Notes: generated by a model not told the origin, from the letters alone. A stretch of DNA of 63,102 nucleotides, filler included, from Octopus bimaculoides (GCF_001194135.2; 7 parts of 5 records of this genome joined end to end with filler, not necessarily neighbours in it); one strand, 5' to 3'. Positions 1 through 63,102 are shown, numbered from the whole stretch's first letter. Numbers and translations: made by a program.

Positions 1-524
1 AAGGAAGTAAAAAAAAATGTAAAACTCGATTGTTTCAAAATGGGTTGGAGGTTTTTTTTATTTATTTTGGATTCCTTCCTACGGCGATTACCATATTACA
101 ATGCCGCTATCATTGCTTTGATGCTTTTAGTTCAGTCGTAAGAAGCATTTGAGCTTCTTGGCTCACACCCTGGTGAGATTGCTTGCTAAGCTAACAGAAT
201 GAGAAGAGGAAGAGTGGGGGGGGGGACAGCGGAAGGAGAGGGGGGGACAATGGAAGGAGAGGGGGAGTATAGCGAAATGATTGTGAAGATCTATGAGGAA
301 AGGTGGAATTGTGTATGTATGTATGTATTATTTGGGTGTGTATGTGTGTATGAGTGTGTATGTATATATATATGCAAATGTGTGAACGCTATGTATTTAT
401 GTACACGCTCAAACACACAGACACGCACACACACACACATACGTATAGATATGTATAACTATAAATGTGTGCATATATATATTTGTGTATGAATATATAT
501 AACATGTTTATATATATATATACA

Positions 525-559
<35 letters not shown>

Positions 560-809
560 NNNNNNNNNNNNNNNNNNNNNNNNNNNNNNNNNNNNNNNNN
601 NNNNNNNNNNNNNNNNNNNNNNNNNNNNNNNNNNNNNNNNNNNNNNNNNNNNNNNNNNNNNNNNNNNNNNNNNNNTTGACATTAATCATCTTAAGAAATT
701 TGCCTTTCTTTTGGATATTAAACTCGAGCTATTCTCTGCCGCTCTATCTGATTTAACTGTAAACAAACAGTAATAACTCTTTGCCAGGTTATATATAAAT
801 ATGTATGTA

Positions 810-837
810 TGTATGTGTGTATGTATGTATGTATATA

Positions 838-909
<72 letters not shown>

Positions 910-945
910 CACATCTGTGTGTGGGTGTATACATATATATATATA
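810..945. repeat. Compound (TATG)n/(TG)n/(TA)n microsatellite, representative of dozens in the window
   Basis: Direct reading. Such tracts generate the spurious HTHT/CVCV/YIYI ORFs in the track. Confidence 0.97.
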
Positions 946-1123
946 TGGACTTTCCTCTGTTTCTGAAGAAGAGTGTCTGCTCGAAACGTTAAACCATCTT
1001 TCTTTCCTGCCCTGAGCGTCTGCTAGTACTTTATATGAATCAGAACGCTGCAGTATTTGAATATATGAATATAATCGAAATCTATGACTGGTATCTCGAT
1101 TTCCTATAAAAAATGTTCATAAT

Positions 1124-1485
1124 AACAAGAGCACTCAAAGAATGCAAGCCAACGCCAAGGCACACCAACGTCCATTCAACGATTAGCCAGAGATCATTTT
1201 TGAAATGAGAATATCTGAAATACACTCGACTGCTCTCACAAACGAGAAAACTGAAAATGAACCCGACCACTCTCAAAAATTAAGTAAAAAAAAAAAACAA
1301 GAAAAATAATCCAGAATCCTTGTCCGGTACCGGATTGATCCCAAAATCTACTCAGTTCGTGCCAGTCACGACGTCAAATATCCCTGAAGGTTTCATCCGA
1401 ATCCATCCAGCGGTTCTTGAGATATCTTGTCCACGGGCAAACAAACAAACAAACAAACACGACCACTGTGAGGCGGAGGAAATAA
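1124..1485 (-). mobile_element. Non-autonomous Helentron/HINE (DINE-1-like) element, copy 1
   Basis: Reverse complement aligns end to end with 46034-46398: TT-rich start, CCTCCGCC, (GTTT)n microsatellite, 3' end gagtgctcttgtt. Confidence 0.7.
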
Positions 1486-1581
1486 AAACGGAAAATAAAA
1501 TTAAGAGTTTAATTTTCCTGAAAAATGAATATGAAAAGTAAAAGAAAGAAAGAAATTAGATAGACAGACAGATAGATTAAC

Positions 1582-1584
<3 letters not shown>

Positions 1585-1628
<44 letters not shown>
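1585..1628 (+). repeat. (AAAG)n microsatellite
   Basis: Direct reading. Confidence 0.97.
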
Positions 1629-2159
1629 GAACGTGGGAAAGAAAAATTGATCACTGTTCTGGTATTTTAGTTATGAGTTCTGAAACAACATAAAATAAAG
1701 TTTACCTTACTTAGATTTGAACTTTAGAGCTCGGAGATATTGCAAGGAAATTTTATCTGTTACCCAGATAACTCTTTCAGTTCGCCACTTTATGTTGTTG
1801 TTCTTGTTGCTATTGAAGCAAACAAACAAACAAACAAACAAACAAACAAACAAACAAATTGGATGTAGTATACATTTTTAACGAGTTCTTTGACTTGCAA
1901 AAGCATTTGCAGCAATTGTCTTGTGTTTTGGAATATTGCTGGCATCGCGTGTTCTTCACTTGCAGATTCTTTCGTTTGTCTTAGTGCCAATATAATGATC
2001 ATCCTCATCACAATCATATAGCTTCTCTTAATTTAAAATGTCTCCATCACAGAACAACCTCATGATGCGATTCAACAAACAATTTTCTAATATACCTCTC
2101 CTTCTATACTAACCACTCCATAGTTTAAACTCAATTAAATAAAAAATTTTAAAAACTGG

Positions 2160-2462
2160 CAGTCCGTTGGCTACGACGACGACGGTTCCAGTTGGTCCGA
2201 ATACTGGAATAGCCTGTCCGTGAAATTTAACGTGCAAGTGGCGTAGCACTCCACAGACACACGTACCCTTAACGTAGTTCCAAAGGAAATTTAGCGTGAC
2301 ACAGAATGTGACAAGGTTGGTCCTTTGAAATACAGGTACGACTCATTTTTGCCAACTGAGTGGACTGAAGCAACGTAAAATAAAGTGTCTTGCTCAAGGA
2401 CAGAACGCACCGCTGGGAACCGAAACCACGACCTTAAAGTCGTGAGCCAAATACCCTATCCA
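2160..2462 (-). mobile_element. tRNA-derived SINE, family A
   Basis: Minus strand has a tRNA-like head (gtggtttcggttcc), the core ccttgagcaagacactttattttacgttgcttcagtccactcag, and a 3' part shared with 16725-16870 and 17030-17178. Confidence 0.85.
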
Positions 2463-2574
2463 CAAGATCCCTATATATAGGGATCTATATATATTACTAT
2501 ATAAACGTCCCTATCCATCTACCACTGTTATCCATTTACCCAGTACCATCCATGTACCCACTACTCCTCGGATG

Positions 2575-3003
2575 TTTGTAGAAAGTAGAGCCCTCAGGCA
2601 CCTCCTCCATGGGTTTCTATCAGAAACAACCGTCACCACACTTTCAGCTAGATTCCTAAGTGTAACCAAACCGAGGCTATGGATATTATCCAATCAGCTC
2701 CCTCTTAGCTACCCCTAAGTTTCATGCCAGTCGGCTCGGCTTCAAAAATATGTGTTGAGACACTTTTCTGTAACATTCTAATCACAAGTCGGTAGTACGG
2801 GAACTGAGACCTTTTTATGCGGAGAAGTAGCAGTTCAACTTGGAGAGACTCCCTGATCTCTGCGCTACGCACCCTGTCGATTAACGTTAATTCAGAGATC
2901 CTTCGGACGAACCCCATCTCGGCTGCTTGTATTTGTGATTGTTGTCTTTTGGTCGTTACTAATCCTTTATGACCATAGGTGAGGATAGGTACGAAAACTT
3001 CTT
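2575..3003 (-). mobile_element. RTE-clade LINE 3' fragment (decayed ORF end)
   Basis: Translates VFVPILTYGH...QIQAAEMGFVRRISELTLIDRVRSAEIRESLQVELLLLRIKRSQ, then DNIHSLG...DRNPWRRCLRAL. These are RTE post-RT motifs. Confidence 0.85.
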
Positions 3004-3455
3004 TAAGATGTTCGTATGAACTCGGACATGGGAAGAGCTTTCGCTGCGGAAAAATCCCAGGAGAAAATTCTCTTCACTGACGAAATATATAAAAAGACAT
3101 TGAGCTATGCACGACGTCATCAGATCGTAGACGCATGCGTATCTGCACTCTTGGGCATCGTCAACTACGAATACCGAATTCGTCTTTCATAGCCCTATAT
3201 AAAACATATTCCTTATTTACAAGAACAGTAAATTGCATATTTATTGATGTGCGTGAAGTTTGGTTAAGCTGAAATAAATAATTAGGGTCGCACAAAACAG
3301 TGTTGATTAAGATAAAGTCATGTACAACCGTATTTAATGCGTTCTGGTGCAGGTATGCCGACACCATACCGCAGTAAATCAAATTCTTGAGCTCAATATT
3401 CAAGGTAGTAATAAGAATCCTCCTACATGCATGTATACGTGAGTGCCTCTATATT

Positions 3456-3520
<65 letters not shown>

Positions 3521-4174
3521 NNNNNNNNNNNNNNNNNNNNNNNNNNNNNNNNNNNNNNNNNNNNNNNNNNNNNNNNNNNNNNNNNNNNNNNNNNNNNNNN
3601 NNNNNNNNNNNNNNNNNNNNNNNNNNNNNNNNNNNNNNNNNNNNNNNNNNNNNNNNNNNNNNNNNNNNNNNNNNNNNNNNNNNNNNNNNNNNNNNNNNNN
3701 NNNNNNNNNNNNNNNNNNNNNNNNNNNNNNNNNNNNNNNNNNNNNNNNNNNNNNNNNNNNNNNNNNNNNNNNNNNNNNNNNNNNNNNNNNNNNNNNNNNN
3801 NNNNNNNNNNNNNNNNNNNNNNNNNNNNNNNNNNNNNNNNNNNNNNNNNNNNNNNNNNNNNAGGGACGTTAGCTATCGCACAGAACCATACGTTTAACAA
3901 AGACTCATTGATATTTCTCTATTTAAAACTTAAAACCTTTTCTTGTTCAGAAGCTGGTGGCCAGAACATTTCGCTCCGGATAGAAACGTGGCGTTCTTTT
4001 ACAATCTAGTATTGCAATAATGAAGCTTTTATACTGTTGTTCTTCTTCTTAGTACTGTTGTTAGCAGTGTGGTGTTGGTGGTATTGTTGTTGTTGTTTCT
4101 GGTTGTTTTTGTTTTTGTTGAATTTTTGTTATTTTTTAAGACAGTACTTATACATTCGTAAATGTGTACGTATA

Positions 4175-5042
4175 CAGAGTGCGGTGGGTAAATTGTCGCC
4201 ATTTTATATTCTTCATTTCGTGCATGTGCATTGTTTGTTTTTGATTTTGTCGACTACACAGTACAGTAAGGTCAATTGGACATTGTCTGTGAGAGAAACA
4301 GCACCATGACGCAATTCACTCTGCCAGAAATTTGGAAATGACATGCTGTACTGCTTGGCATTCGCACTGGAAGCTCCAATACGAACATTTCAGAGTGCTT
4401 GGGTGTCAATCTGAGAACAGTACAATCTGAGGACAAATATCCAGTCAACATCATGGTGTTTAGAGTGATCACTAGTGATGGCGACGTTGTGCCTCCATTC
4501 ATCTTCCCATACGGCCTCAGTCTCAACACGGAGGCCTATATCAAGTGCTTGGAGGAGGTAGTGCTGCCCTGGGTCAAGAGGATGGCTGCTGGAAGACCCT
4601 ATGTCTGGCAACAGGACTCTGTACCATGCCACACAAGTAGGAGAACCCAGTCATGGCTGTCAGACAATTTCTACGACCACATCACCCCTAACATCTGGCC
4701 ACCTAACTCCCCAGATTGCACCCCACCCCCGATTATTATGTGTGAGGCGCAGTTTAGCGAGAGACCAACAAAACACTTTGTAACACCAAAGATGAACTGA
4801 AGGCAAGGATTATGGCAGCATTCACCAACTTAAACAAGGAAACAGTCCAGAAGAGTTGCAGGGGATTCCAATGTCGTCTGGAGTCCGTGGTTGAAGTCAA
4901 TGGCGATTTTATTGAATAAATTTACTCATTGGTATTTCAAAATATTTTTATGTAATTTTGGTAAGTATATCTGTCAAAATGAGATGTCAGTGTTATTTTC
5001 ATTTTTGCGTAATTTAGACGACAGTTTATTCACCGCACCCCG
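4175..5042 (+). mobile_element. Internally deleted Tc1/mariner-superfamily element, DD37D (maT-like) transposase remnant
   Basis: TIRs cagagtgcggtgggtaaattgtcg / cgacagtttattcaccgcaccccg, with TA on the left. ORF 4399-4800 has WQQDSVPCHTS...WPPNSPDC, followed by a frameshifted DYYV about 37 residues after the second D. Confidence 0.85.
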
Positions 5043-5122
5043 AATAAAGCTTAAGATTAAAAACAAAAGAAGCAAGTATAAACAAAACAAATTGTGAAAC
5101 TAAATTCTTTCACTGTTACATC

Positions 5123-5312
5123 TCACATGATAATTTTAAAGAAGACCAATGGCCAAAAGATGATAGGTTCGTATACAGGCCCTGCCTTGTGTCCATGGTT
5201 TAAATTCTTGTTTCTTGCAAGTACATTCCACCCAACTTTGTAAGTCATTTGCATGTATAGTAAAATAGCAACATATGTTTTTCTATCTGATGAAATCCAG
5301 GATCCAACAAAT
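5123..5312 (-). CDS. Possible downstream (terminal?) exon of the unidentified minus-strand gene
   Basis: Open frame FVGSWISSDRKTYVAILLYMQMTYKVGWNVLARNKNLNHGHKAGPVYEPIIFWPLVFFKIIM*. Acceptor ataag|A is phase 2, matching the end of exon 5928-6106, but it is a weak acceptor. Confidence 0.3.
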
Positions 5313-5477
5313 CTTATAATTACTAAACGCAGCAACAACAACGATACCAATAGCAAAAACAGCGAAAACAATACTACAACAATAGTAACAACATCAACAG
5401 TAACAACAACATCGATATTAACAACAATAACAACAGTGGCAGAAGAGATGGCTGGACTAAAAATAGATATCATATTC

Positions 5478-5692
5478 ATTTCAAATGTTGGCACAACGCC
5501 AGAAAGTTCGGGGGCAGAGGATAAGTCGATTACATCGACCCCAGTGTTCAACGGGCACTTATTTTATCGACCCCAAAAGGATGAAAGGCAAAGTCGACCT
5601 CGGCGGAATTTGAACACAGAACTTAAAGACAGATGAAATGTCGCTTAGCATTTTGCCCGGCTTGCTAACCATTCTGCCAGCTCGCCACCTTA
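5478..5692 (-). mobile_element. tRNA-derived SINE, family D
   Basis: Reverse complement of aaggtggcgagctggcagaat...gttcaaattccgccgaggtcgactttgcctttcatcc. More than 10 copies in the window. Confidence 0.9.
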
Positions 5693-5927
5693 AAAATAGA
5701 CATCATACATAGAGAGTATGCATTTTTACTGTAAGTTTAATATATCATTTGATATAACACCACTTCCTGACCCTTGAGTGCCTTTACGAGAGTTCATTTT
5801 ATTATGAGCTTTCGGATCAGATTTCCTGTATGACTATAACTTCCTTTTCATATTTCCACCAATCACAGAGCCCCTCCCCCGTGCCAAAAAAAATCGTCTC
5901 TGTGACTAAGTTATGAAAATAAATTAC

Positions 5928-6106
5928 TTGGCATCTATACATTTCTGAAGCATTGTGATAACCCTAAAAATAGCTTGTGTCAAAGCACTGCAGGATGTAT
6001 TCATAAAACCAGCACCATATTCATAAAACAGTTCGAATGGGCCTAACCTTCTTTGCAAAGCATGTACGAAAACACCCAGTGTGTGATTAATTCGATTTAC
6101 GACTGT
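5928..6106 (-). CDS. Candidate internal coding exon (179 nt) of an unidentified gene
   Basis: Acceptor aaatttctttcag|, donor |gtaatt, open frame TVVNRINHTLGVFVHALQRRLGPFELFYEYGAGFMNTSCSALTQAIFRVITMLQKCIDA. Phase 0 start fits exon 8264-8380. Confidence 0.55.
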
Positions 6107-6497
6107 CTGAAAGAAATTTCATATATGTGACATTTTATTGACGTCTAATCAAGGTGTGAGTGTAGCCATTGCTTCTGAAGATATTAGAATTCTTCTGGTT
6201 TTACGTATCAACAGAGAAGAATTGGCGGAATGTTTTCGACTATGTTTAATGATATTTTCCCTCTTCACTTCCCGGTCATATTTTTCCCTTTGGCATGAAC
6301 GTTCACACACACAGAGGTACACACATGCACGTGTATATATATATATATATATAATCAAAGTGTACTGTATTATACATTCATTGGGGCCGATCTTTCCTAT
6401 CGGTTTCGCACTAGGGGTCCAACGGAGTGTTGGGTAACGGTCCGATTGTGTAACCCTGTACTCATCAGAGGTAGCCGTTATGGAATTAAATATGACG

Positions 6498-6559
<62 letters not shown>

Positions 6560-7014
6560 NNNNNNNNNNNNNNNNNNNNNNNNNNNNNNNNNNNNNNNNN
6601 NNNNNNNNNNNNNNNNNNNNNNNNNNNNNNNNNNNNNNNNNNNNNNNNNNNNNNNNNNNNNNNNNNNNNNNNNNNNNNNNNNNNNNNNNNNNNNNNNNNN
6701 NNNNNNNNNNNNNNNNNNNNNNNNNNNNNNNNNNNNNNNNNNNNNNNNNNNNNNNNNNNNNNNNNNNNNNNNNNNNNNNNNNNNNNNNNNNNNNNNNNNN
6801 NNNNNNNNNNNNNNNNNNNNNNNNNNNNNNNNNNNNNNNNNNNNNNNNNNNNNNNNNNNNNNNNNNNNNNNNNNNNNNNNNNNNNNNNNNNNNNNNNNNN
6901 NNNNNNNNNNNNNNNNNNNNNNNNNNNNNNNNNNNNNNNNNNNNNNNNNNNNNNNNNNNNNNNNNNNNNNNNNNNNNNNNNNTATATATATATATATATA
7001 TGCATGTATGTATA

Positions 7015-7162
7015 CGACGGGCTTCTTTCAGTTTCCGTCTACCAAATCTACTCATAAGGCTTTGGTCAACTTGAGGATGCAGTAGAAAACACTTACCCAA
7101 GGTGCCACGCAGTGTAAATGAACCCTACACCATGCAGTTGGGAAGAAACCTTCTTACCACAC
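7015..7162 (-). mobile_element. tRNA-derived SINE, family C (5' half)
   Basis: Matches 43835-44222 and 9646-9798 (gggcttctttcagtttccgtctaccaaat...cttaccacac). Confidence 0.9.
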
Positions 7163-7466
7163 ACCTATAGACAGACAGGCAGATAGACATACAGGCAGAT
7201 ACAGGCAGGCAGATAGACAGACAGACGGACGGACAGACAGGCAAGCAGACAGACAGACAGACTGACAGACAGGCAGACAGACAAACAGATAGATAGATGG
7301 ATGGATGGATGGATGGATGGATAGGTGGATGGATGGATAGACAAGCAGACAGACAGGTATAGACAGATAGATATTATATATACGTGTATATATATGCATA
7401 TGTATATACATGTATGTGTATATACATGTATATACCTCAACATATATGTATGTGTGAGTGTGTGTA

Positions 7467-7501
<35 letters not shown>

Positions 7502-8049
7502 GCTTATGTATAGGCAAACTATATATACAGATTTACATATAATTGTCACTGACACGTATCAAGGTCACGTGGCAAGTGAAGACTTGTTTTGAGCCAAAAT
7601 TTAATGTTAAAGAATTTTGTGTTAAAGAATTTTGGGTGCAGTCAGATATTTTCACGCATGACTGTATTCGTGTACGCGTGGGTGTACGAGTGTATGTGTT
7701 TGAGTGTGTGAATGCGTGAACATTGACCAATGATATATAATTACGCACGTACACACTCGTGCGCGCACACAGATGTATTTCTACACATACATACATACAC
7801 TAACATTTACGCAAATGCACATATAGTAGACACATACATGCGCATATACAGAGGAACAAAATGTTCTCCGTTGTGTACAGAATTAATAAATGAATGCAGG
7901 TACATCATCGATTTTCCGCTATATTTAGTTTCAAAGCCTTGACGGAATAACCGTTTTGCCAGACCATCCGTTATTTTGTCTCTTTGCTTCTTAATCTAAT
8001 AAACAGTCGATGAACCAATATCATATAGATATTACGCAGCTTATGTATC

Positions 8050-8566
8050 AAAACACTGCTGGCGGCGGCGGGGATCTATCTCCCCACTAGTAATATAAAC
8101 AAAAGTGCATTTTGCACAACAAGCCAATATGAAAGTTTCTTTGGTGGTATCTACTGCAGTATAGCTTGTTCTAACGGAACATCCACATTTAATTGGAGAT
8201 AAATGTTACCTCTCGGTATTAATACTGCTTCTGTCGTTGATATACATTTTTTAACAAACTCACCAGTGTCTGTTCTGGCACTGTTTTTTCTACATATCGC
8301 TGACAGGAAAAGGGATTGAAGCTACCTCTAGCGGTTAAGAGTCCATCATTGACAAGACCAAGCAAGGTCAAAATCACATGCTGGAGGTAGAGGAGATTTA
8401 TCTCCATGCTAGCAATATAAACAAGAATGTATTTTGAATCAAAAGCCAATATGAGTTTCTCTCGTGATATCTACCGCAGTATAGCTTCTTCTAACAGAAC
8501 ATCTACGTTTAAGTGGGGATAAATATTACTTCTCGGTATTAATATTACCTCTGTCGCTGATATATA
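8050..8566 (+). repeat. Diverged direct duplication of ~195 bp (8050-8245 vs 8372-8566, offset ~322)
   Basis: Co-linear matches such as ctagtaatataaacaa/ctagcaatataaacaa, gcagtatagctt, ctcggtattaata. Confidence 0.85.
8264..8380 (-). CDS. Candidate internal coding exon (117 nt, phase 0-0) of an unidentified gene
   Basis: Acceptor ctcctctacctccag|, donor |gtgagt. Only frame 0 is open: HVILTLLGLVNDGLLTARGSFNPFSCQRYVEKTVPEQTL. Confidence 0.55.
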
Positions 8567-9163
8567 AAGTCATTTCTTTCAAGTTCTACTCTATCGTGGA
8601 ATGATATGGATTGGTGTTTGTATTTGACGCATCACTAACGGTCTCTGTTCTCTTACCTGTGGTAGCCATAGCTAGGGAAAACTTTTAACTAAATAAGCAG
8701 GGGATCTCTCGAGATTTTGGTATCGCCACTAACGAATACAGTATAAATGATGGATTTACATACACAGTACACATAAAGTCACCTGCGGTTGCGCAGTGGA
8801 CTATACTGATGGCTACGGGAATTTCAATTACACCCTAGTAATTTATCTGGATTGAAGGTGTTACCAGACTCTTAATTGCCGGAAAATTGATGGTGGTCTA
8901 TATTTAAGAAAGAAAAAAGAGATAGGTTTGACGAAAACAATGAAAATGAAATCTCTGAAATCTCGATTTCTCGAATTTTCGTAAAGGAGGAAATGTAATA
9001 ATGGAGAAAATAGAAAGAAAAAAAGGGTTAAATACTGAAGTCAAGCGCTTTCTTTCCAGCTTAGGGGAATTTTCGTGACGTAGATTTTCCTTTTTCATGT
9101 CGTCATATTATTGTTTCTTAAAGTAGAGCTATTTAGTTTTGGTGAATTCTTTTTGTTTTATAT

Positions 9164-9424
9164 AGTGGCTGTGTGATAAGTAGCTTGCTTACCAACCACA
9201 TGGTTCTGGGTTCAGTCCCTACTATAGCCTCGGGCCGACCAAAGCCTTGTGAGTGGATTTGGTAGACGCAAACTGAAAGAAGCCCATCGTATATATGTAT
9301 ACATATATATGTATGTGTGTGTATGTGTTTGTGTGTCTGTGTTTGTCCCCCCAACATCGCTTGACAACCGATGTTGGTGTGTTTACGTCCCCGTAACCTA
9401 GCGGTTCGGCAAAAGAGACCGATA
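9164..9424 (+). mobile_element. SINE family C (internally deleted, runs into a gap)
   Basis: gtggctgtgtgataagtagcttgcttaccaaccacatggttctgggttcagtcc...ggttcggcaaaagagaccgata. Confidence 0.9.
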
Positions 9425-9645
9425 NNNNNNNNNNTTCTAAACGAAATATTGGATCATTTTTTAAGCATTAGTAGAAGGCAAAAATTATGAATTTGTTCGT
9501 TCCTGCAAATTTAGAAATGTTCCTTCGGAGAGACTTTTTTTTTTTTTTTGGTTCCAAATAACATACTCATGGATGCATGTATGTTGGTATGTTTGTTTGC
9601 ATGTATGTATATGTGGGTGCATGTGTAGCACTCCTAAGTTCATTA

Positions 9646-9798
9646 ACTTCCACTTCCGTCAACCAAATCCACTCACAAGGCTTTGGTCGGCCCGAGGCTA
9701 TAGTAGAAGACACTTGCCCAAGGTGCCACGCAGTGGGACTGAACCCAGAACCATGTGGTCGGTAAGCAAGCTACTTACCACACAGCCACTCCTGCGCC
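9646..9798 (-). mobile_element. SINE family C (5' half), inverted relative to 9164-9424
   Basis: Reverse-complement match to the 9164 copy. Confidence 0.9.
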
Positions 9799-9834
9799 TA
9801 TTTATTCACATTGTTTTAAATCAACCATGCGTTA

Positions 9835-9983
9835 TTCTGTAGCTTCAAGATTTCAATGACGTGACTAGTCAGTTCTGGAATGACATTGTAGTGAAGGTGT
9901 GAGAGACCGGATCTGACCGGTTTGAACCTAAAACAAGTAGAATATTAGGGCCAGGTACGGCCGGTTTAAATGCTAAAAACCAC
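9835..9983. mobile_element. Probable MITE fragment (TTAACCCT-type end, degenerate)
   Basis: Ends ccggtttaaatgctaaa at a gap. Resembles an octopus MITE family from recall; the second terminus is not visible. Confidence 0.35.
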
Positions 9984-10825
9984 NNNNNNNNNNNNNNNNN
10001 NNNNNNNNNNNNNNNNNNNNNNNNNNNNNNNNNNNNNNNNNNNNNNNNNNNNNNNNNNNNNNNNNNNNNNNNNNNNNNNNNNNNNNNNNNNNNNNNNNNN
10101 NNNNNNNNNNNNNNNNNNNNNNNNNNNNNNNNNNNNNNNNNNNNNNNNNNNNNNNNNNNNNNNNNNNNNNNNNNNNNNNNNNNNNNNNNNNNNNNNNNNN
10201 NNNNNNNNNNNNNNNNNNNNNNNNNNNNNNNNNNNNNNNNNNNNNNNNNNNNNNNNNNNNNNNNNNNNNNNNNNNNNNNNNNNNNNNNNNNNNNNNNNNN
10301 NNNNNNNNNNNNNNNNNNNNNNNNNNNNNNNNNNNNNNNNNNNNNNNNNNNNNNNNNNNNNNNNNNNNNNNNNNNNNNNNNNNNNNNNNNNNNNNNNNNN
10401 NNNNNNNNNNNNNNNNNNNNNNNNNNNNNNNNNNNNNNNNNNNNNNNNNNNNNNNNNNNNNNNNNNNNNNNNNNNNNNNNNNNNNNNNNNNNNNNNNNNN
10501 NNNNNNNNNNNNNNNNNNNNNNNNNNNNNNNNNNNNNNNNNNNNNNNNNNNNNNNNNNNNNNNNNNNNNNNNNNNNNNNNNNNNNNNNNNNNNNNNNNNN
10601 NNNNNNNNNNNNNNNNNNNNNNNNNNNNNNNNNNNNNNNNNNNNNNNNNNNNNNNNNNNNNNNNNNNNNNNNNNNNNNNNNNNNNNNNNNNNNNNNNNNN
10701 NNNNNNNNNNNNNNNNNNNNNNNNNNNNNNNNNNNNNNNNNNNNNNNNNNNNNNNNNNNNNNNNNNNNNNNNNNNNNNNNNNNNNNNNNNNNNNNNNNNN
10801 NNNNNNNNNNNNNNNNNNNNNNNNN

Positions 10826-10893
<68 letters not shown>

Positions 10894-10929
10894 TCTCTCT
10901 CTCTCTTGAATCATCTTCTCTTCAATTAC

Positions 10930-10974
10930 CTACTGTGGTTGTTGTTGCTGCTGCTGCTGTTCTTGTTGTTGATA

Positions 10975-11019
<45 letters not shown>

Positions 11020-11350
11020 TTGACGATGATGACGATAATGAAGACGATGATGACGATGACAATGACAATGATGATGATGAGGAAGATGATGGGGATGATG
11101 AGAATGACAATGATGATAGTGGTGATGATGGTAGTGGCTGTGACGATAATAATGATGATGACGACGACGACGACGATGATGGTGGTAGTGGTCGTGATGA
11201 TGATGATGATGATTATTATTATGATGATGCTGCTGCTGATGATGATGATTATTATTATTATGATGCTGATGATGCTGATGATGATGGTGGGTGGTAGTGG
11301 TGGTAGTAGCGGCTGTGAGTATGATAATGATGACGACGGCGATGAATACC
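10930..11350. repeat. Compound trinucleotide low-complexity tract (GTT/GCT/GAT/GAC/TAT)
   Basis: Direct reading. Source of the poly-M, poly-D, poly-H and poly-S ORFs. Confidence 0.95.
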
Positions 11351-11394
11351 ACGATGATGATAGTAGTGGTGTTTCGCTCGCAGCTTTTATCTAT

Positions 11395-11785
11395 TATAGA
11401 AGAGAATCTCAGCTCCTCTGCCTTCCGCCTGTTTCTTTTCTGTTCGAGACTATACGGCCTGTTGACAGAGCAGATAAGAAGCTTTCTTCAAACTGCCTAT
11501 CCATGAAGCTCTGAGCTATCTTTTGAACTCTATCAGCTGGGTTTTTTGTCAGCGAGCGTCGTTGTGCTCGAGACACATTTCTCTCTTGCCTTCCAGAAGA
11601 ACGCGTAATCAAGACAGAAAAATACAATGAATAACTGGATAACACCGGAGGCACGAGTGAAGAAAAGGGGAGCGAGATGGGATGGCGCGCCACCCTCAAA
11701 GAAGATCTGAAGTAGCTCAGCATCACTTGGTTAAATGCAGGCGACTACACTGAAAACCAGGATTATTGGGAACGTCTTGCTGCCC
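11395..11785 (+). mobile_element. Decayed RTE LINE 3' fragment
   Basis: Plus strand gives ETIRPVDRADKKL, CLPEERVIK and WRATLKEDLK*LSITWLNAGDYTENQDYWERLAA, typical of an RTE ORF end. Confidence 0.65.
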
Positions 11786-11845
11786 TATATATATATACGT
11801 GAAAATGGATGCGTGGCGTTGAATCATATAATAATATAATTTATA

Positions 11846-12181
11846 TATGGCTCAGTGGTTAGAGCGTCGAACTTACGACCGTGCGATTGTGAGTTCGAAT
11901 CCCGGACCGGGCTGAGTGTTGTGTTCTTGAGCAAGACACTTTATTTCACGTTGCTCCAGTTGTTTACTCAGCTGTAGAAACGAGTTGCGATGTCACTGGT
12001 ACCAAGCTGTATCGGCCTTTGCCTTTCCCTTGGATAACATCAGTGGTGTGGAGAGGGGAGGCTGGTATGCATGGGCGACTGCTGGCCTTCCACAAACAAC
12101 CTTGCCCGGACTTTTGCCTCGGAGGGTAACTTTCTAGGTGCAATCTCATGGTGATTCTTGACCGAAGGGGGTCTCCGATAT
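11846..12181 (+). mobile_element. tRNA-derived SINE, family B
   Basis: A box tggctcagtggttagagc, B box gagttcgaatcc, then cttgagcaagacactttatttcacgttgctccag. Near-full-length match to 17828-18138. Confidence 0.92.
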
Positions 12182-12968
12182 NNNNNNNNNNNNNNNNNNN
12201 NNNNNNNNNNNNNNNNNNNNNNNNNNNNNNNNNNNNNNNNNNNNNNNNNNNNNNNNNNNNNNNNNNNNNNNNNNNNNNNNNNNNNNNNNNNNNNNNNNNN
12301 NNNNNNNNNNNNNNNNNNNNNNNNNNNNNNNNNNNNNNNNNNNNNNNNNNNNNNNNNNNNNNNNNNNNNNNNNNNNNNNNNNNNNNNNNNNNNNNNNNNN
12401 NNNNNNNNNNNNNNNNNNNNNNNNNNNNNNNNNNNNNNNNNNNNNNNNNNNNNNNNNNNNNNNNNNNNNNNNNNNNNNNNNNNNNNNNNNNNNNNNNNNN
12501 NNNNNNNNNNNNNNNNNNNNNNNNNNNNNNNNNNNNNNNNNNNNNNNNNNNNNNNNNNNNNNNNNNNNNNNNNNNNNNNNNNNNNNNNNNNNNNNNNNNN
12601 NNNNNNNNNNNNNNNNNNNNNNNNNNNNNNNNNNNNNNNNNNNNNNNNNNNNNNNNNNNNNNNNNNNNNNNNNNNNNNNNNNNNNNNNNNNNNNNNNNNN
12701 NNNNNNNNNNNNNNNNNNNNNNNNNNNNNNNNNNNNNNNNNNNNNNNNNNNNNNNNNNNNNNNNNNNTATATATATATATATATCACAGGTGCATCCTCG
12801 TAACACGAGAAAAGCCATTGCCAAGAAGACTTACTGAAATGATTCATGATTGTCGCCATGAGATGCCCTTATATGACTTTTAAGCCCAGCCAAGCTTTCA
12901 CACATTTTATTACATACTAGACAACATACATACATACATACATACATACATACATACATACATACATA

Positions 12969-13192
12969 CTATAATCCCTCGCCTTATCGCGGTTCACCTA
13001 TTGCGGTTTATTATTTAAGCCTATGCCGATTCCTCTCTGGTGATGTTTTGCATTTATAATAAGATAAATATATACAAATTATTAAAATAATAAGAATAAA
13101 AATATACAGAACGGTACTGCTTCTACTTCGCGGATTTTCACCTATCGTGAGGGGTTTTGGAATACAACACCTACGATTGTCGAGGATTACTG
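12969..13192. mobile_element. Tigger/pogo-type MITE
   Basis: TA|ctataatccctcg...cgaggattactg|TA: imperfect TIRs of the CAGTAATCC type with TA flanks, 224 bp. Confidence 0.75.
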
Positions 13193-13220
13193 TATATACA
13201 TACATATATANNNNNNNNNN

Positions 13221-13256
<36 letters not shown>

Positions 13257-13610
13257 TAGAAAAAAAAGCCTACATCCAATATAGATATAGATATGTGCAC
13301 TTCTGTAGATGTGTGTGTGTGTGTAATATATATCGTCTCTTAAGATCGTGAGGAAGAGCGGCACACCCTCAAGTGGCTATGTAAACCGATCCTTTACGCT
13401 GTCGTGATTTTCTTCCTATTGAGTAGTTTTAAAATGAGTATCAGCCCGCGCAATCCAATCCGCCTTTTTTAAGACTTGGAGATCTGACGACAGTTGGCAC
13501 ACCAGGTTTAAGACGGCTGCGGTGACCAGCAACCTGTAGAGTAAGTTTAATTCTAACGCTAAGACTAAGACTATATATGCTTACATAATCCTTTCTCTCA
13601 GTTTCATTTT

Positions 13611-13799
13611 TTATTACCTCTGCCTTCGCTAAGGCGGAGGTATTGTTTTCAGTAGTGTTTGTTTGTTTGTTCGTATGTTTGTCCGTGGGCAAGATATCTC
13701 AAAAACCACTGGATGGATTCGAATGAAACTTTCAAGGATCTTTGGCCGCGTGACTGGCATGAATTGATCAGATTTTGGGATATATCCAGTACAGGACAA
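13611..13799 (+). mobile_element. HINE/Helentron-type element, 5' half (copy 2)
   Basis: ttattacctctgccttcgctaaggcggagg hairpin plus (GTTT)n and a body matching 46034-46210. Confidence 0.7.
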
Positions 13800-13867
13800 G
13801 AGATGTTGAAATTGTATTCTACACAAAAGTGCTAATGAAACAACAGCACAATAATAACAACAATCAT

Positions 13868-14292
13868 GGCTTTAAATTTTGGCACAAAGCCAACAATTTT
13901 AAAGTTAGTCGATTACATCGATCCCAGTGCTCAATAGATACTTATTTGATTGACCAGGAAAGCATGAAAGACAAAGACGAACCTCGGCAGAACTTAAACC
14001 CGGAATATAATGACGGCTGAAATATCGCTAAGCATTTTGTCCGATTTGCTAACGACTTTGCCAGTTTGCCACCTTAATAATCTTTTCTACTTATAGGCAC
14101 AAAGCCTAAAATTTTGGAGGAGCTAGTTGATGTGATCAACCCCAGTACTGCACTGGTACTTATTTCATAGACCCCGAAAGGATGAAAGGCAAAGTCGACC
14201 TAAGCGGAGTTTGAACTCAGAACGCAAAGACGGACGAAATGTCACTAAGCATTTTGTCCGGTAAGCTGATGATTCTGCCAGTTCACCGCCTT
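13868..14292 (-). mobile_element. Two tandem SINE family D copies (13868-14075, 14080-14292)
   Basis: Each ends (on plus) ...gattctgccagttcaccgcctt / gactttgccagtttgccacctt. Confidence 0.88.
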
Positions 14293-14339
14293 GATAATAA
14301 TAGCTATAACAATTCTAGGCGTGTTGAGAATTTTTAATA

Positions 14340-14650
14340 GCAACGCCAAACTCCATCCTGCTAAAAGTACCGACTCATAAGGAATGAACGTAAATATTAT
14401 CAGAACGCTCCAAACATTCATAAAGAGATACTTCTTCATGAATACTAAATATCGGATCTCCAAAAATTGTGAACAAAGACTTCTGGAACCCATTGGCAAA
14501 CAAAAAATGATACGAAAGTAAAGATTGGTGGGTTATATAAGAAGAATACCGGAAGGATGTTTGACACGGCATGTCATGGATTGAAACCCAGAGATGGGAA
14601 ATGAAAGTGTGATAACACAGGACCATCTGGTGGGGAACACGTTAAATGAG
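14340..14650 (+). mobile_element. Decayed RTE-like LINE fragment
   Basis: RISKNCEQRLLEPIGKQKMIRK*RLVGYIRRIPEGCLTRHVMD*NPE resembles an RTE C-terminal region. Confidence 0.5.
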
Positions 14651-14794
14651 GACTATGAAGAACCTATGTTCTGCTAGTAAATAACCATTGAGAGTTATCG
14701 GCATATATTAAATTCTCAAAACATAATCCGATATCAGGATTAAAATTTCGGACGAATTTTAATTTATTTATATTACGGAGCTGCTATCATCAAT

Positions 14795-14987
14795 TCGGTT
14801 TTTGTGCCTGTCGACATCCCCAATCCTGGTCATGAAAGTCGAATAATGATCGAAAGAGTACGATCTCGAATACAAGCAGTCGGAATCGAATTCCTCAGAA
14901 GGATCCCTTGAGTAACGTTACTCGACAGGGTGCGTAGCTCAACGATCGGGGAGTCTCTCCAGCTCGAACCTCTAGTTCAGTGCATTG
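14795..14987 (+). mobile_element. RTE LINE fragment, same family as 2575-3003
   Basis: RVRSRIQAVGIEFLRRIP*VTLLDRVRSSTIGESLQLEPLV. Confidence 0.8.
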
Positions 14988-15782
14988 NNNNNNNNNNNNN
15001 NNNNNNNNNNNNNNNNNNNNNNNNNNNNNNNNNNNNNNNNNNNNNNNNNNNNNNNNNNNNNNNNNNNNNNNNNNNNNNNNNNNNNNNNNNNNNNNNNNNN
15101 NNNNNNNNNNNNNNNNNNNNNNNNNNNNNNNNNNNNNNNNNNNNNNNNNNNNNNNNNNNNNNNNNNNNNNNNNNNNNNNNNNNNNNNNNNNNNNNNNNNN
15201 NNNNNNNNNNNNNNNNNNNNNNNNNNNNNNNNNNNNNNNNNNNNNNNNNNNNNNNNNNNNNNNNNNNNNNNNNNNNNNNNNNNNNNNNNNNNNNNNNNNN
15301 NNNNNNNNNNNNNNNNNNNNNNNNNNNNNNNNNNNNNNNNNNNNNNNNNNNNNNNNNNNNNNNNNNNNNNNNNNNNNNNNNNNNNNNNNNNNNNNNNNNN
15401 NNNNNNNNNNNNNNNNNNNNNNNNNNNNNNNNNNNNNNNNNNNNNNNNNNNNNNNNNNNNNNNNNNNNNNNNNNNNNNNNNNNNNNNNNNNNNNNNNNNN
15501 NNNNNNNNNNNNNNNNNNNNNNNNNNNNNNNNNNNNNNNNNNNNNNNNNNNNNNNNNNNNNNNNNNNNNNNNNNNNNNNNNNNNNNNNNNNNNNNNNNNN
15601 NNNNNNNNNNNNNNNNNNNNNNNNNNNNNNNNNNNNNNNNNNNNNNNNNNNNNNNNNNNNNNNNNNNNNNNNNNNNNNNNNNNNNNNNNNNNNNNNNNNN
15701 NNNNNNNNNNNNNNNNNNNNNNNNNNNNNNNNNNNNNNNNNNNNNNNNNNNNNNNNNNNNNNNNNNNNNNNNNNNNNNNNNN

Positions 15783-15846
<64 letters not shown>

Positions 15847-16404
15847 CATATCCATTCAACCTATTCTTGACTTCGTCAGAGAATCGTTTGAAGTGATAAG
15901 TATGATCCAATATAGTAATTAAAGATAATTTATTATGATTTATGATTTAGGTTTCAAATTTGTTGTATATCAAATCCATGTAGCATAGTGTGCCCGCATG
16001 TTTTACATGTTGGATTGACTGTTACTGTAGAGAGTTCCAGAAATGTTAATACAAACAAAAACTGAAGAATATGTATGATTGAAGCGCATATAAAATTCGC
16101 ATGGTTGCAGTGTTTGTATATATGCAGTAACACTGGCGCTTGAAAAAGGGAAGCTTGCCTCGTGTTATGGGCTAATGAGGATAGGGTTAGTATGAGGTTT
16201 CCGATACGTTTAAGTGACTGAAATTACAAGATAAGATGATTAATGACCTTTAATTAGTTGACCTTTGACGTGGTTAAACAACCAATCGCAATCAGTTGGG
16301 ATTCACAGTATGGGTTGTACTGTTCGTCCTTCCGATCACCGAATATAACACGTGGCTCGCGTGACCCCCGTTTGGGTGGTTTTCCTGAGTCATCAACTAA
16401 CTCT

Positions 16405-16550
16405 TGTACGCCAATCCATCGCAAAGTTACCCATTTACAACTGAGCAGACTGAAGCAACGTGAAATGAAGTGTTTTGCTCAAAAACACAACGTACAACAG
16501 GTCTGGGAATCGAAACTACGATTTCGCAATCGTGAGTGCGACGCCTTCAT
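16405..16550 (-). mobile_element. SINE family A/B head plus core
   Basis: Reverse complement contains cgtagtttcgattccc and ttttgagcaaaacacttcatttcacgttgcttcagtctgctcag. Confidence 0.75.
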
Positions 16551-16724
16551 CATAAACAGACTCAAGCCCTTCTTAGGTTCAATTCCTAATTGCGGCTGTT
16601 ACAAATTTTCAGATGAATGGATTAGAGCAACGGGAAATAAATGCACCGCCCTATTTCAGATTTGCATCCACGACCGTGAACCCAATACCCTAAGAATGAG
16701 GCTACGCACCTTCACATATATGTT

Positions 16725-16870
16725 GTTGGCACTCCGTCGCTTACGACGTCGAGGATTCCAGTTGATCCGATCAACGGAACAGCCTGCTCGTGAAATTAAC
16801 GTGCAAGTGGCTGAGCACTCCACAGACATGTGTACCCTTAACGTAGTTCTCGAGGATATTCAGCGTGACA
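16725..16870 (-). mobile_element. SINE family A 3' part
   Basis: Matches 2160-2300. Confidence 0.85.
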
Positions 16871-17029
16871 CATATATATATATATGATGGTGTAGCTTTT
16901 ATTTCAACGTTCCAGCGAGTAGAGGTGTACTATGTGGTGGGGGGGGGGCGTTTCCACTAGTTCAAGCATTTGGTTTTCATTATTGGTTCGGTGGATTTTT
17001 TTTTTTATCCTCTTACTTCCTGTTTCCGT

Positions 17030-17178
17030 TGTGCCTGTAATTCAAAGGGTCAGCCTTGTCACACTATGTCACGCTGAATATCCCCGAGAACTGTGTTAAG
17101 GGTACACGAGCAGGCTGTTCCATTGATCGGCTCAACTGGAACCCTCGACGTCGTAAGCGACGGAGTGCCAGCAACAAC
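17030..17178 (+). mobile_element. SINE family A 3' part, inverted to 16725-16870
   Basis: ggaaccctcgacgtcgtaagcgacggagtgcca is a near-exact reverse complement of 16725-16760. Confidence 0.85.
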
Positions 17179-17319
17179 AATCTTCTATGACATCTGATCT
17201 TACTGCTGCGTATAGATGCTTCTATGTATCTTGGTTTAGTTCTGTTTTCATAGTTGCTCAGTATGGCCTAAATATTATTGTCCCTATTAATTTTAAGGCG
17301 AAGAGCTTCAGAATCATTA

Positions 17320-17725
17320 GCAGGCCGGATAAAATGATTAACGGCATTGCGTCCATCTTCACGTTCTGAGTTCAAAATCTGCCGAGGTCGACTTTGCCTT
17401 TCATCCTTCCGAGGTCGATAAGATAAGTATCATTTGACCACTGGGGTCGATGTAATTGACTTACGCGCTTCGCCCGTAATTACTTGTCTCGTTTGAACCA
17501 ATATTATTATTAATTTTAAGGTGGCGAGCTGGCAGAATCGTTAGCACGCCTGTCAAAATGCTTAGCGGCATTTCGTCTTTACATTCTGAGTTCAAATGCC
17601 GCCGGGATCAACTTTGCCTTTCATCCTTTCGCGGGGTCAATAAAATAGATAGCAGTTGAACACTGAGGTCGATGTAATCGACTTACTTCACTCCCCCGAA
17701 CTTGCTGGTCTTGTGCCAAAATTTG
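17320..17725 (+). mobile_element. Two tandem SINE family D copies (17320-17500, 17516-17725)
   Basis: Both contain ttctgagttcaaa...ctttgcctttcatcc. Confidence 0.88.
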
Positions 17726-17779
17726 AAATTATTATTATTATTATTGATTTATATTAGCCCTTGTGGCCAATAAAACAGA

Positions 17780-17824
<45 letters not shown>

Positions 17825-17827
17825 CAG

Positions 17828-18135
17828 TGAAGGCTCAGTGGTTAGAGCGTCGAGCTTACGATCGCGAGGTTGTGAGTTCGAATCCTGTACCGAGCTGCGT
17901 GTTGTGTTCTTGAGCAAGACACTTTATTTCACGTTGCTCCAGTTCACTCAGCTGTAGAAATGAGTTGTGACATCACAGGTGCCAAGCTGTATCGGCCTTT
18001 GCCTTTCCCTAGGATAACACTGGTGGCGTGGAGAGAAGAGACCGATATGCATGGGCGACTGCTGGTCTTCCATAAACAACTTGCCCGGACTTGTGCCTCG
18101 GAGGGTAACTTTCTAGGTGCAATCTAGAAGGGGGT

Positions 18136-18138
<3 letters not shown>
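17828..18138 (+). mobile_element. SINE family B with (ATT)n tail
   Basis: A and B boxes, body matching 11846-12181, flanked by ATT repeats. Confidence 0.92.
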
Positions 18139-18173
<35 letters not shown>

Positions 18174-18177
<4 letters not shown>

Positions 18178-18439
18178 GAAAAACCACAAAATGCTTCGTG
18201 AAATACAGCTACCCAGGGTTTTATAACCGAAATACTAATTTATTTCACCATTTATCAAGCTGGTAAAAACAACAAGACGATTTAGCAACTGCGTTCGACG
18301 CATGCCGCAATTTCTTCATCGAACGCAGTTACTAAACCGTTCTGTTTTCATCAGTTTAATAAATGGAGAAATAAATTAATATTTTGACCAGGAAACTCTG
18401 GGTAGCTGTATTTCACAAGGTTTTTTTGTAGTTTTTATT
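18174..18439. mobile_element. Fold-back (near-palindromic) MITE
   Basis: Arms 18174-18298 and 18319-18439 are imperfect reverse complements (gtgaaatacagctacccag / ctgggtagctgtatttcac; actgcgttcga / tcgaacgcagt) around a 20-nt loop. Confidence 0.85.
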
Positions 18440-18857
18440 ATAGTAATATCTTTACTCTCTTAAATAATCGACTGCTATACTACTTGTTAATAATCGTAAC
18501 ACACAGTATATTTATATATATTCTTTTCTCTATGTCTGACAATATAAGATGCAAAACAGGATCTAAAATGATTCTGACAATATAAGAAACAAAACAGGAT
18601 CTAAAATTGTTCCTGGTGGTACTCCATTTATTACTACAGGCCTCTCAGTACCTCTTAGATTCGGTTCAAGTATTTAAGCATAAACGCCCAAGCTTCTCCT
18701 TATGGGAACGGTTTTAACTTCTATTAACAGAATAAATTTTCATCTTCGGCCATGACAAATGTTTTGCTGAAAGACGGTATATACGGCTCACGTTTATCCA
18801 GGTAACGATCTGTTCATAACTTGGTTATATGTATCTATATATGTGTATGTGTGCATA

Positions 18858-19074
18858 CAAGGGGGTGCTGAAAAGTTCTCGGCTTTGAGTAAAAGAAAAT
18901 ACAGGAGGATCAGTTAATCGTGATTTTATTGAACATATTCCACTCACAGATTCATACACTTATTGTAGCGGTCTTCCAGATTTTCTAAGCCCTGTAAAAC
19001 AATTCGGAAGGCTGGGCCTCCAGCAAGAACTTTCGCGATGCCCTTAAAGTCAGGAACATTTCAGCGACCCCTCG
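18858..19074. mobile_element. Mariner-derived MITE
   Basis: TA|caagggggtgctgaaaagttctcggcttt ... aaagtcaggaacatttcagcgacccctcg, TIRs of about 29 bp. Confidence 0.8.
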
Positions 19075-19705
19075 AATTTATGTATACATGCATGTGTGTA
19101 TGCATGCATTTATGTATGGATGGATGGATGGATGGATCGATCGATCGATATATGTACGAATGTATGTACGCGTTTTCTTTTTCTTCTACATTGTCTCTTT
19201 TAATGGGGTCCGCTTTTAGTATGAATGTGTAAGTATTATCTGTTTGTGTATGTGTGCGCGTGCGTATGTTTATAGTATGTATGTATGTGTGTGTGTGTGT
19301 GTGTGTTTGTGTGTGTGTGAGTGAATGTGCATATGTATGTGTGTGGGGGAAGAGTGCAGATGTGCAAATTCAAATACAATTATATGTATTAACAAACGGA
19401 GGATCCAAGAAAAGCATTGCAAGATGGAACCTGGGGGCTTTCTCGGACGGGGAACAATCCGGAGGATAATATGGATGGGATGAATCCTCTCGCGAAGTTC
19501 AAGGAGCAAAAAAGGATTCTTTTTTTTTTTTTGTGGGGGGGACGGGTGGTAATGAGGAGCCATACAGATATCCAAAGGCTTTTCTTTGACTATCTGGGCA
19601 CCGAACCAATGCATTGAAACTTCCTCTCCTTGAGACGCAGTGTGACACCCACATCTGCTTTTTGAGTGTGTGTGTGTGTGTGTGTNNNNNNNNNNNNNNN
19701 NNNNN

Positions 19706-19739
<34 letters not shown>

Positions 19740-19794
19740 AAGTTGATGATTCACCCTGTCGCTACTCTGAGTATGCGGCTGAACTAACACTCAC

Positions 19795-19870
19795 ATGAAA
19801 AACTCTAAGCGACGAAGGAATGAGCCATCAGCTTCCAATGCATAAACTCGACTTGATGTATTGAGTACTT
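19795..19870 (-). CDS. Weak candidate exon (76 nt)
   Basis: Acceptor gtgcattag|, donor |gtgagt, one open frame VLNTSSRVYALEADGSFLRRLEFF. No homology recognised. Confidence 0.3.
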
Positions 19871-19992
19871 CTAATGCACACATACACACACACACATACA
19901 TATATATATGTGTGTATGTTTGTGTGTGGTGCGTGTATTATGTATATACATACATATATGTGTGTGTGTATGTATGTCTGTGTATGTATGTA

Positions 19993-20038
<46 letters not shown>

Positions 20039-20229
20039 AGCATACAAAAATAAATATACACACACATACATATATATATTCAGACGCAACTGGAACCTTG
20101 GGTTTCCAAAGGAGCGGTATTTCATGTATAGATATGTGTATGTGGGTGTGTGTATGTATGCATGTATATATATATATATATATATNNNNNNNNNNNNNNN
20201 NNNNNNNNNNNNNNNNNNNNNNNNNNNNN

Positions 20230-20241
20230 TTAATTAATTAA
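20230..20241. other. Artificial scaffold linker TTAATTAATTAA between 44-N blocks (also 35161-35172, 45586-45597, 50139-50150, 57285-57296, 60870-60881)
   Basis: Identical 12-mer with stops in all six frames, always centred in a 100-bp N44/12/N44 spacer. Confidence 0.97.
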
Positions 20242-20457
20242 NNNNNNNNNNNNNNNNNNNNNNNNNNNNNNNNNNNNNNNNNNNNTGGCCTGATCATCGC
20301 TTCATTTGTATTGTCCCTGTATTGTTAATTTCATTCGATTTTTTTTTTATATATTTCATTTAATTTTTAAAAGTCATATTTTATGTAAAATCATATCGAT
20401 TTACTGATCCCATCAGTTGTTCTGTCCATTTCTATGTTTAGCCCTTGGTGGGCAATA

Positions 20458-20892
20458 AAGAAATTGGTATTTCGTCTGCCGTTACGTTCTGAGTTCAAAT
20501 TCCGCCAAGGTCGACTTTGCCTTTCATCCTTTCAGGTCGATAAATTAAGTACCAGTTGCGTACTGGGAACGATCAAATCGACTGGCACCCCCTTCCCCAA
20601 AATTTCGGGCCTTGTGCATAGAGTAGAGAAGAATATTACTGATTTGTACTTTTTTAATATGTTAATTATTTAATATGCTAATTTTTCACTTATACTTGTC
20701 TACTATATTGATTTTGGCACAAGGCCAAAAGTTTCGGGGTAAGAGCTAAGTCGATTACATCAACTGCAATGCTCAACAGGTACTTATTTTATCGACCCTA
20801 AAAGGATGAAAGGTAAAATCGACCTCGGCAGAATTTGAACTCCCTAAACATTTTGCCCGGTGTGCTAACGATTCTGCCAGTTTCCCACCTAA
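20458..20892. mobile_element. Tail-to-tail inverted pair of SINE family D (20458-20635 plus, 20705-20892 minus)
   Basis: Direct alignment of the two copies. Confidence 0.88.
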
Positions 20893-22334
20893 TACTGAAT
20901 ATCTAATTTGTGATTCTCTCATCGCAACTTAAAGTTTTGTGAAATCTTACACTTAGCTGAAAAGGTTTGATAAAACCAAATCCTGTCTACGGTTGTTCCC
21001 CAGTTCTTGCTGAAAAGAAAAGAATTGAGCTAATTTTGTCTTCCTCTCGCTACATATGTATTTCAAATTAGATTTTTGCTGTTAATTGTGTTAACACACT
21101 TTTAGCTACTTTTTAAAAAAATTCAGATTACACCCCTGAGTGTGCTGAAGATACTTTTTGATCGACAGATCACCATTTGGATTTCCTCCCTCTAGAATCT
21201 CTCGAATAAGAATCAGTAATATATTAGTGTTAATTAACTTCACTGTGTCTGCCACAACAAATACATTTTGCGTAGACTGAAAGGAAGAGCAATTTGCAAC
21301 ATTTTTAAATGTACGAAATGAAGCACAAATAAAATAAATTACAAAAACAAAAGTCCTTAATTCAAAATGAAACACAAACACATCGTTTTCGAAACAGCTT
21401 CGCGCCTATGTATTTCCATTAACATTAACCGCTGAATTTTATTTCTTATTGCACTAATCTCGTTTATCCTACCACAAAGGGTGGACAAAATCTTTTCTGT
21501 TATAACGCAACAAATGGTCTTTATCAGGGGGCTTGATAGAACTAGGTATAATTATAGTTTAGAAAGCCTATCGATAATTTCCATGAAGTAAACGAGAAAA
21601 ATATTTAAAAAAAACCAAGGTGATGAATACTAGAAAGTAAAGTACATAATTTTATTCCATTCATTTTAAATTTATCATTCTATCCAGAACTTTAGAATAT
21701 TCTATCTACGACAGAAGTAAATTATTCTGCCTCTATTCTTACCACCTGACGCTTCTGCCTCTATTCTTATCTATTGACACTTCAATGAATATTTTTACCA
21801 CCTTTTTTACATTTGTATTTTTATACTCTGCGTATTTTGTACTCTGTCTTATTTACTGTTTTCTTTATTCTTATTCAATTTGCCTCTGCATAGGAACTCA
21901 ACATCTTACACTGTGAAGTGAAATACATATTTTGCTGATTACTTCAGCAACTCATATATATATTGAAGATAGTGTTATTTGAATTGAGATCATCCACTTG
22001 TAACGTCATGTAAACGTACTGTGATAAGAAAATCTTATGAAAGACTTTTGATTGAATGGATACTATTACAGACAACCAGGCAAGATGGAAGTGGTTCGTC
22101 TCACAAGCAGTGTGTCAGTGACCGAGACAGTTTAATCTAAAAGGTCTGTATGTAAGTGCCCTAATGTGAACTGATTCGCCGTTGCACATTACAGCGTCAA
22201 TTTGATTGCTCAACCTGCTTGAAACACATATATATACATATAATTAAGATATGCATTCGACCAAGCGCCCTCGAACAGCTAATATCCAAAAAAAACCAGC
22301 ACTTCCGAATTCACATAGACAAGTAAGAACTCGC

Positions 22335-25270
22335 ATTCTTCCCTGTTTTCAGCTAGAAAATCGTTACAGGCTTGACCTTCCGAAAGTCTCAGAGTGGACC
22401 TGGATGAGTGGCGACGAAAGTTTCAATTCTTACGTAGATAGGATAGTGATAAGAACTAGAGATAAGTCTAGTTTTAGCTGTCCACAGCTTGTCCAGGTAG
22501 CTTATACTGACCATAGAATAGTTAAGTGTAGACTGGACATAGATAGTACAGTTAAGAGAGGATCCTGCTACTGGAAGCTGAACAAGTCTATTTTGACTTG
22601 CGAGGTATACCGTAGCCTGATTAAGGAATTAGTAGTACAGAGGGCGTGAACAGGTGCCGTGGTTAATAACCGATGGTGGTTCGCCCTCAAAAGATCCATT
22701 CGTTTTGAGTCTATTAGGTTTAGCTATCAGCTAAGACTAGATAAGGCCAAAATAGAAGGGCAACTAGTTAAGGATCTAGAAGAGGTATTGAGGTTGGGCT
22801 CTGCATCCCACATCTTGGCAGCGAGAACGGCCTTGGACCGTCACCTCAAAGCCAAACACGAGAGGTGCAGCGTTCGGGCTAAAGTGCGCGCATTAAGCCG
22901 CGAGGAATTTAATGTTGTCGGATGGGCCCGTACGGTAGAAACCCAGCGTGGCAATGATGCCACAATTAGGTCTCTGGTTGATGGCAATGGGGGATCGGTC
23001 GAGGAACAGGACGAGATGTGTGAGGCACTTTACAAGCACTTCGCCGAGTTGTTCGGGAGGAGCAGGATGCTGGATCATGGTGAGGCCCTTAAGGATTTCC
23101 TGTCTGGCGGCCCGCGTCTGTCGGCGCGAGAGACTGAGTGCTGTGAAGGGCCAATCACAGCCGAGGAGGTGATAGAGGTGCTAGGCGGGTGCTCCGGGGA
23201 GAAGTCACCGGGTCTCTATGGTCTACCCTATGAATTTTATAAAAGTGTGCCAGACTTGTTCGGGCACCTGCTGACCAGCGTCTATGCCAACTGGCAGCAG
23301 AATGGGAGAATTCCCAAGTCTGCGAGCCGGGGGTGGTAACGTTGTTCAGAAAGGATCCGAGCCAGAGGGACGAAATAGGAAACTTCAGGCCCATAACTCT
23401 GCTGAACACAGAGTTAAAGATTTTGGCCAAGGTGCTAGCGAAAAGGTTGGCACGAGTCATGGACAGACTTGTGGAGGAAGCGCAAACATGTGCTATCCCG
23501 GGCAGGACGATCCACGACAATTTCCACCTTATATGCTACTCCTTAGAAAGGGTGGGGAAGCTTTCTGGCGCAGGAGGGGCATTGGTACATTTAGACCAGT
23601 CTAAGGCATTTGATAGGGTCGACCATCGGTACTTGGTGACGGTCCTAGAGAAGGCTGGCCTGGGCCAAACCTTCTGCGGTTGGATTGCTGCGTTGTACAG
23701 CGACATCGAGTCTGTCGTGAAAGTGAATTGTTTCGTTTCGAAACCATTCAAGATCGAACGCTCAGTGCGTCAGGGGTGTCCCCTGTCCCCGTCTTTGTAT
23801 GTGTTGGCTCTCGAGCCATTGCTCGAGGACCAGCTTCCAGTGGTGGAAGAGGCTATCAAAATCTACGAGGCGGTGGCAAGAGCAAAGGTTAACAAGGACA
23901 AGTCGGTCGGTTTGCAACTCGGCACCTGGAAGGGCAAGCCGATGCCGTCCAATAACGTCATGGGGCGTTGGACGGAAGGTCCTGTTAAGCTGCTTGGAGT
24001 CTTGTTTGGACTAGGCCTCCAAATAGAGAAGAATTGGAGCGAGGTTATCAGCAAGGTGACTGCTCTAACCCAGACCTGGTCTGGGCGGGCGTTATCCTTG
24101 CTAGGAAAGGCGGAGGTGGTGCAGATGTTTATAGCATCGGTTATTACCTATTGTCTGACCGTGGTGCCTTGCTCCGATTTGTGGATGAACAAGTTGGAGA
24201 GAATCCTTTTCCGCGTTTTGTGGAAGGGAGGAAAGCCACTTGTGAAGCGCTCTGTCTGCTGCCAGAAACCTCAAAAGTGTGGGCTAAAGATGCCTTGGCT
24301 GAGGATGTGAAAACTCGCGTTAAGGTTGAGGCACCTCTGGTTTTACCTTGATGGAGAGGTGTGGTCACCGCACGTCCGGTTCTATCTTTCACAGTTAACG
24401 TCGTTAACAGACATTGGTACATGGATCAAGCAGAGACTTAGGCTGGAGGACTGGTATTTGGAGTGCCGTCAGACGCTCCAGCTACTCTCTCGGGCAATGC
24501 CGGTAGCAGGAGTTCCACCGCGGATTTCTATAGCGGGTTAGTGGAATCTATGTCAGAAGACGCCTTGGATGAGACCCTGGTCTACAATGAAAATCAGTCG
24601 GTCAACCTGTTCAGGAGAACGTTCGGGCCAGGGTATCTGGATAATTACCAGAAATCCCTGGCTTGGCAGGGATTTCAAGACAAGTTATCAAGGCACAGAA
24701 GTGCCGTCTCGCTGATATACCCGAGATGTGGACGGGATAGGGAAACCGTCTTGCACGCATTCGTGGAGTGTCAGGAGTTATCGGGACTGATAGCTTTTGT
24801 CGAACAGCTGTTGTCAGTGATGGGAAGAATACAGCTATCAGCTGAGTCGATCATCGAGATCGTGCCGCCTCCTTCTCTTAACAGGGAAAGGAAGGCTTGC
24901 TTTTTCTGCGTAGTAGCTATACTAAAAGAAACAGTATGGAAGACGTTTGTGAAAGGTATAGTGACAGGTACCTTTGTATCCGGGCAGGGACTGGTTAACT
25001 GTTTTAGTCACCACCTCAACAGTAAGATCAGGCTGGAGAAGAGGTACCTGTCACGAGATAGATTCGTGAAAAGACGGATGCCTGTGACAAGAAAGCTGAG
25101 AGAGATGGGAACCAGGTAGGTGGAAGTCCGGAGAGAAAGAGGAAAAAGAGAGCAAGGGTTCTACCCTGGTGGTCGGATGCCTCTCCTTCAGAGAAGACAC
25201 CGGAAAATTGTAATTGATAAAGTGTTAAAATTTTTAATTGTAAATATTATATAACAAATTTTTAATCGAT
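22335..25270 (+). mobile_element. 5'-truncated L1/Tx1-clade LINE ORF2 pseudogene (APE end, RT, C-terminal zinc knuckle, 3' UTR)
   Basis: TDHRIV and YWKLNKSIL (APE end); KSPGLYGLPYEFY; NFRPITLLNTELKILAKVL; LDQSKAFDRVDH; VRQGCPLSPSLY; YPRCGRDRETVLHAFVEC. Has frameshifts and stops, and the YADD segment is deleted. Confidence 0.93.
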
Positions 25271-26288
25271 GGTAGGAGTTACTACACCATTTTATGTTTG
25301 TCTGTCTTATTTGTTCCCTCTGATGAACGAAGTCTAGATTCATTCTCGTAATCGCGAAATCGGTCGATACACAATTAAGTCTATTTTAAAAGAAAGTTGG
25401 TCATCTTCTGTTGGTTGTTTTTTCCTCGCATAGGTACTAAATGTGATTATTTTGAGAAGTCCACTGTGTGGCGTTATTATTTCTATAATAATGCCCTTTA
25501 TATAAATATAAACGAATAATTATATTCTTGGGAATAGAAATTTCCCTAATGAATTTTTTTACATACTGGCTTCTTGATAAAATTCTTGTAAAAGAGTTTT
25601 ATCCTTTTTTGAATTTATTTATCAAATATATACACGGAATACATTCAATTTTAACTTTTTTATTCCTGTCTTCACATGGGTNNNNNNNNNNNNNNNNNNN
25701 NNNNNNNNNNNNNNNNNNNNNNNNNNNNNNNNNNNNNNNNNNNNNNNNNNNNNNNNNNNNNNNNNNNNNNNNNNNNNNNNNNNNNNNNNNNNNNNNNNNN
25801 NNNNNNNNNNNNNNNNNNNNNNNNNNNNNNNNNNNNNNNNNNNNNNNNNNNNNNNNNNNNNNNNNNNNNNNNNNNNNNNNNNNNNNNNNNNNNNNNNNNN
25901 NNNNNNNNNNNNNNNNNNNNNNNNNNNNNNNNNNNNNNNNNNNNNNNNNNNNNNNNNNNNNNNNNNNNNNNNNNNNNNNNNNNNNNNNNNNNNNNNNNNN
26001 NNNNNNNNNNNNNNNNNNNNNNNNNNNNNNNNNNNNNNNNNNNNNNNNNNNNNNNNNNNNNNNNNNNNNNNNNNNNNNNNNNNNNNNNNNNNNNNNNNNN
26101 NNNNNNNNNNNNNNNNNNNNNNNNNNNNNNNNNNNNNNNNNNNNNNNNNNNNNNNNNNNNNNNNNNNNNNNNNNNNNNNNNNNNNNNNNNNNNNNNNNNN
26201 NNNNNNNNNNNNNNNNNNNNNNNNNNNNNNNNNNNNNNATATACATATATACATATATATACACACATATACACACACATACACACAT

Positions 26289-26331
<43 letters not shown>

Positions 26332-27134
26332 TACAAATTCACAAATACACTCATACATGAATATATATAAAAAGTTGCATAAATATATCTGTGCACAAAA
26401 ATATACATGCATCCAATCAAGCATATATACTTTATAAATAATAACAATAAAAATAAAAATAAAAATAAAAATAAAAATAAAAATCCAAATACATATCTAT
26501 ACACAAAAATCTATACAAACACATCTAGTTTCATACAAAAACATGAATATATACACACACACACCCACAGATAAACATGTATATATTAACACTTATACAC
26601 GTACAATCATACACACATATATATTTTTATGTATTTGTTGTTACATTTATTTATAAAGAGACTCATACGCAATTTAATACACTCCCTAGTACGTATGAAT
26701 TTACTGTCGATGTGTGGTAATTATTAATAAAATAGAGGGATATTTATCTGAAGGTAATTCATATATTAGTGAATGAGATGTTAAATGAATGAAAATTAAT
26801 TAATGAATTAAAGAATAATAAAGTTAATGGATTGTCTATTAATCTACATGAAATGATTACTTTATTATTATATGTAAGAAAAGTTGGGCTGAATTAGGAG
26901 TTGAAAGAGTAAATCTTGCTTAAGAAGACAAAGTTAATATTATAAATAAGGTTTACTATAGTAATTCCGTAACATAATTGTTATTGTAAAAGTTTTATCG
27001 AGATTTGAAAATCACAATATATTATGCTGATCAGNNNNNNNNNNNNNNNNNNNNNNNNNNNNNNNNNNNNNNNNNNNNNNNNNNNNNNNNNNNNNNNNNN
27101 NNNNNNNNNNNNNNNNNNNNNNNNNNNNNNNNNN

Positions 27135-27665
27135 TATATATATATATGTATCTATATATATAAATATATATATGTATTTATATATATATATAGATATACA
27201 TACATATATTTATATATATAAATATATATATACATAAATATATATATATACATGTATTTGTATATATATACATATAAAGATATAAATATATAAATACATA
27301 TATATATGTATTTATATATACATAAATATATATATACATGTATTTGTATATATATACATATAAAGATATAAATATATAAATACATATATATATGTATTTA
27401 TATATATATAAATATTTATATATATTATGTATTTATATATATATATAGATTTATATATATATAATGTATTAATATATATATATATACATGTCAATATATA
27501 TATATATGTATTTATATATATGTCAATATATATATGTATTTATATATAGAAATATATGTATATGTACATGTATTTATATATATATAAATATATAAATATA
27601 TATATAATTTTTGTTTAATCATGCATATTTATATACGTGACTGTATATATATATATTTACGTTTT

Positions 27666-27735
<70 letters not shown>
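27135..27735. repeat. AT-rich (TA)n-derived tract containing an ~88-bp higher-order duplication
   Basis: catgtatttgtatatatatacatataaagatataaatatataaatac occurs twice (near 27250 and 27338). Confidence 0.85.
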
Positions 27736-27737
<2 letters not shown>

Positions 27738-27888
27738 CACACATACACGCACAAATATATATATATACACGCAACATAAAACCACAACATCCTGATATCC
27801 TTTAGAAATAAAGTCAATTAAATGGAGAATGCAACATATATATTACTATTAGCATGGACAGTAGTAGTAGTAGTAGATGTAGTAGTAA

Positions 27889-27920
<32 letters not shown>

Positions 27921-29399
27921 AGGATATCGGGAGAGATAGTATTGGTAACAGAAGTGATAGTATCAGTAGCGACGTAATCCAGGTGGTGGCGTTTAACCAT
28001 AACAGTAGGTCCCAAGGTAACCTTCTGGTGCACTTCATGTGATTAAATGGTATAGCTAACTATTATTTGTTGTGAACATATAAAGGAAAACAACATCAGC
28101 CACTATTACTATTGTATATCATGAAGAATAAAAAGCAACTACAACAACGGCTATGTCGTCCATTAAAGTGATGAAGATAAGAAGAGTGAGCAAACGTGAG
28201 TTAGGAAGTTAAGTAGGAGGACTATTTTGCAAATATAAAGTTAGAGGGCACACACACTCACATACACTCACATACACGCACACACACATACACAAACATA
28301 CACACACATACACACACACACATTCATGCGTCGCTAATAACTTTGTCAGAGTTATATATGAAACTTCACTGAGAAGGTATAATGAAAATGAAATATATCC
28401 AGGAATGTTTCCATGCTACCCAGATCATTACATTGCCTACATTCAGTTTTTAAATATTTTTGATTGTTACAAATTTCAGGATTGTATGGTTTACCTTTTT
28501 CCATTAGAGGTAATAGTTCATCTAATGATTATTTCTCCTCACCAGAGGTGTAATCGCAGGTCTTGCAATTTGGTTTTCATGCAAAGAGTGTCCCAACGTA
28601 TTTTTCATAGCCTTTATACATGTAACAATTTCTCATTTCTCCTCTTGTCAAAATCTGGCGCATGCATTTAGTGAACAGAAAAAAATAATGTAAACAATAA
28701 GTATTGAATTCATGAAAAAACCGACAAGCTTCAGTTCTTAGCTTTGGTTTCATGGCATTACATGAAATTTCGTCACAAATATTACAAAGTGAACAACATA
28801 AAAAAATGGTGGAAGTCAACTCATAACCGAGTAAGACCACTTCCTAAATTCAGTATGTTACGAGAGTTCAAAAACTTCGTATAAGTGAATTTGTTTTGAA
28901 TGGATAAAGTGTTGCACAGAACTGAATCCACTTTTCAGAGGCACAACAGAAGTTGAGACGGCCAGAAACCAACTGCACTTCAGGTTTCTTTTTTTTTTTA
29001 TATAGGAGTTTACTTTCTAGAAAGAAGTTTTAATGAGAACTTCAATGCTAGTTAATCCATAACTGGTACCCTAACAGGTACTACTATTCCGGACCAGAAT
29101 AGGCCTGGGAGCAATACTGGCTAAGAGGTGGTTCCACACTTCTCAAAACCTTGGAACTCTCATCAGGGCCCCACTACCGGATGCAGTTTAAAATCATACT
29201 CAGGACATTGACAAATACAGGTATATTAAATACCATACAACATAAATTTATGATACATCCTCTAGAGGTGGAAATTTTATAGCTCAAGAATAGGCAAAAT
29301 TGTTAAACCTGCCTAATATTTAAATTTATGTCAGTTTATTTTTCTGATTCACAATCTATACTGTAACAATCCTTACTATCTAGCCAGGAATAGTTATAC

Positions 29400-30150
29400 T
29401 ATTGTAGATGAAGCATATACCAGAGACGAACGACCCACAGAACTCAAGGGATTTCCTCTCAAAAGAAAAAAATATCCATCCCTACAAACTCTACAAGGAA
29501 CGAAATAAATACACATAGAACAACTTACAGTATTCCAAGAAAGAGGAACTCAAGATCAAAATGTACTATCTTTTGTAGTGACACAGTCCATGTCATCAAA
29601 ATATTTTGAAACGTCACCAAATCAAACTTGCCAATCATCAGACAAAGTAAAGAACTAAAAGATTTAAATACTAATCGAATATTTGTTCAAAGTAAAAGAT
29701 AACCGAAAAACTTGAATTGAAGTAATTTGTTGATAAAAGCAAGGTTTGATCTAAACAACATTGATAAAACCTTCGTGGTATCCAAATATGATGACAATTG
29801 GTGTGGTACAAGTCACTTCATATATATACCACTCAGTACATGAACAGAAAAACCAAACGAAGAATAATTCCATATACAAATACAGAATGTAAAATCAGAA
29901 ATCTAATCTTCTACATATAAAGTGCCTGAATTGTGAAGAAATATATATTGGTCAGTCAGAAATACACACAAGTACACCAGCAACAAATTAGGGCCCCTAA
30001 TATCCGTCACATCCCTTAAAGCAATCATTTAGAAACATGCAATAATAAAATATTTTTAATATTTTCATTTTACAAACTTTATGACTCAAGTGAAGTAAGA
30101 ACATAAAAGAAAAGAGTTTTATTGAGAAGTTCAAACTTGTTCTGAATAGA
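29400..30150 (+). mobile_element. Decayed Penelope-like element, GIY-YIG endonuclease end
   Basis: LLIKARF, then CKIRNLIFY / IKCLNCEEIYIGQSE, VHQQQIRAPNIRHIP*SNHLETC and EKSFIEKFKLVLN, with frameshifts. Confidence 0.75.
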
Positions 30151-30243
30151 CAAGTTTGAACACGTAGAAGTACTAACAATATCCATTCTTACTTGTAGAA
30201 TGGTCTACAAATAACAAAACAAATACATATAGAACTGTATAAT

Positions 30244-30605
30244 AAGGTGCGGGCGTGGTTTTGTGGTAATGCGCGGGCGTGGCTGTATGGTAAGAAGTTG
30301 CTTCCCAACCACATAATTCCAGGTTCAGTCCCACTGCGTGGTGCCTTGAGCAAGTGTCTTCTGCTATAGCCTCGGGCCGACCAAAGCCTTGTGAGTGGAT
30401 TTGGTAGACGGAAACTGAAAGAAGCCCATCGTGTGTGTATGTGTGTGTGTGCATGCATGTATATATCCATGTGTATGTGTGTCTTTGTGTCTGTTTGTCA
30501 CTCCATCACCGATTGACAACCGGTGTTGGTGAGTTTACGTCCCCGTAACATAGCGGTTCGGCAAAAGAAACTGATAGAATAAGTACTAGGCTTAAAAAGT
30601 AATTC
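30244..30605 (+). mobile_element. SINE family C with a duplicated 5' end
   Basis: gcgggcgtggttttgtggtaa is immediately followed by gcgcgggcgtggctgtatggtaag and the full body. Confidence 0.9.
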
Positions 30606-31036
30606 CTGCGAGCTATTTGTCTATCGGTTATAATATACCCCCCCCCCTTTCTCAGAGCAGCCAGTGTTACAGGAAATGAGAAACAAACCAACAAAAAGAG
30701 AAGCTTGATATAGGATTTAAATTCTTGTGTTCCTCTTATATAAAACGCTCAATCAATTCCATAGAGCACACTAGTAAACGTATTTGATGAGCAATTAAGT
30801 CTAACTATCGCATGAGGCCAGTAACACTTGAGGGTTGGGAAAGTCGATTACATCGATCTCAATGCTCAACTGGTATTTATCTTATCGACCCAAAAGGGTC
30901 TGAGGCATTAACGATTTTGTTATCTCGCCGTATTTTCTATTTGGTAATAAAATGATAATTGTATACATAAATAGGTATATACGCAGGTGTGTGTCTATAT
31001 ATCTACATGTATATGTGCGTATATGTATGTACGTAC

Positions 31037-31069
<33 letters not shown>

Positions 31070-31284
31070 AGCAATAATAAATCTCTGAACGAAGTATAAA
31101 CAGTAGCTGCACGACATCGTGAAGTATATTTGCCACTTAAATGTGACTAACCCTTAAGGGTGGATGCTACTGTAGTTTGTAGCCCCAGGAAGACACCTCC
31201 TCCAGCTGCCTATTGACACACTTTCTGTGCCCTATTCGTATTTGCAAAGGAAGCCATCTTTCCCATCTTCAACCTGACGTGATA

Positions 31285-31329
31285 CACAAGGACCCGAGTT
31301 TCTGTTTATTGACCCCTCATCAGCGTGTG
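31285..31329 (-). ncRNA. Minimal type I hammerhead ribozyme motif (degenerate copy)
   Basis: cacacg CTGATGA ggggtcaataaaca GAAA ctcggg TC cttgtg. Core is intact; stems I and II have mismatches. Confidence 0.6.
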
Positions 31330-31622
31330 GCAATTGCCGATTTCTCTTTATTATAGGCACAAGGCCTGAACACAGACATTCGGGAACAAAAATAAAACAC
31401 ATGGAAGAATGAATATACAGTGAATTAAATTACAATGAATATGAGATGGGTTTTCTCGGTCCCGCTCCCAAACGAAACCATTTCTTTTTTACAATTAAAC
31501 ATTCTTACAGTTTTTTCTTTTTTCTTTTTTGGATCGTTCTTTTTCTTTTTCTTCTAAACTTTTTAACAGTCTATTTTTCTCTTTTTTCTTTTTTATCAAA
31601 CATAAATTTTACTCACTTACTT

Positions 31623-32111
31623 TTAAATGTTCATAAAGGGTTTCAAATCTTCTAATTCCACGACCGGTGGGAGCTCGTGAATCTTGACTTCAACCCCCAG
31701 CTGGTCCATGTAACTTCCAAACATCTCTCTCAATTTCTCAAATCTCTCTCTATCTATGACTATTCCTTTAGTGTTTTCCGGGTATTTTCCCGGCGGCAGC
31801 TTTACTCTTATTACCGATTTATATTTTACAATCGTTTTCCCTATTTCTGTACTTTTGATATACGTGACCAAATGTCACTTATATCTCTTCCTTTTCACTT
31901 CTGCTTGCTTCGGGTCCCGTCCTGATCTGTTCAGGCGTGCAGAAACATCACAACCAATATTATAAACGCTTCCTCTTTCTACCTGTTGTAATGCTGTTTT
32001 TTTCTGTGTGCCTTCTTTCACTACTGCTTCTGTTGGTGTTTCGCACCTATTTCTCTTTTCTTCCGTCACAATCCCTTTTAGCCATTTTTTACTGTCTGAG
32101 GGAGAGTTCAA
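31623..32111 (-). pseudogene. Interrupted basic ORF, possibly retroelement ORF1/gag-like
   Basis: Two in-frame ORFs separated by one stop. VKIHELPPVVELEDLKPFM loosely resembles an L1/Tx1 ORF1 RRM start. The assignment is tentative. Confidence 0.4.
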
Positions 32112-32428
32112 CCGTTCCTTTCTTTTCCTCGTGTTTATTACTGTGTTTCATAAAAAAGAAAAAAAGAGAAAAATAGACTGTTAAAAAGTTTAAAGGAAAA
32201 AGAAAAAGAACGATCCATAAAGAAAAAAGAAAATATTGTAAGAATGTTTAATAGTAAAAAAGAAATCACGGTTTCGTCTGGGAGCGGGACGAGAAAGATG
32301 TCTCATGTTCATTGTAATTTAATTCATTGTATATTCATTTCTTCATGTGTTTTTTGTTCCCGAATGTCTATGTATATCCTCTCTGTGTTCAGGCCTTGTG
32401 CCTATAATAAAGAGAAACCGGCAAATGC

Positions 32429-32473
32429 CACACGCTGATGAGGGGTCAATACACAGAAACTCGGGTCCGTGTG
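32429..32473 (+). ncRNA. Minimal type I hammerhead ribozyme motif
   Basis: Perfect stem I cacacg/cgtgtg, CTGATGA, GAAA, near-palindromic stem III ACTCGGGT and a GTC cleavage triplet. Stem II is eroded (ggg/cac). Confidence 0.7.
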
Positions 32474-32639
32474 TAACACGTCAGGTTGAAGATGGGAAGG
32501 ATGGTTTCCCTTTGCAAATACTGATAGGGCACAGAAAGTGTGTCAATAGCCAGCTGGAAGAGGTGTCTTCCTGGGGCTACAAGCTACAGTAGCATCCATT
32601 CTTATGGGTTAGCCACATCTAAGTGGCAAATATACTTCA

Positions 32640-32689
<50 letters not shown>

Positions 32690-32960
32690 AATGAAAGATG
32701 GAAGATGGAATATACGAGAATTTATTAATCACGACAATTGTTTCAATACATCTGGTATCGATCCCTTATGGATGGGACACTCAACAACTGGTTCAGGGGC
32801 ATCTGGCGGTGCAGATGTATCTCGGCGGATGATAAACAGATACAACTCGTTAAAATAACAGTTCCGCAATTTAACTTCTCGTTTTGTAGAAAGAAAAGTA
32901 GCCAGACGGAGGAAATATCTTCATTTATATAGATCAAAAATAAAATCACAGTGGAAGAAA
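32690..32960 (-). mobile_element. Solo 3' end (pLTR remnant) of the PLE family at 52385-55870
   Basis: Co-linear with 52385-52660 (ggaagatggaatatacgagaattt; tggttcaggggcatctgg; ttaaaataacagttcc). Confidence 0.75.
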
Positions 32961-35049
32961 AAAAAGAGAAACAAACACGCAATGTAAATGGGGTTTAAAA
33001 TTTACGTCAGGTATTCCGGTAGAATTTTGTTGAGGTATTTATAGACTACATCATAGCATATAATCTACCATCTTTAGATGAAATTTTAAACAGGTACGAA
33101 TCTAACCAGCTTATTCAAAAATGTTGGGTTGTGTCATCATGATCGATGTATTATATCGCTTGTTTGATATCCTTCCTGTTTAAAATTCTTCCCGAAGGTA
33201 GTGGATTATATGTTATGATGTGATTTAATGAAAACATCAATAAAATCGTAACGAAACAGTCGTAAATTTTATACTCTATTTGTGTCCTGTTTATATATAT
33301 GATGTATGAGTGTTTGAAGGAGAGGATTTAATTTTTTTTATAATGGGAGAGAGAAAACAGCTGTTAAAAATAAAAGAAGAAAAGAAACTGCATCCACTTG
33401 CGATGAATGAGTGAATGCAATTTATAGTCTCTCGCTCCATCCCTCACTCTGCCTCTTTCTCACCCTCTCTCCCTCTGTGTGCATCTCTCTCACAAACACA
33501 CACACACGCATAAAATAATTAAGTTGGATGGACGCAATTTAAAAGCAAAAGGGAAATAATTCACCGTTATTAAAACGTAACGAAGGGTGCAGCGAGCACC
33601 AACATTGCTAAAAATACGAGTCAAAGACTCTAGCCNNNNNNNNNNNNNNNNNNNNNNNNNNNNNNNNNNNNNNNNNNNNNNNNNNNNNNNNNNNNNNNNN
33701 NNNNNNNNNNNNNNNNNNNNNNNNNNNNNNNNNNNNNNNNNNNNNNNNNNNNNNNNNNNNNNNNNNNNNNNNNNNNNNNNNNNNNNNNNNNNNNNNNNNN
33801 NNNNNNNNNNNNNNNNNNNNNNNNNNNNNNNNNNNNNNNNNNNNNNNNNNNNNNNNNNNNNNNNNNNNNNNNNNNNNNNNNNNNNNNNNNNNNNNNNNNN
33901 NNNNNNNNNNNNNNNNNNNNNNNNNNNNNNNNNNNNNNNNNNNNNNNNNNNNNNNNNNNNNNNNNNNNNNNNNNNNNNNNNNNNNNNNNNNNNNNNNNNN
34001 ATATATATATATATATAATATATGAAAAATTTCGTTATAGGTATAAATATGCCATAAGCAAGTATAATAAATGGAGGAAAAAAGATGTTGAATCAAAAAT
34101 TAGTTTTAATACATACTGGATTCAATACATACGCGCGTTTTGAATGCAATACAAATATGTAGATAAAACATTGTAATCATAGTAATTATAATTAAATTTA
34201 AGCATTGTCATTCTCATCAGTGTGAGGAATTTTTGGAAAAATATCAAAAAAGGTTTAATAAATTAAAATAAAATAAAGTACAGTAAGGGAGAATACAGAG
34301 AAATATCGGATATTAACAAACAAGTTGTAAAAGGGTAAAATAATTGTAATAATAATAGTGAGAGAGACGAAAAAGAAAAAGAATTACATATCAATGTGTA
34401 TGCAAGTCTATATTGCAGTACACTATAACAAAAAAATAAAAATCTGACAGATATGCTTAAAGAAATAATAACATATCGAGACGAAGTGTAATGTAAACCA
34501 GGCCACGTGTGTATACTAGAAAATAATGCAACAGGTACACTAGCAGAAAAACGCTATAGAGAGTTGTACGTATACATATTAATATTGAAAAAATATATAC
34601 ATTTCAAGAGGCAAGGCTGTTTGAAAAAGATACAATATTTAAGTAAAAATGTACATACAAAGCAGAGAAAAAAAACAAAAAGAACTTAACAAAGAAAAAG
34701 TAACGATTACAGGCAGGACAGGTCGGTGTATACAAGAGAGTTACCTTACTCAAAATTTAGCCCGGGGTAAGGGAGATAATAAAAAAGAATAGGAAAAAAC
34801 GAATATATGAAGGAGAAAAATATAAATTAACAAGTGATAGAAAAACCGTATGTACTTAACACATAAGTATATAGTCATATATATACATACATACACACAT
34901 ACGCATACACACACACACGTGCATACACTAACACATACTCATACACACACATACACATACAAGGGTGCAAGTGTGAGGGAAGATACAAACAAGTAAAATA
35001 AAATAATAAAGGAGCACGATTCACATAAGACGTATATATGTATATATAC

Positions 35050-35116
<67 letters not shown>

Positions 35117-48475: not shown

Positions 48476-49797
48476 TCGTCAAGGTTGATAATGAGTCCAC
48501 TTGATCAGCTAAACATCAACTGGTTAAAAATTTAAACAAACGCAGTAGATGCAGAGCAAAATTAACTCAGAATATACAAAGATAAAACTGAACAGCATAA
48601 AGACTCTAAACTACACTATACTATTTATACACAATCTAAATGCAGTAGTCAATGACTAGTATTGATTTTATCAAATATAATGCATGATTTACAAGTGAAT
48701 CAACCCATGACCATAACTATTCAGTTTTTTGCTTTGAGTTTTTATTTTCATTTTCACATTCCTTTGCTACTTTTGTTTGAAACTACATGTCATTTACAAA
48801 GAAAAATAAATATTGAAAAAAAAAAACACATTTGGCCAAATGTGGATATACGATAGTTTAACACAATAGCAATGATTTTCTTTCTTTATATGTGTATATC
48901 ATACTCTAATCTCTTCATTATTATTATCATTACCGATATAATGTGACCCATGGATTTTCCACTACACTTTTCATTGGCTCAGTCCAAGTTATTTACCAAT
49001 TGAGATTATTTTAATTTCTTTTCATTTCATTTCAATTCAGCTACCTATCTATTTGTATATCTATAAATATATCTCTCTTTCATCATATCGCTATATTTAT
49101 AAACTCACCTACACATCCCCCTATCTATCTGTCTGTCTGCTCAATTAACTATCATATCTACTTTCCCCATTTGCTGAAACTGACAAGCATTTAACCTAAT
49201 AAAAAAAATAAATAATAATATCAGGACCCCAGCATGGTCACAACCTTTTGTACAGAACACATAAAAGGTAAAAATGTAACAACCACAACTATTTTCTAAC
49301 TAAGGTTATTTCATTTTAATTTAATTACCTATTGATATATCTTTTAATTCATATATCTTCATGACAGTGTTTCACCATGTTAAACATTTCAACTGAGCCA
49401 GTAACTGAAGGTCTATATTATTCCACAATTGTGGAATAATATAGACCTCCTCCTCTCTCTCTTTCTTTATCTTACTTTCTTCTATGTCTCTTCCTTTTAT
49501 TTTTTTTTTTTCATTGATTTCACTATTTCCATTTCTCTCTTTGTCTCCTCCTCTCTTTCTCTCCATATATATATATAAATCTTTCTCTATTTAAGTTATT
49601 ACCTCCCTTGGCATAAGCGTTAACACAAGGATAAAATTGACAAAAACAACAAGAATCATATGAGTAATAATAATTTTTAATATAGACAGATCTAACAAGA
49701 GACTTTCAATGTGGTCACTTGACTTGCTAGAAATAGCAATCAAATCTCCCTCAGATCACACCCTATTGCCCAAGAAAAAGGATGAATATATTGAATT

Positions 49798-50094
49798 ACT
49801 AGCAGAAATACCCGGCTTTGCCCGGGTTAAAGAGAATAATGAAATCTAAAAACGCAGTCGAGACTACGCAACCCTCAACTGTTAGTAGCTACGATACCAT
49901 ATTTCTACATTAATAACTCTCTAATCCATGCCAGCATGGAACATAGACATTAAGTGGAATGCCAGTCTCTCATCTAGGAGGGCCTTGAAATTAATGTTAC
50001 CAACTGAGGACTATGTGTGTCGTAGTGATAATAAGAAGACCCAAAGGAGGTCTGCAACGAAATAATTTTACTCAACACTTTGCAAGTGAATCAG
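49798..50094 (+). mobile_element. 5' end of a non-autonomous Helitron-like element
   Basis: Begins actagcagaaatacccggctttgcccggg (ACTAG plus GC hairpin) and is cut by the linker. Confidence 0.5.
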
Positions 50095-51300
50095 NNNNNN
50101 NNNNNNNNNNNNNNNNNNNNNNNNNNNNNNNNNNNNNNTTAATTAATTAANNNNNNNNNNNNNNNNNNNNNNNNNNNNNNNNNNNNNNNNNNNNGAGAGT
50201 GAAGCTTTTTGCTGTTGTTACGTCAATACAGGAAGTTGACATTGAGGAACCTTTTTAAAGAAGTGAATCTTAAATATAAAGCAATATTATTTATTTTTAA
50301 TTAAAAAAATCAAATGAAGAGCCTAAGATTTATCCGAGGTCAAATTATTCACGCATCACAAGTATGGAAGCATTTGGTGAAGTCGATTTCACGTGAAAAG
50401 CGATTACACACACATCTCTGTTTTATATATAGTATAGATAACACAATAGGAGAAACCATTGATAAATGTCAGCAATCTAGTAAATTAATATGCATGCACA
50501 GAATTGAAGCACTGGAAGAATCAGATGGTTGTAATGTCCTGATTGAAAATATCTTCCACATAATGTGTGTGTGTGTGTACACACTAAACAGAACAGGAGG
50601 ATACACATGGGATGGAAGAGTTGCTGAAGAGGTCACAGATGTGTGATGAAAGATTTCCAAAGAATGGACATAAGATGAAATAAGAGCAATAATAAATGAG
50701 GGAAAAACGAATATATATTGCATTTGTTTATTTGACAAGAAAAAATCTGACCATTCCAAAATGTAGCAATATATATATATATGTACATATACATAAATAT
50801 GGGCATATAGATGTACATTCATACATACACTACATATATATATATTTATATATATAATTATAACATGGGATTGGCAATATGCCTCTCCACATGCTGAAAA
50901 TAAACACTAAATGATACTAAAATGACCTTAAAAACTCCAAAAACACAGGTTGTAGTCAAGCAAAAGAAAGATAACTTAAACTTTTGGTTAATCCTGTATA
51001 AGATCTCATTTCAAGCTAAAGGTAAAAAATATACCAACTGCTATCATCAGCATCAATATTCCATAGCACAAATGTACAAGTATCTACACATACCTATACG
51101 AGCAGCACTGTCTCACAGCAATATGTATACACACTTGCAAAAATATACAGTAAAGTTATAACTGTGTATATAATCATTAATGTAATATTTGGAAAGTTTA
51201 CCTATAAGGTTTTTATTTTTGTGCTGACCTGATAAAACCATGAATGATTTTATCCTTTATTGTACAATTAATATATATATATATATATCATCATCATCAT

Positions 51301-51471
51301 CATCATCATCGTTTAACGTCCGCCCTCCATGCTAGCATGGGTTGGACGATTTGACTGAGGACCGGTGAAACCGGATGGCAACACCAGGCTCCAATCTAAT
51401 TTGGCAGAGTTTCTACAGCTGGATGCCCTTCCTAACGCCAACCACTCAGAGAGTGTAGTGGGTGCTTTTAC
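51301..51471 (-). mobile_element. SINE with an RTE-type 3' tail (family F)
   Basis: Minus strand ends gcatggagggcggacgttaaacgatgatgatg, a characteristic RTE-like tail. Confidence 0.75.
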
Positions 51472-52042
51472 NNNNNNNNNNNNNNNNNNNNNNNNNNNNN
51501 NNNNNNNNNNNNNNNNNNNNNNNNNNNNNNNNNNNNNNNNNNNNNNNNNNNNNNNNNNNNNNNNNNNNNNNNNNNNNNNNNNNNNNNNNNNNNNNNNNNN
51601 NNNNNNNNNNNNNNNNNNNNNNNNNNNNNNNNNNNNNNNNNNNNNNNNNNNNNNNNNNNNNNNNNNNNNNNNNNNNNNNNNNNNNNNNNNNNNNNNNNNN
51701 NNNNNNNNNNNNNNNNNNNNNNNNNNNNNNNNNNNNNNNNNNNNNNNNNNNNNNNNNNNNNNNNNNNNNNNNNNNNNNNNNNNNNNNNNNNNNNNNNNNN
51801 NNNNNNNNNNNNNNNNNNNNNNNNNNNNNNNNNNNNNNNNNNNNNNNNNNNNNNNNNNNNNNNNNNNNNNNNNNNNNNNNNNNNNNNNNNNNNNNNNNNN
51901 NNNNNNNNNNNNNNNNNNNNNNNNNNNNNNNNNNNNNNNNNNNNNNNNNNNNNNNNNNNNNNNNNNNNNNNNNNNNNNNNNNNNNNNNNNNNNNNNNNNN
52001 NNNNNNNNNNNNNNNNNNNNNNNNNNNNNNNNNNNNNNNNNN

Positions 52043-52355
52043 CACAAGAGCCAGTCCAGGGGCACTGGCAACGATCTCACATGAAAGATATCATGTCGCC
52101 CGCACATGAGCCAGTCCAGGGGCACTCGAAAGATATCATGTGTCGCCCGCACATGAGCCAATCCAGGGGCACTGGCAAACGATCCCGCTTGGAACATTTC
52201 ATGTGTCACCCGCACAAGAGCCAGTCCAGGGGCACTGGCAACGAACTCGCTCGAAAGATATCATGTGTCGCCCGCACATGAGCCAGTCCAGGGGCACTGG
52301 CAACGATCCCGCTCGAAAGATTTCATGTGTCACCCACACATGAGCGAGTCTAGGG
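52043..52355 (+). repeat. GC-rich ~62-bp tandem array (6 visible units)
   Basis: gagccagtccaggggcact recurs at about 52048, 52108, 52155, 52218, 52280 and 52342. Confidence 0.9.
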
Positions 52356-52384
52356 ATATATATATATATATATATTTGGTTATA

Positions 52385-53150
52385 GAGAGACGGAAGATGG
52401 AGTATATGAGAATTTATATTAATCACTACAATTTATTCCATCCATCTAGTATCAATCCCTCACCAGTGGGATATTTAACATATGGTTCAGGAGCATCTGA
52501 TGATGCGGATGTGTCTCTTCAGGTGATAAATAGATATAACTTATTAAAATAACTGTTCCACAATGTATCTTCTCAGTTCGTGTAAAGAAAAGCATCAAAT
52601 TAAAGGATATAGCTTCATTTATATAGATAATCAATAATAAATGAATAACAGATGTAAAAAAGAAATGAACATGCAGTACAGCAAAAAATGTATTAAATAT
52701 AACAGTTAACAGATATGGATGTATGAACACCCTCACATAGGCTGTACACACACTCATACAAGCAACCACGAAGATGTAAGCATACGCACGTGTGGTTTGG
52801 TGCATGTACATTCACATAGCGAATTAAATAGGTACTTGATGTTTATAAGAATGGGGAGGTCGGAGCTAAATTTAATTTATCCATACTTTAAGGTAATTAA
52901 TGATTATTAACTAGGTTAACAGTTACTCAAATTCATTCCCACTGCATTGTGTGAAAGTGCATTTATATGCATGTAAGCATCTTGAGTCTTTCAGAAATTC
53001 TGTTAATGATCTCATTTGTCCATAAAATAGACAGGGATTCCTTGGAGCAAAGTTGGTATCTCCTGGAAATGATATTATATGGTTTTGCATGCCTTACTAT
53101 GAACCAAATTATGTTATACTTAATTTTATCTTCCTTAAGTCGCCACATAA
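52385..53150 (-). mobile_element. Inverted copy of a PLE 3' end (ORF C-terminus plus pLTR)
   Basis: Minus-strand WRLKEDKIKYNIIWFIVRHAKPYNIISRRYQLCSKE; reverse complement of 55370-55870. Confidence 0.8.
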
Positions 53151-53224
53151 TGTGTGTGTGTGTGTGTGTGTATACACACACCAAACTGAAATAGATATAT
53201 TTGTGGTGTGAGCTATTTTAGTAG

Positions 53225-55870
53225 ATTTTGGTGTAGGGAATGCTTTTGATGTAGTAATGGGATCATCCAACTCTGCACAGGTCACAGTCTTGGTCGGAAT
53301 ATGTATCCTTTCATTAATCCAGTCTTCCTTTCCAGAAGAACAGGAGGTCTATATAGAGATGATGCTCTAGTCTTCCTGGACAGAAGTAGTAAAGTACTAC
53401 TAGAAAGGCATAGGAAACATTTCTTTAGACTTTTTAAGAATTTAGGATTCAACATTACTATAGAAAAAGATCATCACAGAGTAAATTTCCTTGATACTGC
53501 TTTCTGTCTTGATACTGGATTATTTGAACCATTTCATAAACCAAACAGTAATATTAAGTATATAAATATAACATCCAACCATCCACCCTTGATAATACAG
53601 GGATTAGTTAAGAATATTTCAACAAGAAAGTTATCTGTAAATAAATAATTTTTTTAATCACACACAATATTACAATACCGCTTTAGCTAGGGCTGGAAAA
53701 TCCAATATATACAAGACACAGGTATGCATAACCCTGCCAATTCCTCCAATAATAATACACTAGCGGGACCTGTGAATATTTCACAGAGTTAATGGTAAAC
53801 CTATTGGATTATTTCTGAAAAATTTATCCAAAAAACCTGAAAGCGTAGCCTATGTTGTGTCTGTATGGAAAAATAGTCGCTCATCTACTACTCATTGAAA
53901 AGTGAAAGAAATTAGAATATGATGATTACTTAATGCACTTTATATATATACTTTGTGCACAATTTTATAGACTTAATACACAGCACTCATAAAATAAATA
54001 TTCACTCTTATTTTTCCATTTTCTCCATAAAGAAAAAGAAATCTTGTACATATGATTCAATGTTTAGTTAAATTGCATATATCTGTCATGTAAATAAGCA
54101 AGAATATTTCATGGAATTGCACTTATGCGCAATCCAATCACCACTGCCACCTCCTCCATTTCCACCACCATCATATCTCCCCCTCTCTCTCTCCTCTCTG
54201 TGCCTTTCTTTAACCTCATCATCAGAACATCACCTGTCTGCTAAAATTATATTTTTAACTCTCCTTCTCTATCTTCAACTAACTTTTTTAACCATGTAAT
54301 AAATATTATGTTCCCCCTACCTCATATTATGTATGCTTCTCTCTCCCTCTTTCAGTCTCACTCTTCACCTTATCCTCTTTTTCTTTCTCTTCTCTCCCTT
54401 CAACTGTGTATCATGTGAAAGCATTACAATTACATTCCCTCTACCTCACATCATGGACACTTCTCTCTCCCTCTTCTTCTCCCTTTTTCTCTCTCTCTCT
54501 TTTCTTTCTACCTCTTTTTCTCTAATCAAGTGAAAGTATTACCGACAGGCTAAGTAACACAATGACAAGCAGAATTATTATAAGCTTGTACACAACATTA
54601 TGGTATGCAAACTGATTCAGATCAAGAATACAGGTCAGGGAGAACTGGTCACAGCAATAAACTACAAACCAAAACTCATAGACACACACAACACAATAAT
54701 TCTACTGCTCATAACACAAATTGTCCCAACTCTGTAAAACACTCTAGAACAAATAAGCTAAACAACAAATGTAGGAATCATGATGTCATTTGGTATAATC
54801 CAATCTTTGGTTCACAAGTTTCAATGAAGATCACTAGGAAATTTTTTGCTGCTCTAGATAAATGTTTCCCTAAATCAAATAGATACCATGCTATTTCTAT
54901 TACTTTGAAGGTATCTTATGCTAACTCTATTAATTTAGAGCAGCATATACACTGCATTAATAATAGTAAAATGAAACAACAGTTCAATAACCCACTTACT
55001 GGAACTAGCAAACATACATCAAAATACCAAGAAATGAGATGTAAACTGCATTGAAAAGTACTAGATATGGCCACATCATGATAGTAGCAATGATTGTGAT
55101 ATAGCTAACATGGTAACAACATCAGAAAATGAAGTCAGAACTACTGTACATACAAATAAGTATAATAAATGCTCATGCAGAGACACATCAAGATGCCCAT
55201 TGATGCACCTCTATATAAGTACAAATCTTGTATATAAATGTACCATGCACACAAGGGGAGGGCTGTATGTGTGCATTGGGACAACAGCTGATTCATCCAA
55301 GAATTGTTTTCCCACACCATGTCACCAGCTTCAAGGAAATCAAGGAGACATTCAACATCTTTGGGTGATTTTGTGTGGCGAGTTATGAAGATAAAATTAA
55401 GTATAACATAACTTGGTCCATATATTATCATTTCCAAGAAATGTTGATTCTGTTCCAAGGAATCCCTGTCTATTCTGTGGATCAATGAAAAGATCATTAA
55501 TAGAATTTCTGAAAGACTCTCCAGATGCTTACAGGCACATAATGGACTTCCACACAATGCAGATGGAATGAATTTGAGTAACTGTTAATTTAATTGATAA
55601 TCATTATTTACCTTACGGTATAATCACCAAGTAGCTATTTAATTTGCTATGTGAACATATGTGCACCAAACCGCATGTGCATATGTTTACATCTTTGTGG
55701 CGCTTGTCTGAATGGGTGTACATGCGCCATACTACCTATGCAAGGGTGTTCATACAACCATATCCATTAATGATTATATTTAATACTTTTTTTTCTCTTT
55801 ATTGCATTTTCGTTTCTTTTTTGCATGTTATTTTTTTATCATTGATCTCTATAAATGAGGCTATATCCTT
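53225..55870 (+). mobile_element. Decayed Penelope-like retroelement, Naiad/Chlamys-like RT plus C-terminal GIY-YIG
   Basis: FDVVMGS, GLYRDDAL, VNFLD, KPNSNIKYINITSNHPP, VIWYNP...KFFAALDKCFPK...LKVSY and CSCR...CPL...NLVYKC...CIGTT. An unrelated insert lies at about 53780-54530. Confidence 0.85.
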
Positions 55871-55907
55871 TAATTTGCTGCTTTTCTTATTTATGGGTAT
55901 GCATGTA

Positions 55908-56016
<109 letters not shown>

Positions 56017-56917
56017 ATATGTATGTTTGTATGTGCATGCATGCATATGTGTGTATATGTATGTGCATGTATATGTGTGTATGTGTATATATATATATGC
56101 ATGCCGGTTTAAATACACTAGTACACAGGCCTATATAATAATGCATACACATACATGTACATGCGTGCATGCATAAATCGATATACACTTCTTTCTCTCC
56201 GATCCCTCTACTCACACTATCACATTAGCCAGTAGAATAAGCACATAAGTCTATTTATAGAAACTTGACCATTCTTACTATTTTTCCCTTCCAATTTGTG
56301 GTTTACTACTGACTCTTGAAAAAAAAACCTCCTATACCTTTTTCTGTACCCATCCCTTAATGCCATTCTAACATATCACCCCATCTCACACATATTCATT
56401 ACTCACATTCTTATCTCTTCCTACCCCTCCCTTATTCCTCTCCCATTCCCCCTTATAATATCTTGACCACCAACTAACATTCCTTTTTTTACTTCCTTAC
56501 ACTTTTTTCACTTTCTTTTATTTTCATTTTCTCTTCCTCTTTTTTTCTCACCCTTTCCTTTGACCTATCTCTTCATTTTAATATTCGCATTTCTCCTCCC
56601 TTCTCAAATTTTCTTTCACACCACAAGACCCCTTTGAATGAACAGCACATAGAATCTACATCTCCACACTTTCCATTTGTGATGACAAAATATGAACTCC
56701 TATTGGAATTTACATACCACGGACAGGAAGCATTTCTACCACTTCTACACACTACTTTCCTTGGATAATGGAACTGCAACTATGACATTTTTATACACTT
56801 TTTTTTATTTCTACATTCATTCTCCTATTTCCCTATACATTCCTTATTTGTTTCCTTTTCCAAAATAACTCCTCATATTGAACTCTAATATTTCCTTCTA
56901 TTTAACAATCATACATC

Positions 56918-56965
56918 GTCTCTGATGAAGGGATATCCCTAATATCCCAGAAATGGCTGTAAGAC
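56918..56965 (+). ncRNA. Minimal type I hammerhead ribozyme motif
   Basis: gtct CTGATGA a gggata-tccctaa-tatccc a GAAA tggctg TA agac. Stem I is 4 bp, stem II is a perfect 6 bp, and the cleavage triplet is GTA. Confidence 0.8.
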
Positions 56966-57188
56966 TAACTTTCTCTTTATAAATGTCCTGAAAATTCCAC
57001 ACAGCCTTGGCTTTGTTATCTCATTTTATTTAGCATATACATGCTCATACATAACCCACATTAGACTCCTCACCCGTATCAATTTTGAAGGGAATTTTTT
57101 GATGAAATGTAGTTCTGCTTGAAAAAACATTAGTTCAATATTTGCAAATTAACAATTTAAGAACGCTCTATATACATACATACATACA

Positions 57189-57224
<36 letters not shown>

Positions 57225-57340
57225 GTATATATGTATGTATNNNNNNNNNNNNNNNNNNNNNNNNNNNNNNNNNNNNNNNNNNNNTTAATTAATTAANNNN
57301 NNNNNNNNNNNNNNNNNNNNNNNNNNNNNNNNNNNNNNNN

Positions 57341-57570
57341 GGATAGATAATTGCAAAGATAAAGCACTATACAAGAAATTGAGAATGAATGAAACTGAAA
57401 ATTGGTGGATAAAGAAAAGAATGCATGGACAATTTTATAGGGATGTTGAAGATAAGACAGACAGAGAAAAAAGATGGCTATGGATGATTAAAAGTGATGT
57501 AAAACCGGAAACGGAGGCTCTGATCTGTGCTGCCCAAGAGCAAGCATTAAGAACGAATTACATCAAATAC
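57341..57570 (+). mobile_element. R4/Dong-clade (RLE) LINE fragment
   Basis: KRMHGQFYR...WLWMIKSDVKPETEALICAAQEQALRTN, a post-RT motif of this group. Confidence 0.8.
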
Positions 57571-60500
57571 AGAACGGACAGCCGGATCCGTCCCACACGC
57601 GACAGCAGGTTTTTGACATATACCCACAGGTCTGTAATGCTCGGGCACTGGACGAATACATGCCGGACCCTCTCGTAGTCCCGCGTGCATCTCGAACATG
57701 CTCGGCTGGCGGCACTTCCGTGCCTGTAAAGTTTATCTTGAACAGGCAAAGTGCCCCGGTAGCAGTGCCAGGCCAGAGACTTTTGGAAATTATTCACCGG
57801 TCCCAACCCGAAAGTTCTCCGAAAAAGAGCAACTAGCTGATCTTCGACGCCTAAGGTCTCCTCAAGAACATCGTCGCACTTTTTTCCGCTAATACTCTAT
57901 AAAAAGCTAAAGTGGATGTTCCATCCGTTGCCCCGCCTGATTAGCTGGGGGGCTGTGAGCGCTTGAAGACATTCCACTTTCCAAATGCTCTCCCTCGGTC
58001 TCTGTTTTACCCAGGACTGCAGCTCAGTTAAATAAACTAGCTGCGGAAATATGTAGCCTTAGAGCATGTCTGAGCATCATCAACCACGGCATGCCCAGGA
58101 CACCACGCAGCTGATGCTGACAGTAAATAGACCGCTTGACCATCGGGACGCGTCCCTTCCACAAGGTNNNNNNNNNNNNNNNNNNNNNNNNNNNNNNNNN
58201 NNNNNNNNNNNNNNNNNNNNNNNNNNNNNNNNNNNNNNNNNNNNNNNNNNNNNNNNNNNNNNNNNNNNNNNNNNNNNNNNNNNNNNNNNNNNNNNNNNNN
58301 NNNNNNNNNNNNNNNNNNNNNNNNNNNNNNNNNNNNNNNNNNNNNNNNNNNNNNNNNNNNNNNNNNNNNNNNNNNNNNNNNNNNNNNNNNNNNNNNNNNN
58401 NNNNNNNNNNNNNNNNNNNNNNNNNNNNNNNNNNNNNNNNNNNNNNNNNNNNNNNNNNNNNNNNNNNNNNNNNNNNNNNNNNNNNNNNNNNNNNNNNNNN
58501 NNNNNNNNNNNNNNNNNNNNNNNNNNNNNNNNNNNNNNNNNNNNNNNNNNNNNNNNNNNNNNNNNNNNNNNNNNNNNNNNNNNNNNNNNNNNNNNNNNNN
58601 NNNNNNNNNNNNNNNNNNNNNNNNNNNNNNNNNNNNNNNNNNNNNNNNNNNNNNNNNNNNNNNNNNNNNNNNNNNNNNNNNNNNNNNNNNNNNNNNNNNN
58701 NNNNNNNNNNNNNNNNNNNNNNNNNNNNNNNNNNNNNNNNNNNNNNNNNNNNNNNNNNNNNNNNNNNNNNNNNNNNNNNNNNNNNNNNNNNNNNNNNNNN
58801 NNNNNNNNNNNNNNNNNNNNNNNNNNNNNNNNNNNNNNNNNNNNNNNNNNNNNNNNNNNNNNNNNNNNNNNNNNNNNNNNNNNNNNNNNNNNNNNNNNNN
58901 CCGACGATGCAGTTGGACGGCATGGATTTGCTTTTCTAGATGCCGAGCCGCAAGCCCTCTGATTTTTCCTGGTTAACTGTAGCTCCTGAAACCGCCACGC
59001 AGTCCCTGAGAGCGGTGCCGATCCTTTTTATGTGTTTATGATCCGACACCGCTATGGTGACGTCGTCGGCATATACCGATACGCATTTCTCACGTCCTAG
59101 GTCACGCGGGATGCCTCTCAACGCCTCCAGTTTGTGTAGTAGTGGCTCGAGAGTCAATACGTACAAGAGGGACGAGAGGGGATAGCCTTGCCGGACCGAG
59201 CGTATGATGTTGAACGGCTCTGGAGAGGTGACCGTTCACTCTGACCACTGAACAGATGTTGCTGTGCATAGCAGCGATCCAGCCTCTGAATGCAAGCCCA
59301 AATCCAGCTGCCTTGAGGACCACCGCCAGGTATAGATGGTCGACCCTACCGAAAGCTTTAGACTGATCTAAATTGATAACAGCCCCACCACTGCCATGTT
59401 CTTTAGCCACTTTTTCAATGACGTATCACATGAAGTGGAGGTTGTTGTGGATGGATTTTTTCGGGGTGGCACATGTCTGTGCACCCCCACCAGATCCCCG
59501 ACGACAAGCACCAACCTCGTAGCAAATACCTTGACCAAAATGTTGAACTCTGCATTAAGAGTTATGTGCCTAAAATGGTGAAAACAATCCCCCTGTTCGG
59601 GTCTTTTCTCAGCAATGCCACCGCTCCTCGGCTCACAAAACTAAGAATTCTCCCATTCTGTTGCCAGTTGCAGTAAACATTTGCTAAGAGATCACCGAAC
59701 AAGTCTGGCATGTAAGCGCAAACTCGTAGGGCAGACTATCTAAACTAGGTGATTTACTCCTCGTGCAGCTAGCCATTGCTTTCCGTATTTCAAATGCTGT
59801 TATCGGCCTTTCGCAGCGCTCCACCTCCGTCGCTGAGAACCGAGGCAACCCGTCGAGGTAGGACGTGAAATCCATCCTACGACCCGGCTCACCGCTGCTC
59901 TCGAACAGTCGAGCGAAGCGTCGCAAAAAGGCCTCACACATCTGTCCCGGATCATTTATCATTTGCCTTCGTGGTTCGGTAAGGATCGGCTCGTGGATTT
60001 TTTGCCACGCCGTGCCTCTGCCACTCGGGCCCATTGAACGGATTTCATCTCTTCGTGTCTAAGTGCTCGTGCCTTAGTTCTGACAACACAACCTTCGTGT
60101 TTCGAGTTGAAGAATTGGTCGAGTGCCAATCTAGTTGCGAGCACGTCGGTCGTGATACCTTTTCTAAAAGCCTCGTCTAACTTCTTGACTAGCTCTGTCT
60201 CTACTCTGTTTCATTCTACTGCTAGTCCTTTGCTAAATCTTATCGATTCTATTCTTATCATCCTTTTAAGGGCGAACCACCATTTGTTATTGCTTATTGC
60301 CCCCGTCAACGCCCTCTAATTAGTTCACTAATCCGGTTTCTGAAATCTTTACGCGCCGGCAACGAGGTCTTCAGTTTCCAGTAACCGGGTCCCTGTCTAT
60401 GAAGCCTATCTAAGTTGACTGTACAGATCACGAATTTGGGGGCTGTGTAGTCGAGTACTTTAAACTGTGGGCAACCTATGCTATTCTTATCTGCTACACA

Positions 60501-60825
60501 ACAAAATACCCTATCTAGATACGATCTGGATGACCCGATGCAGTTTGACCAGGTCTACACTTGCACATCCGGGAAATCCAGTCAATACCTGTCAGACAGT
60601 TGGAATCGTCTGAACAGGTTTGCGAGGCTTTTGTACCCTCCTCTCCTATCAGCTAAACCTACGCAATCCCACTTTACATCTAAAACTCCATTCCAATCCC
60701 CTACTAACACTAAAGAGCGGGACGTTTCTAGGAAAGTTTCCAGTCGTCTGAAGAAATCTGGTCGTCCTACCGCTATTGGGGAAGAGACGGCAACTAGCCT
60801 GAAAGTATGTCCTTCGCTGTCTGTC
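57571..60825 (-). mobile_element. Second L1/Tx1-clade ORF2 pseudogene (APE-RT-zinc knuckle), gapped
   Basis: LVGDWNGVLD (APE), KSPSLDSLPYE, LDQSKAFGRVDH, VSVYADDV and CSRCTRDYERVRHVFVQC. Homologous to 22335-25270. Confidence 0.92.
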
Positions 60826-60925
60826 NNNNNNNNNNNNNNNNNNNNNNNNNNNNNNNNNNNNNNNNNNNNTTAATTAATTAANNNNNNNNNNNNNNNNNNN
60901 NNNNNNNNNNNNNNNNNNNNNNNNN

Positions 60926-61203
60926 AATTGTTTAACAATCGCTAGTAGGCCTTTGAGTTGTTGGTCATTTTTTGCAAAGAGCTTTAAATCATCCATGTAA
61001 ATGAGATGATTTATATTTTTATCAAATATTTTATAACCATACTGTGCATCATCGAGCAATTTTGAGAGCGGTATTAGGGCTAGACAGAAGAGGAGTGGTG
61101 ATAGTGAGTCACCCTGGAAAATGCCACATGAAATTCTTACATCTCCAGCATTTAGAGATTCATTGTCATTGTTCAACATCAGTGTGGTTCTCCATGATCT
61201 CAT
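60926..61203 (-). mobile_element. R4/Dong-clade RT fragment abutting (TAA)n
   Basis: GIFQGDSLSPLLFCLALIPL and INHLIYMDDLKLFAK. Confidence 0.88.
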
Positions 61204-61279
61204 ATTATTATTATTATTATTATTATCATCATTATAATTATTATTATTATTGCTATTATTATTATTATTATTATTGCTA

Positions 61280-61367
<88 letters not shown>

Positions 61368-61375
61368 CATCATCA
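61201..61375. repeat. (ATT/TAA)n microsatellite
   Basis: Direct reading. Confidence 0.97.
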
Positions 61376-61621
61376 TTTTATTTTCCTCCACTTATGGATC
61401 TGGCTGACTTACAGCTCGATGCATTCTTTTGATGTACAGAAGATTGTATAAATTCTCAATACTTTTTTATTCATAATTTTCATATATATTTACACATACA
61501 AACACACATACACACGCATTACATACATATACATATATATATACATGTATACACACGCATATGCGCACAGACACACACAGACACACGCACCGACACGCAC
61601 ACAGACACAACACACAGATAC

Positions 61622-61657
<36 letters not shown>

Positions 61658-61707
61658 TTACACATGCAAACTTATTCTTATAACGTCTTTCAGAGAAATT
61701 ATACGTG

Positions 61708-61743
<36 letters not shown>

Positions 61744-63102
61744 GTAATATTTTATATAAAATGTTTTTTGCATGATGTAGACTTTTCTCATACTTTCTCC
61801 TTTCATCTCTATTCTAACAGGATACAAGTCTCATTTATATATTTTTACACAACCTTCTCAAACAACTAACACAATTTTATGATGTATGGTAGTATGATTT
61901 GGACAACTAGTTTGTCATACCTCTCTAAACTAGATTTTGTACAGTAAATTTTCCTTTTCTCTGTGTCATAGACTTGATTACTGGGCGAAAATTGGACTTA
62001 ACAGAGGTAGTTTTGCGAATAAACAAATATTGGTGTGTTAGAAATAATAATTAAGGTGTGTTATAACTTCACCGTGTTATATGTAGCTAGATAGAAGTAT
62101 AGCACCTGACATAATCAAAACATCGTTAAATTGAGTCCATAGATCTTAACATCAAAATAAAGGATTGGGCAATATTTTACCAAAACATAGGTAATGCAAA
62201 CACTTCTTAATACATGAAGGTAGCTACTTCAGGAAATATTTTCCAAACGCGAAAAGAACTTTATTAAGATTTAACTCTTGGAATTCCTAGCTGGACAAGG
62301 CTGTATATTGGTTCTGGTTTGAACAGGAAGTCAACATATTTAAATAGCGCATTTATTACATGAGCAATAAACTTCAAATCTACGACACCATATAATAATT
62401 CACGATGAACGTTGATCTGGGTTGAAGTATATAGAAATGCAAATATTGATATAATCCTCGACCTTATCTCTTGTAATATACTTTCACAAATCTCTCTCTC
62501 TCTTCCTCTCTCTTGCTCTCACTCTTTTTCTCTTTCTTTTTCAATATTTAATCAGTATACACATGTATTTGAAGATTTAATAGTAAAAGCTTTGCGAATC
62601 CCGATTCTATTTTCAACATCTTATATGTATGATCGAAGATTTCCGTCTCTTTCAGTTTCAAGTTAGACAACGATAAGCTCATGGAAATGTGATAATATTA
62701 CTTTCAAAATTGATTTCCAAAATTAAACGACGGAATTTTTTATGATAGAAGAAAAATAATAGAATTTTGTCTGACGTAGATCAATAATAGAATGTTTTGA
62801 GATTAGCTAAAATATTCTAAAGTTACAGAAAACAGAGGAAAAAGGTTTATTTAAAAGATTGTTTATATTTAATCTTAATTGTAAAAGTGCTTTCTGTGCC
62901 AATGTCCATCTTCTACTAATAGTTATTATCTGGGTGCCTTCTTGGTCAATCTTGATTCACCAGGTGATGATTAAATTACTTAAACCTTTATGTCTTTATC
63001 GAGTGGCAACTATGAATGTATGCATCTAAATATACCAAACACCCTCAAAAATACTTTAAAATTTTTGTATGTATGTGTGTGTATGTATGTATGTATATAT
63101 AT

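What the first reader, a model, noticed from the sequence alone, without database searches (positions are those of the whole stretch)
31116..32643. Ribozyme-armed fold-back element: ~490-bp inverted arms with hammerheads enclosing an ORF1/gag-like frame
Seen: two long reverse-complement arms. Each has an outward-reading type I HHR motif in its outer half and a pyrimidine-rich, UTR-like stretch in its inner half that runs into a basic A-rich ORF (32111 to 31623). A minus-strand transcript would carry an antisense HHR at its 5' end, the ORF, then a sense HHR at its 3' end, and could fold back over ~490 bp. Known: minimal HHRs mark PLE pseudo-LTRs and PLEs often have inverted pLTRs, but their ORFs are RT/GIY-YIG, which this ORF does not resemble. 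Inference: a non-autonomous PLE derivative that captured another element's ORF1, a DIRS-like ITR element, or an unclassified HHR retroelement family.
Basis: partly seen in the sequence, partly recalled or inferred. Interest (0 to 1): 0.8.

Follow-up and report, generated by a model that had tools for sequence, protein, structure and literature searches.

The report
Dead head-to-head octopus retroelement insertion
The "fold-back element" is a decayed octopus retrotransposon insertion: two 5'-truncated copies joined head to head inside a (TA)n microsatellite. The family itself is an unusual mosaic of a LINE ORF1-derived gene and a terminal module with a hammerhead-like motif.

Summary
The inverted arms are real: 31116-31602 against 32144-32643, 88% identity. 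The centre is a single minus-strand frame with one TGA nonsense codon.

The only close relative is an Octopus sinensis locus. It has the same ORF-to-arm junction but only one arm, 3' of the ORF, between (TA)n runs. The arm is therefore the 3' end of a retroelement, not a terminal inverted repeat.

The window holds two 5'-truncated copies joined 5' to 5' with a few bases of microhomology. Both 3' ends face outward into (TA)n. The arms have decayed equally, which fits a single event.

The ORF belongs to an Octopus-only family. Its N-terminal half with a CCHC knuckle is homologous to a LINE ORF1 (E 2e-37). Its C-terminal domain of about 85 aa is new.

Each arm is a mosaic. The inner part is the family's 3'UTR and ends in the octopus LINE/SINE tail. 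The outer 230 nt is an extra module.

That module carries hammerhead-like core boxes, helix I and a short helix III, which chance rarely gives (about 8e-4 per arm). Helix II is defective, G10.1-C11.1 is missing, and Rfam finds nothing.

Insertion into (TA)n, an adjacent inverted truncated copy and a one-sided 45-nt tail match published Penelope-like insertion hallmarks. No RT partner was identified.

The parts
30985..31070 (.). Left target microsatellite, (TG/TA)n grading into (TA)n.
   Evidence: Read directly from the sequence and repeat families D1/I7-I21. The Rfam mir-297-like hits here are microsatellite artefacts below the gathering score.
31071..31115 (-). 45-nt unique stretch between the left copy's 3' terminus and the (TA)n run. 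It is a candidate PLE-type one-sided 'tail'.
   Evidence: It has no other match in the piece or in loci L001-L006. Its size and one-sidedness resemble the 30-40 bp tail described in PMC8557442. Its status is inconclusive.
31116..31343 (-). Left copy: terminal ~230-nt module carrying the HHR-like motif at 31329-31285. The module's 3' terminus ..CTTCACGAT lies at 31116.
   Evidence: Three-way alignment with the right arm and L001, regex scan, and no counterpart in L003/L004/L005.
31344..31622 (-). Left copy: family 3'UTR. A purine-rich run follows the stop codon, and the UTR ends in a tail like that of octopus LINEs and SINEs.
   Evidence: Local alignments to the 3'UTRs of L004, L005 and the L003 units give z = 8-13.6, with 0 of 300 shuffles as good. 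Against the SINE tail z is about 5-6.
31623..32147 (-). Left copy: 5'-truncated ORF remnant covering the linker and the C-terminal domain, equivalent to residues 82-254 of P0001. The stop codon is at 31623-31625 and a TGA nonsense codon at 31875-31877.
   Evidence: Translation; 75% aa identity to the O. sinensis protein P0001; dN/dS 1.16 against L001.
32144..32147 (.). Head-to-head junction where the 5' ends of the two truncated copies meet, with 2-5 nt of microhomology (AAACA/TGTTT).
   Evidence: Read from the sequences, using the BLAST end-points.
32144..32414 (+). Right (inverted) copy: 3'UTR only. It starts about 20 nt after the position of the ORF stop and ends in the LINE/SINE-like tail ..CCTTGTGCCTATAATAAAGAG.
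32415..32643 (+). Right copy: terminal ~230-nt module carrying the HHR-like motif at 32429-32473, nominal cleavage after 32467. The 3' terminus ..CTTCACGAT is followed directly by (AT)n.
   Evidence: The same terminus followed by (AT)n occurs at L001 6940.
32644..32686 (.). Right target microsatellite, (AT)n.

Best explanation
The 1.53-kb palindrome is a dead insertion of a composite, non-autonomous octopus retroelement.

The family unit reads: 5'UTR, then an ORF1-like gene, then a purine-rich run, then a LINE-type 3'UTR and tail, then a ~230-nt terminal module with a hammerhead-like motif. The gene has a LINE-ORF1-derived N-terminal half with a CCHC knuckle, a charged linker and a novel C-terminal domain of about 85 aa.

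Shown:
- The element integrates through its constant 3' terminus (..CTTCACRAT) into (TA)n microsatellites, with variable 5' truncation.
- In the window, two copies lie 5' to 5' with their 3' termini facing outward. One is truncated inside the ORF and one has only the 3' 500 nt.
- Both copies have since decayed neutrally.

Inferred:
- Both copies were made in one integration event. The two ends of a break in the self-complementary (TA)n target each primed reverse transcription of the element's 3' end, and the two incomplete cDNAs were joined by microhomology.
- The RT/endonuclease was supplied in trans, most likely by a Penelope-like element. The terminal module would be a PLE- or retrozyme-type 3' end whose hammerhead is ancestral and is now degenerate in these copies.

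The inverted arms are a by-product of integration, not a functional fold-back device.
For: - Arms 88% identical. Substitution-only K = 0.08, with 8 against 9 lineage-specific changes in the outer module, so the arms are of equal age.
- L001 (O. sinensis) carries the same ORF-to-arm junction with a single 3' arm, a 5' truncation at about residue 40-73 of the full ORF, and (TA)n on both sides.
- The right arm and L001 both end ..CTTCACRAT directly at (AT)n.
- The protein family is confined to Octopus, and full-length members are 356-453 aa.
- The N-terminal half is homologous to the ORF1 of a complete LINE in L003: E 2e-37, 30% identity over 233 aa.
- The inner arm is homologous to the 3'UTRs of distant family members and ends in the LINE/SINE tail. 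The outer 230 nt is absent from those members.
- HHR-like core plus helix I is expected 0.0008 times per arm by chance.
- PLE hallmarks from the literature are heavy 5' truncation, an inverted 5'-truncated copy adjacent to the 5' end, a one-sided 30-40 bp tail, a (TA)n target bias, and HHRs near the 3' end (not in Naiads). PLEs of the Naiad clade are present in Octopus, and non-autonomous PLE derivatives are known (PMC8557442; PMC4209133).
- dN/dS is 1.16 and there is a nonsense codon, so the copy is dead.
Against: - Only two loci (three arms) of this subfamily could be retrieved, so family-wide frequencies are unknown.
- No PLE RT or GIY-YIG gene was found, and no autonomous element with a matching 3' end could be searched for.
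- Some LINEs also target microsatellites (own knowledge), so insertion into (TA)n does not prove a PLE partner.
- Naiads, the PLE clade documented in Octopus, lack canonical HHRs.
- The HHR-like motif lacks G10.1-C11.1. Its helix II is intact only in L001, no compensatory changes are seen, and no Rfam model matches.
- The 45-nt 'tail' is seen once only.
Confidence: 0.55

Rival explanations
1. Same head-to-head retro-insertion, but mobilised by a LINE-type reverse transcriptase, either microsatellite-specific or recognising the 3' end. The terminal 230 nt would be a 3'-transduced or acquired LINE-type end, and the hammerhead-like motif a chance or non-functional resemblance.
For: - The gene and the inner 3'UTR derive from a LINE.
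- Distant family members L004, L005 and the L003 units end at the LINE/SINE tail and so look LINE-mobilised.
- The HHR-like motif fails Rfam and lacks G10.1-C11.1.
- Microsatellite-specific LINEs are known (own knowledge).
Against: - The terminal module shows no similarity to the 3' ends of the LINE in the window or in L003.
- The motif is unlikely by chance, at 8e-4 per arm.
- The combination of an inverted adjacent truncated copy and a one-sided tail is described for PLEs and stated not to be seen in LINE TPRT (PMC8557442).
Confidence: 0.25
2. Two independent insertions of the same family landed in opposite orientations in one (TA)n hotspot, the second exactly at the 5' end of the first.
For: (TA)n is a preferred target: both loci found lie in (TA)n. 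The arms differ by 8-12%, which could reflect different source copies.
Against: - No (TA)n or other target DNA remains between the two 5' ends.
- The junction shows only microhomology.
- The arms are closer to each other than to L001 and carry equal numbers of private changes.
Confidence: 0.07
3. A single insertion was followed by a DNA-level inverted duplication (palindrome formation by fold-back repair or replication).
For: The junction shows microhomology, and the arms are of equal age.
Against: The right arm stops exactly at the element's own 3' terminus and is followed by (AT)n, as in L001. A DNA-level copy of the left side would be expected to carry the 45-nt stretch or other flank.
Confidence: 0.05
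4. A genuine fold-back/TIR DNA transposon, a DIRS-like element, or an assembly artefact.
For: Long inverted arms.
Against: - L001 has one arm only.
- There is no target-site duplication, transposase, tyrosine recombinase or RT in the element.
- The arms are 12% diverged with indels, which excludes an assembly fold-back.
Confidence: 0.03

Closest known systems
Penelope-like element insertions and their non-autonomous derivatives (for example Chlamys MRC1; animal non-LTR retrozymes)
   Same: - Heavy 5' truncation and a constant 3' end.
- Insertion into (TA)n.
- An inverted 5'-truncated copy abutting the 5' end.
- A one-sided short tail.
- A type I hammerhead-like motif about 180 nt from the 3' end.
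- Relatives occur in head-to-tail arrays.
   Different: - No RT/GIY-YIG gene, and no demonstrated 3'-end match to an autonomous PLE.
- It carries a LINE-ORF1-derived protein gene and a LINE-type 3'UTR.
- The hammerhead lacks G10.1-C11.1 and is not recognised by Rfam.
- Retrozymes are 170-400 nt and non-coding (PMC7229834).
ORF1-only LINE derivatives (HAL1, 'half-L1', in mammals; own knowledge)
   Same: A non-autonomous element that keeps an ORF1-type gene and a LINE-type 3'UTR/tail and has no ORF2. This is seen in the O. vulgaris 1.78-kb units.
   Different: The octopus protein has an extra conserved C-terminal domain. The window subfamily adds a foreign 230-nt terminal module and targets (TA)n. 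The units form tandem arrays.
L1 twin-priming inversions (Ostertag and Kazazian 2001; own knowledge)
   Same: Two cDNAs primed from the two ends of one target break and joined by microhomology, giving an inverted segment.
   Different: Twin priming inverts the upstream part of one RNA without duplicating the 3' end. Here both cDNAs start at the element's 3' terminus, which a self-complementary (TA)n target would permit. The result is a true inverted duplication.
Canonical metazoan type I hammerhead ribozymes (Schistosoma, newt satellite 2, retrozymes)
   Same: - CUGAUGA, GAAA and GUC boxes.
- A 6-bp helix I.
- A 4-bp helix II with a 4-nt loop in the L001 copy.
- A 2-bp helix III capped by a 4-nt loop that is palindromic if G.U wobbles are allowed.
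   Different: - Position 10.1-11.1 is G.A (window) or C.A (L001), not G-C.
- Helix II is broken in both window arms.
- No covariation is seen.
- No Rfam hit at E<=10.

Membership tests
Type I hammerhead ribozyme | Conserved core boxes CUGANGA, GAAA and a cleavage triplet NUH, in type I order (helix I open) | tested here: met
   Present in both arms and in L001, and invariant across the three copies.
Type I hammerhead ribozyme | Helix I of about 4-6 bp flanking the core | tested here: met
   Of the 7 flanking positions scored, 6 pair in the right arm, 5 in the left arm and 5 in L001. Together with the core this is expected 8e-4 times per arm.
Type I hammerhead ribozyme | Helix II closed by the highly conserved G10.1-C11.1 pair | tested here: not met
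   10.1-11.1 is G.A in the window and C.A in L001. The inner GGGU/ACCC helix is intact only in L001 and has 1-2 mismatches in the window arms. The criterion comes from PMC4209133.
Type I hammerhead ribozyme | Short helix III with palindromic 15.2-16.2 and loop 3 (dimer-competent) | tested here: met
   A15.1-U16.1, C15.2-G16.2 and loop UCGG or UUGG. ACUCGGGU is self-complementary if G.U wobbles are allowed (read directly from the sequence).
Type I hammerhead ribozyme | Match to curated covariance models (Rfam Hammerhead families) | tested here: not met
   No hit at E<=1 on the piece, nor at E<=10 on 151-nt slices of the window and L001.
Type I hammerhead ribozyme | Self-cleavage | not testable with these tools
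   Needs an in vitro transcription assay.
Penelope-like element (autonomous) | PLE-type RT with GIY-YIG endonuclease | tested here: not met
   The element holds only the ORF1-like remnant, with no Pfam hit. The RT elsewhere in the piece matches Pfam RVT_1 and is 45-64% identical at the protein level to a LINE in L003 whose ORF2 carries an endonuclease-like N-terminal region by eye.
PLE-mobilised non-autonomous element | PLE insertion architecture: 5' truncation, tandem or inverted truncated partner at the 5' end, microsatellite (TA)n target | tested here: met
   compared with PMC8557442. Only two loci were examined.
PLE-mobilised non-autonomous element | One-sided 30-40 bp tail | tested here: inconclusive
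   A 45-nt unique stretch at 31071-31115 on one side only. There is no second copy to compare.
PLE-mobilised non-autonomous element | 3'-end sequence similarity to an autonomous PLE of the same genome | not testable with these tools
   No octopus genome or repeat library can be searched at the DNA level. Two metagenome pattern scans found nothing.
LINE ORF1 (RRM-like + CCHC type) | Homology to the ORF1 of an autonomous LINE, with a CCHC zinc knuckle | tested here: met
   At family level: P0058 against the L003 LINE ORF1 gives E 2e-37, and zf-CCHC reaches Pfam's threshold. The window copy itself lacks this half, because it is truncated at the position of P0001 residue 82.
TIR DNA transposon / fold-back element | Both inverted termini present in family members, with target-site duplication | tested here: not met
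   L001 has a single arm. No target-site duplication can be discerned.

The most novel reading that the evidence does not exclude
The family is a protein-coding 'retrozyme'. It would be a LINE-ORF1-derived gene with a new C-terminal domain that has fused to a PLE- or retrozyme-type hammerhead module. The hammerhead would cut unit-length RNAs out of head-to-tail arrays, and a PLE would copy them into (TA)n. That would make it a LINE-PLE hybrid non-autonomous element, a kind not yet described.
Probability: 0.15. Interest if true: 0.65.

Novelty: new variant of a known kind. Interest (0 to 1): 0.35.

Why it matters
The locus itself is junk: a neutrally decaying, truncated insertion.

It does expose an Octopus-specific repeat family that mixes parts of two retroelement classes. 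The parts are a LINE ORF1-derived gene, a LINE/SINE tail and a hammerhead-like, PLE-style terminal module.

If the PLE link holds, the family would show that PLE machinery can mobilise protein-coding passengers. It would also give a natural case for testing how self-complementary (TA)n targets generate the inverted insertions typical of PLEs.

The conserved C-terminal domain has no known fold relative.

Tried and rejected
- Rfam scans of the piece, of the motif slices and of an O. vulgaris unit found no ribozyme.
- Single-strand folds of the motif are no better than shuffles, z about 0.
- Pfam gives nothing on the window frame.
- The AF2 model of P0112 is confident only in the C-terminal domain, and Foldseek against the PDB found no significant match.
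- I tested whether the terminal module is the family's own 5'UTR read through from a tandem neighbour. It shows no similarity to the O. vulgaris 5'UTR, with a score below the shuffle mean.
- I looked for similarity between the arm terminus and the LINE 3' ends in the window and in L003. There is none.
- Two metagenome pattern scans for the module found nothing.
- Exact-protein look-ups for window ORFs and O. bimaculoides family members found nothing on record.
- A profile search with the C-terminal domain returned only two Logan proteins.
- The TIR transposon, DIRS and assembly-artefact readings were rejected, as set out under the rival explanations.

Full report
**Observation**

The two inverted arms exist. 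The repeat finder and BLAST place them at 31116-31602 and 32144-32643, with 88% identity over 507 columns. Counting substitutions only, the divergence is about 8%. Several indels separate them, including a 15-nt one. That divergence excludes an assembly fold-back.

Between the arms lies a single minus-strand frame, 32147 to 31623. It is interrupted by a TGA at 31875-31877, where the relative has TGG.

Its layout is CACACG / CUGAUGA / GGGGUCAAUACACA / GAAAC / UCGG / GUC / CGUGUG, with the nominal cleavage site after 32467. The left-arm copy runs from 31329 down to 31285 on the minus strand.

**What the ORF is**

The frame has no Pfam match. Its one close relative is Octopus sinensis LOC118764025 (P0001, 254 aa, 75% identity). 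P0001 has a CCHC zinc knuckle at residues 35-51, above Pfam's cut-off. The window copy lacks that region.

An exhaustive HMMER search found 111 relatives at E<=0.001, 22 of them at E<=1e-10. Every relative with a named source is from Octopus bimaculoides, O. sinensis or O. vulgaris.

Full-length members (P0112, P0058, P0040; 356-453 aa) share one layout:
- an N-terminal domain that begins around a 'SYAAATG' motif;
- the CCHC knuckle;
- a charged linker;
- a conserved C-terminal domain of about 85 aa.

The N-terminal half, up to the knuckle, is homologous to the ORF1 of a complete LINE found in locus L003. That LINE has a 338-aa ORF1 and an ORF2 with an endonuclease-like N-terminal region (by eye) and an RT. 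The comparison gives E 2e-37 with 30% identity over 233 aa.

AlphaFold predicts the C-terminal domain confidently (pLDDT 76-89). It has no significant PDB neighbour.

So 'ORF1/gag-like' is right for the family. The window copy retains only the linker and the C-terminal domain.

**What the arms are**

In the O. sinensis locus L001 the element lies between two (TA)n runs, at about 4807-6940. Two SINE insertions interrupt it there. It is 5'-truncated at about residue 40-73 of the full ORF. It has one arm only, downstream of the stop codon, ending ..GGCAAATATACTTCACAAT directly at (AT)n. The window's right arm ends the same way..CTTCACGAT followed by (AT)n.

The arm is therefore the 3' end of a retroelement that integrates through a fixed 3' terminus with variable 5' truncation.

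The arm is itself a mosaic. Its inner part (32144-32414 and 31344-31622) has two pieces:
- a purine-rich run;
- about 150 nt homologous to the 3'UTRs of distant family members L004, L005 and the O. vulgaris units, with z = 8-13.6 and 0 of 300 shuffles as good.

This inner part ends in the tail motif shared by octopus LINEs and SINEs.

The outer ~230 nt carries the hammerhead-like motif. It has no counterpart in those relatives, in the LINE 3' ends, or in the O. vulgaris 5'UTR.

**Architecture in the window**

The left copy, on the minus strand, runs from the truncated ORF through the 3'UTR to the terminal module. The right arm is a second copy in the opposite orientation, truncated about 20 nt after the position of the stop codon.

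Their 5' ends meet at 32144-32147 with 2-5 nt of microhomology and no intervening target DNA. Both 3' termini face outward into (TA)n. On the left side only, a unique 45-nt stretch (31071-31115) separates the terminus from the microsatellite.

The arms are closer to each other (K = 0.08) than either is to L001 (0.13-0.19). In the outer module they carry 8 and 9 private substitutions. This fits one origin followed by equal neutral decay.

dN/dS between the window ORF and L001 is 1.16. The copy is dead.

**Mechanism**

Craig et al. 2021 (PMC8557442) list the structural hallmarks of Penelope-like element insertions:
- heavy 5' truncation;
- partial tandems;
- a 30-40 bp tail, often at one end only;
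- a strong bias for (TA)n (Naiad, Hydra, Neptune);
- hammerheads near the 3' end, though not in Naiads.

They also report Naiads in Octopus and non-autonomous PLE derivatives. Cervera and de la Pena 2014 (PMC4209133) describe paired PLE hammerheads 100-700 bp apart on opposite strands.

The window locus matches this pattern. I infer that the RT and nuclease came in trans, most likely from a PLE. I also infer that both ends of a break in the self-complementary (TA)n primed cDNA synthesis on the element's 3' end, and that the two incomplete cDNAs were then joined. This is inference, not shown.

A LINE partner remains possible. Microsatellite-specific LINEs exist (own knowledge), and the gene and inner UTR are LINE-derived.

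**The hammerhead**

Core boxes, a 6-bp helix I and a short helix III that is palindromic if G.U wobbles are allowed are present and invariant in all three copies. Such a combination appears in 0.08% of shuffled arms.

Against that:
- helix II is intact only in L001 (GGGU/ACCC);
- position 10.1-11.1 is G.A or C.A, not the highly conserved G-C;
- there are no compensatory changes;
- the whole 3' 220 nt is well conserved, so the motif is not specially preserved;
- no Rfam model matches even at E<=10;
- local folds are no better than shuffles.

I rate it a probable relic of a PLE- or retrozyme-type hammerhead, unlikely to be active in these copies.

A full-length minus-strand transcript folds into a 453-bp hairpin (-845 kcal/mol) that pairs 43 of the motif's 45 nt with its antisense copy. 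The 'ribozyme-armed fold-back' picture therefore does not work mechanistically.

**Comparison and novelty**

As a locus this is an ordinary dead insertion. As a family it combines parts of two retroelement classes: a LINE ORF1-derived gene with a new C-terminal domain, a LINE/SINE tail, and a PLE-style terminal module with PLE-style insertion behaviour.

The closest known things are non-autonomous PLE derivatives and retrozymes, which are non-coding, and ORF1-only LINE derivatives such as HAL1. It is not a member of the autonomous PLEs, because it has no RT/GIY-YIG gene. Its membership among PLE-mobilised elements rests on architecture at two loci only.

**Limits**

No octopus genome or repeat library could be searched at the DNA level. 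Copy number, the family's 5' end, the frequency of inverted partners and the identity of the autonomous partner are all untested.

Noticed in passing
window 22251-25119 (+): Frameshifted LINE ORF2 remnant with an RT (Pfam RVT_1) and an endonuclease-like N-terminal part (by eye, not tested with Pfam). It is 45-64% identical at the protein level to the complete LINE in L003 (11078-15900). No ORF1 is present upstream in the piece.
   Followed up: partly
L002 7308-12650 and L003 1-10874 (O. vulgaris, two chromosomes): Head-to-tail arrays of 1.78-kb ORF1-only units. Each unit reads 5'UTR, ORF, purine run, 3'UTR, LINE tail, and each tail abuts the next 5'UTR. The arrays lie directly upstream of a LINE ORF1+ORF2. 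No Rfam ribozyme was found in the stretch of L003 scanned (5400-9200). The origin of the arrays is unexplained.
   Followed up: partly
L001 5450-5692 and 6105-6527: Two SINE insertions in the O. sinensis copy. The first has the target-site duplication GGTTATGATGTTTC and is annotated as an intron of LOC118764025, so that gene model is a decayed transposon copy.
   Followed up: partly
window 30994-31071, 34856-34924, 26234-27764 and others: Rfam hits to mir-297, mir-466 and mir-1277 are (TG/TA)n microsatellite artefacts, all far below the gathering scores.
   Followed up: yes
window ~30271-30620: A SINE copy, 80% identical to the SINE inserted at L001 6108-6450.
   Followed up: no
proteins P0009 and P0028 (O. 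bimaculoides, O. sinensis): Gene models fuse the CCHC/C-terminal-domain family to an RGS domain (P0009) or to a stretch that looks like an integrase core by eye (P0028, not tested). These are either exonised or chimeric annotations.
   Followed up: no
window 25320-25364 (+): A second CTGATGA..GAAA..GTC regex match in the LINE 3'UTR, with only 3 of 7 helix I pairs. Judged to be chance.
   Followed up: yes
window 25682-26238, 27035-27134, 33636-34000: Assembly gaps (runs of N) inside the piece, flanked by microsatellites.
   Followed up: no
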